Assembly (NCBI GenBank): GCA_947623685.1
Contig: CANQHF010000002.1
Span: 17,913 to 81,912, forward strand
Length of the DNA stretch: 64,000 nucleotides
DNA from: an uncultured Bacilli bacterium
GTDB lineage: Bacteria > Bacillota_I > Bacilli_A > RF39 > UBA660
Reading direction: 5' to 3'
Part shown: piece after piece, positions 1 through 64,000 of the stretch
How positions within the stretch are numbered: position 1 is the stretch's first letter
How the letters are laid out: every line of letters begins with the position of its first letter
Notes under the pieces: generated by a model
What the model was told of the DNA's origin: nothing
Seen by the model: only the letters and a program-made list of their open reading frames with translations
Databases searched by the model: none
Program-made: the position numbers and the translations under genes

Positions 1-395
1 TTAATTCCTTCTATTTTTCCTATTTCTTTAAAAATAGATACAACATTTTCTTCTTCGGCCTTTATAAGAGCTTCTTTTAAATCTTTCTTATATTTCTTAT
101 CAAGTTCAAGTTGTTTTTGCTCTGCGTCTTTTGGTCCACTATAATTAGGATCTTCGTCTGGATCATATTCGTAATCGCGTTTATTAGGCAAATAGCCTTT
201 AAATGCGGCTACAAACGTATATACTTCTTTTTCACATTTATATATACGAGTAATAAGTAAAGCTATTAACTCTTTTCCTAATTCTTCGTTGTCTTTTTCT
301 TCGTCTCCTGTGTCAATTTCTAAGTTCTTTAATTCGTCCTTAATTTCCATTTTGTCGATAATTTCACTTAACATTATTAAATATTTTGTTTTCAT
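1..395 (-). CDS. Probable tail assembly chaperone. N-terminal part only; the ORF stays open to the window edge.
   Basis: ATG at 395..393 preceded by AGGAGGA. Translation begins MKTKYLIMLSEIIDKMEIKDELKNLEID... with no stop down to position 1. Acidic protein directly downstream of the major tail gene. The call is based on position only. Confidence 0.4.
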   Translation of the reverse strand, partial: MKTKYLIMLSEIIDKMEIKDELKNLEIDTGDEEKDNEELGKELIALLITRIYKCEKEVYTFVAAFKGYLPNKRDYEYDPDEDPNYSGPKDAEQKQLELDKKYKKDLKEALIKAEEENVVSIFKEIGKIEGI

Positions 396-522
396 TATAA
401 TTTTTTCCTCCTAATTTGTAACGAAATATTATTTTATGTATAATCTATTATCTCGATGTAAATATTCTCCCTTTTGTTCGCGCTCAAATAAGTAAACAAA
501 AAGGAGAATAAGATTATAAATC

Positions 523-1080
523 TTAGTCTCCTTTAGTAATAGGGCAAGTGTCACTATCACTAATTTTATAAAGTCTACTACTGTCGTCAATAGTATAATG
601 AGGTATAAATTCAAGATTATGTTCGTTCTCAGCTTTAGACGTAGCTTTATAAGTAAATGCTCCTTCATGTAAACCATAGTTAAATGTAAGGATCTTATAA
701 GTTTTATCTAACATTTGAGTAACAACATCAATAGTCTTGATATACTTATCATTACCAATTACACCGAAGTCGCCTTGAGTGATATTTTTCTTTTCTTCGT
801 CTAACTTAGCGTTAGGTAAAGCATGAATTAAAACCTCTTGACTGCAGCATAATGATACAACTTTAATAGTTGCGTCTTCGCCGTCAATAGTTTGCATACC
901 TGCAGTTTTACCACGACGTCCGTCGAACTCGATGTCTCTAACTTCTGGTGTAATAGTCATTTCAACACCACCACGAGTAGGTCCTAAAATTTGCTCGTTT
1001 TCTTGTCCTAGATTTAAGACAACAACACCTTCGTCAATTTGAATTTTTTTTACATCGTTTTCAGTAAAAAATCTTAACAT
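523..1080 (-). CDS. Major tail protein
   Basis: 185 aa. Sits after the tail-completion genes and before the chaperone-like ORF. Size and composition are typical of siphovirus tail tube proteins. Confidence 0.55.
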   Translation of the reverse strand: MLRFFTENDVKKIQIDEGVVVLNLGQENEQILGPTRGGVEMTITPEVRDIEFDGRRGKTAGMQTIDGEDATIKVVSLCCSQEVLIHALPNAKLDEEKKNITQGDFGVIGNDKYIKTIDVVTQMLDKTYKILTFNYGLHEGAFTYKATSKAENEHNLEFIPHYTIDDSSRLYKISDSDTCPITKGD

Positions 1081-1093
1081 TTGTAAACACCTC

Positions 1094-1456
1094 CTAAAAT
1101 ATTCTTACACTAAATGTTATTTTTCTTCGTATTAGTTCAAATTCTGGATCAGATACATTTTTTTGACTTTCAAAATAAATTACGGCTCTTTGTTCTGGGA
1201 ATAACTTACGATCTAAATTATTTACTAGATCTTGTAGTTTCTTTTCAAGTTCTAAACCTATGTTTGGCTCGGTAGCCCATATATTTATATCAAAATAAAC
1301 AAGAGTACCATATCTTAGACTAGTCATAACAGGAACACTTATTACACCGTAAGGAAATTGTGCTTTTTTCTTAGCACTCTCATAATAAAGATCTATTAGT
1401 TTATTCTCATTAACATATTTTTGTAATGCAATAAAAAAATCGCTATAATTATACAT
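1094..1456 (-). CDS. Tail completion / tail terminator-like protein
   Basis: 120 aa, located between the gp10-like gene and the major tail gene. Call is based on position and size. Confidence 0.4.
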   Translation of the reverse strand: MYNYSDFFIALQKYVNENKLIDLYYESAKKKAQFPYGVISVPVMTSLRYGTLVYFDINIWATEPNIGLELEKKLQDLVNNLDRKLFPEQRAVIYFESQKNVSDPEFELIRRKITFSVRIF

Positions 1457-1976
1457 CTTCGTCTTCCTCGCTTTCTTCTATTTTTCCACCAGCTTCTTCA
1501 ATAGTTTTATTTAACTCGCTTAAATATTCTTCTTGAGCTTCACGTATGGCGTCAATATTATCAAAAACACTATTTCTTAAAGTAGCTTCGCCTCTAACTC
1601 CAGGGTGTTGGACTGATTTACCATAATCAATAACACCGTCCGTAAGAGTCTTCGCCGAATTAACACTAATTATATGAGGGTTTGTACCAAACTCTAACCA
1701 AGAGGGGTTAGCGTGAGATACAGATTTACCTTTTTTCTTAGCTCTACTTTTAGAATAATAACCTAGTTGTAATTCTGGTTGTCCTGTTTGTTTATCAATT
1801 CTAGCCCAATAGCCAATTTGTTTAGCTAAACGACCAGTATATTTTTTTGTTTCTTCTTTTAAAACTTTTCCAGCAACTTTACCACCTGCACGCAACGCTG
1901 ACTTTGAAAGTTTAACCATAGTATCTTTAACTTCTTTTGATGTATCAATAAACTTTGTAGAGCTACTATTCGCCAT
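1449..1976 (-). CDS. HK97 gp10-family head-tail joining / tail component
   Basis: 175 aa. Position in the head-tail module and general gp10-like sequence character (basic N-terminus, acidic tail). Confidence 0.5.
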   Translation of the reverse strand: MANSSSTKFIDTSKEVKDTMVKLSKSALRAGGKVAGKVLKEETKKYTGRLAKQIGYWARIDKQTGQPELQLGYYSKSRAKKKGKSVSHANPSWLEFGTNPHIISVNSAKTLTDGVIDYGKSVQHPGVRGEATLRNSVFDNIDAIREAQEEYLSELNKTIEEAGGKIEESEEDEDV

Positions 1977-2280
1977 GATTATTAGCTAGTCCTGTCAAAG
2001 TTATTTCTGTTATCTCACTATCTACCTCATAAGAACGTAAGATTTTATAAGTAACGTCCTTATATTTAACGTGAGTATGTTTATCTTCGTCAAAGTCCAT
2101 AGTTCTAATTTCAAAACTTTTCTCTGGCTTAAAACCTGCAGCTTGCGCCTGATAAAATTCATTACGTTTAATAGCTATTTTATTAGCATAAACTTTTGTT
2201 TCTTTAAAAAAATAATGAGGTTTGTTTAACTCGTCAAGTGTTTCTATTTCTTCTAGTAAATATAAGACATCACTCCACAT
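1966..2280 (-). CDS. Head closure / head-tail adaptor protein
   Basis: About 105 aa starting at MWSDVLYLLEE. Lies downstream of the connector gene, the typical adaptor position. Confidence 0.5.
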   Translation of the reverse strand: MWSDVLYLLEEIETLDELNKPHYFFKETKVYANKIAIKRNEFYQAQAAGFKPEKSFEIRTMDFDEDKHTHVKYKDVTYKILRSYEVDSEITEITLTGLANNHGE

Positions 2281-2599
2281 TATCAGTCGCCTCACTTATA
2301 TAAAAGTCTGTAAGAGATAATTCTGTTCTTAATGTTTCATAAGAGTTACGGAATTTCTCATAATTTTTATTATCTAACCCAAACTCGGCTTTTAAATAAA
2401 GAAGAACGGCCGAAATAATAAGGCCGTCTTCTTCACTATTAGCCATTTTAGAAGTGATACCGTTTCTTATAAGATCTTGTCGACAAGCCGTTATGAGAGT
2501 TTTAATTTCAGTATTTATAACATCGTCGTCTATGGTTATACGAAGAAAACCACGAGCTTTTTTTAAAAATTCTTTGCTTATAATTGTTTTTTCTTTCAT
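2270..2599 (-). CDS. gp6-like head-tail connector (DNA packaging) protein
   Basis: Likely start is MKEKTIISKEF, preceded by AAGGAGTGA. About 109 aa, first gene after the capsid region. Confidence 0.5.
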   Translation of the reverse strand: MKEKTIISKEFLKKARGFLRITIDDDVINTEIKTLITACRQDLIRNGITSKMANSEEDGLIISAVLLYLKAEFGLDNKNYEKFRNSYETLRTELSLTDFYISEATDNVE

Positions 2600-2619
2600 A
2601 ATATCACTCCTTATTTTCA

Positions 2620-2988
2620 TTATTCAGAGACTAGTTCTAACCCTGTCAAATCTAATTTCTTTGTAGTTTTACCATTTGTAAATGTTATTGTTTGAGTATT
2701 TGAGTGTAAGTTTACTACCAAGATACCATCTTTGTCTAAAGTACCAGAGCCTTTAGACTTTGCGTCAGATAAATCATAAGTTACAGTATCTCCTGTTGTT
2801 GCTTCATTAACTTTAATAGCTAAAAAGTTTCCTTTAGCATTTTTACTAAATTTAGGGAAACTAGCAACATACTTTGATTTTCCTATTACTTTGTTACCTT
2901 CAATTTGGGCTTCTTGTAGTTCACTTATTTGTGTACCTAAAACTTCGCCCTCGGGTAAACTTACTGTTACCGCTTTTAAGGGCTCGCT
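2620..2988 (-). CDS. 122-codon start-less ORF in the +1 frame relative to the major capsid gene. Candidate frameshift-appended C-terminal (Ig-like/decoration?) domain.
   Basis: Hand translation from codon AGC (2988..2986): SEPLKAVTVSLPEGEVLGTQISELQEAQIEGNKVIGKSKYVASFPKFSKNAKGNFLAIKVNEATTGDTVTYDLSDAKSKGSGTLDKDGILVVNLHSNTQTITFTNGKTTKKLDLTGLELVSE*. There is no in-frame ATG or GTG, and the only in-frame TTG lies near the 3' end (too short an ORF). Without this ORF the module would have a 367-nt gap. Confidence 0.6.
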   Translation of the reverse strand, partial: SEPLKAVTVSLPEGEVLGTQISELQEAQIEGNKVIGKSKYVASFPKFSKNAKGNFLAIKVNEATTGDTVTYDLSDAKSKGSGTLDKDGILVVNLHSNTQTITFTNGKTTKKLDLTGLELVSE

Positions 2989-4147
2989 AGGGTGTAACTA
3001 AGTCAGTAATTTCAAGAACGGCAAATGCTTTAGTATCCATAACATGACCGTCGCCAAATGCTAAAGCTCTATGTATGATTAAACCTTGGCTAAATTTTTC
3101 ATGTTCTGAGCTAGCAATTTGTGGAGCCATATTATAGTTATACCAATATCTCTTACCATAACCAAATAAGATTTTACCTTTTGGTGCAGCGTCAGAGATA
3201 ATAACAGGTTTCTTTAATAACATCTCAGTTGTGTCATTATAAATAGGGTGTCCGTCTTCTCCTACCATACCTTCAATATAAGTGTGGAAAGTTTCAGTAT
3301 TGATAACATAGCTTGCACGTTTACCATAAGCACGACGAATTTTTCCTTTTAAGTCAGCAAGATTTTTATGTCCTAAACTAGCAGCTTCAGGAACAGTTAC
3401 TTTTTGATCTCCATAATCTTTAGTAAATAAACCTTCTGCTTCATCATTAGTTCCTTTTCCGTTCATAACTTGATCTTCAAGTTCTAAAGCTAAAGCAAGA
3501 GCTAATTCTGATACAACGATTTCTTTAAATTCTTCAATACTTTCAGCAGATAAACCAACGCCTAACTCAATTTTTGCGCTTGTTCTCTTAGATCCAAATG
3601 TAATTTCTCCAGTAGTACCACCGTTAGCTTTAATATCGTCGCCGTCTTTATCTTTATTAGCTCCGATAGAAGTTAAGTTACCAACACGTAAAGTTCCTTT
3701 TACGTTTTTGATATTGATAAAACTCATAACATCTGATACTTCGCGCATTTCAGTTATAATTTCACTGTCTAATTCTTCCGGTACAACAGCTTGTCCGTTT
3801 TCTAACGTAACACCTCTTGTTTCTCTACCACCAGACATCATGTATTTTAAAAATGATCTTACTTCTTTTGACATACTAGATTTCTTTTCTTCTGTATTCA
3901 CTTTTACATCTCCTCCTTCATCTTCTACGTCTGTTCCTGGTGCTGCTTCTTCGCTTTCTGGAGCAATTTCTCCAGTTTCTAAGCTACGAGCAATTTTCAC
4001 TCTTTCTTCAAGTTGGTTTTGTTCTTTATTTAAACTGTCTAATTCTTTGTTAATTTCTTCTAAATTAACATCTTTTTCTGTGTCATTTAATAGTGATCTA
4101 ATTTCAGCTTTTCTAGCTTTAATTTCATTTAATCTTTTTTCGTTCAT
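2987..4147 (-). CDS. Major capsid protein, HK97 family
   Basis: 386 aa. N-terminal coiled-coil delta-like region (KARKAEIRSLL...NQLEERVK). Follows the prohead protease in the canonical HK97 order. Confidence 0.85.
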   Translation of the reverse strand: MNEKRLNEIKARKAEIRSLLNDTEKDVNLEEINKELDSLNKEQNQLEERVKIARSLETGEIAPESEEAAPGTDVEDEGGDVKVNTEEKKSSMSKEVRSFLKYMMSGGRETRGVTLENGQAVVPEELDSEIITEMREVSDVMSFINIKNVKGTLRVGNLTSIGANKDKDGDDIKANGGTTGEITFGSKRTSAKIELGVGLSAESIEEFKEIVVSELALALALELEDQVMNGKGTNDEAEGLFTKDYGDQKVTVPEAASLGHKNLADLKGKIRRAYGKRASYVINTETFHTYIEGMVGEDGHPIYNDTTEMLLKKPVIISDAAPKGKILFGYGKRYWYNYNMAPQIASSEHEKFSQGLIIHRALAFGDGHVMDTKAFAVLEITDLVTP

Positions 4148-4193
4148 TTTCTATAACCTCCATATCTTCGAAAAAATCTTTTGATTATGATTT

Positions 4194-4814
4194 TTAAATT
4201 TTTGTTTTTGCTATACATATATCTCTAAGTCTAGCTTGCTCCAAAGCTCTTTTTTCTTTTTCGTACTCCACCTCAAAGAAAGACCTAGCCGAAATACTTG
4301 TCGTATCATAGGCTGGTATATCAACCGCTGATACGTCGTATAGCTTCTTAATGCGCTTTATCGTTCTAGTGTGAGTAGCTGCGTCATATTCGTCGCCGTC
4401 TACATCTACAACAAACGCAAAGCTCATTTTATCTATGTAGCCACCTCTTATATCTTCTAAAAGGTTTCTACCATATTCAGTACCCCCAAGATATGCGTTC
4501 ATTTCCATACAGACGTCATTAAGCGATAATTTTAAAGTGTTATTTCTAATTCTAGCAGCAACACGTCCGCCGTGATTATAATTAAAAATGACATCTGACA
4601 TATCGCAATTATCGAAAGCATGTCGATCTATTTGTTCATAGAACTTAACACCTTCATATTCCCAAAGACAGGTAGGTGTATTAAAGACTACAGGTACACC
4701 ATGCACATAGTCTTGATTTTCTCCGTCTTCGCTTCTTTGTTCTTTTAATTCAAAAGAAGAAAAAACTCGAATTTCACGTCCTGTCTTATTTATTAGATTT
4801 TGTTTCTTTGTCAT
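4194..4814 (-). CDS. Prohead maturation protease, HK97 family
   Basis: 206 aa between portal and capsid. Has the NYNHGG region typical of HK97-type (S78) proteases. Confidence 0.75.
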   Translation of the reverse strand: MTKKQNLINKTGREIRVFSSFELKEQRSEDGENQDYVHGVPVVFNTPTCLWEYEGVKFYEQIDRHAFDNCDMSDVIFNYNHGGRVAARIRNNTLKLSLNDVCMEMNAYLGGTEYGRNLLEDIRGGYIDKMSFAFVVDVDGDEYDAATHTRTIKRIKKLYDVSAVDIPAYDTTSISARSFFEVEYEKEKRALEQARLRDICIAKTKI

Positions 4815-4974
4815 TTTTTAATTTAGCCTCCTTCCCATTAGGTAATATAAATATAGTATCTGGCTCTTTTTCTTTCATTTTTCGTAAGAGCTCAAAACTA
4901 ATAAAATTATTTAGTCTAACAACTTTTTGTTTTTGAGTATCTTGATTATTATTTTCATTATTGTTGGCTGCCAT
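4786..4974 (-). CDS. Small hypothetical head-module protein (62 aa)
   Basis: Internal ATG (MAANNNENNNQD...) preceded by GAAGGAGGTG. The longer 113-aa version in the ORF track overlaps the portal gene and is unlikely. Confidence 0.35.
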   Translation of the reverse strand: MAANNNENNNQDTQKQKVVRLNNFISFELLRKMKEKEPDTIFILPNGKEAKLKNDKETKSNK

Positions 4975-6274
4975 TATCAACACCTCCTTCTGCGTCGCCA
5001 CTATTATTTTCTTCTGTTGATTTTTCTTCTTGTGGATCCTGGTCTTCTGGTGGTGTTTCCTTTGGTGGTGTTGGATCTGGTGGAGTATCATTATGCTTAG
5101 ACTGATATTCGTCCGCCTTATCTGCATTGATCCAGTTAAGGGACTGTAATATCTTTTGACCTTCGCCGTTTGGTAAGGGTGCCATATTAAATATTTCTCT
5201 AATATCGTCTTTCATTAAAACGGCCATAGGAGATAATTCTTTTACAACTGTAACTTTAGTAGAAGTTGACGCATACTGTAATCTATTTGCTTCAAAAACA
5301 ATTTCGTTACCAAAGTTACGTTCATTATCAGTAAATAAAATATTAGTAAAGCATTGAGACATTTGTATTGCCACTGGCTCAATAGCACCTTCGTAAAAGG
5401 CCGACCACTCGTCCTCTTTAAATTTGTTTTGTACTATAGCTTCATTAACTCCAAAATAATCATAAATTGCGTTTTTAGTATAATTTAATTGGTCTGCTGA
5501 TATACTAGCGGACTTTTCGTTAATAGGTGTATAGTTCAATTTAGTATCAGTAACTATAACACCGCTTCCGTTTGATGTTATTTTAAAGTTATTTTCTACG
5601 AATTTATCTCTTATCTTTGCTAAATCTTCGTCTTTTGTAGATACACTAGCCGATAAAATACCACGTATACTATTTATTAACTTAGCTGAGTTAGATACAC
5701 CCTGATTTATTGCGTCAGCAGTATCTAGCGCTGGCTTTAATGCAGTATTTTTACTACCGAATATATCATGATTGAAGAATTGACCTCTCATGTGTATAAT
5801 TTCTTCGTATGATACGACTTTTTTCTTTCCAGTTCTAAATAAAAACTTTAAATATAATTGTCCGTTTTTTTCCAATAAGTCTATTTGTGTAGACATTAAC
5901 GGCCATAATGAGAGTCTACCGTCTTTATATTCTGGGTAAATAAAAGCATTATTAGTAAGTTTTAAATTAGCTGCTATTTTATAATAAAAGCTATACGCTT
6001 CCATTAAAGGGTTAGGTCTATAATTTAATATCTTCTCGTATGGAGATTTACCAGTTGTTCCTGGCTTAACGTGTCTAGCTTTTAATTTAGCAAAGTTTCT
6101 ACAATAAGCGTCTACTGCGCTTCGGACAACGTCCATGTCCCAGATATTACCTGTGTTAGTATAGAAAGTAGAGCTAAAAGAATTTAGCAAACTATACATA
6201 TTAAAATCGGTAACATCTTCTATCGGTTTATCTTTTCCACCGAATATAGTTTTAAATAAGCCTCTATGTTTCAT
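4958..6274 (-). CDS. Portal protein, HK97 family
   Basis: About 438 aa starting at MKHRGLFKTIF, immediately after TerL. Pro/Glu-rich C-terminal tail. Confidence 0.85.
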   Translation of the reverse strand: MKHRGLFKTIFGGKDKPIEDVTDFNMYSLLNSFSSTFYTNTGNIWDMDVVRSAVDAYCRNFAKLKARHVKPGTTGKSPYEKILNYRPNPLMEAYSFYYKIAANLKLTNNAFIYPEYKDGRLSLWPLMSTQIDLLEKNGQLYLKFLFRTGKKKVVSYEEIIHMRGQFFNHDIFGSKNTALKPALDTADAINQGVSNSAKLINSIRGILSASVSTKDEDLAKIRDKFVENNFKITSNGSGVIVTDTKLNYTPINEKSASISADQLNYTKNAIYDYFGVNEAIVQNKFKEDEWSAFYEGAIEPVAIQMSQCFTNILFTDNERNFGNEIVFEANRLQYASTSTKVTVVKELSPMAVLMKDDIREIFNMAPLPNGEGQKILQSLNWINADKADEYQSKHNDTPPDPTPPKETPPEDQDPQEEKSTEENNSGDAEGGVDNGSQQ

Positions 6275-6278
6275 TAGA

Positions 6279-7928
6279 TCACCCCACATTATACATAAAA
6301 TCTTCATAATACTTAACGTACAAAACCCAAGCATTTAATAAAGACACAGCTCCGTCAATTCGACGATTTTCATTTATTTTTACTGGTTGAATATTATTTA
6401 TTCCGCTTTTTTTAACTGCAGTGTTGGAAAGACACCATTTTAAAATAGGGTTGTTATTATAATTAACTTTCTTGTCAGCTAACGCTGCGCCCATTTCACG
6501 CATAGGCTGACTCCATGTAAACGGTCCCTGAGCGACGGCTTCCATTTGAAAGCTATTTGATTTCATTTCGTCCACCCAATAACCAGCTAAAGCACGGTCG
6601 TAACCTATGTAAATAGGATCTATTTTATACTCTTGCTGCATTTCAACAAACCACTCAGTAACTTGAGAATAATTAACACGATTTCCAGTGCATACTGTAA
6701 GTAACCCTCTATCTCGCCATATTTTGTATGGTGCTTCTTGAGTATTTTTCTCGTCTAATTTATCAAGTTTAGCTTGCGGTAGAAAATAATGTTGTAAAAC
6801 ATAAATTTTCTCGTCTTCACTAGATTTACGAATAAGTAAAGTAGCACAAGTTAAATCTGTCGTGGCTGATAAATCGCAGCCTCCTATTGCGTAAGTGTTT
6901 TCAACGTCTTTCATATCGAAAGTCTCTGTGTTGTTAATCTCTTGAAAGCTTAACCAAGCGTTGCTATCGTTTTCACGAATATTAAAATCTTTACACAATA
7001 AACCTGGTAATTTTTTAGGATCATTTTTAGCACGTTCAACCTCAATAGAAAGATTATTGTAATTTTTAATTGTACCTAAACCTGGGTTAGCTTTAGGCCA
7101 ACAAGTAGGATCGGTCCACTCGTCGCGATTATCTAACTCGTAAAGAATAGGTAAAAAATGATCGTCCTTAATTTCTTCGTCAGCAACTCTACAAGCATAA
7201 TCGTACATATCGTCATAGATACACTCTCTAACTGTACCAGCAGTAGTAATCATAACTAATAACGGTTGACGACGTGATGTCATAGACTGCTTCATAACTT
7301 CATACAAGTTGCGGTCTTTAATAGCGTGTAGCTCGTCAATAATAACGGCGTGGCTATTAAGTCCGTCTAGTGTATTGGAGTCAGAAGCTAAAGCCTCGAA
7401 TATAGAAGACGTAGCATTGAAATATAAATCGTTACGTCTCTTTTTAAGAACTGATCTAAGTTCTGGACTCTGTTTTACCATGTTGCAAGCTTCGGTTAAT
7501 ACCTTTTTAGCTTGATCTTTTTTAGTAGCTACCGAGTAGACTTCTGCTGCACCTTCATAATCAGCCATAAGTAAATACAGTGCTATAGGAGATAACAGAG
7601 TAGTCTTACCATTTTTACGACCAACGAGAAACATAGTCTCGTTAAATCTACGATAGCCAGTCTTTTTATCTAAAAAACCGAATAGAGCTTGTACGTATGC
7701 TTTTTGGAATAGTTCAAGTTTAAGATCTGCTCCTAATTCTCCCTGAGACTGTTTACAAAAAGTTTCCGTAAATTCTATCGGTCTATTAGCTGAGTTTTCG
7801 TCAAAATAAAAGGGCGAGTTTTCATCGTCCATTTCTTTAACAAGTCGAGCATAAACTGATTTAACTCTACGACTGGTTATTATTTCGCCAGACTGTATCT
7901 TGTCGTTATACTCTCGAATATAATTCAT
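6279..7928 (-). CDS. terL: Terminase large subunit
   Basis: 549 aa. Walker A motif VGRKNGKTT, plus a C-terminal nuclease-like half. Sits between TerS and the portal. Confidence 0.9.
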   Translation of the reverse strand: MNYIREYNDKIQSGEIITSRRVKSVYARLVKEMDDENSPFYFDENSANRPIEFTETFCKQSQGELGADLKLELFQKAYVQALFGFLDKKTGYRRFNETMFLVGRKNGKTTLLSPIALYLLMADYEGAAEVYSVATKKDQAKKVLTEACNMVKQSPELRSVLKKRRNDLYFNATSSIFEALASDSNTLDGLNSHAVIIDELHAIKDRNLYEVMKQSMTSRRQPLLVMITTAGTVRECIYDDMYDYACRVADEEIKDDHFLPILYELDNRDEWTDPTCWPKANPGLGTIKNYNNLSIEVERAKNDPKKLPGLLCKDFNIRENDSNAWLSFQEINNTETFDMKDVENTYAIGGCDLSATTDLTCATLLIRKSSEDEKIYVLQHYFLPQAKLDKLDEKNTQEAPYKIWRDRGLLTVCTGNRVNYSQVTEWFVEMQQEYKIDPIYIGYDRALAGYWVDEMKSNSFQMEAVAQGPFTWSQPMREMGAALADKKVNYNNNPILKWCLSNTAVKKSGINNIQPVKINENRRIDGAVSLLNAWVLYVKYYEDFMYNVG

Positions 7929-7931
7929 AGA

Positions 7932-8318
7932 TTATTTTCCTTTAGGTTTAGTAACAAAATTCATAAGAGCGTTTCCTTCTTTTGTTCCAGGTAAACCGTC
8001 TGGCAATAATTCGATAAGTTGCTTTATTATTGACGTATAATTTTTAATCATGGTGTTATATGCGCTAGCTTCTGTAGACATTTTTGTTCCGTACTGATCT
8101 TTTCCGTTTTGGTATTCTTCCGACACACCATAAACGGAGATATGATCTTCCAGCTCTTTCAGTTCTACGGCCATAAAAGCTGCACTTTCGATAAGTTTTT
8201 CTACCAAATTCTTTTTATCTTTTGGAATATTTTTGAATATTTTTTTAAGTTTTTTTAACTCCTTCGAAATCAAATCAGCTTTTTTTAATTCTTTAGAATT
8301 AACATCATTTTCTTCCAT
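7932..8318 (-). CDS. terS: Terminase small subunit (P27-like)
   Basis: 128 aa directly upstream of TerL, with size and character of P27-family small terminases. Confidence 0.65.
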   Translation of the reverse strand: MEENDVNSKELKKADLISKELKKLKKIFKNIPKDKKNLVEKLIESAAFMAVELKELEDHISVYGVSEEYQNGKDQYGTKMSTEASAYNTMIKNYTSIIKQLIELLPDGLPGTKEGNALMNFVTKPKGK

Positions 8319-8335
8319 ATTTCCACCACCTTTGA

Positions 8336-8426
8336 CTACACCCCCCTTATGCGACCGAAGCGGTCCGAAAAAGGACTCAAGCGCGGTTCATTAAGAGGCA
8401 CCCCTAGTTTAAGATAGGGGGGTGTC
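8336..8426. other. Putative cos / packaging-recognition region
   Basis: A conspicuous GC-rich island (gcgaccgaagcggtccg...gcgcggttc...ggcacccc) in AT-rich DNA. It is bracketed by a 9-bp inverted repeat, acacccccc (8338..8346) and ggggggtgt (8417..8425), and lies between the HNH gene and terS. Confidence 0.5.
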
Positions 8427-8603
8427 TTTGATTTCAATTAGAACAGCATTGATTGGGTTAATAAAAATTGAGCTACCTTCTTTCGTGTTAAGAAAGATAG
8501 GACCTTCGTCTAAGGCTTTAGCTAGTTCTTCTTTACTACCACTATAGGCAACATTATAACTGACTACAAGATAGTTAGTATAGATAGTTACTGTCATTAT
8601 CAA
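8409..8603 (-). CDS. Hypothetical small protein
   Basis: 64-aa ORF overlapping the HNH stop. Its 3' end overlaps the right arm of the inverted repeat. Confidence 0.35.
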   Translation of the reverse strand: MIMTVTIYTNYLVVSYNVAYSGSKEELAKALDEGPIFLNTKEGSSIFINPINAVLIEIKDTPLS

Positions 8604-8904
8604 CGCTCCTCTCTACTAGGTTTCCTTCCTCGTCAAACATAAGGCTCTTATCTGTTGGCAGTTCTGACTCATGCTCTATAGCATGGCATACTCTACATAA
8701 CAACTCTAGATTGTCCTCGCCCAACGTAATAGCTGGGTTAGAAATATTAGAAGGTGTTAGGTATGTTTTGTGATGTACTATCTCTCCAGGACCATACTCT
8801 CCATGACAACGCTCACAGACACCGTGTTGTTTATTGAATATATAAGCACGTGTCTTACGCCATGCAGTAGAGCGATAAAACTCTTTAGCAAAGTCTTTAG
8901 CCAT
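8575..8904 (-). CDS. HNH endonuclease (packaging-associated)
   Basis: Motifs CERCHG...IVHHK...LLCRVCHAIEH. Start at MAKDFAKEFY after GGGGTGG. Position upstream of terS is typical of HNH-dependent cos phages. Confidence 0.8.
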   Translation of the reverse strand: MAKDFAKEFYRSTAWRKTRAYIFNKQHGVCERCHGEYGPGEIVHHKTYLTPSNISNPAITLGEDNLELLCRVCHAIEHESELPTDKSLMFDEEGNLVERSVDNDSNYLY

Positions 8905-9049
8905 AATACCACCCCACAAAATAAGCACTAAAAAACACGTCTTTATGATAGACGCGTTTTGCACTTTCTAATAATTTCATTATACCAATTATAATTGTTT
9001 AAAGTTGCTATGTCAACAACACCATAATTGCGTGGGTTATTGCATTTTA

Positions 9050-9607
9050 TCAAGAGTAGTTAATTTCGGCTATAACATCGTTAGGAAATAAATAGACCTT
9101 TATTTCATTTATCAAACGCTTGTTATTACGCCATATAGTAGTGGTATCTTTTTCGAAATAATCGGCAATATCTTGTTGCGTCTTATTTTCGAAATATTTT
9201 AATTTGATAATATCAACATATTTATCGTCTTTAAATTTTGATAAAATTCTGTCTATGCGATTTATGACTATTTGTGTCTTTTTTATGTCTTTTTCAAGAC
9301 CTGTAATAACTTCTGATTCTAAATCGTCATTATCAACATGGCCGCCTTCGGGTATTTTAAAAATACTCTTAGATTTTCCACGTAGGCCTGTGTTTTTAAT
9401 TTCTTCGATTTCTTCTTGACGATCAATTATTGATTTTTTTAAATCGTTATACTTATACAAAAGAGACTCGGTATTTTTATACGTAGAATTTCCTTTGCGT
9501 AGTACATTTAATTTGCTTAATTCTTCGACGAGACAACTGACTAGTTCTTTATAGTCAATTTTAACTTGTGATGTTTCATTGTTGGCTGAGTTTTCGATTT
9601 CAGCCAT
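9050..9607 (-). CDS. Late-gene transcriptional activator (sigma-70 region 4-like / ArpU-RinA-like)
   Basis: C-terminal HTH segment IIKLKYFENKTQQDIADYFEKDTTTIWRNNKRLINEIK. It is the last early-region gene before the packaging module. Confidence 0.55.
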   Translation of the reverse strand: MAEIENSANNETSQVKIDYKELVSCLVEELSKLNVLRKGNSTYKNTESLLYKYNDLKKSIIDRQEEIEEIKNTGLRGKSKSIFKIPEGGHVDNDDLESEVITGLEKDIKKTQIVINRIDRILSKFKDDKYVDIIKLKYFENKTQQDIADYFEKDTTTIWRNNKRLINEIKVYLFPNDVIAEINYS

Positions 9608-9628
9608 AATAATTAACCTCCATTTCTC

Positions 9629-9712
9629 TTATTTTTTATTATTCAACTTATTAGCTAAATTATCAAGACCAGCATAAATTATTATTGATCCAATTATGAT
9701 ACTTAACCACAT
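9629..9712 (-). CDS. Tiny membrane peptide (27 aa), hypothetical
   Basis: Hand-translated MWLSIIIGSIIIYAGLDNLANKLNNKK*. Fills the gap and overlaps the stop of the upstream gene. Confidence 0.25.
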   Translation of the reverse strand: MWLSIIIGSIIIYAGLDNLANKLNNKK

Positions 9713-10092
9713 TTTGAGTCCTCCATTTCTTTTACTTTTACCATGTAATCTAAAACTGTATAATGACCTTTTTCTTCGTGCAATTTCCAAGCTATTTTAT
9801 TGGCTTCGTTTCTTTGATAACCAATACTCATTAAAAGTTTAATAAGTTTTTTTCTTGTAATTTTTTTGTCGAAAAATGTCATATTAAATTTTATTTGTTC
9901 CCAAGCTTTAAGAAAAGCGGTTGGTAAATGATCTACGATATTTTTTATTGCGTCTACAAGCGGAGTCATAGCTTTATAAAAAGTATCAGCAAGATCTTTT
10001 AATGATTTATCAAGATCAGTTTTTAAGATTGTTTCTTTATTTGTCTTTTTAACAATATGATTCCTTAGATAACTAAATTCATTCAGGCTCAT
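9703..10092 (-). CDS. Hypothetical phage early protein
   Basis: 129-aa ORF preceded by AAAGGAGATGA. No motif recognised. Confidence 0.5.
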   Translation of the reverse strand: MSLNEFSYLRNHIVKKTNKETILKTDLDKSLKDLADTFYKAMTPLVDAIKNIVDHLPTAFLKAWEQIKFNMTFFDKKITRKKLIKLLMSIGYQRNEANKIAWKLHEEKGHYTVLDYMVKVKEMEDSKCG

Positions 10093-10109
10093 TATTTATC
10101 ATCTCCTTT

Positions 10110-10667
10110 TTAAACTTCATTTCCCCAACAATCCCATCCATCAACTTGTTGTCTTGCAAATAATTCAATTTTAGATAAATCGCCAAATAATTCAATTATT
10201 CTATTTCTAACTTCATCAGGTTTTTTAGAATGTTCTTAAATTCTATTATCAAGTATTTGCCTTACACTGTGTGAAATTCTTTTTAACCCTTTTCCTTTAG
10301 TTCCTAATAAACATATTTCAGCGTTTGCTCTAGTATAATTTCCTAATCCCATAAACCAAGTATCAGCTTTTTTATTTTTCTTTACCCAAGTAAATGCAAC
10401 TGTTTTATATTTAAATCCCCAGCTTTTCATAAGTTCTAATCCTTCTTCTAAACATGGAAACGTAACCCACATTATAAGAATACTATCTTTATTTGAAATA
10501 TTATTAACTGGTATTTTTTTCATTTCATTTGTCGGCGTTACCTTATAATGATCGGCTGCATTTCTTTTTACTTTTTCACTCATATACCAACAGCCATATT
10601 TCCAAGCCGGATCAGCATAAATAATATCATATTTATTATTTGTATTATAAATATCTACTACTGCCAT
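10110..10667 (-). pseudogene. MT-A70-family N6-adenine DNA methyltransferase interrupted by one in-frame TAA (10236..10238)
   Basis: The N-terminal part has the DPPW-type motif (IIYADPAWKY). The 41 codons after the TAA, in the same frame, read EHSKKPDEVRNRIIELFGDLSKIELFARQQVDGWDCWGNEV*, which is the conserved MT-A70 C-terminus. Confidence 0.75.
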
Positions 10668-10966
10668 TATTTATTGCCTTCCACGTACTCATAATCTTTT
10701 CCTTCTAAATCTAAATATAGATTCATCCAGTATTCAGCTTCCGCTTGAGCTTTTTCTACTTCGTTATTATCTTTTAAATAAAATCTTGCATAACTGTTTA
10801 TTAAATCTTGTTTTTCTTTCATTAATTGATTCGTATATTTAAGTTCCTTTTTTAATAATGCATTTTTCTCTTCATACTGACTTACTACTGTCAATAGTAA
10901 TAATAAATACAGTAGAAACACTAATACAATAAACGTAGCTGGTATTCTTTCTTTAATTTTTTTCAT
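10667..10966 (-). CDS. Hypothetical single-pass membrane protein
   Basis: Start MKKIKERIPATFIVLVFLL after AAAGGAG. One TM helix followed by a coiled-coil region. Confidence 0.5.
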   Translation of the reverse strand: MKKIKERIPATFIVLVFLLYLLLLLTVVSQYEEKNALLKKELKYTNQLMKEKQDLINSYARFYLKDNNEVEKAQAEAEYWMNLYLDLEGKDYEYVEGNK

Positions 10967-10967
10967 T

Positions 10968-11207
10968 TTAACTCCTTTTATATAATTGCTCATAAGTTGT
11001 ACTTCCTGTTTTGATGAATGCTTTTTTTATTATTCCTATAGATTTAATAATTGCATCCTGATTTCCATTTTTTGTTTTATCAATTAAATATTGCACTGAA
11101 TCACCATAATCGATCTTTGATTTTCTTGGTTTTGGTGCATATTTTTTTAGCAATTTTGTATCTATGTGGATTGTTACTATATCATCTTCAACTTCAAATA
11201 ATCTCAT
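10968..11207 (-). CDS. Hypothetical phage early protein
   Basis: 79-aa ORF preceded by AAGGAGGTAATT. Confidence 0.5.
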   Translation of the reverse strand: MRLFEVEDDIVTIHIDTKLLKKYAPKPRKSKIDYGDSVQYLIDKTKNGNQDAIIKSIGIIKKAFIKTGSTTYEQLYKRS

Positions 11208-11305
11208 AATTACCTCCTTAAATACTTAGCTAATTTAGATAATTTTTCATAATCTATTTTTTTCATTTTTATAAATCCTTCAAAACTCATTTTATTAATA
11301 TTTAG

Positions 11306-11445
11306 ATTTTACAAAATGACTTAATTCTGTTAAATTCATAAGTCATACTCTAAAAGAGTAATTTTTATTAGAATTATTAATCATTTTCCCGATGTTGGGA
11401 GGTGTTATTTTTTTAACCAATTTACTATTTTTCATTTTGTAAAAT
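11306..11445. repeat. 14-bp perfect inverted repeat, ATTTTACAAAATGA (11306..11319) and TCATTTTGTAAAAT (11432..11445), flanking a 112-bp non-coding segment
   Basis: Read directly from the sequence. There are also nested hairpins, atgactta/taagtcat (11316..11323 and 11339..11346) and tactct/agagta. Confidence 0.7.
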
Positions 11446-11458
11446 TGTTATTTATTTT

Positions 11459-11701
11459 TTAAAATATATTGATATGATACATTTCTTTAAAAACTTTTCT
11501 AATAGCTTTAGCAGCCGTGAAATTATGTTGTTCTACCGCTATAACATAAGATAATTTTATAAAAGATACAGTCTTACCATTTTGTCGTCCCAAACGAATA
11601 TATTTAACATCTTTTAATTTTGATAAATATTCTTTTAAAAATTTTGTGTTAAAATATTTTTTGTATTTCCTAGAATAATACCAATACTTAATCTTTTCCA
11701 T
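11459..11701 (-). CDS. Hypothetical phage early protein
   Basis: 80-aa ORF. It contains GRQNGKT, but is too short to be an NTPase. Confidence 0.4.
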   Translation of the reverse strand: MEKIKYWYYSRKYKKYFNTKFLKEYLSKLKDVKYIRLGRQNGKTVSFIKLSYVIAVEQHNFTAAKAIRKVFKEMYHINIF

Positions 11702-12035
11702 TTATATATTTTCCCTTATTTTCATTTAAAAGAGACATAAGTCCTTTTGGCTCTATTGTTACATCGCCTTCTAATATTTGTTTTTCAAAATTTTTAGCGA
11801 AAGTAGCGTAAGCTTCTCCAAATAATTCAATACGGCGCTCTTGTAATTTTGCTAAATTATTATTGTCAATTTCAAAGCTACCTTTTGTAAAAATAATGGT
11901 GTCGTATGGTCCTTCTATATCGGATCCTAAAGCTTGCTTTAATTCTTGATTATTAGATACAGGGTTAAGGACACCGCCTAAATCTGTATCTTTTATAATA
12001 GTTTCTTTAATCATGTTCGAGGATCCTTCTTTCAT
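11688..12035 (-). CDS. Hypothetical phage early protein
   Basis: ORF of 108-115 aa. The start is either 12035 or the MIKETII ATG at 12014. Confidence 0.45.
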   Translation of the reverse strand: MKEGSSNMIKETIIKDTDLGGVLNPVSNNQELKQALGSDIEGPYDTIIFTKGSFEIDNNNLAKLQERRIELFGEAYATFAKNFEKQILEGDVTIEPKGLMSLLNENKGKYINGKD

Positions 12036-12369
12036 AATATGTTTGCTGCTCTTGTGAAAACCATTTATTTAATTCTTTTAGATCTTCTGTATATTTCTTT
12101 GTCAACGCTTTTGTTTTTTTGGTTTTTATTTCTCCAAAGCATAATTTTAAAAGGTATCTATATTCTCGTTTATACCAATATAATTGTTGAGTCATTATAG
12201 ATATATCTTCTATTGTTCCTAGATCCATACCACCATATATTAAATGGCTTTCTCCATAATCAATAACATTAGCCATAGCCAGCATACCATCTTTGTTACA
12301 ATAACGATGTTCTCTAATAGAAGGCTCTGTTATTTTAATTTCTTTATCTATTATATTTTTAATTTCCAC
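12007..12369 (-). CDS. Hypothetical phage early protein
   Basis: 120-aa ORF. No motif recognised. Confidence 0.45.
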   Translation of the reverse strand: MEIKNIIDKEIKITEPSIREHRYCNKDGMLAMANVIDYGESHLIYGGMDLGTIEDISIMTQQLYWYKREYRYLLKLCFGEIKTKKTKALTKKYTEDLKELNKWFSQEQQTYYERRILEHD

Positions 12370-12379
12370 AATACCACTC

Positions 12380-13012
12380 CTAACTACCTAAATAAAAGCC
12401 TTTTCTTTTTTCTTCTTTATCGTCAGACTCCCAGCAAATATATATAAGTGTTACTTGTGGGCTACTATGATTTAACATCTCACTCAAGCCGATAAGATCT
12501 CCAGTTTGTTCGTAATAAGTTCTTGCAAAGTATTTACGTAGAGAGTGAGTACCAACTACATAATTTACTTTAACTTCTTCGGCCAATTCTTTAATAACTT
12601 GCCATGCTCTTTGACGAGTAATAGGCATATTAGTACCTTTACGACTTTGAAATAAATATTCGCCTTCGACTAATTCATTTCTATTGATATATTTTTCAAG
12701 ATCCTTAGCTAAAGAAGGGTGTAACTCAAATGTCTGTTCTTTTCCCGTCTTAAATTCACGTGTATAAATTGTTCCGTTTTTAACATTAGTGCCAACTTTT
12801 AGCTGCAATAGATCCTCAATACGAAATGCTAAATTTCTACCTAAGTGTAAAATCATATAATTACGATCCCATAAATACTGTTGCTCTTTGTTATTGTAAT
12901 CTATAGCGTGTTGATATTTCTTTTTACAAATCACGATCATATTATTCAAGTCGTGTTCTTTAAAAGGTTTTACTGTCTTACGACCAAACTTTACTCTAAA
13001 ATATCTAGGCAT
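12380..13012 (-). CDS. Small tyrosine recombinase (catalytic domain only)
   Basis: 210 aa carrying an R...HxxR...H...Y set: LAFRIEDLLQL, GTHSLRKYFAR and MLNHSSPQVTLIYI. It lacks an N-terminal arm or core-binding domain. Confidence 0.7.
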   Translation of the reverse strand: MPRYFRVKFGRKTVKPFKEHDLNNMIVICKKKYQHAIDYNNKEQQYLWDRNYMILHLGRNLAFRIEDLLQLKVGTNVKNGTIYTREFKTGKEQTFELHPSLAKDLEKYINRNELVEGEYLFQSRKGTNMPITRQRAWQVIKELAEEVKVNYVVGTHSLRKYFARTYYEQTGDLIGLSEMLNHSSPQVTLIYICWESDDKEEKRKGFYLGS

Positions 13013-13025
13013 AAATCATCACCCC

Positions 13026-13364
13026 CTAATCTTTAAGCAAAGACTCTGAATTTTTTTCTAATTGATTTATAATATGTTCTATGTCTTTAAATGCTATATA
13101 TTTACCAGCGATACATAATTCTTCTGGATTTATAGAATTAGTTAAAATAGGCTTTTTTTTAAGAATATTTTGTTGTTGCTTAATATAATCTTTAGTAGAT
13201 TTCGTTATAAAAATAAGCCTTAATTCACGTTTGTTATGAATATCAATACCTTTTTTATAATCAGCTATAAGTTCGTTTTTTTGTTTTAATACTTGGTTAA
13301 AAACAAAACTTGTTATTACCACCCCAATTAGAGTACCTAATAAAGTCAATAATATATTACTCAT
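13026..13364 (-). CDS. Hypothetical N-terminally anchored membrane protein
   Basis: 112 aa with an N-terminal TM helix (ILLTLLGTLIGVVITSFVF). Confidence 0.45.
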   Translation of the reverse strand: MSNILLTLLGTLIGVVITSFVFNQVLKQKNELIADYKKGIDIHNKRELRLIFITKSTKDYIKQQQNILKKKPILTNSINPEELCIAGKYIAFKDIEHIINQLEKNSESLLKD

Positions 13365-13367
13365 AAT

Positions 13368-13913
13368 TTACCTCCTTTTTTTCTCCCATGAAAAAGGCTC
13401 AAATACTAAATCAAAGTAATCTTCCTCCCACATAAGATTATACATTGGTTTCTGGACTTTTTTATTACAGTAGTTCATAACTGTTTGATATGATATAAAT
13501 AAATCTTTGGCTGCTTTTCTTGCAGAAGGCCAGTCTCTAATAATTTCATTGTTTTTAACTTCTACAACTCGTTGAGATTTTGATATATGGCTTGTTAGTT
13601 TGCCTAGTTCTTTCAATGATACAATTTTTAAATTTTTATAATGATTATCATTTTTTAATTTATTTTTATGATAAACTCTATCAGTAGAAGAAAGAGGTTT
13701 TATAAAAGCATTAGCTACTAACCTAGCACAATTCATATTTTTATTTCTAATCTTAACAAAAAATAAATTTTGTTTCCTAAAAGGTTTTAAATATATATAA
13801 CCATTTTTAGAATTTTTCTTTCTAAACCGGCCATGATTTGATACTTGGTATCTTATATCATATTTTATTGATTCCCATACTTCTGATTTCCATGTTACAT
13901 TAGTTGTTATCAT
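13368..13913 (-). CDS. Free-standing HNH homing endonuclease (NUMOD4 + HNH_3 + C-terminal HTH-like)
   Basis: NUMOD4-like segment WESIKYDIRYQVSNHGRFR. HNH_3-like segment VYHKNKLKNDNHYKNL. C-terminal DNA-binding-like segment WPSARKAAKDLFISYQTVMNYC. Confidence 0.7.
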   Translation of the reverse strand: MITTNVTWKSEVWESIKYDIRYQVSNHGRFRKKNSKNGYIYLKPFRKQNLFFVKIRNKNMNCARLVANAFIKPLSSTDRVYHKNKLKNDNHYKNLKIVSLKELGKLTSHISKSQRVVEVKNNEIIRDWPSARKAAKDLFISYQTVMNYCNKKVQKPMYNLMWEEDYFDLVFEPFSWEKKRR

Positions 13914-14164
13914 TTATTAAATTCATTTATTATAGTGGTTTCGAGCTTCTGCCTACATTCAGTATTAAGAGGGTGTACTATATCTCTAAAAGTCCCATCT
14001 GGCATTTTTTCACTAGGCATAGCTAAAAATACTCTATTAATACCCTTAATGATTTTTATATCAGTAATAATAAATTCATTATCAATTACTGCAGTAGCAA
14101 CTCCTAATAAATGTGATTTTTCGCTTTCTTCAAATTTTTTAACTTTAACGCTTGTAATTTTCAT
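13910..14164 (-). CDS. Phage-encoded SpoVG-family protein
   Basis: 84 aa. The segment VFLAMPSEKMPDGTFRDIVHPLN closely matches the SpoVG core as I recall it from B. subtilis (FVAMPSKRTPDGEFRDI.HPIN). Confidence 0.85.
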   Translation of the reverse strand: MKITSVKVKKFEESEKSHLLGVATAVIDNEFIITDIKIIKGINRVFLAMPSEKMPDGTFRDIVHPLNTECRQKLETTIINEFNK

Positions 14165-14309
14165 AAAATAATTTCCTTTCTTTCTTTAATTCTTCGTTTA
14201 TTTTTTTTCTTTGTTTTGAATTTAATTTTATAATTGAATTAATCCAAAAATTTTCCACTTGTTTTGCTCCATATAAATCTAGGAGTTTTTTAAATTTTCT
14301 ATCGTTCAT
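14145..14309 (-). CDS. Small basic hypothetical protein (54 aa)
   Basis: Hand-translated MNDRKFKKLLDLYGAKQVENFWINSIIKLNSKQRKKINEELKKERKLFYENYKR*. Fills the 135-bp gap and overlaps both neighbours. Below the ORF track's size cut-off. Confidence 0.35.
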   Translation of the reverse strand: MNDRKFKKLLDLYGAKQVENFWINSIIKLNSKQRKKINEELKKERKLFYENYKR

Positions 14310-14949
14310 TTAGCCAATCATAATCCGGTATTTCAATAACCGTATCTTTCTCCTTTGAATTTTGTAATAATTCTTCATATTTTTTGTCTTTAATGTTTCT
14401 TAAAATGGCATCTGTGTATTTAAGGTTATTAGCTCTTGCAATCATTGTTTCTTTTAAAGCATACTCAATTTTTTTCCAATCGTAATTTTCTAACCAATAA
14501 TCAACAAGTTCATATTCAACCGTATTCAAAGTTCTTCCTAAAATCTGCTCTATATTATTAATAGTAGAAGTATAAGAAGTATCTATATTCTTATATTGTG
14601 GTTGCTCGCTGGTTGCTCGTTGGTTAATAACTTGGTTGATAACTTGGTACTTATCATAATTATTTATTGTTATTATTGAGAATGTGTTGGTTGATGTTAT
14701 GGTTATTTCGTTGGTTGATTTTAGGTGTTTTATTGCAGTCCTTATTTCTTGTTCAGAAAGATCTAGTTCTTTACTTAATTGTTTTCTTCCAGTAACAAAA
14801 CTGCCTCTTTTAACTTCTACACCTTCAAATTTTTCATCTCTCCAATTAGCTTTTAATAAACAATGAATGAATAATATTTTTGTGTTTTTGTTTTTATACC
14901 ATTCCCATTTAAGAAACTTATTGTGAAGCTTTATCCATGTTTCATTCAC
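14299..14949 (-). CDS. Replication initiation / replisome organizer protein with C-terminal DnaD-like domain
   Basis: N-terminal winged-helix-like region (RGSFVTGRKQLSKELDLSEQEIRTAIKHL). C-terminal DnaD-like repeat (LGRTLNTVEYELVDYWLENY...YTDAILRNIKDK). Confidence 0.65.
   Translation of the reverse strand: MNETWIKLHNKFLKWEWYKNKNTKILFIHCLLKANWRDEKFEGVEVKRGSFVTGRKQLSKELDLSEQEIRTAIKHLKSTNEITITSTNTFSIITINNYDKYQVINQVINQRATSEQPQYKNIDTSYTSTINNIEQILGRTLNTVEYELVDYWLENYDWKKIEYALKETMIARANNLKYTDAILRNIKDKKYEELLQNSKEKDTVIEIPDYDWLNER
14599..14720. repeat. Iteron-like TGGTT repeats in two clusters around an AT-rich spacer: putative phage origin inside the replication gene
   Basis: TGGTTGCTCG occurs twice (14599, 14610), followed by TGGTTAATAAC (14621), TGGTTGATAAC (14633) and TGGTAC (14645). 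The AT-rich spacer is 14651..14685. More TGGTT copies sit at 14688, 14700 and 14712. The spacing is 11-12 bp. Confidence 0.55.
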
Positions 14950-14963
14950 TATTTACCTCCTAT

Positions 14964-14992
14964 TTGATTTTTTCTTAAATCTTTGTTATAAT
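14964..14992 (+). promoter_or_regulatory. Near-consensus sigma-A promoter, TTGATT-17 nt-TATAAT
   Basis: -35 at 14964..14969 and -10 at 14987..14992, with a spacer of exactly 17 nt. It points away from the replication gene. Confidence 0.5.
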
Positions 14993-14998
14993 TAAGAA

Positions 14999-15058
14999 GT
15001 AAATTTTATTTACAAGTTAATTTTTACTGCCGTTGTGTTAGCGCACATCGGTTTTTTA
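14999..15058 (+). ncRNA. Candidate ~60-nt small RNA bounded by a promoter and an intrinsic terminator
   Basis: The promoter above is followed by a hairpin, ccgttgtg (15030..15037) and cacatcgg (15044..15051), with 7 of 8 pairs, and then TTTTTT (15052..15057). No ORF lies in between. Confidence 0.35.
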
Positions 15059-15125
15059 TTTACTCTCAATATAACCACCTCCTTTAATGTGTGTTATAAT
15101 TACCTCGAAAGCGAGGTGAATAAAT

Positions 15126-15401
15126 TTGAACTATAATGAAAATCTTTTTTATGAAATTAGCGAATTAGATAAAAAATATCGAACAAAAGGTATTGATGTT
15201 AATTGCACTGTTATTACTACTGATTATGCTATTTTTGGGCAAATTGATTTTGAAACAAATGGTGTTAATCCAGAAGATGGCATAGTAATTAAAAATGCTA
15301 GATTATCAAAAGACCTTTTTGATACCACTATATTATCTTTTGATAAAACTCTAATAAGATATGAAGATATCAAAAGTTTTTCATATTCAGTAAAAAGCTA
15401 G
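15126..15401 (+). CDS. Hypothetical protein on the opposite strand inside the early region (moron-like)
   Basis: 91 aa with a TTG start 7 nt after GAGGTGA. An extended -10 (tgtgTtATAAT) lies upstream at about 15091..15101. Confidence 0.45.
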   Translation: MNYNENLFYEISELDKKYRTKGIDVNCTVITTDYAIFGQIDFETNGVNPEDGIVIKNARLSKDLFDTTILSFDKTLIRYEDIKSFSYSVKS

Positions 15402-15407
15402 TTAGAT

Positions 15408-15521
15408 CTAGTTTTTTTGTTCTAAATATTTTAATAAATTAACTTCAATTTCACTTACATATAAGCCTTCATTTAGCTTTTTTATCAAACTATTTATCAA
15501 AGCTTCCTTTAATTCTTTCAT
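15408..15521 (-). CDS. Small hypothetical protein (37 aa)
   Basis: Hand-translated MKELKEALINSLIKKLNEGLYVSEIEVNLLKYLEQKN*, preceded by CAGGAGGAAAAAG. Confidence 0.3.
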   Translation of the reverse strand: MKELKEALINSLIKKLNEGLYVSEIEVNLLKYLEQKN

Positions 15522-15554
15522 CTTTTTCCTCCTGTAATAAAATTTCTCATTTTT

Positions 15555-15644
15555 CTACCCCATTAAAATAGCTATCATCCATATTGCTGTACATATTGCA
15601 TATATTAAAGCTACGCCCTTATACTCTTTAATTAACTGTTTCAT
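15555..15644 (-). CDS. Small hydrophobic peptide (29 aa)
   Basis: Hand-translated MKQLIKEYKGVALIYAICTAIWMIAILMG*. Its start overlaps the upstream stop in an ATGA arrangement. Confidence 0.25.
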   Translation of the reverse strand: MKQLIKEYKGVALIYAICTAIWMIAILMG

Positions 15645-15835
15645 ATTCCAAATCTCCTTTTTACTTTTGATGTTAAAACAACTTTAGCTCTTGACTCTGG
15701 TATAAAATAACCTTCTGCTCTCATCTCATCTTGTATTTCATGAGCATATTTTAAAGCAGTCTTATAATTAACTCTTAATAACTTTTGCAATTCTTTAGGA
15801 GTTAAATATTTTTTTTGCATTAATTCTTTTTCCAT
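15641..15835 (-). CDS. Small HTH DNA-binding protein (excisionase/regulator-like)
   Basis: 64 aa. The HTH-like segment is LTPKELQKLLRVNYKTALKYAHEI. Confidence 0.45.
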   Translation of the reverse strand: MEKELMQKKYLTPKELQKLLRVNYKTALKYAHEIQDEMRAEGYFIPESRAKVVLTSKVKRRFGI

Positions 15836-15837
15836 AA

Positions 15838-16080
15838 TTATGCCTCATTTAATGTTGAACTTTTTTCAACTTTTTTCTTAAAAAAATAATCATATATCTC
15901 TGATGGTAAAATATTAAATATTTCTATGGTTTCATCCATCTCCTTTAATGAAAACGGAACCTTTCCATTTAACTTTGCACTAATAGAAGCGGTTGATAAA
16001 CCAAGCAATTCTGCATATTTTGATTCATTTCCTAATTGTTCTTTTATTTTACCTCTTAACTTACTATAATCGTGTTCCAT
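15838..16080 (-). CDS. Cro-like XRE-family HTH regulator
   Basis: Start MEHDYSKLRGKIKE after AGAGGTGAA. HTH segment ESKYAELLGLSTASISAKLNG. Divergent from the repressor gene. Confidence 0.65.
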   Translation of the reverse strand: MEHDYSKLRGKIKEQLGNESKYAELLGLSTASISAKLNGKVPFSLKEMDETIEIFNILPSEIYDYFFKKKVEKSSTLNEA

Positions 16081-16202
16081 ATATTCACCTCTATTCTCTT
16101 TCGGTTGAATTTTTTTCAACTCTAATTAGAGTCTAGCATTATATAATCATAATGTCAATAGAAAAAATGAATTTTTTTCAATTTAGTTGACAATTTTTCA
16201 AG
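15854..16202. promoter_or_regulatory. Four copies of a 17-bp palindromic operator-like motif, GTTGAA-N5-TTCAAC
   Basis: Copies are gttgaacttttttcaac (15854..15870), gttgaatttttttcaac (16104..16120), aatgaatttttttcaat (16166..16182) and gttgacaatttttcaag (16186..16202). The last one overlaps the -35 of the repressor promoter. Confidence 0.6.
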
Positions 16203-16215
16203 TGTACTATATAAT
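16187..16215 (+). promoter_or_regulatory. Consensus promoter TTGACA-17 nt-TATAAT for the repressor operon
   Basis: -35 at 16187..16192 and -10 at 16210..16215, upstream of the ATG at 16232. Confidence 0.6.
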
Positions 16216-16231
16216 TATTTTGGTGATTGAT

Positions 16232-16597
16232 ATGAAAAAGGAAACTTTTGCTGCCAGATTAAAAAAGGCAATGGATATTAATAATTTTAAACAATCCGAT
16301 TTAGCCAGAAAAACAAATTTAGATAAAACTTTAATAAATAAATATTTAAGTGGTGTTTCTGAAGCTGGTAATGATAAATTAACGATTCTAGGCGAAGCAT
16401 TAGGTGTTAGTGAAGTATGGTTAATGGGCTATGATGTTCCTATGACTAATAATGAACATCAAGGAAAAGTATTCGATGAATTAGAAGTTTTATTTAAAAA
16501 ACATCGTGATATTTTAACTAAAGATGATGAAGAAACAATGAAATTCTTAATTGAAAAAAGAGCAAGAGAAATAGACGAACAAAATAATGATCAATAA
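16232..16597 (+). CDS. cI/ImmR-like XRE-family phage repressor
   Basis: Start MKKETFAARLKKAMD. HTH segment FKQSDLARKTNLDKTLINKYLSG. There is no S24 autoprotease domain. It is followed by an ImmA-like gene. Confidence 0.75.
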   Translation: MKKETFAARLKKAMDINNFKQSDLARKTNLDKTLINKYLSGVSEAGNDKLTILGEALGVSEVWLMGYDVPMTNNEHQGKVFDELEVLFKKHRDILTKDDEETMKFLIEKRAREIDEQNNDQ

Positions 16598-16644
16598 GTA
16601 TGCTAGTAAAGATACTTAATAAAGAATGAAGAGGTGTATTAAGT

Positions 16645-16974
16645 ATGAATTTATATAGTTTATTAATTGGTGATATAACACAGCAAGAATTATTAAATTA
16701 TTATAATGCAACTATCACATATGAAAATTTACCTAATGATGTTGATGGTTGTGTATTTAGTTATAAAGATGTTAATAATATAATGATCAATAAGAATTTA
16801 TCTCAATATAAAAGAAAAAAAGTAGTTCTTCACGAACTAGCTCATATTGAATTAAATCAACTTAATCAAATAAATAAAGATATGTTAGCATTTAAAGTTA
16901 GCAAGTATGAAGATGAAGCTGATAAATATGTAAAACTCTTATTAGAGAGTATTAAAATGATTAAAACATGCTAG
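16645..16974 (+). CDS. ImmA/IrrE-family zinc metallopeptidase (anti-repressor protease)
   Basis: HEXXH motif (VVLHELAHIEL). Position immediately after the repressor matches ImmR/ImmA modules. Confidence 0.65.
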   Translation: MNLYSLLIGDITQQELLNYYNATITYENLPNDVDGCVFSYKDVNNIMINKNLSQYKRKKVVLHELAHIELNQLNQINKDMLAFKVSKYEDEADKYVKLLLESIKMIKTC

Positions 16975-17020
16975 TACAGATGTTTTAATATAGAAGTATA
17001 TTAAGAGAGGAGGTACTAGA

Positions 17021-17248
17021 ATGGCTAACTATCAAACAATTACATCTGATAAAGAAAAAAAGAAAGCATTAATTTATTGTGCTTGGGGTGGATGGTTCGG
17101 TTTACATCAATACTATGTAGGTAACATAGGAAAAGGTATTTTATATAGTTGTACATTTGGTTTATGTTTGCTTGGCTGGATTGGTGATTTAATCAAAATT
17201 TCTACAGGCACATTTAGAGATAATACAGGTGCACCTTTAAGGCAATAA
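17021..17248 (+). CDS. TM2-domain small membrane protein
   Basis: 75 aa. The TM2-like pattern is CAWGGWFGLHQYYVGNIGKGILY...LLGWIGDLI. Confidence 0.6.
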   Translation: MANYQTITSDKEKKKALIYCAWGGWFGLHQYYVGNIGKGILYSCTFGLCLLGWIGDLIKISTGTFRDNTGAPLRQ

Positions 17249-17343
17249 AAAAGATAGTCCCTCGCCAAAGTCGACTATCTAAATGAAAAAACTCTACTTG
17301 TTTTTTCTATACCCTATTTTACCAAATAAAGGAGGTTTTGTAA

Positions 17344-18471
17344 ATGAAAATAATCAAATATAAAGGAATCACAATTTATAAAGATAAGCCAACTAAAGAT
17401 GGTAGATGCTACTATTTTAAAAAGTATAAAAATGGGAAGCACTATTCTTCTGCTAAATACAGAACCACCGAAGAAGTAGAAAAAGCCTATTCAATGTTTG
17501 TATTAAAAAATGAAAATCCTATAAATAAAAGATTTGATTTAGTAGCTAAAGATTATTTCGAATATATGTACAAAACAAAGAAAGAATCAACTGTGTATTG
17601 CTACGAAATGGCATATAACAAGCATATATACCCTTATTTTAAGAGTTTTTATATAAATAAGGTAAATATTCAAGATATACGTAAATGGGCTGAAAATATG
17701 GAAAAAAAAGGTCTTTCAATTAGATATTTAAATAAATGCTATGACATTCTTAAAACCATATTTGATTTTGCAATGAAAAATTATTCTTTAAATTCTAATC
17801 CTGTGCAAATTTTTGGTAGATTTCAAAAGAAAAATGATGAAGTTATAAAAGATGAAGAAAAAATAAGATACATAACTTTAGAAGAATTTAATAAATTTAT
17901 ATCTGTTATTACTGTTCCTTTATGGAAAACTTTCTTTATAACATTATTCTACACTGGATGTCGTAAGTCTGAATTACAAGCTTTGACCTGGAATGATATT
18001 AATTTTAATAACAATGAAATAACAATAGATAAAATAATATCTGTTAAAACAACAGAACATTATAAAATTACGAATACAAAAAACGCCGTTAATAGAAAAA
18101 TTAAAATGAGTAAAACATTAAGAGATTGTTTACTAGAATATAAAAATGAAGTTATGAAATATAAAGATTATTCAGATGATTGGTTTGTATTTGGAAATAC
18201 TAGATTCTTACCCCAAACCAACATAGATAGAAAAAAGCATGAATATTTTAAATTATCTAATGTTAGAGAAATAACAATACACGAATTTAGACACAGTCAT
18301 GTTTCTCTTTTGATCAATGAATATGTTAAATCAGGGCAAACGGACACCGCTAAATTTTTTCTAATGGTGTCAAATCGAATGGGACATTCTATTGATGTTA
18401 TGCAAAAAACATATATGCATTTATTCCCAACAATTCAAGATGAAATCGTTGATTTATTAGATAATTTATAA
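17344..18471 (+). CDS. int: Tyrosine integrase
   Basis: 375 aa. Catalytic residues are in TGCRKSELQAL (R), IHEFRHSHVSLL (HxxR) and GHSIDVMQKTYMHL (H, Y). Adjacent to the ssrA 3' end. Confidence 0.9.
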   Translation: MKIIKYKGITIYKDKPTKDGRCYYFKKYKNGKHYSSAKYRTTEEVEKAYSMFVLKNENPINKRFDLVAKDYFEYMYKTKKESTVYCYEMAYNKHIYPYFKSFYINKVNIQDIRKWAENMEKKGLSIRYLNKCYDILKTIFDFAMKNYSLNSNPVQIFGRFQKKNDEVIKDEEKIRYITLEEFNKFISVITVPLWKTFFITLFYTGCRKSELQALTWNDINFNNNEITIDKIISVKTTEHYKITNTKNAVNRKIKMSKTLRDCLLEYKNEVMKYKDYSDDWFVFGNTRFLPQTNIDRKKHEYFKLSNVREITIHEFRHSHVSLLINEYVKSGQTDTAKFFLMVSNRMGHSIDVMQKTYMHLFPTIQDEIVDLLDNL

Positions 18472-18477
18472 AAATAC

Positions 18478-18500
18478 TTGGTTTGAAATTTGGTTTGAAA
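18478..18500. repeat. Tandem direct repeat TTGGTTTGAAA x2 with 12-bp period
   Basis: Copies at 18478..18488 and 18490..18500, between the int stop and the tmRNA 3' end. Possibly an integrase arm-type site. Confidence 0.5.
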
Positions 18501-18528
18501 AATAAAACTCCTTATAAAATAAGGAGTT
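18495..18528 (-). terminator. Intrinsic terminator downstream of ssrA
   Basis: On the minus strand, AACTCCTTA-TTTTA-TAAGGAGTT is followed by TTATTTTT. The stem spans 18506..18514 and 18520..18528. Confidence 0.65.
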
Positions 18529-18537
18529 ATTTGCTAT

Positions 18538-18900
18538 TGGTGGAGCTGACGAGATTTGAACTCGTGTCCGAAAAGTATTCCACTACAGTCTCTACAAGTT
18601 TAGTTAGTAATTAAATTTAATTAAATGATAAAGGTAACTAACATACCCACCAAATAACGAGTTTAGTAGAATTCGTTATTCTTTCCTAAACAAAAAGAAT
18701 AATATAACTCACTTAAATGAGCCTCTTAAAAAGTCCGTGAGTAAAACTTAAAAAGAAGCGCTTTTTCTATTAAAGACTAGGCAGCGCAAGCTGCAAAAGC
18801 ATAATTATTTGTTTTGTTATTTATTTTTGTTTGCACGTAAGGAGTGCCTTCCACTTGCAACTTTAGATTCCTACCTTCCGTCGAAACCAATAACAGCCCC
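18538..18900 (-). ncRNA. ssrA: tmRNA (transfer-messenger RNA)
   Basis: The minus strand begins GGGGCTGTTATTGGTTTCGACGG and ends ACGAGTTCAAATCTCGTCAGCTCCACCA (T-arm, acceptor, CCA). An internal tag ORF ends ...NNYAFAACAA-TAG. The listed 68-aa ORF 18777..18983 is this RNA gene. Confidence 0.92.
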
Positions 18901-18921
18901 ATATAAATAAATAACATTGCT

Positions 18922-18927
18922 ATTATA
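18922..18927 (-). promoter_or_regulatory. Extended -10 (TGTTATAAT) upstream of ssrA
   Basis: The minus strand reads ATGTTATAATAGC about 22 nt upstream of the mature 5' GGGG. Confidence 0.35.
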
Positions 18928-18948
18928 ACATAAATTTTATAAAAAATA

Positions 18949-18977
18949 TTGTTAAATTTTGTAGTATTTCGTATAAT
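18949..18977 (+). promoter_or_regulatory. Promoter TTGTTA-17 nt-TATAAT
   Basis: -35 at 18949..18954 and -10 at 18972..18977, upstream of the ATG at 18995. Confidence 0.5.
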
Positions 18978-18994
18978 TAACATGTGGTGATTAT

Positions 18995-20278
18995 ATGAAA
19001 GACAAAATTAATGATAAAAAAAGAAAAAAAAGAATTTTTATTTTTAGAGTTATTCCTTTAATTATGATTCCTTTTTTAACAGTTTTAACGATAATATCAA
19101 CGCATTCTACAAGATTAATTATTATTCCTATAAATTATTTAGTTTATGTATTATTATCATTTTTTATCTATTTATTTATTATTAGTTTTTTCATAATAAA
19201 AAGAAGTAGTAAAAAAAAGAAATTAATTTATCGAATACTTATCTTAATTATTTTAATAATATACATATCAGGATGTTGTTCTTTTACGTTTTTATTATAT
19301 GGACCATATGATAAATTTAGAAACTGGTTTATTTCAACATCAATGAGTACGATGAGTCATCAATACATATGTAAATGGTTTTATAGTGATAAAGAAATAA
19401 ATAAAGTAATTAAAAACAATTATACTAAAGAAGTAGATGAAGATACTGATACTGATTTAATTGATATGGAAGAAGAAGAAACTTATGCTAATGAGTATGA
19501 AAAACAAATATTAAAAAGAAATAAAGATGATGCATACAAAATAATTGAATTAGAAGTTAATGGACAAAAAGCTTATTTAGCAGCCGTATATGACCCAAGT
19601 AAAGTAAAAGTTGCGGTATCTAGGGGTGTTGGAAGATATGGCCAGTATGCAACTAAAATAGCAGAAGATAACCAAGCTATACTAGCGGTAAACGGCGGTG
19701 GATTTGGTAATGCTCCTGATAATCAAACTGGTGGTAGGCCAACTGGAGTTACCATATCAAATGGTAGAGTAATAACCGATAACACTTACTCATCTGATGC
19801 ACAGTCCGGTGGATTAATAGGTATGACCTATGATAATAAGTTAGTACTAATTAAAAACGCTACCGCTTATAAAGCAAAAAGTATGAACGTGCGTGATGGA
19901 GTATCATGGGGACCATTTTTAATAGTTAATGGCAAAAAATCATTCATTAAAGGTAATGGTGGATGGGGTTACGCCGCAAGAACCGCAATTGGTCAAAGAA
20001 GCGATGGAATAATTTTACTATTAGTAGTTAATAGTAATTCCACTAGAACAAAAGGTGCTGATATGGGAGATTTAACCGAAATTATGAGTAATTACGGTGC
20101 TATTAACGCCGCAAATTTAGATGGTGGAACTTCTACCGTTATGATTCTTCCTAAAGTGGAAGCCTTAAAATATAGAAGTGATTGTACTGATAATTATTGT
20201 TATATAAATGATCCTATTGATTCTGCTTTAAGACATAAAACAAGGGGCATACCAACAACTATAATAGTAACAAAATAA
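18995..20278 (+). CDS. Membrane-anchored phosphodiester glycosidase-family (NAGPA/DUF2233-like) protein
   Basis: 427 aa. Several N-terminal TM helices, with a C-terminal domain containing LAVNGGGF...GPFLIVNGK...AANLDGGTST. Confidence 0.55.
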   Translation: MKDKINDKKRKKRIFIFRVIPLIMIPFLTVLTIISTHSTRLIIIPINYLVYVLLSFFIYLFIISFFIIKRSSKKKKLIYRILILIILIIYISGCCSFTFLLYGPYDKFRNWFISTSMSTMSHQYICKWFYSDKEINKVIKNNYTKEVDEDTDTDLIDMEEEETYANEYEKQILKRNKDDAYKIIELEVNGQKAYLAAVYDPSKVKVAVSRGVGRYGQYATKIAEDNQAILAVNGGGFGNAPDNQTGGRPTGVTISNGRVITDNTYSSDAQSGGLIGMTYDNKLVLIKNATAYKAKSMNVRDGVSWGPFLIVNGKKSFIKGNGGWGYAARTAIGQRSDGIILLLVVNSNSTRTKGADMGDLTEIMSNYGAINAANLDGGTSTVMILPKVEALKYRSDCTDNYCYINDPIDSALRHKTRGIPTTIIVTK

Positions 20279-20299
20279 AGATTCCGTTTTGGAATCTTT
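20277..20299. terminator. Bidirectional hairpin terminator
   Basis: Stem aaagattcc (20277..20285) and ggaatcttt (20291..20299), between convergent genes. Confidence 0.55.
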
Positions 20300-20741
20300 A
20301 TTTATATTTACTAATGTTTTTTTCTATATCTCTTTTTATATCCTTTTCTTTTAGGCTTTGCCTTTTATCATACTGCTTTTTTCCTTTTGCAACACCTAAT
20401 AATATTTTTGCCTTTCCTTCTTTTAAATAAAGTTTTACTGGCACTAAAGAATAACCATCTTTTTCTACTTTATCCCTTATTTTATAAATTTCTTTTTTAT
20501 GTAATAAAAGTTTTCTTTCTCTTCTTTCATCATGGTTAAAACGATTACCTTCTTCATAAAAAGCGATAAACATATTAATTAAAAATATTTCATTATTTTT
20601 TATTCTGGCATAACAATCTTTTAAATTACAGCTACCCTTACGGATGGATTTTATTTCAGTTCCTGTTAAAACAATACCACACTCATAAGTATCTTCTATA
20701 AAATAATCAAAGTTAGCTTTTTTATTTTTTATTTCTATCAC
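20298..20741 (-). CDS. smpB: SsrA-binding protein SmpB
   Basis: 147 aa. Typical SmpB sequence (KNKKANFDY...GTEIKS...LLLHKKEI...[17 protein letters not shown]). Confidence 0.92.
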
Positions 20742-21895
20742 TATTTCACCTCAATTATGTTTTCATACCTATTTAAAACTGATTTATATTTATTATAATA
20801 TGTTTCGTAGTTATTTAAAATACCATTATTTAATTTTGTATAAGGATATACTTTAAAATTACGGCTTCCCTTAAAATAAGTATATATAAGGTCGGCTTTA
20901 ACATCACTAAACTCTATACTACCATCCTTTGTTTTTTTAATATTTAAATAAGCAATGGCACCAGTTTGTTTATCTACTGTGTCTTGAGCTGAAATAAAAT
21001 TTCCTAAAGCATAAAAGACTAAGGTATCATTAATCTTTTCTACTGGTTGTAAACTATGGGCATGGTTACCTATAATTAGGTTAACTCCCATATCGGAAAG
21101 TTCTTTTGCAACCTGTTTTTGATTACTACTAGGGTAAGTTGTATATTCTTCTCCCCAATGCATTGATACTATTATTAAATCTACTTTATCTTTTACTTTT
21201 TCAATGTCTTCTTTTGCTTTTTCTTTTGAATAAATATTAGTTAAATACTCTTTACCAGATGGCGGTAATAAACCGTTTGTAACGGTAGTGTATGCAAAAA
21301 ACGCATACTTAATACCATTTTTCTCTAAAATCTTAATATTACTTTCTCTATCTTCGAAAGATAACGCTTGTCCAGTATAATAAACTCCTGGTTTGGTTTT
21401 CCAATAATTAACCGAGTTTATGACGCCCTTTTCTCCTTTATCCATGGTATGGTTATTAGCTAAACTAACTAGGTTAAATCCTAAGTTAATCATAGCATCA
21501 CCAATTTCTTCTGGAGAATTAAACCTAGGATAAGCAGATAATCCTAATTCTTTACCACCTATAATGCTTTCTTGATTATAAAAAGCTAAATCATGGCCTT
21601 GTATTAAATCTTTTACTTCAGTAAACATCTTATCAAAAGAGTACGTTCCATCACTATTTAAAGCATCAGTGTATACAAAGCGATGAATTAAACAATCACC
21701 AACCATTACAACACTAAGTTCATTTGAATCTGGCTTCTTAGTGGTAGTAGTTACTACAGGTTTCTTTTTAGAATTATCCTTTGAGTTTTTCCTATAATCT
21801 TTTATGTAACTAGTTAATACAATAATAAACACTGATAATAAAATTAATATTAAAAGGATTTTAACCCATTTTTTTAGTTTCCTTTTCTTCTTCAT
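20741..21895 (-). CDS. CapA-family (PGA_cap) metallophosphatase-like membrane-anchored protein
   Basis: 384 aa with an N-terminal TM helix. Motifs VMVGDCLIH...ANNHTMD...SMHWGEEY...GNHAHS. Confidence 0.7.
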
Positions 21896-24005
21896 CTACT
21901 GCACTGCTTTCTTTTTTTATTTCAAAATCAATGAATGACTCATCTTTTGATGCTGATTTACAAATAACTTTTACTTCTTGACCAATCCTATATCTTTTTT
22001 TAGTTTTTTGACCAATTAAAGACATTGTCTTTTCATCATAATTATAATAATCTCCAGACATATCACTTATGTGTACTAAACCTTCTATCATATTAGGTAA
22101 TTCTACAAACATTCCAAATGATGTAACCCCACTTATCATACCAGTAAATTCTTCTCCAATATGATCCATCATATATTCGGCCATTTTCATATCTTCTACT
22201 TGCCTTTCACATTCAATGGCATCTCTTTCTTTTATAGAAGTATGTTCCGCTAAAACCGGTAAATACTCTTTAAAATAATCCGTTGTCTTTTTTGATAAAT
22301 CATTTTCATATAAGTAAGTTCTAAGAAGTCTATGTACAGTTGTGTCAGGAAATCTTCTAATTGGAGAAGTAAAATGGGTATATATTTTACTTGCTAAACC
22401 AAAGTGACCAATATTATCTGTTTGATAAACGGCTTTTTGCATCGCTCTTAACATTAAAGAAGATAGTATCTTATATTCTTTTTTATCCTTTAGTTGTTCA
22501 AGAATATTTTCAATTGATGATGGATAATTAACGTTTACCTTGCCCGTTATTTTATATCCTAAAGAACTGATAAAATTTAAAAAGTCATTAACTTTTTCTT
22601 CCTTTGGTGTTCCATGAACCCTATATATAAACGGAAGCTCCATATAAAAAATATGGGTTGCAACGGTTTCATTAGCAGCTATCATAAAATCCTCAATCAT
22701 TTTTTCACCAGATGCCCTATCTCTTAATACAACATCTATCGGTTTACCGTTTTCATCTGCTAATATTTTAGCTTCATCTGTATCAAAATTTATTGCACCA
22801 CGAGCTTCTCTTCTTTTTCTTATTATGTCTGCTAATTCTTTCATCAAACTTAAATCATCTTTAAATGGTTCATATCCATCTTCTACGATACCTTCATCTA
22901 GCCATTTATTAACTTTTTTATAAGTCATCTGGATTCTAGATTTTATAACACTTTCAAAAATTTCGTGAGAAACAACATTACCCTTTGGATCAATTTCCAT
23001 TACACAACTTTGCGTTAAACGTTCTACGTTTGGATTTAAAGAACATATACCATTAGATAACTTATGTGGAAGCATCGGAATTACTCTATCTACCAAATAT
23101 ACACTTGTCGATCTTTCATAAGCTTCTTCATAAAGTCTAGTTCCTGGTTTAACATAATAAGATACATCCGCAATGTGTACACCTAATTCGTAATTTCCAT
23201 TAGAAAGTTTTTTTATTGAAATGGCATCATCAATATCTTTTGTATCATCACCATCTATCGTAAATATTGTTAAATCAGTTAAATTACGTCTTCCTATTTT
23301 ATCTTCTGGCAAAACTTCATCTGGAAGCTCGTTTGCTTCAGCGATTACATCATCTGGAAAACTTGCAGAAAAATTATTTTTATAAACAATTTCTAAAACG
23401 TCAACACCAACATCATTTTTATGACCTATTATGGTTTTTATCTCGGCTAAAATAGTGTTTTTATCTAACTCTTTTATAACATTTAGCACAACGATGTTGC
23501 CATCAACTGCGTTTTTGGTACTTTCTTTTGTTAACACTATTTTTTGCTTAAATTTTTTATCTTTTAAAATAACCGTTGGATTACCATCATTATAAGTGTA
23601 TTCACCAACTATCACGCCATAATTTCTAGCGGCTATTCGAAGCACTCTTCCTTCTTTTTTAGAACCAGTGTTATTATTTGTTATCTCAACTATAACAAAA
23701 TCACCATCTATCGCGCCATTTAAATGGTCTTTTTCAACGTGAATATCATCTTCATCTTCCATTAAAACAAAACCAAATCCCTTTTCGGAAACTGATATTT
23801 TTCCCTTTTTTAAATGACTATATTCAAACGCCATATATTTGTCTTTATTTGTATGATAAATGGTTAAATCTCTTTCAAGTTCATTTAAAATGGATAACAT
23901 CTTTTCTATTTCATCGGTTGTGACAAGTCCCATTATATCCTTTAATTCTACGGAAGTATAGGCTTTATCTTTTTCTTTTAATATGTTTAATATTCTATCT
24001 TTCAA
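21861..24005 (-). CDS. rnr: Ribonuclease R
   Basis: 714 aa. The RNB domain carries the motif FTIDGDDTKDIDDAIS, and there is a C-terminal S1 domain. Confidence 0.92.
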   Translation of the reverse strand: MKDRILNILKEKDKAYTSVELKDIMGLVTTDEIEKMLSILNELERDLTIYHTNKDKYMAFEYSHLKKGKISVSEKGFGFVLMEDEDDIHVEKDHLNGAIDGDFVIVEITNNNTGSKKEGRVLRIAARNYGVIVGEYTYNDGNPTVILKDKKFKQKIVLTKESTKNAVDGNIVVLNVIKELDKNTILAEIKTIIGHKNDVGVDVLEIVYKNNFSASFPDDVIAEANELPDEVLPEDKIGRRNLTDLTIFTIDGDDTKDIDDAISIKKLSNGNYELGVHIADVSYYVKPGTRLYEEAYERSTSVYLVDRVIPMLPHKLSNGICSLNPNVERLTQSCVMEIDPKGNVVSHEIFESVIKSRIQMTYKKVNKWLDEGIVEDGYEPFKDDLSLMKELADIIRKRREARGAINFDTDEAKILADENGKPIDVVLRDRASGEKMIEDFMIAANETVATHIFYMELPFIYRVHGTPKEEKVNDFLNFISSLGYKITGKVNVNYPSSIENILEQLKDKKEYKILSSLMLRAMQKAVYQTDNIGHFGLASKIYTHFTSPIRRFPDTTVHRLLRTYLYENDLSKKTTDYFKEYLPVLAEHTSIKERDAIECERQVEDMKMAEYMMDHIGEEFTGMISGVTSFGMFVELPNMIEGLVHISDMSGDYYNYDEKTMSLIGQKTKKRYRIGQEVKVICKSASKDESFIDFEIKKESSAVDEEEKETKKMG

Positions 24006-24070
24006 TTTTATTCACCTTACCTAACTATATTATAAAACAAAAAAAAGCTTTTAACCAAGCCTTTTTAATA

Positions 24071-24280
24071 TTACATGTCTATTATTATACATAAAATGAA
24101 AAACGCAATTCCTAGCACATATGTTAATCTTGTAATAAATAGTTCTCCACCACGTTCTTTTCTGTTCATAAACAAATCAGCGTTTCCACCGGTTATGATG
24201 TTTCCACTTTCAGCTTTTTCACTTTGAAAAAGAACTATAATAATAAGTAAAATAGAAACAATCATTAATAAGGTAATCAT
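24071..24280 (-). CDS. secG: Preprotein translocase subunit SecG
   Basis: 69 aa with two TM segments. Sits upstream of rnr-smpB-ssrA as in Bacillus. Confidence 0.75.
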   Translation of the reverse strand: MITLLMIVSILLIIIVLFQSEKAESGNIITGGNADLFMNRKERGGELFITRLTYVLGIAFFILCIIIDM

Positions 24281-24332
24281 AAATATTCCTCCTTGACTAA
24301 TAGCTATTTTAACATATTATACTATAAATAGC

Positions 24333-24361
24333 AAACAAAAAGAACTAAATATTTAGTTCTT
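24333..24361 (-). terminator. Intrinsic terminator after eno
   Basis: On the minus strand, AAGAACTAAAT/ATTTAGTTCTT is followed by TTTGTTTG. It overlaps the eno stop codon. Confidence 0.55.
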
Positions 24362-25574
24362 GTTCAATTCTCATTAACTGATTATATTTACATATCCTAT
24401 CAGTTCTAGACATAGAGCCGGTTTTTATTTGTCCTATATTTAGTCCAACTGCTAAATCACTAATCGTGGTATCTTCGGTTTCACCACTTCTATGTGAAAT
24501 AATTGTTTTATAACCATTTTCTTTAGCAAGTTTAATCGTTTGTAAAGTTTCGGTTATAGTTCCAATTTGATTAACTTTAATTAATATCGCATTACCGGCT
24601 TTCATATCAATTCCTTTTTGTAAATACTTTTTATTTGTAACAAACAAATCATCACCAACAAGCTGAATTTTATCTCCTAATATTTTAGTTATTTTTGAAA
24701 AACCATCCCAATCATTTTCATCAACCGGATCTTCAATTGAAATTATTGGATACTTATTAACTAATTCTTCATAGTATTCTATAAGTTCATCAGTTGTAAG
24801 ACTTCTTTTTTCTCCAACCAAATTATACTTTCCATTATCATAAAATTCTGATGCCGCAACATCAATTGCTAATTTAACATCTTCACCTGGAATATAACCT
24901 GCCTTTTTTATAGCTTCCATTATAAGTTCAAATCCTTGCGTGTTAGATTGTAAATCCGGTGCAAAACCACCTTCATCACCAACTCCCGTAGATAATTTTC
25001 TTTCGTTTAATACAGTCTTTAAGGCGTGAAATACTTCTGATCCAACACGAACTCTTTCCTTAATGGTACTTCTTTGCGGAATGATCATAAATTCTTGAAA
25101 ATCTAATTTATTATCAGCATGCGCACCACCGTTTAAAATATTCATCATTGCAATTGGCATGGTTTTATCGCCTTTAACGTATTGATATAATGGCATACCT
25201 TTTGCGGCTGCCGCTGCTTTTAAGCAAGCCATAGAAACTCCTAAAATAGCGTTAGCACCTAAATTACTTTTCGTTTTTGTTCCGTCTAGTTTTATCATGG
25301 CATCATCTATTTTCTCTTGATCAAAAACATCCATACCAACAATTACCGGCTTTATTATTTCATTAACGTTTTTTACTGCTTTTAAAACTCCTTTACCATT
25401 ATACCTTGATTTATCATTGTCTCTTAATTCAAGAGCTTCCCTTTCTCCAGTTGATGCACCAGATGGAACTGATGCTCTTTTTTTTATACCATTTTCTAGT
25501 AAAACATCAACCTCAACCGTAGGATTACCCCTAGAATCTAAAATTTCTCTTGCTATTATATCTTTTATTTTCAT
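24345..25574 (-). CDS. eno: Enolase
   Basis: 409 aa. Starts [22 protein letters not shown] and contains [12 protein letters not shown]. Confidence 0.95.
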
Positions 25575-25710
25575 TTTTATTTACCTTTCTACACAACCAT
25601 TATACCATTTATTATCAATAAAATACTAATTTCAATTATTATGTGTAAATTGACTTTATAACGATATTTAGGTTATAATAAAGTATAAGAATAATTAGGA
25701 GGGATTGTTT

Positions 25711-26958
25711 ATGCAAATCATACTACTTGATGAATTAAAATTTGATCAATTTGCTATGTCTCATCCTAATTATAATTACTATCAAACAAGTAATTATGGA
25801 AAACTAATGAGTAAGCACGGTTATAATTCTTATTATCTTGGATATGTTGATGATCTTGGAGCTATAAAGGCAGCAACCCTTTTAATCGTTAAAAACGATA
25901 AAAATGATAAAAGAAAAATGGGATATGCTCCGCGTGGTTTTTTAATTGATTGGAATGATGATGAACTTGTTAAAAACTTTACCATCGCCTTAAAAGAATT
26001 TCTTTTAAAAAGGAATTTTACTTACGTTAAAGTAGATCCACAAATTGTATATAAAGAACATAATATTGATGGAAGTGAAAAAAACTACGGAGAAAGTAAT
26101 TTAGGTTTTGTTCAAAAATTACAAGCTCTTGGATATATTCATATGGGTTATAATAACTTAATGGAAGCATCTAAACCAAGATGGAATGCACTAGTCATGT
26201 TAAATAATGACATAACATCACTTTACAACTCAATTTCTAAAGAAGCTAGAACAAAAATAAGTGATGCAGCAGCGATGGGAAATAAAGTCTATAAAGGATC
26301 ATCAAATGATATAAATTTATTATTTAATATTATAAATAAGATTAATCCACCTTTAGATTATTATTTAGATTATTATCAATTTTTTGGTCAAAATTCATTT
26401 GAGATATACTTTAATAGATTAGAACCAATTGAATACGTTAATTCCAGCAAAAATTTATATGAAAATGAAGAACAAAAAAATAACGAATTAAATATGCAAA
26501 TACAAGATTTTAACATTGTTAATAAGGATTTAATAATAAATCAAAAACTTAAATCTGATGAATTACTTGCAAAATATAAAAAGAATATGTTAGAAGCTAG
26601 TAAATTATTCCAAAGTTATCCAAGTGGAATTATAACTTCCGCGGTAGCATTAATAAAGTATGGTAAAAAAATATCATTTATTGCAAGTGGTGTAAACGAT
26701 AGTTTTAAAGATCAAAATCCAGAATATTTACTTAAATGGCAACTTATTCAAGAGTACGCAAAACAAGGCTATACCATGGTTGATTTAGGCGGAATGACAA
26801 ACGAATTTAAAAAAGACTATGATAGTACTTTAAAAACAGAGTTATCAAATAAAATAGTTGAATACGTAGGAGAATTTGACTTGGTAATAAATAAAAAAGC
26901 TTACTATACGGGAAGTAAGCTAAATCCTATTCTTAACTGGCTTAACACTCCAATTTAA
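25711..26958 (+). CDS. FemAB-family peptidoglycan interpeptide-bridge aminoacyltransferase
   Basis: About 415 aa with start MQIILLDE after GGAGGG. Has the two-lobed Fem architecture with a central coiled-coil insert (NELNMQIQD...). Confidence 0.7.
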   Translation: MQIILLDELKFDQFAMSHPNYNYYQTSNYGKLMSKHGYNSYYLGYVDDLGAIKAATLLIVKNDKNDKRKMGYAPRGFLIDWNDDELVKNFTIALKEFLLKRNFTYVKVDPQIVYKEHNIDGSEKNYGESNLGFVQKLQALGYIHMGYNNLMEASKPRWNALVMLNNDITSLYNSISKEARTKISDAAAMGNKVYKGSSNDINLLFNIINKINPPLDYYLDYYQFFGQNSFEIYFNRLEPIEYVNSSKNLYENEEQKNNELNMQIQDFNIVNKDLIINQKLKSDELLAKYKKNMLEASKLFQSYPSGIITSAVALIKYGKKISFIASGVNDSFKDQNPEYLLKWQLIQEYAKQGYTMVDLGGMTNEFKKDYDSTLKTELSNKIVEYVGEFDLVINKKAYYTGSKLNPILNWLNTPI

Positions 26959-26960
26959 AT

Positions 26961-26996
26961 AAAAAAAACATTCAAAATCAATTGAATGTTTTTTTA
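26961..26996. terminator. Bidirectional intrinsic terminator between the fem-like gene and tuf
   Basis: Stem aacattcaa (26967..26975) and ttgaatgtt (26982..26990), flanked by an A-run and a T-run. Confidence 0.7.
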
Positions 26997-27003
26997 TGCT
27001 TTA

Positions 27004-28188
27004 TTAAGCGTCAATTTTAGTAACGGTTCCAGCACCAACAGTACGTCCACCTTCACGGATAGAGAACTTAGTACCATTTTCAATTGCGATTGGAGCAATT
27101 AATTCAACCGTCATGTTAACGTTATCACCAGGCATAACCATTTCAGTTCCTTCTGGTAATGTAACAACACCTGTTACATCAGTAGTTCTGAAATAGAATT
27201 GTGGTCTGTAATTTGAGAAGAATGGAGTATGTCTTCCGCCTTCTTCCTTACTTAATACGTAAACTTGAGCTTCAAATTTAGTATGTGGAGTAACAGATCC
27301 TGGTTTAGCAAGAACTTGACCACGTTGTACTTGTTCACGAGAAATACCACGTAATAATACACCAGCATTATCTCCTGCTTCAGCATAGTCTAGTTGCTTA
27401 CGGAACATTTCAATACCAGTAACAACTGTTTTTTGAGTAGGTTTTAAACCAACGATTTCAACTTCGTCATTTAATTTTAATTGTCCACGTTCAACACGTC
27501 CAGTAACAACTGTACCACGTCCAGTGATAGTGAATACGTCTTCGATAGACATTAAGAATGGTTTTGTATTATCTCTTTCAGGAGTTGGAATCCATTCATC
27601 AACAGCATCCATTAATTCATCAATTGCTTTTTGATATTCAGGATCTCCTTCAAGAGCTTTTAATGCAGAACCGCGAATAACTGGAGTGTTATCTCCATCG
27701 TATTCATATTTGTTTAATAGTTCACGAACATCCATTTCTACTAAATCTAGCATTTCTGGATCATCAACCATATCGCATTTGTTCATGAATACAACGATTC
27801 TTGGAACACCAACTTGACGAGCAAGTAAGATATGTTCTTTTGTTTGAGCCATAGGACCATCTGTTGCAGCAAGAACAAGGATTGCACCATCCATTTGTGC
27901 AGCACCAGTAATCATGTTTTTAACATAGTCAGCGTGTCCTGGGCAGTCTACGTGAGCATAGTGACGTTTATCAGTTTCATACTCAACGTGTGCAGTGTTA
28001 ATTGTTATACCACGTTCTCTTTCTTCAGGAGCTTTATCGATGTCTGCATAGTCTTCGAATTTAGCTTGTCCCTTTTCAGCTAATCTTTTAGTGATTGCAG
28101 CTGTTAAAGTAGTTTTACCATGGTCAACGTGTCCAATAGTACCAATGTTAACATGTGGTTTTGAACGATCAAATTTTTCTTTTGCCAT
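27004..28188 (-). CDS. tuf: Elongation factor Tu
   Basis: 394 aa. Contains [18 protein letters not shown] and NKCD. Confidence 0.98.
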
Positions 28189-28273
28189 AATTATTTTCCT
28201 CCCTATATAAATTACATATCTATTTTATCTAATCTAAAGGAAAATATCAAGTATTTTCCTTTAGGATTATTTA

Positions 28274-30346
28274 TTATTGTGCACCATTTTTCTTAATGAT
28301 GTCTTCAGCAATACTCTTAGGTACTTCTTCATAATGATCAAATAACATCATAAATGTTCCACGACCTTGAGTATTAGATCTTAAACTTGTTGCGTAACCA
28401 AACATTTCTGATAATGGTACGTAAGCATTTATCTTAAGTGAATTACCTTGTGCTTCTTGTCCCATAGGACGTCCACGACGAGATGTAATATCACCCATAA
28501 CATTACCTAAATATTCTTCTGGAACAACGATATCAACTTTCATGATTGGTTCAAGAAGTACTGGTGCGCAGTGTTTTCTTGCTTCTTTTAAAGCTAGTGA
28601 TGCAGCAACCTTAAATGCCATTTCGTTTGAGTCAACATCATGATATGAACCATCAAATAACGTTGCTTTAACATCTATCATAGGATATCCAGCTAAAACA
28701 CCGGTTTTCATTGCTTCTTGTAATCCTTTATCTACTACTGGTATATATTCACGTGGAACAACACCACCAACGATAGCATCAACGAATTCATAACCTTTAT
28801 CCTTATTTGGTTCAAATTTAACCCATACGTGTCCGTATTGACCACGTCCACCTGATTGTTTAATGTATTTACCTTCACAATCACCAGCACTAGTTAAGGT
28901 TTCACGGTAAGCAACTTGTGGTTTACCAACGTTTGCCTCAACTCCAAATTCCCTTTTCATTCTATCTACTAATACGTCCAAGTGAAGTTCGCCCATACCA
29001 GATATAACGGTTTGTCCTGATTCTTGATCAGTTTCTGCCCTAAAGGTTGGATCTTCTTCTGCAAGCTTTTGTAAAGCCGTAGACATTTTTTCTTGGTCAC
29101 CCTTACTTTTTGGTTCAATTGCAATTGAGATAACCGGTTCTGGAATAACCATTTTTTCTAGTATTACTGGATGTTTTTCATCACAAAGTGTATCACCAGT
29201 AGTTGTATTTTTAAGACCAACCGCTGCAGCAATATCACCTGCATATACTTCAGATATTTCCGTACGGTTATTAGCGTGCATCTGTAAGATACGTCCTATT
29301 CTTTCCTTAACTCCTTTGTTTGCGTTAAGTACGTATGAACCGCTTTTTAAAGTACCAGAGTACACACGGAAAAATGATAATCTACCAACAAATGGGTCAG
29401 TCATAATTTTAAATGCTAACGCAGCAAAAGGTTCTGAATCAGATGAATGTCTTTGAACTTCTTTATCGTTTTCATCATGTCCTTTAATAGATTCAATATC
29501 CGTTGGAGCAGGTAAGTAATCAACTACTGCATCAAGCATTAATTTAACACCTTTATTACCTAGAGCAGTACCGCACATCATAGGGAACATTTTAACTGCT
29601 AAAGTACCCTTTCTAATGGCCTTTTTAATTAAATCTACTGATATTTCTGCACCTTCCAAATATTTTTCCATTAATTCTTCATCAAATTCAGCAGCATCCT
29701 CAATCATTTCTGTTCTTTTGCTTATTGCGATATCTTTTAAATCATCTGGGATTGGAATTTCAATTGGTTCTTCTTCTTGTTTACCATCATATTGATAAGC
29801 TTTCATAGTAACTAAATCAATGATACCATTAAAATCAGATTCAGCACCAATTGGCCATTGAATAGCTGTTGCTTTAACTCCAAGCCTTGTTTTGATTGAA
29901 TCAACGCTAGCGGCAAAATCAGCTCCCATTTTATCCATCTTGTTTGCAAAAACAAGTCTTGGAACCTTCATATCGGTTGCTTGACGCCAAACGTTTTCGG
30001 TTTGTGGTTCAACACCGTTTTGAGCATCTAGTACGGTAACCGCACCATCTAGTACCCTAAGTGATCTCGTAACTTCAATTGTAAAATCTACGTGACCTGG
30101 GGTATCAATAATATTAAGTCTATTACCCTTCCAAAATGCAGTTGTTGCAGCAGAAGTAATGGTAATACCACGTTCTTTTTCTTGTTCCATCCAGTCCATT
30201 TGTGATTCGCCATCATGGGTTTCACCTATTTTATGGATCTTATGCGTATGGAACAAAACACGCTCCGTAACAGTTGTTTTACCAGCATCAACGTGAGCCA
30301 TAATACCAATGTTACGAGTATTTTCTAATGAATATTCACGAGCCAT
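28274..30346 (-). CDS. fusA: Elongation factor G
   Basis: Start [25 protein letters not shown] after AAAGGAGAAG. About 690 aa. Confidence 0.97.
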
Positions 30347-30360
30347 ATACTTCTCCTTTC

Positions 30361-30828
30361 TTACCAACGATAATGAGCAAACGCCTTATTAGCTTCTGCC
30401 ATTCTGTGAGTATCATCTTTTTTCTTAACAGCTGCTCCAGTTTCATTTGAAGCATCAATTATTTCATTTGCTAATTTATCAGCCATTGTTTTACCATTAC
30501 GTGAACGAGCGGCATTAACAATCCAACGAAGTGCCAAAGCTTGAGCTCTATCTGGTTTTACCTCAACTGGAACTTGATAGTTAGCACCACCAACACGGCG
30601 AGCCTTAACCTCTAATGCTGGGGTTACGTTTTCCATGGCCTTTTTAAATACGTCATTTGCGTTTTCTTTAGTTCTTTCGTGAACCATATCAAACGCATCA
30701 TAAACGATAGTTTCCGCTTTACCACGTTTACCATCTAGCATAATTTGGTTAATTAATTTTGTAATTACTTTTGAATTATAGACTGGATCTGGTAATACGT
30801 CTCTTTTAACGGCACGTTTCTTACGCAT
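30361..30828 (-). CDS. rpsG: 30S ribosomal protein S7
   Basis: 155 aa. Ends with the canonical ...KAFAHYRW. Confidence 0.97.
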
Positions 30829-30876
30829 ATATTATCCTCCTTTATTATTTTTTTATTCCTTTTTATTCTTTATGTA

Positions 30877-31290
30877 TTACTTTTTAGGCTTTTTTGCGCC
30901 ATATTTAGATCTTGCTTGTTTTCTTTCGGCAACTCCGGCAGTATCCAAAGTACCTCTTATGATATGGTAACGTACACCGATAAGGTCCTTTACACGACCA
31001 CCACGTATTAAAACAACGCTGTGCTCTTGTAAATTATGTCCCTCACCTGGAATGTAGGCAGTTACTTCATAACCGTTACTTAAACGTACACGGGCATACT
31101 TACGTAATGCAGAGTTTGGTTTCTTTGGTGTCATCGTTCCAACACGAGTACATACACCACGCTTTTGTGGAGAGTTTGCACTTAAGTTTTTCTTCTTCAA
31201 AGTGTTAGTTCTAACAAGTAAAACCGGTGCTTTTGGCTTACGTGTTTTCTTTTGTCTTCCATGACGAAGAATTTGATTCATTGTAGGCAT
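30877..31290 (-). CDS. rpsL: 30S ribosomal protein S12
   Basis: 137 aa. Contains [10 protein letters not shown]. Confidence 0.97.
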
Positions 31291-31388
31291 AATTTCTGCT
31301 CCTTTCTTAACACACTACCTGGTGTTTCTTTTAAAATATATTTTTAAGCCTTACCAAAATATAGTAAGACTCAAACATAGGCTTATAT

Positions 31389-31418
31389 AATATAACACTT
31401 TTTTATGTAAAATGTCAA
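31389..31418 (-). promoter_or_regulatory. Putative str-operon promoter (TTGACA-18 nt-TATATT)
   Basis: On the minus strand, TTGACA is at 31418..31413 and TATATT at 31394..31389. Confidence 0.45.
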
Positions 31419-31433
31419 TGTTTTATTTAAACT

Positions 31434-31655
31434 TTATTCAGCTTGTTTATTAGCGTTTGCTTTTAACCCATATTTTTGATTAAATTTTTCTGCTCTACCA
31501 GTCTTTGATTGCATAGTTGCTTGACCAGTATAATATGGATGGCACTCTGAACAAACTTCTACGTGAATTTTATCATTGATAGATTTTGTTTCAAAGGTAG
31601 CTCCGCAAGTACATGTAACTATTGAAGTTTTATAAATACTTTCTTTTTTAGGCAT
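31434..31655 (-). CDS. rpmE: 50S ribosomal protein L31 (Zn-ribbon type A)
   Basis: 73 aa with CTC...[10 protein letters not shown]. Confidence 0.9.
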
Positions 31656-31732
31656 GTTTTTTTGCTCCTTTCGCCATGACTTATAAATGAAGTCATAGAT
31701 TTAAAATCTTTTATATTATATCAATTGTATAA

Positions 31733-32494
31733 CTATTTTGCAAGTATTTTTTTATCTATTAAATTAATTACGCTTTTTCCCATTGCCTTATACCCATATT
31801 TAGTGGGATGAATTTCAAGTTTGGAAGGTAAATAATCATTATTTGCTAAAAATGTATCGTGAATATCAACGTACGTCATATTATATTTTTTAGCTAAATT
31901 TTCCATTTTTGAATTTGCGTATAAAATTACAGGTTCAACGGTGTTTGCCAAGGAAGAAGAAAAATTAGTGAATGGATTATAAAAACCAAAAATCATAATT
32001 TGTTCTTTACATGCTTTTCTTAATTCGTTAAGTAACTTATCAACGTCATTAATTGACTCATCAACGTAGGTGTAAATATCATCAAACTCATTTAAGTCAA
32101 ACTCATTGCCGATATTTAATTTATAAAACAAATCATTTGAACCAATACTTAAAGTAACTAAATCTGCCTTTATTAAGGCGTGTTTAATGGTTATTTTTTT
32201 ACCATTTACAGTTATTTCTTTATTATTATTTAAATCCTCTAGCAAATCTATGCTACGATAACCACTTTTAGCAAACTTTTTAGTATAAAATTCTAAAACT
32301 TCCTTATCTTTTAAATATTCTGCAACATAATCACCATAACTTTCTGAAATAGTGTTATTTGGAGTTTGTCCCGCTGCTAAAGAATCACCTAACGATAAAT
32401 AATATATTTTTTTATCCCTTGTTACAAAAAATATTATGGTAAGAATAATACCAGTAATTATAAAACCGATTAATAATTTATATCTTCTTTTCAT
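31733..32494 (-). CDS. Membrane-anchored SGNH/GDSL-family hydrolase
   Basis: 253 aa with an N-terminal TM helix. Motifs are SLGDSLAAG (block I), GSND (block III) and the C-terminal region. Confidence 0.7.
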   Translation of the reverse strand: MKRRYKLLIGFIITGIILTIIFFVTRDKKIYYLSLGDSLAAGQTPNNTISESYGDYVAEYLKDKEVLEFYTKKFAKSGYRSIDLLEDLNNNKEITVNGKKITIKHALIKADLVTLSIGSNDLFYKLNIGNEFDLNEFDDIYTYVDESINDVDKLLNELRKACKEQIMIFGFYNPFTNFSSSLANTVEPVILYANSKMENLAKKYNMTYVDIHDTFLANNDYLPSKLEIHPTKYGYKAMGKSVINLIDKKILAK

Positions 32495-32592
32495 ACTAAC
32501 CTCCCAAACAATTAAAAAATAGTATTTTATTACAATACTATTTTATTTATAATGTTCGTTTTTAGTACAAATTAACCGCTATTTTATAAAGT

Positions 32593-33852
32593 TTAATCCA
32601 TTTTTTCAAGTCTTATTTTTGCACCTACTTTAGATAGTTTTTCAACTATGCCTTCGTAACCCCTTAAAATATAATCGGCGTTTTCAATTATTGTTTGTCC
32701 ATCAGCGATAAGACCTGCGATAACAAGTGATGCTCCCGCTCTTAAATCCGTTGCTTTTACCTTTTTACCCTTTAGTTTACAAGGCCCTACGATAACCGCT
32801 TTAGAATTAGTTATCACCTCAGCTGTTGCACCCATCTTTTTAAGTTCGGCAATGTTTAAAAACCTATTTTCCCAAATTGTTTCATTAATCATTGATTTAC
32901 CTTTTGCCTGGGTTAATAAAGTAGCCATAGGTTGTTGTAAATCCGTTGGAAAGCCTGGATAAACCTGGGTTTTTATATTAACCGCTTTTAACTTTTCTGG
33001 GGCGCTTATTTTTATAAAATCAACGCCTATTTCCATTGGAACCCCAATTTCTTCTAATTTAGAAATAACTGATTTAACATGATCCGGAATAATGTTTTTA
33101 ATTGTCACTTCTTTTCCAATTAAACTAGCTAATATCATATACGTTCCAGTTTCAATATAATCTGGCACTACTTCATGGAAACAAGAGTGCAAATGTTTTA
33201 CTCCAATTATTTTTATTTCGCTTGTACCAGCTCCTGTTATTTTCGCTCCCATATTATTTAAAAACGTAGCAACATTTACTATGTGTGGTTCTTTAGCGGC
33301 GTTAGAAATTACGGTTGTACCAGTTGCCTTTACCGCGGCAAGCATAAGATTTATGGTTGCTCCTACTGATGCAAAATCTAAATTTATTTTAGTACCCACT
33401 AATTCATCGGCCGTAATAATAAATAAATTATCTTTTTCTTCTACCTTGGCTCCTAAAGCTTTAAATCCTTTTAAATGAAGATTTATTGGTCTTGCCCCAA
33501 TTGCACAGCCCCCAGGAAAATACATTTCTACTTTTTTATACTTGCTAAGTAAAGCTCCCATAAAATAATATGAAGCCCTTAGTTTTTTAGTTATTTTCTC
33601 AGGTATTAACTTATTTTCTATTTTAGATGAATCAATCGTAATAGTATCATCCTTTTTATCTACGATGGCACCAAGATAATTTAAAATTTCATCCAAAGCA
33701 TCAATGTCAGAAATATTAGGTACATTAGCAATCGTTACCTTTTCATCACATAAAACCGCAGCGGGAATAAGGGCAACGGCACTATTTTTTGATCCACTTA
33801 TTTTTATACTACCATTAAGCGTATTGTTTCCTTCGATAATTATTCTATGCAT
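32593..33852 (-). CDS. murA: UDP-N-acetylglucosamine 1-carboxyvinyltransferase
   Basis: Start MHRIIIEGNNTLNG after GGAGGAG. The active-site Cys lies in FPGGCAIGARPI. Confidence 0.93.
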   Translation of the reverse strand: MHRIIIEGNNTLNGSIKISGSKNSAVALIPAAVLCDEKVTIANVPNISDIDALDEILNYLGAIVDKKDDTITIDSSKIENKLIPEKITKKLRASYYFMGALLSKYKKVEMYFPGGCAIGARPINLHLKGFKALGAKVEEKDNLFIITADELVGTKINLDFASVGATINLMLAAVKATGTTVISNAAKEPHIVNVATFLNNMGAKITGAGTSEIKIIGVKHLHSCFHEVVPDYIETGTYMILASLIGKEVTIKNIIPDHVKSVISKLEEIGVPMEIGVDFIKISAPEKLKAVNIKTQVYPGFPTDLQQPMATLLTQAKGKSMINETIWENRFLNIAELKKMGATAEVITNSKAVIVGPCKLKGKKVKATDLRAGASLVIAGLIADGQTIIENADYILRGYEGIVEKLSKVGAKIRLEKMD

Positions 33853-33902
33853 TTTACTCCTCCACATCTATTGTATTGTATTAAAATCTAAATAAAAAGT
33901 GA

Positions 33903-34679
33903 TTAAATAGCCCTTTGTTTTGAACCAAATAACACGTTTTTTTCATGAACTAACGCCTTTATTTTAGCACCAATTTTACCAGAATCATATTCTATTTTAT
34001 TATTATAAGTATGTTTAAGGTGCCAATCTATGTCAACGTCTATCTTACATACCCCGCAAAAAATAACTGTTTTTATTTCATTTTCGGTAAGTTCAGTTAC
34101 ATTATGCATTACAACGGGTATTTTAACTTGCCTACATATTTCTCCTAAAAGCTTAAAATCTAAATCTAGCTTCTTATTCATATTACTTTTATTACCAACA
34201 AAAACTGATAGACTGTCTACTCCTGTTTCAATAACAAAGTTTTTAGCATCATATGGATCTGTATAACTAGATTCAGTATTTCCTTTTTTTGCTATTTCAA
34301 CGCTTACACCTTTATTTTTTGCATATTTAATTGCTTCTTTAATATCAGATTCTAAAGGCGTATCTAACATAATGGAAGTAAAACCTTTATCTACTGCCTT
34401 TTTACACATGCTAAATGAATCTATATAATCAAGGTGTAATACTACCGGTATTTTTATATTTAAATCCTTAATTAAGGATTTAACAACGTTATAAATTGCG
34501 TTTAACCCGCCAAGGTGATCTACGCTTTTTTCTGCTACTGATAATATAACAGGGCTTTTATCTTCATTGCAAGCTTCAAGTATATACCTAATCCAATCTA
34601 AATTATTAATACTATATGCTCCAATTGCATATCCTTTTTTCATTGCCATGTTTAAAATACTATCACTATTTACTAGCAT
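33903..34679 (-). CDS. Class II fructose/tagatose-bisphosphate aldolase-fold protein with degenerate catalytic motifs
   Basis: Aligns by eye to FbaA, which I recall from memory, and sits in the syntenic fbaA position. HLDHG becomes HLDYI, EAELG becomes VEIAKKG, SVHG becomes VFVG, and LHGGTG becomes MHNVTE. Confidence 0.6.
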   Translation of the reverse strand: MLVNSDSILNMAMKKGYAIGAYSINNLDWIRYILEACNEDKSPVILSVAEKSVDHLGGLNAIYNVVKSLIKDLNIKIPVVLHLDYIDSFSMCKKAVDKGFTSIMLDTPLESDIKEAIKYAKNKGVSVEIAKKGNTESSYTDPYDAKNFVIETGVDSLSVFVGNKSNMNKKLDLDFKLLGEICRQVKIPVVMHNVTELTENEIKTVIFCGVCKIDVDIDWHLKHTYNNKIEYDSGKIGAKIKALVHEKNVLFGSKQRAI

Positions 34680-34766
34680 ATCATACACCTTCTATGTTAA
34701 TTCTAACATATTTTATCTTACTTATTAAATAAAAAACACTAGAATTTACATTCTAGTGTATATATA

Positions 34767-36149
34767 TTATTTTGTATAAGCATATCCTTTGCTTAAGTCA
34801 GCATCAGAGTAAACTTTTTTAGCTGCTTCAAACTCATCAGGATCATAAACATCTACACCATCTTCATCAGTTGGCACAAAATGTTCAACAACCGTTGTAG
34901 GTTCAGTTCCAGGTTCTTTATGTTCTTTTGTTACTGATTCTGCTGGTTTAACTGAAGTTTCTGGTTTTCCTACTGGCTTGTTACCTGCTTCATATTTTGT
35001 TGTAGGCTCCGTAGTAGATGGAGTTGCAACTTCTTGTTTTTTAACCGTTGTAGGTTCTTTTATTACTTCTTGCTTTCCAGTGTTTCCTTTTGCAGGAGTT
35101 CCGCCTTTAGAAACTAATTTAGTTGTACTTTCTTCATTTTTTGTTGTTCCAACATATTTATCTTTGTTTTTGTTTGCATCATTTTGATCATTTTTATCAA
35201 AGTAGCTACCTGTTTTAGGTTTTTGGCAACTTTTTCCATCTTTTACATCAGTTATAATCGCATTATTTTGAACAAAGTCATTTAATGCATAAGTCAAATA
35301 TGATCCTTGGAAATCCTTTTTAAATGTTGTTTGATCTTCTAAAGTCATTTCACCATAGAATAATATGTAAATTGCCTTTATAGAACTTGCAATAAGAGCT
35401 TTGTTATAAGCATTTACTTTTTTATCAGCAAGTATTTTATTTGCAAGTTCACCAAATTCCTTACTATTTTGCTTATAATCATCTTTATTGCCCATAAGTA
35501 TATCGCATTTTTGCTCATTTAAAATACCATCATATAAAGCTGCATATGTTTTATAGGTGTAATCATCTTTATCTAACAAGGTAAGAGCAACTGCTAATGC
35601 TTCTTTTAAAGCTTTGTTTTCATCTATTTTTTCATTTTTATCTTTAGCGTTTTTATATTCTAAAATTGATGGTGATAAAATCTTGTAAATTGAAGTACCA
35701 TAAGAACGTACTTCTTCTAAAATTTCATCATCACTAAGACCTTTAAAATCAGCTTTAGTTAATCTACCATTAAAGTATTTAACCATTCTTTGAGTTAATT
35801 TTACATCTTTAGTTGTGGTATCTTTTGCGTTGTTTTTATTAACTTCATCAACTAATTTTTGTAAGTCATTTGAATTATCAACATCAACTGGAGAATATAA
35901 TACAAGCTCATATTCTTGTTTGCTATTTTCATCTATTTGTTGTTCTTGTGAAGTAGAAGGTAAAGTCTCTTCTTCTTCTTTATTATTTTTTCTTGCGCAA
36001 CCATAAACTATTGCACCAACTAAAGTACAACCTGCTAATACCACTGCTATTATTTTTTTAGTAGCGCCATTATCCTTATGTGCACCTACGTTTAATGTAT
36101 TTATTTCGTTTGGATCAACTTCATTATAATTGAAATTTCTATCTTCCAT
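34767..36149 (-). CDS. Hypothetical single-pass membrane protein with Lys/Thr/Pro-rich C-terminal region
   Basis: 460 aa with a TM helix at about residues 33-50 (IIAVVLAGCTLVGAIVYG). No motif recognised. Confidence 0.5.
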   Translation of the reverse strand: MEDRNFNYNEVDPNEINTLNVGAHKDNGATKKIIAVVLAGCTLVGAIVYGCARKNNKEEEETLPSTSQEQQIDENSKQEYELVLYSPVDVDNSNDLQKLVDEVNKNNAKDTTTKDVKLTQRMVKYFNGRLTKADFKGLSDDEILEEVRSYGTSIYKILSPSILEYKNAKDKNEKIDENKALKEALAVALTLLDKDDYTYKTYAALYDGILNEQKCDILMGNKDDYKQNSKEFGELANKILADKKVNAYNKALIASSIKAIYILFYGEMTLEDQTTFKKDFQGSYLTYALNDFVQNNAIITDVKDGKSCQKPKTGSYFDKNDQNDANKNKDKYVGTTKNEESTTKLVSKGGTPAKGNTGKQEVIKEPTTVKKQEVATPSTTEPTTKYEAGNKPVGKPETSVKPAESVTKEHKEPGTEPTTVVEHFVPTDEDGVDVYDPDEFEAAKKVYSDADLSKGYAYTK

Positions 36150-36197
36150 TCAAATCTCCCCCTTTGTTTGAATGCCATATATGTTAACATAAAATAT

Positions 36198-36689
36198 CTA
36201 TTTTGTCAATATAAAAAACGCATATAAAAATAGTGTTATACTTCCTATTAAAAATGAGTATTTTCCTATTGATTTAGACATTTTCTCACCCAGAAAAAAT
36301 CCCAAGAAGGTAAATAACGAACTTATTATGCAAAAAGATAAAACAACTAATAAAATGTTATCATACATATAGTTTATTCCAATTCCAACGGAAAAACTAT
36401 CAAAACTAACCGATAATGAAAAAATAATCGTGCCAAGTAAGTTCAATGGCCTTATTTTAGGCTTTTCTTCAAAAAAATGGGCAAACATATCAATGGATAG
36501 AATTAAAAACACCATAAATAGCACGTATTTGGGTTTTATTATGGTGTATTCAAAGATTGAAATACCAATTAAATTACCAATAAGCGGCATAAAGAAGTGA
36601 AATAATCCAACCGTTAGCGCCGTTATTATAACGTTTTTTATGCTTACCTTTTTTATTCCATATGATAACGCCAATGCAAAAGCATCCAT
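36198..36689 (-). CDS. mntP: Manganese efflux pump MntP family
   Basis: Contains SMDAFA-type motifs (MDAFALALSYG; FDSFSVGIG). The coordinates start at the first ATG. The frame stays open 14 codons further upstream, to 36731, without a canonical start. Confidence 0.7.
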   Translation of the reverse strand: MDAFALALSYGIKKVSIKNVIITALTVGLFHFFMPLIGNLIGISIFEYTIIKPKYVLFMVFLILSIDMFAHFFEEKPKIRPLNLLGTIIFSLSVSFDSFSVGIGINYMYDNILLVVLSFCIISSLFTFLGFFLGEKMSKSIGKYSFLIGSITLFLYAFFILTK

Positions 36690-36764
36690 ACTTAAACTAA
36701 TACCAATTAATATAATGTTTACGATGATAAATCACCTTCCTACATTAATATTATTACACTGGTA

Positions 36765-37295
36765 TTAAAAATATTTTTTAATTAATTCTTTTATAAAGGA
36801 TTTGTACTGAACATCATTAGCTTCATCTTCATCTTCAGCTTCTAAAATGCATAGAGGTGGAAATAAAACGCACCACCAATTATCACCTTTTCCTTCTCCT
36901 AATGTTACCAAAAGAGATTCGTAATAACCAGCATCATAAGTTATTCCCTTATATGTTTTTTCAGGAAACTCATGCATTCCATAATCAATTGTATAAGAAT
37001 ATTCAATATCTTTCATTTCATTATTTAAAATATTATCAAAACTATCAATATTATTTTTAATTAACGTTCTTGCTTCGTTTATATTTTCGGTACTTTTAAG
37101 TAAATTATATAATTCTTCTTGCATTTTATCTTTAATATCTTGTTTTATTTTTTGATCCCTTGGTGAATTACTATTTGCTAAAATTCTAAATCTAATAGCA
37201 GAATCAGGTATTTTAACGGTTTCATTACGATTTGACTTATAAAACGTCATTAAAATCATTAACAAGGCAAATAATAAAATTATAAATTTTTTCAT
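36765..37295 (-). CDS. spoIIR: Stage II sporulation protein R
   Basis: 176 aa. Signal/TM segment, IRFRILANSNSPRDQ, and GEGKGDNWWCVLFPPLC. Confidence 0.85.
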   Translation of the reverse strand: MKKFIILLFALLMILMTFYKSNRNETVKIPDSAIRFRILANSNSPRDQKIKQDIKDKMQEELYNLLKSTENINEARTLIKNNIDSFDNILNNEMKDIEYSYTIDYGMHEFPEKTYKGITYDAGYYESLLVTLGEGKGDNWWCVLFPPLCILEAEDEDEANDVQYKSFIKELIKKYF

Positions 37296-37330
37296 ATAAA
37301 AATCACCTTCTATTAACTAGTGGGTGATTT

Positions 37331-38047
37331 TTAATAATTATATACAAATGCATACCTATTTTTATCCGACAAATCTTTTTTTATTTCGACCGCCGCTTTA
37401 GGTAAATACTTTTTTGATAGCTTTTTTATATCATCTTTCATTGAAGCACCTATTTCAAAAGCAATTAAATACTTATCCTTAACTACTTTTTTTGCATCAT
37501 TTAAAATGCTTTCATAAAACTGTAAACCATTATTTTTTGCGTAAAGGGCCAAATGGGGTTCATTATTTTTTACAACGGCTTGGATTGGTTCATTTTCTTT
37601 TATGTATGGCGGATTACTTACTATGATGTCTACTTTTATGTTATTTTTTATGTATGGTTTTAACATATCTCCTTCTAAAAACATTACGTTCGCATCATTT
37701 TTAATGGCGTTTTTTTTAGCAACTTCTAAAGCCTTATCACTTATATCTGATGCATAAATCTTAGTATTAAGTTCTTTTGAAAGACTAATTGCTATGGCAC
37801 CACTACCCGTTCCAACGTCTATAATAGTAGGATTATCAAAATCTTTAGTTCTTTTTATTACTTCTTCTACTAATCCTTCTGTTTCTCTTCTTGGAATAAG
37901 TACGTTTTTATTAACGTCTAACTCATAACCATAAAAGTTAGTGTTACCAACGATGTATTGGACAGCTTCTCCATCTTCTAATCTTTTAATTGCTTCGTTA
38001 ATGTTACCTTTATAATATTTTTTTAAATATTCTATTTCTTTTTCCAT
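37331..38047 (-). CDS. prmC: Release factor glutamine N5-methyltransferase
   Basis: NPPY motif (VSNPPYI) and SAM motif (IDVGTGSGAIA). Lies downstream of prfA. Confidence 0.9.
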   Translation of the reverse strand: MEKEIEYLKKYYKGNINEAIKRLEDGEAVQYIVGNTNFYGYELDVNKNVLIPRRETEGLVEEVIKRTKDFDNPTIIDVGTGSGAIAISLSKELNTKIYASDISDKALEVAKKNAIKNDANVMFLEGDMLKPYIKNNIKVDIIVSNPPYIKENEPIQAVVKNNEPHLALYAKNNGLQFYESILNDAKKVVKDKYLIAFEIGASMKDDIKKLSKKYLPKAAVEIKKDLSDKNRYAFVYNY

Positions 38048-38076
38048 AAGCATCACCTATAAAAACAGCCGAAGAA

Positions 38077-39132
38077 CTATTCTTCAGCCAATTTTCTTCT
38101 TTGATCTTCAGTTATTAAGGCTTCTATTACATCACCTAATTTACCATTCATAATTCGATCTAATGAGTTTGTTGTATATCCAATTCGATGGTCAGTAACC
38201 CTATTTTGTGGATAATTATAAGTTCTTATTTTTTCAGATCTATCCCCAGTACCTATTTTACTTTTTCTTATTGAACCTAATTCTTGTTCTTGTTTTCTCA
38301 TCTTAAGATCATAAATCCTTGATTTTAATATTTTCAAGCCTTTTTCCTTGTTTTTTATCTGACTTCTTTCGGTTTGAGAGTAAACAACAATACCCGTTGG
38401 AATATGTGTTAAACGAACGGCACTATCCGTTGTATTTACACCTTGCCCACCATTTCCACTGGCGCGGGTAATATCTATTCTTACTTCATTCATATCTAGC
38501 TCAAAATCAACGTCATCAACTTCTGGCATAACAAGTACCGTTGCGGTAGATGTATGAACCCTTCCTTGAGACTCTGTTGCTGGAACCCTTTGAACACGAT
38601 GTGCTCCTGACTCATATTTAAGTTTAGAATACGCTCCAGCTCCTTTAACCATAAATGATATTTCAGAAAATCCACCTGATGCGCCTGGGGTACTTTCTAG
38701 ATTTTCAATTGTAAATCCTTCATTTTCTGCATATCTTAAGTACATATTATATAGATCCCCCGCAAAGATATTGGCTTCATCACCACCAGCAGCTCCCCTT
38801 ATTTCAACTATTATGTTCTTATCATCATTTGGATCTTTTGGTAATAATAAGATTTCTAATTTTTTTTCAAGTTCTTTTTGTCTTTGTTCTTGTTTTTCTT
38901 CTTCTTCTTTGGCAAAAGCTCCTAATTCAGGATCATTTGCTAACTGTCTTGCCTCGATGTAATCTTGTTTTGCTTTTAAATATTCATCGTAACAGCTTAT
39001 TATTTCAGATAAACTAGATTGTTCTTTGGATAATTTTGTTGTTTTAGCAATATCATTAATAACTTCTGGTTTGGATAACTCATTTGTTATAAAATCATTT
39101 CTTTTTTTTATATCTTCTAATCTTTCAAACAT
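38077..39132 (-). CDS. prfA: Peptide chain release factor 1
   Basis: 351 aa. PAT tripeptide (RVPATESQGRVHTS) and GGQ motif (SGNGGQGVNTT). Confidence 0.96.
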   Translation of the reverse strand: MFERLEDIKKRNDFITNELSKPEVINDIAKTTKLSKEQSSLSEIISCYDEYLKAKQDYIEARQLANDPELGAFAKEEEEKQEQRQKELEKKLEILLLPKDPNDDKNIIVEIRGAAGGDEANIFAGDLYNMYLRYAENEGFTIENLESTPGASGGFSEISFMVKGAGAYSKLKYESGAHRVQRVPATESQGRVHTSTATVLVMPEVDDVDFELDMNEVRIDITRASGNGGQGVNTTDSAVRLTHIPTGIVVYSQTERSQIKNKEKGLKILKSRIYDLKMRKQEQELGSIRKSKIGTGDRSEKIRTYNYPQNRVTDHRIGYTTNSLDRIMNGKLGDVIEALITEDQRRKLAEE

Positions 39133-39570
39133 TTATTCTTCCATCTCTTCTTCTGTTACAACTACTAAATCATCTAAATCATCCATTTCATCATCAGCAT
39201 CATCGAATTCATCTAAATCACTTTCTACTGCATCATCTTCAGTTTCTTCATTTATTTCTTCTTCGTTTTCTTCTTCTTCTGATTCGATTGCATCATCATC
39301 TTCATCTATTATTGTTTTTACCGAGTGGAACTCCTTTAAATCCCATTTCATATCATCTAAAAGCAAGAATCTTTTATCAGTTGTTAAATTAGTATAAAAA
39401 TCACCAATCATTTCCATCATACTATCATCATTTATTGAAAGTAATTTGCATACTTCTTTAAATAAATCTGGAGTTGTTTTAGGTTTTTTATCTAGCTTTA
39501 ATAATTCATAAGCTATATCGGTATAAGATAATAATTCTAATTCCTCTAAAGGCATTTGTCTTACGTTCAT
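39133..39570 (-). CDS. rpoE: RNA polymerase delta subunit
   Basis: 145 aa. N-terminal HARE-HTH-like domain (SYTDIAYELLK...DGDFYT-like) and a long acidic tail. Confidence 0.85.
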   Translation of the reverse strand: MNVRQMPLEELELLSYTDIAYELLKLDKKPKTTPDLFKEVCKLLSINDDSMMEMIGDFYTNLTTDKRFLLLDDMKWDLKEFHSVKTIIDEDDDAIESEEEENEEEINEETEDDAVESDLDEFDDADDEMDDLDDLVVVTEEEMEE

Positions 39571-39581
39571 ATTTTTTCCTC

Positions 39582-41210
39582 CTACATTTTATCAGGTGCT
39601 AAAACACCAATTAATCTTAAAGCGTTTTTTATTGTTATTTGAACGGTTTTTATCAAACCTAAACGTTCAGATGAAAGAATTTCATCATCAGTTAATATTC
39701 TATGTTTTCCATAATAATTATGGAACATACTTGCTAATTCATACACGTAATTAGTAACTAAATGAGGTTCTTTTTTAATGGCTGATAAACTAACTACGTC
39801 TTCAAATTCATAAACTTTAAGTAATAGTGCCTTTGAATCAGCATCTTTTATGTTTTTGATGTTGGTATTTACACTAATTCCTTTTAAATTTGCATCATTT
39901 AAAATAGAGCATATTCTTGCATGGGCATATCCAACGTAGAAAAATGGGTTTTCATTCGACTTTTTAACCGCCAAATCAATATCAAGATCCATTTGCCCAT
40001 CAAGACTTCTTTGAGAGAAAAAGTATCTTGCACAGTCTTTACCTATTTCATCGGTTAATTCTTTTATTGTGACATTACCACCGGTTCTTTTACTCATCTT
40101 AACCATTTCACCGTTTTTTAACAATCTAACCATTTGAAGTAACCTTACTTCTAACTTATCTTTATCATAACCTAAAGCTTCAATGCTTGCCTTAAGTCTT
40201 GATACGTAGCTGTGGTGATCAGAACCAAAAACATCTATTAAAAAATCAAAACCTCTATCAAATTTATCTAAATGGTATGCAATATCTGGTACTAAATACG
40301 TATAACTACCATCACTTTTAATAAGTACCCTATCTTTATCATCACCATAATTAGTTGTTTTAAGAAATAAGGCATCATCTTTTTTATAAGTTAAATTTTT
40401 CTCATCAAAAATTTTTAAGGATTCTTCTATTCTTCCTTTAGCTCTTATTTGTTTTTCTGATGTCCAAACGTCAAATAAAACGCCAAAGTTAGCTAAATCA
40501 GTTTTTATTATGTTAAGAAGATAATCTACCGCAATGTTTTTAAAATATTCTAAATCTTCGTTTAATTTATTATCACCATACTTTTCCTTTATCATTTTGG
40601 CAATATCTATTATTTCACTACCATAATATCCATCTTCTGGCATATTTTCTTCTAAACCACATAAACCATTGTACCTTTGTTTAACCGAGATACCAAGATT
40701 ATTTATTTGGTTACCGGCATCATTAATATAATATTCTTTTGTCGTGTTGTAACCACAAAAGGAAAGGATGTTTGCTAAAGAATCTCCGTAAGCCGCTCCC
40801 CTTGCCGTTCCTAAATGAAGGATACCCGTCGGGTTTGCGCTAACAAATTCTATATCTACTTTTTTACCATTTCCTATGTTATTTCTTCCGTAATCATCCT
40901 GCTTTTTTATTATGTCTTGAGTGCCGCTAAAAACATATTCATCAGTTAAATAAATATTAATAAACCCAGGATTAGCAACTTCTGTTTTTTCTATTTCTTT
41001 ATTTTTGTTTATTAAATCAACTAAATCATTTGCAATATCAACCGGAGCCTTTTTTAAGGCCTTAGCAAGTTTCATTGCAATATTACTTGAAAAATCTCCA
41101 TTTTCACGTTTTTTTGGAATCTCAATTAATATATCTTCTTCGTTAACATCAATTTCTAGTTCCTTTAAAGCGCAAAAAATAATGTTTTTTATTTTTTGTT
41201 TTAAATTCAT
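39582..41210 (-). CDS. argS: Arginine--tRNA ligase
   Basis: Start MNLKQKIKN. Contains the HIGH-like NPTGILHLG and the KMSK-like KMSKRTG. Confidence 0.94.
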   Translation of the reverse strand: MNLKQKIKNIIFCALKELEIDVNEEDILIEIPKKRENGDFSSNIAMKLAKALKKAPVDIANDLVDLINKNKEIEKTEVANPGFINIYLTDEYVFSGTQDIIKKQDDYGRNNIGNGKKVDIEFVSANPTGILHLGTARGAAYGDSLANILSFCGYNTTKEYYINDAGNQINNLGISVKQRYNGLCGLEENMPEDGYYGSEIIDIAKMIKEKYGDNKLNEDLEYFKNIAVDYLLNIIKTDLANFGVLFDVWTSEKQIRAKGRIEESLKIFDEKNLTYKKDDALFLKTTNYGDDKDRVLIKSDGSYTYLVPDIAYHLDKFDRGFDFLIDVFGSDHHSYVSRLKASIEALGYDKDKLEVRLLQMVRLLKNGEMVKMSKRTGGNVTIKELTDEIGKDCARYFFSQRSLDGQMDLDIDLAVKKSNENPFFYVGYAHARICSILNDANLKGISVNTNIKNIKDADSKALLLKVYEFEDVVSLSAIKKEPHLVTNYVYELASMFHNYYGKHRILTDDEILSSERLGLIKTVQITIKNALRLIGVLAPDKM

Positions 41211-41584
41211 TTTAAATCGCTCCATTCTATATTATAAATAAAACTATCACTAAATTCATCATTCATAAACAAATCATATTCTATTTTAATTGAATTATCA
41301 TTTATTTTTAGTTTTTTTGTCTTTGCTTTAGCTTTTATTTTGATATTTAAATCCTTAATGAAATAAAAACCAGTTAAAGATTTATCTTTTTCAAACTCTA
41401 AATTAAGTTTTATGTCTTTGTTATTCTTTCTTAAAATAACCTTATTTTGCTTTATTAATAAGCTTATTAAAGACCCATTATCATAATAAGTAATATTATT
41501 ATCCCTTTTAATTGCTAATTTATTTTCTATATAAGGTTTTTCATCTTTAGAAAAAATAGCAACTTTAATCTTTATTTTTGACAT
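41207..41584 (-). CDS. DUF1934 (YwiB-like) protein
   Basis: About 125 aa starting at MSKIKIKVAIF, immediately upstream of argS as in Bacillus (ywiB-argS). Confidence 0.6.
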   Translation of the reverse strand: MSKIKIKVAIFSKDEKPYIENKLAIKRDNNITYYDNGSLISLLIKQNKVILRKNNKDIKLNLEFEKDKSLTGFYFIKDLNIKIKAKAKTKKLKINDNSIKIEYDLFMNDEFSDSFIYNIEWSDLK

Positions 41585-41699
41585 AAAAACACCTTTAAAT
41601 TTTTCTAGTAGCAATATAGCATAGAAAATAAAAAAGGTCAACAAAATACTAATATTTTATATTTTTTTACAAATACTAAATTTAGAAAGAAGGCGAGTT

Positions 41700-43676
41700 A
41701 TGAAAAAAATAAAAATATTTTCAAAAATAACGATAGCCTTAATGCTTATCTTTTGCATATGCTATTCAGCCTTATTTTTATGTGCTAAATATGGCTCTAA
41801 AATAGATATTGAAAATTCTAATAGTATATATATGTATGATAAAGATAACAAAAGTTTTTACGAGGGAAATAATGGTACTAAAAAATGGATAAAACTAAAA
41901 GATATATCGCCAAATTTAATTAACGCAACAATTTATTCAGAAGATAAAAATTTTTATAATCATAATGGCTTTGATATTCCAAGGATAATAAAATCTATGC
42001 TTATAAACATTAAAGAAAAAGATTTAACCCAAGGAGCATCAACCATTACCCAGCAATACGCAAGAAATTTATTTTTAACGTTTGAAAAAACTTGGAGAAG
42101 AAAAATAAAAGAAGCTTGGTACGCCTTTAAGTTAGAAAACCAATATTCAAAAGATGAAATACTTGAAGGGTATTTAAATACAATAAATTATGGTAATGGT
42201 ATTTTAGGAATCGAAAACGCAGCTTTATACTATTTTAATAAATCCGCTAAAGACCTAAATTTAGCAGAAAGCTCTATTTTAGCAGGAATTCCTAAATCGC
42301 CAAATAACTATTCACCATTAAACGATGAAAAGGCCGCTAAAAAAAGGCAAAAAGAAATATTAAAATCATTAGTAAATAACAAGATAATATCTAAAAAAAC
42401 CATGGAAGATACTTTAAATGTTAAATTATCTTACTATGGAAAAAAAGAAAACCTAAATTTATCTACCCTAATGTATTATCAAGATGCCGTTATAAGGGAA
42501 TTACAAAGTCTTAAGGTAGTAAGTGATGATACGGTAAGGCAAGAAGGTTTAAAAATATATACAAACTTAGATATTAATGCGCAAACAGCGTTAGAAAACG
42601 CCATAAAAAATAATTTGGAAGACAAAGATGAAATGCAAGTATCTGCCGTTGTTATAAATCCTAATAATGGTGCTGTTATAGCACTTTCCGGTGGAAAAGA
42701 TTATTCTAAATCACAGTATAATAGAGCCGTTCAATCAAAAAGACAAGTAGGAAGTGCAATGAAACCTATTCTTTATTACGCAGCCTTAGAAAATGGATTA
42801 ACACCCGCAACTACTTTTTTAAGTAAACCAACTACTTTTTCTTTAGATAATGGACTAACTTATTCACCTAGCAACTATGGTAATATATATCCTAATGATA
42901 AAATAACCATGGCTCTTGCAATATGTTATTCAGATAATATATATGCAATAAAGACGCATCTTTTTTTAGGAGAAGATATGATGATTAAATATGCTAAAAA
43001 AATGGGCATAGAAAGCAAATTAGAAGCAAATGCATCACTTCCCTTGGGAACCAATGAATTATCTATTTTAGAATTTACTAACGCATATGCCACTTTAGCT
43101 AACGAAGGTTATAGCGTAAGTGAACATTTAATACAAAAAGTAGAAGATGGTAATGGTGATGTTATTTATGAGAATAAAAGTCAAAAAAGAAAGGTATTAA
43201 ATAAGTCATATACATACATATTAAGTGAGCTATTATCTAATACTTATGATGTGTCTTTAAAAAGTTATACTTCTCCTACTTGTGCGTCAATTGCTCCTAA
43301 AATAACTAAAAAATACGCCGTTAAAAGTGGAACTACTGATTATGATTTATGGACCGTTGGATATAACCCAGACGTCGTGGTTGGTGTTTGGACGGGGTAT
43401 GATGATAATAGAAAACTATCAAATAAAGAATACAAATATTCTAAAAATATTTGGGCTGATACAATTGAAGGATATTTAAGAGAAGAAAAGGCCAAATGGT
43501 ATGAAAAGCCAGATAACGTAATTGGTGTGTTAACGGACGTTAACACTGGTAAAGTAGCTACTAACAATTCGAAGTTAAAAACCATTTTGTATTATATAAA
43601 AGGAACTGAACCAGGTTATAAAAGCAAAAATACCGATTCAAAGAAAACAACTACTAAAAAAACGACTAGCAATTAG
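41700..43676 (+). CDS. Bifunctional class A penicillin-binding protein (glycosyltransferase/transpeptidase)
   Basis: 658 aa. GT51 motifs (EDKNFYNHNGFD; GASTITQQYARN). Transpeptidase motifs SAMKP and KSGTT. Confidence 0.9.
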   Translation: MKKIKIFSKITIALMLIFCICYSALFLCAKYGSKIDIENSNSIYMYDKDNKSFYEGNNGTKKWIKLKDISPNLINATIYSEDKNFYNHNGFDIPRIIKSMLINIKEKDLTQGASTITQQYARNLFLTFEKTWRRKIKEAWYAFKLENQYSKDEILEGYLNTINYGNGILGIENAALYYFNKSAKDLNLAESSILAGIPKSPNNYSPLNDEKAAKKRQKEILKSLVNNKIISKKTMEDTLNVKLSYYGKKENLNLSTLMYYQDAVIRELQSLKVVSDDTVRQEGLKIYTNLDINAQTALENAIKNNLEDKDEMQVSAVVINPNNGAVIALSGGKDYSKSQYNRAVQSKRQVGSAMKPILYYAALENGLTPATTFLSKPTTFSLDNGLTYSPSNYGNIYPNDKITMALAICYSDNIYAIKTHLFLGEDMMIKYAKKMGIESKLEANASLPLGTNELSILEFTNAYATLANEGYSVSEHLIQKVEDGNGDVIYENKSQKRKVLNKSYTYILSELLSNTYDVSLKSYTSPTCASIAPKITKKYAVKSGTTDYDLWTVGYNPDVVVGVWTGYDDNRKLSNKEYKYSKNIWADTIEGYLREEKAKWYEKPDNVIGVLTDVNTGKVATNNSKLKTILYYIKGTEPGYKSKNTDSKKTTTKKTTSN

Positions 43677-45667
43677 TCGTTTTTATCATTACTTTCTTTT
43701 TCTTCTTTTAATTCACCTGATAAAGCTTTTTTTAAGTCTTCTTTGCTCATTGTACTATAACCTTTAATTTTCTTTTCTTTTGCCATTTCTTTTAATTTAG
43801 GCAAAGAAACATCATCTAACATATCGTCATCTGGCATTTTACCATTTTCTGCTAAATAATCAATTTGTTCTTTAGTTAAGGTTTCATGTTCAATTAATGT
43901 TGATGCTATTAAATCAAGTAAATCTCGATTTTTTTCTATTATCTTTTTAGCCTTATCATAACACTCATTAATTATTTTTCTTACTTCATTATCTATTTCA
44001 AGTGCTACTTGATCTGAGAAATTACGATTTTTATTATAATCTCTTCCTAAAAAAGAACTTCCTTCTGGTGTTTCTAGCTGAATAGGTCCAAGACTTGACA
44101 TACCATATTCAGTTACCATACTTCTTGCGATTTTAGTTGCTTTTTCAAAATCGTTATGTGCTCCGGTTGTTATTTCTTTAAACACAACTTCTTCAGCAAC
44201 ACGGCCACCTAATAATCCCATTATTTGTTCTAATAACTCGGTTTTTGTAGCCGTATATTTTTCTTCTTTAGGAAGCATCAAGTTATAACCACCAGCTTGT
44301 CCCCTTGGAATTATGGTTACTTTTTGAACATCATTTGCATTATCAAGTTTAATACCTAATACGGCATGCCCAGCTTCATGGTACGCAACAAGCCTTTTTT
44401 CTTCTTTAGTATATTTTTTAGTTATTTTAGCAGGCCCCATAATTACCCTGTCAATTGCTTCATCTATTTCTGACATAGTAATTGCACTTTTTTCTCTTCT
44501 TACTGCTAGTAAAGCTGCTTCGTTAAGTAAGTTTTCCAAATCTGCTCCTGAAAAACCAACCGTTCTTTTTGCAATATTATCTAGGTGTACGTTTTTAGAT
44601 AATATCTTGTTTCTTGCGTGAACTTTTAATATTTCTTCCCTTGCTTTCATTTCTGGTAAAGCAACGGTTACTTGTCTATCAAACCTTCCTGGTCTTAATA
44701 GTGCTGGATCCAAAACGTCTGGCCTATTTGTTGCAGCAATAATTATAATTCCTTCGTTTGCTCCAAAACCATCCATTTCAGTTAATAACTGGTTAAGGGT
44801 TTGTTCTCTTTCATCATGCCCACCACCAATACCAGTTCCTCTTTGACGACCTACCGCATCAATTTCATCAATAAAAATTAAACATGGTGCATTTTGTTTA
44901 GCTTGTTTAAACATATCTCTTACACGGCTAGCTCCAATACCTACGTATAACTCTACAAAATCAGAACCTGATATAAAGTAAAATGGTGCGTTTGCTTCTC
45001 CCGCAACAGCCTTTGCAAGTAAGGTTTTACCTGTTCCTGGTGGACCTACAAGTAATACTCCTTTAGGTATTCTAGCACCTAATTTAGTGAATTTTTTTGG
45101 ATTTTTTAAAAAGTCAATTAACTCTTGTAATTCTTCTTTTTCTTCCGGAAGACCCGCAACATCTTTAAACGTTACTTTTCCTTTGTCTGGGTTTAGTTTA
45201 GCCCTACTTCTTCCAAAATCCATTGATCCTTTTTGACCACCAATTTGTCTTGTGAAAAACCAAAAAGCACCACCTATTAAAATTAGGTATGGTAATACGT
45301 TCATCAAGAACACATACCAAGTACTTGATGCTGGATCTGATTTAGATACTATTTTGAAATCCTTTTTTTCACTTGCTTTTACAATTTTTTCAACAACAGC
45401 ATCAGAAAGTGGGGTTTTAACACTAAATGTCTCACCTTTTTTAGCATCTCTTAAAACTCCCGTTAATTGGTAAGTATATGCCTTCGTAGAAGGTGTTATT
45501 ACTACTTCTTTAACATTATTTTTTGATAATGCCTGATTAAATTCGTTATATGTTAATTCCTTATTTAAATTATTGGTCATATTATAAAACAATAATATTG
45601 CTAAACCAATAATTAATAACATAGTATAAGGAAATATGCCCTTTTTTATATCTCTATTATTTTGCAT
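43673..45667 (-). CDS. ftsH: ATP-dependent zinc metalloprotease FtsH with a C-terminal Rho_N/SAP-like tail
   Basis: Walker [17 protein letters not shown] zinc site. C-terminal segment [28 protein letters not shown]. Confidence 0.95.
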
Positions 45668-46996
45668 TTATTTCTCCTCCTTAAAGTACTTTAATATTAT
45701 ATCATATTTTCCCCTTTTTGACTTATCATATTTAGACTTTTTAAGACCAGGAACCCATAAAATGTTATTTTCTTTATCAACTAAAACCGGGTAATTACTT
45801 CTTTTTTTTATATCAACTTTTTCATCAATAAAAACATCTTTTATTTTTTTTGATCCATTAAGTCCTAAAATAGAAATTCGATCACCATCTTTTTTATTTC
45901 TTACATATAATGGAAGCTTAATTTCATTACTATCTAAAGCGCATATATAATTAGATTTTTCATCTAATTTACTTACCTTTTTTATAGCATAACCATTAGG
46001 TAAACTTAAATAACCATCAAAAACATAGCAGTAGCTATTATACTTATTAACTTTATCGAAATATATCTTATTATAGGTTTTAAATAAAGTTTTATTTCGT
46101 GGTAAAAAAATAATAACATTTGATTTATCAGATTTGATCATATCCAAAATAAGGTTGGTATGTTTATTATTAATGATTTTAATGTCATCCTTATACTCAT
46201 TAAGTAAGTATTTTTCGATTATTTTTTTTATTATGAAATCTTTTTGCTTTTTTAAACTTACCAAGTCTATTTTGTTATCTTTTACTATTTTTTCATAATT
46301 ATTTAAAACTAGTTCTTCTATTACTTCATCACACTCTTGTAATTCTTTTGAAAATGATAAAAATTTTTCATGGACATTTTCATTTTCCTTTTTTAAGAAT
46401 TTAAGCATTTTATTTCTATATCTATTTCTTGTGTATTTGGTGCTATTATTTGACTTATCCGTTGCGTAAGGAATGTTATTTTCTTTACATAACCTTTTTA
46501 TTTTATCTTTTGTTATATAAAGAAGTGGTCTTATTATTTGATAACCATTCCTTTCTGATTTTAATGTTATTCCGGCATAACCTTTAAGGTTTGAACCCCT
46601 TACAATTCTCATTAAAATCGTCTCGCTTAAATCATCACCATGATGAGCGGTAAATAAATATTTTGATTTATATTTATGCATTACTTTATCAAAAAATAAA
46701 TATCTTTTTTTTCTTGCTTCTTCTTCGGTAAAAGTATCATTTTCATATTTATCTATTTTCATAAACTCAAATACTATTTTATTTTTTTTACAGTAATCTT
46801 TTAATAATATTGCTTCTTTATCACTTTGCTTACGGTGATTATGGTGAACGTGGGCACAAATAATTTTATTATTTTCGTATTTTTCCCTTAATAAATTTAA
46901 TAAAAACATAGAATCTGGCCCATAAGATACCGCTACTACTAAAGTACTTTTTTCATCTATATTTAAATTGTCTAAAAAAGTATTAACATAATTCAT
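45668..46996 (-). CDS. tilS: tRNA(Ile)-lysidine synthetase
   Basis: PP-loop in VAVSYGPDSMFL. 442 aa, immediately upstream of ftsH. Confidence 0.88.
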   Translation of the reverse strand: MNYVNTFLDNLNIDEKSTLVVAVSYGPDSMFLLNLLREKYENNKIICAHVHHNHRKQSDKEAILLKDYCKKNKIVFEFMKIDKYENDTFTEEEARKKRYLFFDKVMHKYKSKYLFTAHHGDDLSETILMRIVRGSNLKGYAGITLKSERNGYQIIRPLLYITKDKIKRLCKENNIPYATDKSNNSTKYTRNRYRNKMLKFLKKENENVHEKFLSFSKELQECDEVIEELVLNNYEKIVKDNKIDLVSLKKQKDFIIKKIIEKYLLNEYKDDIKIINNKHTNLILDMIKSDKSNVIIFLPRNKTLFKTYNKIYFDKVNKYNSYCYVFDGYLSLPNGYAIKKVSKLDEKSNYICALDSNEIKLPLYVRNKKDGDRISILGLNGSKKIKDVFIDEKVDIKKRSNYPVLVDKENNILWVPGLKKSKYDKSKRGKYDIILKYFKEEK

Positions 46997-47089
46997 AAAA
47001 TCACCTTATCGTATATTGTAACATAAAATGATAAAAACAACATAAATTTATGCCGTTTTTATCTTTATTTTAGATACATTTATTTTTAT

Positions 47090-47122
47090 ATAAAAAAAGA
47101 AAGCCATAAAATAGCTTTCTTT
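47090..47122 (-). terminator. Intrinsic terminator after rpoC
   Basis: On the minus strand, AAAGAAAGC-TATTTTATG-GCTTTCTTT is followed by TTTTTA. Confidence 0.7.
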
Positions 47123-50100
47123 AATCAACTAATTGTTCTTCTAACACATCAAGTGCATCATTTTCTACTTGTTCACTTTCTAATTTATATTTAACATTAG
47201 AATAGTATTTAGAACCAGTACCTGCTGGGATAAGTTTACCAAGTAAAACATTTTCTTTAAGACCAGTTAGATGATCTACTTTACCTTTTATTGCAGCATC
47301 AGTTAAAATACGAGTAGTTTCTTGGAATGATGCAGCTGATAAGAATGAATCAGTTTCTAGTGAAGCTTTAGTAATACCAAGCATAATTGGACGACCAGTT
47401 GCTGGTTTTTTACCTTCTATAATAGCTTCCTTATTAATCTTGGTAAATTCATGCATTGAAACTAATTTACCAGATACTAACTCAGTTTCACCGCCATCAA
47501 CGATCTTTATTCTTGCAATCATACGGCGAGCAAGTATTTCAATGTGTTTATCAGAAACATCAACACCTTGTGATTTATAAACTTTTTGTACTTCTTCCAA
47601 AATATAATTTTGAGCTGTTATTGGATCGGTTACCGCTAATAATTCTTTAGGGTTAATTGAACCAACGTTAAGTTTATCACCAGCTTTAACCATTTGACCC
47701 TTTTCAACGCAAAGTTTAACACCATAATTAGTTGTGTGTTCCCTTGATTCAACGTCGTTTGTTATCTCAATTTTATATTTACCATTTAAATCTTCTATCT
47801 TTGTTATCTTACCATTTATTTCAGCAATGGTAGATTTTGCCTTAGGTATTCTAGCTTCAAATAACTCTTGAACCCTTGGTAAACCTTGAGTTATATCCTC
47901 ACCTGTTGCAACACCACCGGTATGGAAAGTTCTCATGGTAAGCTGTGTACCTGGTTCACCAATCGATTGAGCTGCCATAATACCAACGGCTTCACCGATT
48001 TCAACTACGTTACCAGTTGCTAAGTTATTACCATAACAGTGTTTACATACACCATTTTCGGTTTTACAAGTTAAAGCTGTTCTTATTTCTACTTCTTTTA
48101 TTCCAGCTTTATCTATTTTATCTGCGATTAATTCGGTAATTAACTCATTTTTATCAACGATTAATTCTTTAGTCTTTGGGTTAATAACTTTTTTATTAGT
48201 AAAGCGTCCTACGATACGTTCGTGTAAGCTTTCAATAACGGTTCCTGCATTTTCATCGATAAATGCTGATACCAAAACACCTTGCATCGTACCGCAATCT
48301 TCTTCTCTTACAATAACGTCTTGTACAACATCAACCAAACGTCTTGTTAAGTAACCTGAATCCGCCGTTTTTAATGCTGTATCTGCGTTACCTTTACGAG
48401 CACCATGAGTTGATATAAAGAATTCTGAAACTGACAATCCATCTATGAATGATGATGTTACTGGGATTTCTACTGCTTCACCATTTGGTTTTGTAAGTAA
48501 TCCACGCATACCTGCTAACTGGGTAAATTGTGATAAGTTACCACGAGCTTTAGAGTTTATCATCATCATAATAGGATTATCTGATGGAGCTTCTACTTTA
48601 GCCTTTAATTCTGCTTGAACTTGGTTAGTAGCATCATTCCATACAGCACATACTTTTTCATAACGTTCTCTATCAGTTATTAAGCCACGTCTATATTGTT
48701 TGTTTATCGTATCAACTATTTTTTGAGATTTTTCAACTATTTCTTGTTTATGCTCACTTGTTTCAACATCTGCAATAGATATTGAAATACCAGATAACGT
48801 TGAATATTTAAATCCTAAATCTTTTAAACGGTCTAGCATTACTGATGTTTCAGTTGTTTTATAACGTTTAAAAATTTGAGCAATAATACTCTTTAAAGCA
48901 CTTTGTGGAAAAGGTTTTACAAGTTCCATAGCTTTAATTGCTTCCGGAATATTTGTACCTTTAGGTAAAAAGTACTTCATTGGAGTTAAGTTTTCAAAGT
49001 TGTCATCAGTAGGTTCATTTATATATTGGAATCCATCTGGCAATATTTCATTAAATTTTAATTTACCAACGGTTGTTACCAAATACATTTCTTTTTGTTC
49101 TTCAGAAAACATCTTATATTTTAAAGATTTGGCCGGAAGCGCAATTCTTGCGTGTAATGTAAGCTCTTTTCTTTCATAAGCTTCGATTGCTTCATTCGCA
49201 TCTTTAAATACCCTTCCTTCACCTTCAATACCAGCTTTTTCCATAGTTATATAATAGTTACCTAATACCATATCTTGAGATGGAGTAACGATTGGTTTAC
49301 CATCTTTTGGTGAAAGAATATTATTTGCACCAAGCATCAATATTCTAGCTTCTGCTTGTGCAGCATCAGAAAGTGGTACGTGAACAGCCATTTGGTCACC
49401 ATCAAAGTCCGCGTTAAATGCAGCACAAACTAAAGGGTGTAATCTAATAGCTTTACCACTAACTAATTTAGGTTCAAAAGCCTGAATACCTAATCTATGA
49501 AGTGTTGGAGCACGGTTTAACATAACTGGATGTTCTTTTATAACTTCTTCAACGATATCCCATACTCTTTCATCTTGGTTTTCAATTAATTTTTTTGCAG
49601 ATTTAATGTTATGAACGATATCTTTTTCAACTAGTCCATGAATAACGTGTGGTTTAAATAGCTCAAGAGCCATTTCCTTTGGTATTCCGCATTGATACAT
49701 CTTAAGAGTTGGACCAACCGCAATAACGCTACGTCCAGAATAGTCAACACGCTTACCAAGTAAGTTTTGACGGAAACGACCTTGTTTTCCTTTTAACATA
49801 CTAGAAATTGACTTTAATGGTCTATTTGATGGACCAGTAACGTTTCTACCACGTCTTCCGTTATCAAACAAAGCATCAACGGCTTCTTGAAGCATACGTT
49901 TTTCGTTTTGAACGATGATTGATGGAGCATTTAATTCAAGAAGCTTTTTCAAACGATTATTACGGTTTATAACACGTCTATACAAATCATTTAAATCACT
50001 TGTTGCAAAACGTCCACCATCTAGTTGAATCATAGGTCTTAACTCTGGTGGTATAACAGGAAGTGCTGTTAATATCATCCATTCAGGTTTATTACCAGAT

Positions 50101-50753
50101 TTATCAAATGAATCTAAAATATCTAATCTCTTTAATAATCTTGCTCTTTTTTGTTCTGATGCTTCTTCTAATTCTTTTTCAATTGCCTTTATTTCAGCTT
50201 TAACATCTATTTCTTTAAGAAGTTTTAAAATTGCTTCAGCACCCATTCCTACTTCAAAAGTATTTCCATACTTTTCATAATAAGCACGATATTCTTTATC
50301 AGATAAAGTTTGCTTTTTTTCTAAAGGTGCTGCACCTGGATTAATTACTACGTAAGAAACAAAGTATAATACTTCTTCTAAATCCCTTGGTGACATATCA
50401 AGTACTAATCCCATACGTGATGGAACACCTTTAAAAAACCATATATGAGATACTGGTGTTGCAAGCTCAATATGACCCATACGTTCACGACGAACTTTAG
50501 CCTTAGTAACTTCTACACCACATCTATCACATATTATGTCTTTATATCTTAATCTTTTGTACTTACCACAAGCACATTCATAATCCTTGGTAGGTCCAAA
50601 TATTTTTTCACAGAACAAACCATCACGCTCTGGTTTTAACGTACGATAGTTAATTGTTTCTGGCTTTTTTACTTCGCCATAAGACCATTCTCTTATTTGT
50701 TCGGGTGAAGCGATAGATATTTTAATTCCTTCAAATCTATTTGCATCTAACAT
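47121..50753 (-). CDS. rpoC: RNA polymerase beta' subunit
   Basis: 1210 aa. Contains [12 protein letters not shown] and the Zn-binding Cys cluster. Confidence 0.98.
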
Positions 50754-53700
50754 TACTCCTCATCCCCTTTCATAAGTGAATCATCTAATTCATCAAGTTT
50801 ATCTTCGACTTCCGCTTCATAGTCATCTTCTTCCTTGCTTACTTCTTCTTCTTGATTTGTTTCTTCTTCATTTACAACATCAAGTTTTTCTTTTGGAGTT
50901 ACCATTGAAACGTTATCTATTTCCTCAATTGATAAAGGTGTGGTTTCTTTATCCTCTTCTTCTTCTAGGGTTTTTATATCTATTTCTTTTCCATCTTCGT
51001 TTATCATCGCAATGTTTAAACCTAAAGCTTGGAACTCTTTGACAAGAACCCTAAAGCTTTCTGGTACCCCAGCTTGGTCAACTGGTTTTCCTTTAACAAT
51101 TGATTCATAAACCTTTACACGACCGATAACATCATCTGATTTAACGGTCAAAATCTCTTGAAGAACGTGAGCAGCACCATAAGCATAAAGTGCCCAAACT
51201 TCCATTTCTCCAAATCTTTGACCACCGAATTGGGCTTTACCACCTAAAGGTTGTTGTGTAACTAAAGAGTATGGTCCAGTTGCACGAGCATGTAACTTAT
51301 CATCAACCATATGATCTAGTTTAATCATGTACATTACACCAACCGCTACACGGTTATCAAATGGTTCACCTGTTTTACCATTATATAAAACTGTTTTTCC
51401 ATCTGGATCCATTCCAGCTTCTGCCATCATTTCCTTTATGTCATCCCATGTTGCACCATCAAATACTGGTGTTGATGTATAAACTCCTAATTTTTTAGCA
51501 GCCATACCAAGATGCATTTCAAGAATTTGTCCAGGATTCATACGTGATGGAACACCTAATGGGTTAAGTAAGATATCAACTGGTGTACCATCTGGTAAGT
51601 ATGGCATATCTTCTTGTGGAGCAACAAGCGAAATAACACCCTTGTTACCGTGACGACCGGCCATTTTATCTCCTACTTGAATCTTACGTTTTTGAACTAT
51701 GTACACACGAATTTCCTTACTAACTCCACTTGGAAGTTCATCAGAATCCTTTTTAGTATAAATTTTTATATCATGAACGATACCAGCACCACCATGTGGT
51801 ACACGAAGTGATGTATCCCTTACTTCACGCGTTTTTTCACCAAAAATCGCATGCAACAATTTTTCTTCAGAAGTAAGTTCTACCATTCCTTTTGGAGTTA
51901 CTTTACCAACTAAAATGTCTCCTTCTTTTACTTCCGTTCCAATTCTTATGATACCATTAGCATCCAAGTTTTTACGTGCTTCTTCACTTACGTTTGGAAT
52001 ATCACGAGTAATTTCTTCAGGTCCTAATTTAGTATCACGGCACTGAATTTCATAATCTTCTATATAAATTGATGTTAACACATCATCTTTAACCATTCTT
52101 TCGTTAAGAATAACAGCATCCTCATAGTTGTATCCATTATAAGTCATAAATGCAACAGTTAAGTTTTTACCTAATGCTACTTCACCTTTATCAGTTGATG
52201 GACCATCTGCTATTATTTGTCCGCGTTTTACTTTATCGCCAACCCTTACAATTGGTCTTTGATGATAACACGTACCAGCGTTTGATCCTTCAAAGTTCTT
52301 TAATATGTATATATCCTTTGCTTTGGTTGTTTTAACAACTATCTTTTTACCATCAACATATTCAACAACACCATCTGATTTTGATAATACGGTAACCCCG
52401 CTATCTTTTGCAGCTTGTGCTTCTACACCAGTTGCAACAAGTGGTGCTTCTGCTTTTAAAAGTGGTAATGCTTGACGCTGCATGTTAGAACCCATTAATG
52501 CACGGTGAGCATCATCATGATCAAGGAATGGAATACAACTTGTCGTAACAGATACAATTTGTTGTGGTGCAACATCGATATAATCTATTTCTTTAGGTGA
52601 TGCAAGTATGTTTTCACCATTTTGACGAGCTGGACAATGCTCTTGAATAATTGTATCGCCATCCATTTCAACTTTAGCTTGCGCTATTATATGTCCGTTT
52701 TCTTCGTCAGCGGTTAAATAATCTATTTGATCTAGTAATTTACCATCTTTTACCCTTCTATAAGGTGTCATAATAAATCCATAATCATTTATTTTTGCGT
52801 AATTTGCAAGTGACGTAATAAGTCCTATGTTAGCACCTTCTGGTGACTCAATTGGACATATTCTACCATAGTGTGATACGTTAACGTCACGTACTTCCAT
52901 AGCAGCTCTATCACGTGATAAACCACCAGGTCCTAAAGCAGATAAACGCCTTTTATTATTTAATTCTGATAATGGATTTATCTGATCCATAAATTGTGAT
53001 AATGGACTAGATCCAAAAAATTCTTTAATAACAGCAGTTATTGGTCTTATGTTTATTAAGGTTTTAGGAGTTGCTGTTTCAATATCTAAAGTAGTCATTC
53101 TTTCGCGAATAACCCTTTCCATACGAGCAACACCAATTCTGAATTGATTTTGTAATAATTCACCAACTTGTCTTAAACGGCGGTTAGACAAATGGTCTAT
53201 TTCATCAATCGTTCCAACGCCTTGCAATAAATTTAAATAATAAGATATTGATGCATATATATCTGATATAGTAAGTGTTTTAACATCAATTGATTGATCA
53301 TTACCTATTACTTTAATTATTTTATTAGGATCCGTTGGTGAATAGATATTAACGATTTGAACCATCGTATGATCATCAAGTTCCTTATTAGAAGTAGCAT
53401 CAACCATCGCATAACCATTTTCAAAAATAGGTTTTAATGTTTCTAATACTTCATTAGTTACTTTTGTTCCAGACTTAACTACTACCTTACCATCAATTTT
53501 AATATCTTGAGCTAATTTTTGATTTAATAAACGGTCAATTACGTTAAGTTTTTTATTAAATTTATAACGACCAACCTTAGCTAAATCATATCTAAAATTA
53601 TCAAAAAATCTAGTTATTAATTGGTTTTTAGCACTATCAAGAGTTGCTGGCTCTCCTGGTTTTAGCTTTTCATATATTTCAAGTAAAGCCTCATCCGTAT

Positions 53701-54382
53701 TTTTAGTAGAATCTTTTTCTAAAGTATTTTTTAAATATTCATCTTCACCATATAATTTTAAAATGTCATCATTGCTAGATAAACCAAAAGCCCTTAAGAA
53801 AGCGGTTACAACAACTTTCCTATTACGATCTATCCTAACATCTACAACATCTTTACTATTTAACTTATACTCAAGCCAAGTACCCCTAGTTGGGATTATT
53901 TGAGAAGATATAATAGAACGTCCATTTTTATCTATTTCACTTCCATAATATACACTTGGAGAACGCACTAATTGCGATACAATAACACGTTCTGACCCAT
54001 TAAATATAAATGACCCAGAATCAGTCATCAATGGCATATCGCCTAAAAAGATTTCTTGTTCTTTTACCTCGCCAGTTTCATTATTAAATAAACGAGTTTG
54101 AACCTTTAGCGGAGCAGCATACGTAGTTTTCTTCTCCTTGCATTCTTTTATTGTATGTCTTGGTTCATCAAATGAGTATTCACCAAATTCTAAAGATAAT
54201 GTTCCAGAGAAATTTTCTACTGGGCTTATTTCCTCTAACACTTCTTTAATTCCTTCTTGAATAAACCAATTATATGATTTGGTTTGTATCTCAAGTAAGT
54301 CAGATAATTCCAATGAATTATTTACTCTTGAGAAGTCTCTTCTTTCACGGTATTCATTTACTTTTTTTATCTTATAAGCCAC
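50753..54382 (-). CDS. rpoB: RNA polymerase beta subunit
   Basis: 1209 aa. Has the canonical rif-region sequence [34 protein letters not shown]. Confidence 0.98.
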
Positions 54383-54453
54383 TCAATTCCACCCCTAAAC
54401 TATAAAATTTTTAAAGAACATGTCTAAATTTAAAGACACAGTACCAATTTAAA

Positions 54454-54482
54454 ATAATACAAGAAAAAGCTAGTGTTGTCAA
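54454..54482 (-). promoter_or_regulatory. Promoter TTGACA-17 nt-TATTAT upstream of rpoB
   Basis: On the minus strand, the -35 is at 54482..54477 and the -10 at 54459..54454. Confidence 0.5.
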
Positions 54483-54494
54483 TAGATTTTATAA

Positions 54495-54540
54495 AAAAAT
54501 AAAATAAAAAAAACATAAATTTTAAATATTTATGTTTTTT
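54495..54540 (-). terminator. Intrinsic terminator between the methyltransferase gene and rpoB
   Basis: Stem aaaaacataaat (54509..54520) and atttatgttttt (54528..54539), followed by a T-run on the minus strand. Confidence 0.55.
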
Positions 54541-54569
54541 ATAACATTTTCAAACATTTTTCGTTAGAA

Positions 54570-55154
54570 TTATTCTGCTTTTATTATGCAATAACCTTTT
54601 TTGGTTATTATAACATCTGTTTTTTTATAAACTTTTTTCATATCTTCAGTCAATGATTTCGCACCTTGTTTTTTTCTTACAACAATCCATAGCTCACCTT
54701 TTTCTTTTAAATGCTCTTTAGCTTTCATTATAATCTCATATAATTTTTCTTTACCTACTCTAATAGGTGGGTTAGATACTATGTAATCATATTTTTTATT
54801 TATATTCTCATAAGCATCTGATAAAAACACATTAGCATCTAATTGTTGCTCTTTTAAAGCTATCTTTGATAAATGAAGTGCCCTTTTATTAATATCAGAC
54901 ATATCCACAGTAAAACCTAATTTTGAAGCATATATTCCTATTGGGCCACATCCACATCCTATATCTAATAATGTTTTTTCTTGTGGATAAGTATAACAAA
55001 AAGTTTTTAGTAACAATTCTGTTCCAAAATCGAGCTCGCCTTTAGAAAATACACCATTATCCGTATAAAAATAATAACTTGTCCCATTAATAATCGTATT
55101 TATTTTCTTAATATTAGATTTTAAGTTATCGTCATTTGTAAAATAATGTGCCAT
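54570..55154 (-). CDS. Class I SAM-dependent methyltransferase (YbxB/RsmC-like)
   Basis: Motifs LDIGCGCGPIG and VSNPPIRVG. Position between rplL and rpoB matches Bacillus ybxB. Confidence 0.75.
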   Translation of the reverse strand: MAHYFTNDDNLKSNIKKINTIINGTSYYFYTDNGVFSKGELDFGTELLLKTFCYTYPQEKTLLDIGCGCGPIGIYASKLGFTVDMSDINKRALHLSKIALKEQQLDANVFLSDAYENINKKYDYIVSNPPIRVGKEKLYEIIMKAKEHLKEKGELWIVVRKKQGAKSLTEDMKKVYKKTDVIITKKGYCIIKAE

Positions 55155-55829
55155 TTAATCTTCCTTATATCCTAAAGTTTTCATTCTTAATAATTCTTTA
55201 GTTGATAGTTCTTTTAAAAATTCTGATAATCCTTTTATGTCTTCTTTTCTTAATAATTCAAAGTATTTAACTCTATCATCAGTTTGTATAACAACGGGTG
55301 CAACATTATTTCTTAATAATTCATAATTTATAAGTAATCTTCCCGTACGACCATTGCCATCTTCAAAAGGATGAATCTTTTCAAATTCGATATGGTATTT
55401 TGCAATTTTTTCAAATAAGTCATCAATTACTTCATTATTATAATTATAAACAAAGTATAGCATCATATTAGGTACTTCAGAATATTTTGGCGGAATATGA
55501 TCACTACCTTTTATAATAACATTTACATTTCTATATCCTTCTGTTTCTTTTATATCTTGATTTATTATTTTATTTATATTCTTAATTAATATCTCGCTTA
55601 ATGTTTCATTAATATTATCAAAAACGTGTAAAAGAGCCTTTTTATGATTAATAGCCTCGTATATTTCCCTTGGTTCTTTATTACTAATTTTAAAATTATT
55701 ATCGTTAAAAATGATAGCATATGTTTCCGCATAAGTTAAAGTGCTACCTTCTATCGCATTTGAATGATATGTACTTCTAGTTATAAAATCTTCCATATAT
55801 TCTTTATTATTTAAAATAAAATTAATCAT
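55155..55829 (-). CDS. fic: Fic-family protein (AMPylase-type, with intrinsic inhibitory motif)
   Basis: Active-site motif HPFEDGNGRTGR. N-terminal S-x-x-x-E-G motif (SNAIEG). The stop abuts the methyltransferase start. Confidence 0.85.
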   Translation of the reverse strand: MINFILNNKEYMEDFITRSTYHSNAIEGSTLTYAETYAIIFNDNNFKISNKEPREIYEAINHKKALLHVFDNINETLSEILIKNINKIINQDIKETEGYRNVNVIIKGSDHIPPKYSEVPNMMLYFVYNYNNEVIDDLFEKIAKYHIEFEKIHPFEDGNGRTGRLLINYELLRNNVAPVVIQTDDRVKYFELLRKEDIKGLSEFLKELSTKELLRMKTLGYKED

Positions 55830-55863
55830 AAAGCATACCTCCTACAAAAACATTATAACATAA

Positions 55864-55893
55864 ATAAAAGGAATACGAAATAATCCGTATTCC
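55864..55893 (-). terminator. Intrinsic terminator / attenuator after rplL
   Basis: On the minus strand, GGAATACG-GATTATTT-CGTATTCC is followed by TTTTATTT. Confidence 0.65.
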
Positions 55894-55914
55894 ATAAGTA
55901 CTTATTTAACCAGC

Positions 55915-56286
55915 TTAAGCAAGTTCTACAGTTGCTCCTGCTTCTTCTAATTTAGCTTTAATTTCGTTAGCTTCATCCATTGGAGCGTTTTCCTTAATGT
56001 TTCCACCTTCATCAGCTAATTTTTTAGCTTCCATTAATCCTAAACCAGTAATATCTCTAATTGCTTTTATTACTTGGATTTTAGCTGCTCCAGCATCCTT
56101 TAATACAACCGTTGCAGAAGTTTTTTCTTCTGCTTGAGCTACTGCGCCAGCTACTGGTGCTGCTACAGCTACAGCACTTGGATCTACTCCAAATTCTTCC
56201 TTCATTTTGTCAACTAATTCTTTTACTTCAAGAATTTTCATTTCCTTGATTGCATCAATAATTTCTTGTGTACTTATTTTTGCCAT
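55915..56286 (-). CDS. rplL: 50S ribosomal protein L7/L12
   Basis: 123 aa with the Ala-rich hinge and the C-terminal GLGLMEAKKL. Confidence 0.97.
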   Translation of the reverse strand: MAKISTQEIIDAIKEMKILEVKELVDKMKEEFGVDPSAVAVAAPVAGAVAQAEEKTSATVVLKDAGAAKIQVIKAIRDITGLGLMEAKKLADEGGNIKENAPMDEANEIKAKLEEAGATVELA

Positions 56287-56311
56287 TTTATTTTCCCTCC
56301 ATATTTTTAAA

Positions 56312-56809
56312 TTATTTTTCTTCTTCTAGATTTTGACTATGTAAGTCAAGACATATTGCAACGTTTTTAACATGTTCCATTAAGCCTGCAGCAAACATTG
56401 TAAGTAAACCATCCCTTGATGGAATTGTTGCTAACTTTTTTAATTCGTCAACGTTTGTTTCTTTTCCATCAACGTATCCACCTTTTAATTCTAGGGTTGG
56501 ATGATCCTTAGCAAAGTCCGCTAAAACTTTGATTGGAGCTATCGCATCATGTGACGTTGCCATTGCTGATGGACCTTCAAGGCAATCATCTAAATTAATA
56601 GATAACTGATCAAAAGCCCTTTTTGTTAAAGTATTTTTATATACTTTATAAGATGCGTCTTCCTGACGTAATTTGCGACGTAAATCGGTTATCTCAGCGT
56701 CAGTTAAACCACGATAATCAAATAAAACAACGCTTTGAGAATCTTCTACTTTTTGTTTTATTTCATTAACTATTTCTTCTTTTTTAGCGATGATAGTTTT
56801 ATTTGCCAT
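56312..56809 (-). CDS. rplJ: 50S ribosomal protein L10
   Basis: 165 aa directly upstream of rplL. Confidence 0.95.
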   Translation of the reverse strand: MANKTIIAKKEEIVNEIKQKVEDSQSVVLFDYRGLTDAEITDLRRKLRQEDASYKVYKNTLTKRAFDQLSINLDDCLEGPSAMATSHDAIAPIKVLADFAKDHPTLELKGGYVDGKETNVDELKKLATIPSRDGLLTMFAAGLMEHVKNVAICLDLHSQNLEEEK

Positions 56810-56824
56810 TTTTTCCTCCTTTGC

Positions 56825-57000
56825 TAGTTTTTTAAGTACCTTTTATAAATTAAAAGGCCTTCATCAAAGACGTGAAGACCTTAAAATCCTATATTTTGAT
56901 TTTTTGCCTCGGTAGGAATAATAGTTACGCAAAATAATTGCTCCTACTGTCTTTGGTACTTTATATAATTAACGCCTTTATGGCGATAACCATAAACATT
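56825..57000 (-). promoter_or_regulatory. Structured rplJ leader (L10-leader-like autoregulatory element)
   Basis: A 200-nt gap upstream of rplJ contains strong helices: AAGGTCTTCACG...GATGAAGGCCTT, and GTAGGAGCAATTATTTTGCGTAACTATTATTCCTAC. Position matches the known Firmicutes L10 leader. Confidence 0.5.
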
Positions 57001-57015
57001 TTATCTTATTTATTA

Positions 57016-57714
57016 TTAATTGTCAAATTCAGTTAAATCTATTTTAACGCCTGGTCCCATCGTTGATGCGATGGATACGTTTTTAAGATACGTTCCTTTA
57101 GCAGCTTGTGGCTTAGATTTAATTATAACATCCATAAATGCTTTTATGTTAGCAATTAATTTATCATTATCAAATGATACCTTACCAACAATTGCATGAA
57201 CGTTTGCATAAGAATCTGTACGGTATTCAACACGTCCTTTTTTAACGTCTTCAACCGCTTTTTTAGTATCCATTGTAACGGTTCCAGTCTTTGGATTTGG
57301 CATTAATCCTTTTGGTCCTAAAACCTTACCTAACTTACCTAATAATGGCATCATTTCAGGTGTTGCAATAATTACATCATAATCAAAAAAGTTTTCTTTT
57401 TCAATCTTGTTAATCATATCAACATCACCAACGTAATCTGCTCCAGCATCCGTTGCCGCCTTAGCAGCATCACCTTTTGCTAAAACTAAAACTTTTTTAG
57501 TTTTACCTGTTCCATTAGGTAATACGATTGCTCCTCTTAATTGTTGATCATTTTTCTTTGTATCTAGATTTAATCTAACCGCTATTTCAACGGTTCCATC
57601 AAATTTAGATGTTGAAGTTTCTTTAACTAACTTAACTGCTTCATTTAAAGGATAAGATTTACCCTTTTCAATTTTGTTTAAAGCTTCAAGATACTTCTTA
57701 CTTTTCTTTTTCAT
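57016..57714 (-). CDS. rplA: 50S ribosomal protein L1
   Basis: 232 aa with typical L1 sequence. Confidence 0.96.
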
Positions 57715-57793
57715 TTTCTTACCTCCTTGTGGTATATAGCGGATTTTCCTCCCACATAGATAAATCTATATGACTTATATTTTTATTATTTTA

Positions 57794-58219
57794 CTAATCT
57801 TTAATTTCAATACCCATGTTTTTAGCGGTACCAGCAACTATTTTCATAGCTTCTTCTACGGTATACGCATTTAAATCAGGTAATTTGATTTCTGCAATTT
57901 CTTTTAATTGTGCTGTAGTAATAGATCCAATGATTTCTTTTGAACCTTTCGTAGAACCTTTTTTTACTTTAGCAATCTTCTTTAATAAGAATGCAGTTGG
58001 TGGTGTTAAGAACCTAAGTTCGAAACTTCTATCATCATAAACTGATATTTCAACTGGAACTATATCACCCATCTTATCTTTAGTTGCGTCGTTATATTTA
58101 ACACAAAATTCACCAGAGTTAACTCCTAATGGTCCAAGGGCCGTACCTACTGGTGGAGCTGGTGTAGCCTTACCTGCTGGCAATTGTAATTTTAACTTTC
58201 TTACTAATTCCTTTGCCAC
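57794..58219 (-). CDS. rplK: 50S ribosomal protein L11
   Basis: GTG start (VAKELVRKLKLQLPAGKATPAPPVG) located 6 nt after GGAGGTG. Confidence 0.95.
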   Translation of the reverse strand: MAKELVRKLKLQLPAGKATPAPPVGTALGPLGVNSGEFCVKYNDATKDKMGDIVPVEISVYDDRSFELRFLTPPTAFLLKKIAKVKKGSTKGSKEIIGSITTAQLKEIAEIKLPDLNAYTVEEAMKIVAGTAKNMGIEIKD

Positions 58220-58370
58220 GAAAAACACCTCCTATAAATTATTTTTTCGCGAGTGGTCAAATAGCTTTTTCAAATCCGCGCCTTCCACTAATTTTCTTTC
58301 ATCATCTATATAAATATATAGCTGCGAGATAATTTTATCACAGCCAATATGATAAAAGCAAGTACTTTTA

Positions 58371-58907
58371 TTATTCTTTAGTAAACTGAGTTAATTCTAA
58401 CTCGACGTTTGTTTCTTGACCAAACAAGTCAATTGCAACCGTTGCGACGTTATCATCCAAATTAAGACTAATTATCTTTCCTGCTAACATTTTGAATGGT
58501 CCATCAGTTATCTTAACTTTATCACCTACTTCATAGTTAACAACAACAGTATCGCCTTTATATCCAATTTCCTTAAAGATTCTTTCAACTTCTTCATCAT
58601 ATAAAGGCACTGGCTTTGCACCTTTACCAGATGATCCTAAAAATCCAGTTACGCCTGGTGTATTACGAACAATATACCAAGATTCATCCGACATTATCAT
58701 TTCAACTAATACATAACCAGGAAATAATTTTTTTAGTTTTTCTTTTTTCTTTCCATCTTTTATCTCTACTTCTTTTCTTTCTGGAACGATTACTCTAAAA
58801 ATGTTTTCTTGCATATCCATTGAGTTAATTCTCATGTCTAACTTTTCTTTTACTTTATCTTCGTGTCCCGAATAAGTGTTTACAACGTACCATTTTTTTT
58901 CTTCCAT
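58371..58907 (-). CDS. nusG: Transcription termination/antitermination factor NusG
   Basis: Start MEEKKWYVVNTYSGHE. Has NGN and KOW domains. Confidence 0.95.
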   Translation of the reverse strand: MEEKKWYVVNTYSGHEDKVKEKLDMRINSMDMQENIFRVIVPERKEVEIKDGKKKEKLKKLFPGYVLVEMIMSDESWYIVRNTPGVTGFLGSSGKGAKPVPLYDEEVERIFKEIGYKGDTVVVNYEVGDKVKITDGPFKMLAGKIISLNLDDNVATVAIDLFGQETNVELELTQFTKE

Positions 58908-58908
58908 G

Positions 58909-59127
58909 TTAACCAATTAACTCCTTTACGTATGATATTAATGCAATTATAAGATCCGTTCCAACAAAAAATAAACAGATAAACAACATAAACAAAAGCG
59001 TTGCTAATGAATATTTGAATAAGTTTTTCTTTGATGTCCATACTACTTTTTTAGCTTCCTTTTTTACGTCAACAAAAAAGTCTTTAAAGAAAGTAAATAT
59101 ATTTTTTTTCTTTTTTTCTTTTGCCAT
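58909..59127 (-). CDS. secE: Preprotein translocase subunit SecE
   Basis: Start MAKEKKKKNIFTFFKDF, one TM helix, upstream of nusG. Confidence 0.85.
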   Translation of the reverse strand: MAKEKKKKNIFTFFKDFFVDVKKEAKKVVWTSKKNLFKYSLATLLFMLFICLFFVGTDLIIALISYVKELIG

Positions 59128-59207
59128 AATATTTCTCCTACAAATCCAAAATAAAAACACCTTTAAAGTGCTAACTAACTAAATATTAGCACAAAACATA
59201 TTAATAG

Positions 59208-59846
59208 TCAATTTATTTCATTCAAAATGTTTTTTATTTTTATTCTTATCCTTTCCAAAGCACCAGAAATAGATTTTGGTGTTTTACCTAAACTAGCTGC
59301 TATTTCATCATAACTAAAATTATTTATTCGAAGATCATATACCATTTTTTCAAAATCAGTTAAATCCTCATTTAATCTTTTGTTATAAAAAGCTTCGTTT
59401 TCTTTACTTACTAATAAATTCTCTAAACCACCAACATCGGTTGATAAAGTGTTTTCAAATCCCCTTTGATCATCTTCGTTTTGTTTATAATCTAACGAAT
59501 AAGATTCATTTAAGATGCTGTGTTTTTTTCGATTAGCCTTTTTTACTGCTGTTACGATTTTTCTTTTAATGCATAAAAATGCAAAAGTAGAAAATTTTAT
59601 ATCTTTTTGTTCCTTAAAGGATTCTATTGCATTTAAAAGCCCAAACAATCCTTCTTGATATAAATCATTATAATCAAGGCCTTTACCTTCAACATAGGTG
59701 CTATACTTGTTAGCGTGATAAGCAATAACCGGATCATATTTTTTACATATAACTTCGTTTGCTTCTTCGCTATTTTCTGAAATTAGGTACAAAAGTTCAC
59801 CATCATCTTCATAATCAGTATATTCCTTTTTTTCTTCCATTTTCAC
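59208..59846 (-). CDS. sigH: RNA polymerase sigma-H factor
   Basis: 212 aa. Region 2 (DLYQEGLFGLLNAIESFKEQKDIKFSTFAFLCIKRKI) and region 4 (FSYDEIAASLGKTPKSISGALERIRIKI). Synteny rlmB-sigH-secE. Confidence 0.85.
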   Translation of the reverse strand: MKMEEKKEYTDYEDDGELLYLISENSEEANEVICKKYDPVIAYHANKYSTYVEGKGLDYNDLYQEGLFGLLNAIESFKEQKDIKFSTFAFLCIKRKIVTAVKKANRKKHSILNESYSLDYKQNEDDQRGFENTLSTDVGGLENLLVSKENEAFYNKRLNEDLTDFEKMVYDLRINNFSYDEIAASLGKTPKSISGALERIRIKIKNILNEIN

Positions 59847-59848
59847 AC

Positions 59849-60553
59849 CTACTTTCGGTTTCTTACTACTTCATATATCATTATCCCTGCTGCTACCGAT
59901 GCGTTTAGACTATTTATTTTACCATACATTGGAATATTTGCAATAAAATCACAATTATTTTTTACTAAATTACTCATTCCAAAACCTTCGCTTCCTATTA
60001 CAAGAGCAATTGGGATTTTATAATCTATTTCATCATATGAAACACTATTATCCATATCAGTTCCTACTATCCATAAGCCGTGTTCCTTTAGTTTTTTAAT
60101 AGTGCGAGCAAGATTAGTTACTGAAACTATCGAAACGTTATCTAACGCCCCAGCACTTGTTTTCATAACGGTTGAATTTACTCCTACACTTCTGTTTTTT
60201 GGAATTATTATGTAATCTACTTTTGCAGCTTCACAAGTTCTTATTATTGCACCAAAATTATGTGGATCTTCTAAATGATCAAGAATCACAATGAATGGAT
60301 TAGATGGTAAGTTATTAAACATATCTTTTTCATCATAATATTTAAAGTCATCCACTTCTAAAATTACTCCTTGATGATTTCCGTTTTGTATTTTATCCAT
60401 TTCATGCTTATTTAAATAAGTTATGCTAACTTTCATACCATTTAATTTATCATCCAAATCCTTACCCTTTAAATTATTTAATAAATAAGCCTTTTTAATT
60501 TTTCTTTTGTTATTTATCAATTCATTAGCAACGTTTTTCCCATATACGTACAT
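59849..60553 (-). CDS. rlmB: 23S rRNA (guanosine-2'-O)-methyltransferase, TrmH/SpoU family
   Basis: 234 aa with SpoU motifs (LDHLEDPHNFGAIIRT; LVIGSEGFG; IPMYGKINSLNASVAAGI). Confidence 0.85.
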   Translation of the reverse strand: MYVYGKNVANELINNKRKIKKAYLLNNLKGKDLDDKLNGMKVSITYLNKHEMDKIQNGNHQGVILEVDDFKYYDEKDMFNNLPSNPFIVILDHLEDPHNFGAIIRTCEAAKVDYIIIPKNRSVGVNSTVMKTSAGALDNVSIVSVTNLARTIKKLKEHGLWIVGTDMDNSVSYDEIDYKIPIALVIGSEGFGMSNLVKNNCDFIANIPMYGKINSLNASVAAGIMIYEVVRNRK

Positions 60554-60557
60554 ATTA

Positions 60558-60935
60558 TCACCCCAAAATTTGTTTCATTATTTCTTCAATTCTTTTTTTA
60601 TCATTTTTTAAGTATAACATACCAAATAATGCTTCTAAAGCCGTAGCTTTCTTATACGTTACTATATCAGTATTTTTTGGTTTTGAATGTGGTTTATAAT
60701 TTCTTGCTCTTTTAACTAAAGCTTTCTCATCACTTGTTAATATGTTTTTTTCCATTAATTGTTTTAAAATCTCTTTTTGCGCTGTTGCGCTAACATAATT
60801 AACTGCATTTTTTTGCATAACATTTACATTATTTATCTTTTTAGATAAAAGATAAGATCTTATTTCTAGTTCAAAAACAGCATCACCTAAATATGCTAAA
60901 ACCAAAGAATTTATTTCATTAACGTTCAATTTCAT
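60558..60935 (-). CDS. mrnC: Mini-ribonuclease 3
   Basis: Start MKLNVNEINSLVLAYLGDAVFE (RNase III signature-like), about 125 aa, upstream of rlmB. Confidence 0.85.
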   Translation of the reverse strand: MKLNVNEINSLVLAYLGDAVFELEIRSYLLSKKINNVNVMQKNAVNYVSATAQKEILKQLMEKNILTSDEKALVKRARNYKPHSKPKNTDIVTYKKATALEALFGMLYLKNDKKRIEEIMKQILG

Positions 60936-60991
60936 CACATCCACTAGTATTAAAACACATAAAAATATAAAAAACAAGGACATAATCCTTG

Positions 60992-61276
60992 CTAATTTAT
61001 CTTTAATATTTTCTCGCCATTTTTAGAATACAAATATTTTTCTCTAGCATATCTTGCCGCATATTCTTTATTTTTAAGTTTTTCAACATCATCCGTTAGA
61101 GTTATTTCTTCTTCTTTTAAATCTTCTAATTTTTTAGTAAGAACCTTTTTTTCTTCCTTTTTTTGGGTTATCTTAATAACGTTTCCAACCGATGATATAA
61201 CTGATAAACCTATTATAAAAAAGCAAAAAATAAAAGTTATGATTGCTTTACGTCTTTTCTTTCTCACGATATTCAT
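60992..61276 (-). CDS. divIC: Septum formation initiator (FtsB/DivIC family)
   Basis: 94 aa with a TM helix, a coiled coil and the C-terminal YAREKYLYSK motif. Confidence 0.7.
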   Translation of the reverse strand: MNIVRKKRRKAIITFIFCFFIIGLSVISSVGNVIKITQKKEEKKVLTKKLEDLKEEEITLTDDVEKLKNKEYAARYAREKYLYSKNGEKILKIN

Positions 61277-61317
61277 CCCCAGTATATAATCATTATATAA
61301 TGATTACTAAAAGAAAT

Positions 61318-61590
61318 TCAACTATTTTTGTCGGGAAAGTAAAGTAGTTTACAAAAAAGTGCTCCCATTATAAAAAAGATTGCTATATAAATAGTTATTG
61401 CACCATTATTTATTAAGTATAATAATAAATAAAAGAGTGTAGCATGAAGTAACATAAAGAAAAGTTCCATTAAAAACCTAACGAGTTGTTTTTTATATTT
61501 TATTTTTCTAAAAGCCTTTAGCGTTGACAAAAAGAACATACCATATATAAAAGAAAAAAAGATAACCTTAAATTGCTCTTCTAAAACCAT
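61318..61590 (-). CDS. yabQ: Spore cortex biosynthesis protein YabQ-like
   Basis: 90-aa polytopic membrane protein directly after yabP. Confidence 0.6.
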   Translation of the reverse strand: MVLEEQFKVIFFSFIYGMFFLSTLKAFRKIKYKKQLVRFLMELFFMLLHATLFYLLLYLINNGAITIYIAIFFIMGALFCKLLYFPDKNS

Positions 61591-61880
61591 TATTTAAATA
61601 ACCTAGAAATAACTGAGTTTTCTTTTTTATCCTTAACTGAATCAAAATAAGAAAAAGCATCTATTTGTCCTTTTATAACAATTGTTCCATCATACGTATC
61701 AAGCTTTATTATTTCAAGATCCTTACCCTTAACACCAAGGGGTCCTAAAGTGGTTTCAAGTAAAAACTCTTCATTATCAAAACTATCTATTTTTATAATG
61801 CCACTTATCTGAACATTTTTTCTTTCGGTAATAACTATATTATGATTTGATGATTCTAATTTACCAGTTTCTTTATTCAT
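61590..61880 (-). CDS. yabP: Sporulation protein YabP
   Basis: 96 aa with the YabP-like pattern (ITERKNVQISGI...DSFDNEEFLLET..G.L.VKG..L). Confidence 0.75.
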   Translation of the reverse strand: MNKETGKLESSNHNIVITERKNVQISGIIKIDSFDNEEFLLETTLGPLGVKGKDLEIIKLDTYDGTIVIKGQIDAFSYFDSVKDKKENSVISRLFK

Positions 61881-61926
61881 AAAACCACCCTTCTGGTAAA
61901 TTATATTAAATAAAAAAAAGAATATA

Positions 61927-62184
61927 CTAACTTTCTTTATTATATTCTTCTATGATAGCAGCTTCAATTTTTTGTCTTAACTCTTGTGTTATTGGATATA
62001 CATAATCAATGTACTTATCTTCTCCAACTTTTCTATTTGGCATTGCAGCAAACATTCTTGTGTTTCCTTCAATGATACGGATGCCGTTTATTTTTAACAT
62101 TTCATCTAATTCGATTACAGCGTATCCTTTTACTCTTGATCCTTCTTTGTTTTCTTTTTGAATCGTTACTTTAGTTACTTCCAT
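61927..62184 (-). CDS. spoVG: SpoVG-family protein (chromosomal copy, divergent core)
   Basis: Starts MEVTKVTIQKEN.... The core reads MFAAMPNRKVGEDKYIDYVYPIT. Synteny with yabP/yabQ. Confidence 0.8.
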   Translation of the reverse strand: MEVTKVTIQKENKEGSRVKGYAVIELDEMLKINGIRIIEGNTRMFAAMPNRKVGEDKYIDYVYPITQELRQKIEAAIIEEYNKES

Positions 62185-62252
62185 CATCATCACTCCTTCG
62201 AACTCATCAATATAATTTTACCATAATAATTAAAAAAATAGCAAATAAAATG

Positions 62253-64000
62253 CTATTTTTTAAATTTCTTTCTAAGAATTACAAATAATATCAAAAGTAG
62301 GCTAAGTCCTCCAATTACAAGAACATAATTAATTACCTTTCTACCAGTTATTATCGTAACAATTAATTCAGCAGAATCATAACTACCTTCGGTCTTTATT
62401 TTATGATTTACTAAACTTACTTGGTAAAAGTCAGAATCTGATTTACCATCTTTACTTATACCTTTATCACTAACGACAAAAGTTGCGGTTGAATCTTTAT
62501 CTTTTATTGGTTCATAACCTTCTGGTGCTTGTTTTTCAACAAACCTATATTCACCAGTTACTAAATCTGTAATATTTATTGTACCGTCTTTAGTTTCCAA
62601 AACATAAGTTGCATTATCTCTACCATCTGTTAAATTAATTTCATATTTATATTTAGAACCACCGATATGTTTTAGCAAAAGGTCTTTATAAACACCATTT
62701 TCTTTTCTCTGAAGAGAATATAGCCCGCCATTTAACACTTCACCATTTTCATCTATCTTGTTAAATATAACGCCAGATACACCATTATACATATATACGT
62801 TAGCAATTTCTTCATCTTCACTTATTTTTACGGTTTTAATGTAATCTTGTGGAAGTGTTCTGCCACAAGCTGATGATATTTCTTTTATGGTATAAGTACC
62901 TGCAGGAATTTTTGAAATAATAAATTGTCCTCTTCTTGCTTCCAATTCATTAGTGGTATTTTCTGGACACTTATCAGCAGAAGTATTATAAGTATACCTT
63001 CCAACCATTAATGAAAGATCACCATCATATGTTAAACATACATTTTTTCCATCACTAGTTGTTATATTAAATTTTGGACCACTTTTATCTTCTGATTCAG
63101 AACAAACTTTATTAACATCTAATGAAATAACTTTTCCATCTGAATCAATAGTATTTTTAAATAACCAAAGACTTCTTGAAGTGTTTTTAACTTCTAAAGT
63201 TGCATAACTTGCTGTTCCAGTTTTATTATCTTTTGTAACTGTTACTGAATAAGAATTTTTATCAGTAACATATCCTTCTTTTCCTTCTAATTCTCTTACA
63301 TAATAAGTAGTATGTTCTTTTAAACCTGTATAAGTCGTTTCTCCATTACTATTGGTTGCCGCGGTTGTTCCAATTTTATCTTTGCAGGTAATATCTTTAC
63401 ATACCTCAAAAGTAACTCCTGAAATTGGATCACCACCATTATCTACTTTTTTTATCTTTATTTGATATGTAGGCTTATCTTTGGTATATATATTTAAATA
63501 AAATGTTTTAGTTTTTGATCCATTAATTCCTATTAATGTTTGATTATCTTTTTTTGTATAATAATTCACATAATCATTTGTACTAAAAGCATTTCCATTT
63601 TCTTTATAAGAATAATTAAAAGTTACTCTAACCGGACTAGTAATAGCATTTTCAGAAGAAAAATCACATTTTTTACTATTACAAGAACACTTTATACCAT
63701 TTGAAGTAACAGCGTTTTTTGCCTTACAATCAACGTTATTTATAGTTATCTTATAATAGTTAAATAAATCTGTATCTATAGAGTCATGAGAAAATGTACC
63801 TGAAAACGTATCGTTATCATCATTATATTTTAACTCCTGTTTTTTATCACCTTGCGTTGTAACAGAAGTTGCCCAACTAGGGTTTGACAAATTAAATCTT
63901 GCGGCACATTTTAATATACTTTTATATTCATTAAGTAACGTTGTAAGAGAATTTTTCGTTATTACTTTATATAAACCATCAGCATAAGTTTTACCAGTTG
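62253..64000 (-). CDS. Large surface protein with repeated SpaA/Cna-B-like domains and a C-terminal TM anchor. The N-terminus lies beyond the window.
   Basis: I checked that the frame stays open from 63890 to 64000, so the TTG at 63890 is not the true start. SpaA/Cna-B-like repeats include GVTFEV...NGETTYTGLKEHTTYYVRELEGKEGY and GEYRFVEKQAPEGYE. The C-terminus has a hydrophobic helix followed by RKKFKK. Confidence 0.7.
   Translation of the reverse strand, partial: TGKTYADGLYKVITKNSLTTLLNEYKSILKCAARFNLSNPSWATSVTTQGDKKQELKYNDDNDTFSGTFSHDSIDTDLFNYYKITINNVDCKAKNAVTSNGIKCSCNSKKCDFSSENAITSPVRVTFNYSYKENGNAFSTNDYVNYYTKKDNQTLIGINGSKTKTFYLNIYTKDKPTYQIKIKKVDNGGDPISGVTFEVCKDITCKDKIGTTAATNSNGETTYTGLKEHTTYYVRELEGKEGYVTDKNSYSVTVTKDNKTGTASYATLEVKNTSRSLWLFKNTIDSDGKVISLDVNKVCSESEDKSGPKFNITTSDGKNVCLTYDGDLSLMVGRYTYNTSADKCPENTTNELEARRGQFIISKIPAGTYTIKEISSACGRTLPQDYIKTVKISEDEEIANVYMYNGVSGVIFNKIDENGEVLNGGLYSLQRKENGVYKDLLLKHIGGSKYKYEINLTDGRDNATYVLETKDGTINITDLVTGEYRFVEKQAPEGYEPIKDKDSTATFVVSDKGISKDGKSDSDFYQVSLVNHKIKTEGSYDSAELIVTIITGRKVINYVLVIGGLSLLLILFVILRKKFKK

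Follow-up and report, generated by a model that had tools for sequence, protein, structure and literature searches.

A predicted programmed +1 ribosomal frameshift at a CCC-stop site that would append a beta-sandwich domain to a phage major capsid protein

The last sense codon of a prophage gene for an HK97-type major capsid protein, found in a 64,000-nucleotide stretch of DNA from an uncultured Bacilli bacterium (hereafter the window), is very probably the site of a programmed +1 ribosomal frameshift. The predicted shift would fuse a domain of 122 residues to the C terminus of the capsid protein, as had been suggested in a sequence-only reading of the same DNA. The suggestion is now supported by the conservation of the site, by selection on the shifted frame, by the lack of a start codon for the domain and by the existence of in-frame fusions of the same domain.

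The capsid gene (0 frame) occupies positions 2987..4147 of the minus strand in the ORF list and comprises 386 codons and a TAG. Its product, previously described as HK97-type, indeed matches both PF05065 (Phage_capsid; E 6.4e-31 over residues 118-379 in a Pfam profile search) and the PHROGs family phrog_10 (major head protein, E 3.5e-44). It consists of an N-terminal coiled-coil, delta-like region of about 100 residues, followed by the HK97 fold. A prohead serine protease is encoded at 4194..4814 of the minus strand (PF04586 Peptidase_S78, E 6e-26; phrog_80) and probably removes the N-terminal region of the capsid protein, which would alter the masses to be expected. The next gene downstream of the capsid gene, at 2270..2599 of the minus strand, encodes a head-tail connector (PF24829, E 2.9e-12; phrog_5223, E 2.4e-27), the ATG of which, at 2599, has Shine-Dalgarno support (AAGGAG, with a 7-nt spacer). 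The extension frame described below ends close to this start, as had been noticed, although the distance is 20 nt and not 21; an alternative connector ATG at 2620 overlaps the TAA of the extension, with which it shares the last A.

On the minus strand, the 3' end of the capsid gene reads GTT ACA CCC TAG, with the stop at 2989..2987. The slip site itself, ACA CCC TAG (2987..2995, minus strand), was read directly from the DNA and would present a Thr codon in the E site, a rare Pro codon in the P site and a stop codon in the A site. The +1 frame reads TTA CAC CCT AGC GAG CCC ... GAA TAA. It is shut by a TAG three codons ahead of the 0-frame stop and is open for 122 codons beyond (SEPLKAVTVSLPEGEVLG...LELVSE; 2623..2988, minus strand), down to a TAA at 2622..2620. 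Direct reading thus bears out both the CCC TAG junction and the open +1 frame that begins at the capsid stop. Since the +1 frame is closed just upstream and the 0 frame is closed at the TAG, a shift is possible only within GTT-ACA-CCC-TAG. The conceptual frameshift product, join(4147..2990, 2988..2623), is 508 residues long with a mass of 55.5 kDa. The capsid species of about 55 kDa that had been anticipated therefore fits the uncleaved protein, but the mass would drop to about 44-45 kDa if the S78 protease removes the delta-like region. For the 386-residue form, the corresponding masses would be about 42.6 and 31 kDa. The predicted tryptic peptide across the junction is AFAVLEITDLVTPSEPLK, and its counterpart terminated in the 0 frame is AFAVLEITDLVTP. 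CCC is the rarest Pro codon in the window ORFs (15 of 513, or 2.9%), and the capsid gene contains a single one, its last sense codon.

A chance origin of the 122-codon open frame is excluded. In the window, where the GC content is 30%, out-of-frame open runs in 57 ORFs are 7 codons long on average and at most 66, not one among 4356 reaching 100, and a composition model gives a probability of about 1.6e-4 for 125 open codons. Among canonical starts between 2623 and 2986 on this strand, one 33-codon TTG ORF was found, which is the tail of the extension frame. No ATG, GTG or TTG occurs in that frame until 33 codons before its end, and no Shine-Dalgarno sequence lies upstream of it in the window. 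A usable start is thus lacking. No other gene overlaps the 366 nt of the extension on either strand, no tRNA gene was found in the window, and an Rfam search of the junction matched no family.

Three other accounts of the frame break were considered and rejected. A -1 shift is ruled out for the window, which has no X XXY YYZ heptamer and where that frame meets a stop after 4 codons; readthrough or reassignment of the TAG in frame would lead nowhere, the 0 frame closing again 21 codons past it; and a sequencing error is at odds with the agreement of 32 independent junctions. When a second frameshift was sought in the 64-kb window, the major tail protein gene (523..1080) was found to end in GGA GAC TAA without an extension. 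The motif ACNCCCTAR occurs only once elsewhere in the window, at 13021..13029 of the plus strand, on a non-coding strand and as expected by chance.

Conservation of the CCC-stop motif and of the open +1 frame in related prophages had been proposed as a check, and both are kept in all 31 loci of this type. Indeed, in 31 related rabbit-gut MAG loci, one of which (L017) has a second copy, the same domain lies in the +1 frame after NNN CCC TAG or NNN CCC TAA. With the window counted, NNN CCC TAR is present at 32 of 32 +1 junctions (20 TAG and 12 TAA), and the codon before CCC is ACA or ACT in 28 of these. The genes upstream of the junctions belong to 12 unrelated clusters, which include six PHROG major-head families, two major-tail families and one lambda gpD-like protein. 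Among these recipient clusters the upstream 15 nt are unrelated, nothing being kept beyond the ACN codon. Homologous capsids in three loci (L032, L037 and L044) reach the same domain by a -1 shift at a run of nine A (A9), while L048 has an A10 run with the domain in frame. The closest IMG/VR capsid relatives (L001-L012, 70-77% identity) lack the unit of slip site and domain, which we call the cassette; their capsid genes end in TAA, and the slot that follows is filled by an unrelated gene with an ATG start. Conservation had been anticipated in these relatives; as a negative comparison instead, they show that the edge of the cassette lies among the last few codons of the capsid gene. Searches of 50,697 GenBank phage records, by blastn in distant mode with the region and by tblastn with the 122 residues, gave no match, and the capsid found two remote matches only in the same records. 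A more distant in-frame copy of the domain matched only two unannotated human-faecal phage contigs and no cultured phage.

The extension has a median dN/dS of 0.17 (462 pairs), and every comparison falls between 0.13 and 0.35, with dS values up to more than 1. At codons 7, 8, 12 and 14 past the slip site the amino acid is invariant, although it is specified by one to four synonymous codons. This low dN/dS and the synonymous variation right after the slip site argue for translation of the +1 frame from that point onwards. Thus, drift of the +1 frame, which had been named beforehand as a sign against frameshifting, is not seen. No conserved start codon for the extension was found among the relatives. 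Gene-caller starts in these relatives lie at about 10 different non-homologous positions or in out-of-frame capsid sequence, and many of the calls open with out-of-frame junk followed by 'LHPS', which is the +1 reading of TTACACCCTAG. Accumulated stops in the extension frame are seen in none of the 32 loci. In the closest relatives the capsid and the extension have diverged in parallel, with identities of 86-91% and 87-91%, respectively.

A putatively stimulatory hairpin is predicted at 2947..2983 of the minus strand, 6 nt after the CCC and 3 nt after the stop. It is two-tiered, with an outer helix GCCCUU/GAGGGC, an A-rich internal loop and an inner helix GGUAA/UUACC, and has a minimum free energy of -12.6 kcal/mol (z -2.0; 5 of 200 shuffled sequences were as stable). 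The GCCCU/AGGGC helix pointed out in the sequence-only reading is real and forms part of this larger structure (2983..2947). The hairpin was assessed by thermodynamic and codon-choice tests, the 5' arm being offset by 1 nt between subclasses. Across the relatives it starts 3-4 nt after the stop, with a mean z of -2.47 over 29 unique junctions, 25 of which are below -1.64, and in 23 of the 32 loci no other 45-nt segment of the extension ORF is as stable. Weak structures are predicted at one +1 locus (L043) and in the CCAGCCC subclass. In the arms, the codons GCC (20 of 20) and GGC (21 of 31) are used far above their frequency elsewhere (about 11%), this enrichment of GC-rich synonymous codons being found only at the hairpin, and the GCCC arm is kept in two subclasses even though it lies there in another codon phase. 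Covariation amounts to one compensatory change, the GCCCG/CGGGC pair of L022, most pairs being invariant; both arms fall in conserved codons (E-P/A and E-G), where constraint on the RNA cannot be told apart from constraint on the protein. A candidate pseudoknot would arise if the A-rich internal loop paired with a downstream GUUUU; this sequence is not shared by all loci, class B and two class A loci having GUAUU instead.

The 122-residue extension matches the PHROGs family phrog_31690 (E 8.3e-9; residues 27-122 against profile positions 5-107 of 107), a family of unknown function without a Pfam entry, which has 304 cluster representatives at 50% identity. A Pfam search of the 122 residues gave nothing above threshold (best SusG_C, E 0.066; no Big_2, FN3 or I-set), homologues of the extension have no precomputed Pfam match on the domain, and a profile search of the extension against PDB sequences yielded nothing below E 0.09. 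The AF2 model of the extension is an all-beta sandwich (pLDDT 84.6). All Foldseek matches in the PDB are Ig, Big or cadherin domains and are weak (E at least 0.026, TM 0.3-0.45), the only strong ones being to uncharacterised gut-phage proteins (E 2.5e-8, TM 0.74). Hence, of the Ig-like or Big_2 fold that had been put forward, the beta-sandwich is retained, but the similarity to Ig folds is weak (best PDB E 0.026) and no Pfam Ig family is matched.

The same domain is found as an in-frame C-terminal fusion in capsid proteins (P0186, P0192, P0128 and L013) and in tail proteins (P0144 and P0072), these fusion proteins matching phrog_31690 with E values from 1e-8 to 4e-31. P0186, a capsid protein of family phrog_10, carries phrog_31690 at residues 408-511, and a BLASTP alignment of the 508-residue conceptual product with it is collinear straight across the junction. 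To judge from the in-frame fusions and the -1 shifted loci, virion proteins carry the domain as an addition to their C terminus. The family also occurs in tandem in proteins of 800-2700 residues, beside cadherin and Big_13 domains, and distant members of about 125 residues look free-standing, with conserved Met starts ('MSLSV...'), which implies that the domain can function unfused. Four modes of attachment can thus be distinguished: a +1 shift, a -1 shift at an A9 run, an in-frame fusion and the free-standing form.

The following model can be proposed. Peptidyl-tRNA-Pro would sit on the rare CCC in the P site, with TAG in the A site. Slow termination would leave time for a slip, and the hairpin 6 nt past the CCC probably lengthens the delay. 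The tRNA-Pro would then re-pair one base forward, from CCC to CCU, so that AGC (Ser) is decoded next and 122 more codons are translated. The majority of ribosomes would terminate and give the 386-residue capsid protein, while a minority would produce the 508-residue form (...EITDLVTP-SEPLKAV...) with its C-terminal 13-kDa beta-sandwich domain. Both forms presumably co-assemble, which would place the domain on the capsid surface at sub-stoichiometric occupancy. By analogy, the displayed domain is most likely a weak adhesion module for host-surface or gut-mucus glycans. We infer the shifting itself, its efficiency, the co-assembly of the two forms, the surface exposure of the domain and its adhesive role, and the efficiency could be very low.

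The 122-codon ORF might instead be translated alone, from a non-canonical start or by termination-reinitiation, to give a free decoration protein. Such a separate gene would agree with the free-standing appearance of distant family members, with the public annotation of the domains of close relatives as separate ORFs and with the presence, in the same slot of related phages, of an unrelated, independently started small gene. We nevertheless consider it unlikely. The window offers neither a start codon, until 33 codons from the end, nor a Shine-Dalgarno sequence, the starts called in relatives are non-homologous or lie in out-of-frame capsid sequence, and amino acid conservation accompanied by synonymous change begins at the slip site, upstream of all candidate starts. 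Independent translation would also leave unexplained the invariance of the CCC-stop (32 of 32 junctions, behind 12 unrelated genes), as well as the -1 loci with A9 runs and the in-frame fusions. These fusions might in turn suggest that a 1-nt indel has split a once-fused capsid-domain gene, the domain being no longer expressed. This idea is barely credible given a dN/dS of 0.13-0.35 in all comparisons, at dS values up to more than 1, and 32 loci in which no stops have built up; moreover, a random indel would not put the break at an identical CCC-stop motif every time, as is seen here, and the capsid and the extension diverge alike.

Two further possibilities would keep the shifted product but change its origin or its meaning. 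If RNA polymerase, rather than the ribosome, dropped one C at the CCC, the protein would be identical (ACA CCU AGC...), slipped transcripts reading ACACCTAG and unslipped ones ACACCCTAG. The A9 runs of the -1 loci are long enough for transcriptional slippage of this kind, and L048 has its A10 run in frame. At the +1 sites it is very unlikely, since three C are far shorter than the homopolymers generally known to support it (PMC5009743), since a conserved stop after CCC together with a hairpin at ribosome-entry spacing is a hallmark of ribosomal +1 shifting, and since SPP1 and PSA, at the same motif, have been assigned to ribosomal slippage (PMC6316719, PMC5009743). Alternatively, low-level shifting at CCC-stop could be incidental and functionless, as with the E. 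coli genes ending in CCC_UGA that shift at 1% or more without known use (PMC5009743), and the frame could be conserved by RNA structure or overlap constraints. This is highly improbable: neither strand has a second gene across the 366 nt, the amino acid sequence is under purifying selection from end to end, and the domain is a recognisable protein family with its 304 cluster representatives.

Programmed +1 ribosomal frameshifting at the CCC-stop, which we therefore prefer, is a mechanism already known from SPP1 gp17.1* and from PSA. SPP1 gp17.1* is the closest precedent for CCC-UAA/UAG followed by a whole domain. In this phage, a +1 shift from CCC to CCU adds an 87-residue FN3 domain to the tail tube protein, gp17.1 and gp17.1* being made in a 3:1 ratio (PMC6316719); the SPP1 17.1 sequence, read directly, is GCT CCC TAA, followed by the FN3 domain in the +1 frame. 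The two cases, both from low-GC Firmicute phages, have in common a rare CCC as the last sense codon before a stop and the addition of a whole beta-sandwich to a major virion protein, and among the relatives of the window the cassette is also found on tail tube proteins (L017, L018 and L025). They differ in the recipient (tail tube in SPP1, capsid in the window), in the domain (FN3 against phrog_31690) and in the codon before CCC (GCT against ACA). We know of no report of a conserved downstream hairpin in SPP1.

In the Listeria phage PSA, direct reading gives ACA CCC TGA for tsh and ACA CCC TCC for cps. The earlier statement that PSA extends its capsid and tail proteins by slippage on CCC next to a stop is correct for tsh, which shifts at ACA CCC UGA, but the cps site, ACA CCC UCC, has a 3' pseudoknot and is not next to a stop (PMC5009743). 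PSA resembles the present system by its identical ACA CCC motif, by the extension of both a capsid and a tail protein in one phage, as in L017, and by a low-GC host in which CCC makes up about 5% of Pro codons (PMC5009743). It differs in that its extensions are short (about 24 and 47 residues) and are not beta-sandwiches, the Cps-L tail having a HeH-like motif, in that its capsid shift is not at a stop, and in that the tsh stop is UGA, as against UAG in 20 and UAA in 12 of the 32 junctions here.

Capsid extensions are produced by -1 shifting in Lactobacillus phage A2, in T3/T7 gene 10 and in Listeria phages A118/A500, being Ig-like in A2 and T3 (PMC5009743). There too, two proteins are made from one gene and the long form has a C-terminal surface extension. 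L032, L037 and L044 are alike in using a -1 shift, at their A9 runs, whereas the window differs in the direction and the site of the shift. The HK97-fold capsid protein of phi29, gp8, has an in-frame C-terminal Ig-like domain (BIG2). In this protein, as in P0186, P0192 and P0128, the kind of protein and the place of the domain on it are those of the conceptual frameshift product, but an in-frame fusion puts it on every subunit, whereas a frameshift would equip only a fraction. In the E. coli prfB gene, encoding RF2, it is likewise the slow decoding of a stop in the A site that makes the P-site tRNA slip by +1 (CUU UGA C). The stimulator of prfB is an upstream Shine-Dalgarno-like sequence and the role of the shift is autoregulatory; here, no GGAGG-like motif lies upstream of the window slip site, the candidate stimulator is downstream and the purpose would be a second structural product. 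Finally, T4 Hoc and other Ig-like phage adhesins, associated with the adherence of phages to mucus, are also non-essential beta-sandwich modules on gut-phage virions (PMC13370021 for the gut-phage adhesins). Hoc, however, is a separate decoration protein, and its resemblance to phrog_31690 would be a functional analogy.

The cassette is notably portable. The L017 prophage contains two copies, identical at 378 of 381 nt (99.2%), the identity extending from ACA CCC TAG to TAA, so that slip site, hairpin and domain have been duplicated together, and domain similarity does not track the recipient gene family. We think it somewhat probable that the whole unit, ACN CCC TAR, GC-rich hairpin, 122-residue domain and stop, constitutes an autonomous, horizontally mobile recoding cassette. 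This reading is drawn from three sequence observations: the same slip site and hairpin behind 12 unrelated clusters without upstream conservation, the near-identical L017 copies with exact cassette boundaries, and the independence of domain similarity from recipient family. The frameshift signal would travel with the domain and work behind any structural gene after which it lands, giving instant sub-stoichiometric display without the need for an in-frame join. In the published view, by contrast, chance decides whether an Ig-like domain arrives in frame or out of frame, and frameshifting is selected later (PMC5009743, citing Fraser et al.). Convergent selection of the CCC-stop after each insertion, instead of a travelling signal, may also account for the pattern.

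If the frameshift interpretation is right, two products are most likely made from the capsid gene of the window and from structural genes (capsid, tail or decoration) in at least 31 related prophages of the rabbit gut, where public annotation now shows the domains as 'hypothetical proteins' of about 100-170 residues with arbitrary starts. It would also define phrog_31690 as a new candidate virion-surface family and, by analogy, as a candidate adhesion module of interest to gut ecology in phages of uncultured Bacilli and Clostridia. A compact element for partial-occupancy display on capsids or tails would be useful in phage engineering, where display work already exploits the natural -1 site of T7/K1F (PMC13370021). 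Lastly, the loci amount to about 30 natural variants of one +1 site, which differ in stop codon (two), hairpin design (two) and upstream context (12), a series well suited to finding out what is sufficient for frameshifting at a CCC-stop in low-GC bacteria.

The major capsid protein of the prophage is encoded by a 386-codon ORF of the HK97 type (2987..4147, minus strand; PF05065, E 6.4e-31; phrog_10, E 3.5e-44), on the same strand as all the other genes relevant here, and the 3' end of this ORF reads GTT ACA CCC TAG. Three-frame translation showed that the +1 frame, in which a TAG lies three codons 5' of the capsid stop, is then open for 122 codons, from AGC (2988..2986) to GAA (2625..2623), before a TAA (2622..2620). 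The 0 frame meets its next stop 21 codons past the capsid TAG, and the -1 frame is open for 4 codons only. No canonical-start ORF is present on this strand between 2623 and 2986, besides a 33-codon TTG ORF that is the tail of the extension frame. In the 57 ORFs of the window, the 4356 out-of-frame open runs have a mean length of 7 codons and a maximum of 66, and under a composition model the open +1 frame has P about 1.6e-4; a chance origin is excluded. CCC is the rarest proline codon in the window ORFs (15 of 513), and the single CCC of the capsid gene is its last sense codon. The 57 ORFs end in TAA (36), TAG (15) or TGA (6). No tRNA gene was found within the 64,000-nt window.

A search with the 122-aa sequence matched 43 protein clusters (59-90% identity). 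Every one is annotated as a stand-alone ORF, 100-167 aa long, and the starts fall at about ten positions that are not homologous. Many of the called homologues open with junk followed by 'LHPS', which is the +1 reading of TTACACCCTAG; public annotation mis-calls these ORFs. A genome scan for the domain, taking one genome per species, yielded 35 loci, every one in a MAG of an uncultured rabbit-gut member of the Bacilli or Clostridia. In 31 of them, as in the window, an ORF ending NNN CCC TAG/TAA immediately precedes the domain, which is in the +1 frame. Among these 32 junctions the stop is TAG in 20 and TAA in 12, never TGA, and the codon before CCC is ACA or ACT in 28; there is no conservation 5' of the ACN codon. 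The upstream ORFs fall into 12 clusters that are mutually unrelated by BLASTP, including major head proteins from six PHROG families (phrog_10, 1328, 544, 267, 422 and 247), major tail proteins (phrog_88 and phrog_820), one lambda gpD-like protein (phrog_909) and two unclassified clusters.

A prophage (L017) contains two copies of this arrangement, behind the capsid gene (566..944) and behind the major tail protein gene (2994..3372). The copies are identical at 378 of 381 nt, from T-ACA-CCC-TAG to just past the TAA, between unrelated flanking sequences. Extension of both capsid and tail proteins is the pattern known from Listeria phage PSA. Similarity between domains does not track the recipient family. 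The L020 capsid, which belongs to the same family as the window's capsid, shares 24% identity with it, and the L020 domain is 64% identical; domains on tail proteins (L017, L018) are 70% identical. Slip site, hairpin and domain appear to form a single portable unit, or cassette, which occurs after a dozen structural genes that are unrelated to each other. The extension can be longer: in L043 (2991..3768) it reaches 259 aa, the domain plus about 135 further residues, and in L041 (3001..3483), as in proteins P0008 and P0020, the domain is followed by a C-terminal HeH/SAP-like tail (...VTEIKAQLDKLGIKYDNKATKADLLTLL...), with a precomputed Pfam hit to PF09124. This tail resembles the HeH-like motif within the PSA capsid +1 extension (L049 5128..5290).

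Nothing similar was found in GenBank phages, and in the IMG/VR capsid relatives (70-77% identity) the frameshift feature is absent: the capsid genes end in TAA and are followed by an unrelated small ATG-start gene (L001 4179..4511 and L007 4170..4379, products beginning MRTYKLVAAINFTD... and MLYTLKVVTPFTD...). In L001 the ATG of this gene overlaps the capsid TAA. Since these closest relatives carry unrelated small ATG-start genes there, the capsid-connector slot is a hotspot for accessory head genes. Distant branches of the domain family (including P0087, P0093, P0129, P0133 and P0153) consist of proteins about 125 aa long that share a conserved 'M(S/T)xLSV..D/E' N-terminus; they are probably true stand-alone versions of the domain, possibly separate decoration proteins. 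Behind the slip site, conservation begins right at its 3' side, 5' of every candidate internal start. The extension is under purifying selection: pairwise dN/dS ranges from 0.11 to 0.35 in comparisons with the window, and the median for 462 pairs is 0.17, dS often exceeding 1. Thr8, Pro12 and Gly14 are invariant as amino acids (four, four and three different codons, respectively), and Val7 is GTA in 31 of 31. Capsid and extension diverge in parallel among the nearest relatives (86-91% versus 87-91% identity).

The domain is also attached by other routes. Searching 1.84 billion cluster representatives with a profile returned 304 family members. Several of these are in-frame fusions in which the domain forms the very C-terminal end of major head proteins (P0186, phrog_10; P0192, phrog_544; P0128, phrog_2006) or major tail proteins (P0144, phrog_2645; P0072). 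The conceptual 508-aa product aligns with P0186 in a single BLASTP alignment spanning the junction (residues 324-480, E 4e-11), and in L013 the domain is fused in frame to a protease-capsid polyprotein. At three loci (L032 2978..2995, L037 2963..2983, L044 2981..2998) an A9 run precedes the domain, whose frame is -1, and in L048 the run is A10 (around 2985..3000) and the domain is in frame; these A-runs may reflect -1 slippage of the ribosome (A AAA AAA), slippage during transcription or run-length polymorphism. The L032 and L037 capsids (C-terminus ...GFVRVKK...) belong to the same family as the L017 capsid, whose junction is ACA CCC TAG, so the same capsid-domain fusion is reached by +1 shift, -1 shift and direct fusion. 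Independent expression is therefore hard to reconcile with the data, which argue for a C-terminal appendage of virion proteins.

A two-tier hairpin (GCCCUU/GAGGGC, an A-rich internal loop, GGUAA/UUACC) is predicted in the window at 2983..2947 on the minus strand (dG -12.6, z -2.0), beginning 3 nt past the stop and 6 nt past CCC. Over the 32 junctions, the first 45 nt average -12.0 kcal/mol, compared with -4.1 for every remaining 45-nt stretch of these ORFs, and are the most stable such stretch in 23; relative to dinucleotide-shuffled sequences z averages -2.47, with 25 of 29 unique sequences below -1.64. Two designs recur, GCCC...GGGC (class A, 21 loci) and GCCACG-N11-CGUGGC (class B, 10 loci), and loci of the -1 and in-frame types lack such stems. 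All 21 class A loci, but none of the 10 in class B, encode Gly14 as GGC, and the Ala3 codon is GCC in 20 of 20; elsewhere in the extension ORF, GCC and GGC account for about 11% of the codons for Ala and Gly. The position of the GCCC arm differs by 1 nt between two class A subclasses, which puts it in a different codon phase, with E-P encoded in one and A-Q in the other, and L022 has a compensatory GCCCG/CGGGC pair. Most pairs are invariant and the arms overlap conserved codons, making this good circumstantial evidence for a role of the hairpin, not proof. L043 is the one +1 locus lacking a convincing downstream hairpin (z -1.4).

The CCC TAG and 122-codon open +1 frame noted in the sequence-only reading are borne out by translation, the chance test and conservation at the 32 junctions, and all available computational tests support the frameshift fusion it proposed. 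The favoured mechanism is a programmed +1 ribosomal frameshift, probably stimulated by the predicted hairpin: with the stop in the A site, peptidyl-tRNA-Pro would leave the rare CCC and re-pair on CCU; AGC would then be decoded and the 122 codons read. The products would be a short form of 42.6 kDa and a long form of 55.5 kDa (computed masses); each would probably lose about 100 residues if the neighbouring S78 protease cleaved off the N-terminal coiled-coil region, as happens in HK97-like systems. The site shares its exact ACA CCC core with PSA, in which tsh has GCC ACA CCC TGA and about 24 aa in +1, and cps has ACA CCC TCC plus a pseudoknot and a 47-aa tail with an HeH-like motif (PMC5009743). 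With SPP1 gene 17.1 (GCT CCC TAA, an FN3 domain in +1, product ratio 3:1; PMC6316719) it shares the design of CCC-stop plus a whole domain. Unlike prfB, it has no conserved upstream stimulator. Programmed +1 frameshifting itself was already known; added here are an undescribed domain family, its mis-called annotation and the portable cassette.

The domain has no Pfam match, and no solved relative was found by sequence search; phrog_31690, of unknown function, matches it (E 8.3e-9). Its AlphaFold2 model is all-beta (pLDDT 84.6, pTM 0.76). Foldseek matches to the PDB are weak and all Ig, Big or cadherin-like (best E 0.026), and the strong matches among viral models are uncharacterised gut-phage proteins (E 2.5e-8, TM 0.74). 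The domain is not a member of the named Pfam Ig families, yet behaves like them. It also occurs in tandem within proteins of 800-2700 aa carrying cadherin and Big_13 domains, which suggests cell-surface or fibre adhesins; P0046 (2272 aa) has 8 matched stretches, and P0056, P0068 and P0044 also carry it in tandem; in some of these proteins it is accompanied by cadherin, Big_13 or SprB repeats. From the parallels with SPP1, Hoc and the Ig-like adhesins of gut phages (PMC6316719, PMC13370021), we infer that the domain is displayed on the surface at sub-stoichiometric levels and is weakly adhesive.

The capsid gene is preceded by genes for the large terminase subunit, portal and S78 prohead protease and followed by connector, adaptor and major tail genes. 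The prophage has an integrase (17344..18471), extends past the window's left edge after the major tail gene (523..1080), and resides in a chromosome of about 30% GC, which also contributes rpoB/rpoC-sized ORFs to the window. The extension TAA (2622..2620) overlaps an ATG at 2620, and the Shine-Dalgarno-backed ATG of the connector gene is at 2599. Shifted ribosomes would therefore end 20 nt before the connector start and unshifted ones 387 nt before it, a difference that may influence how translation of the connector gene is coupled to that of the capsid gene.
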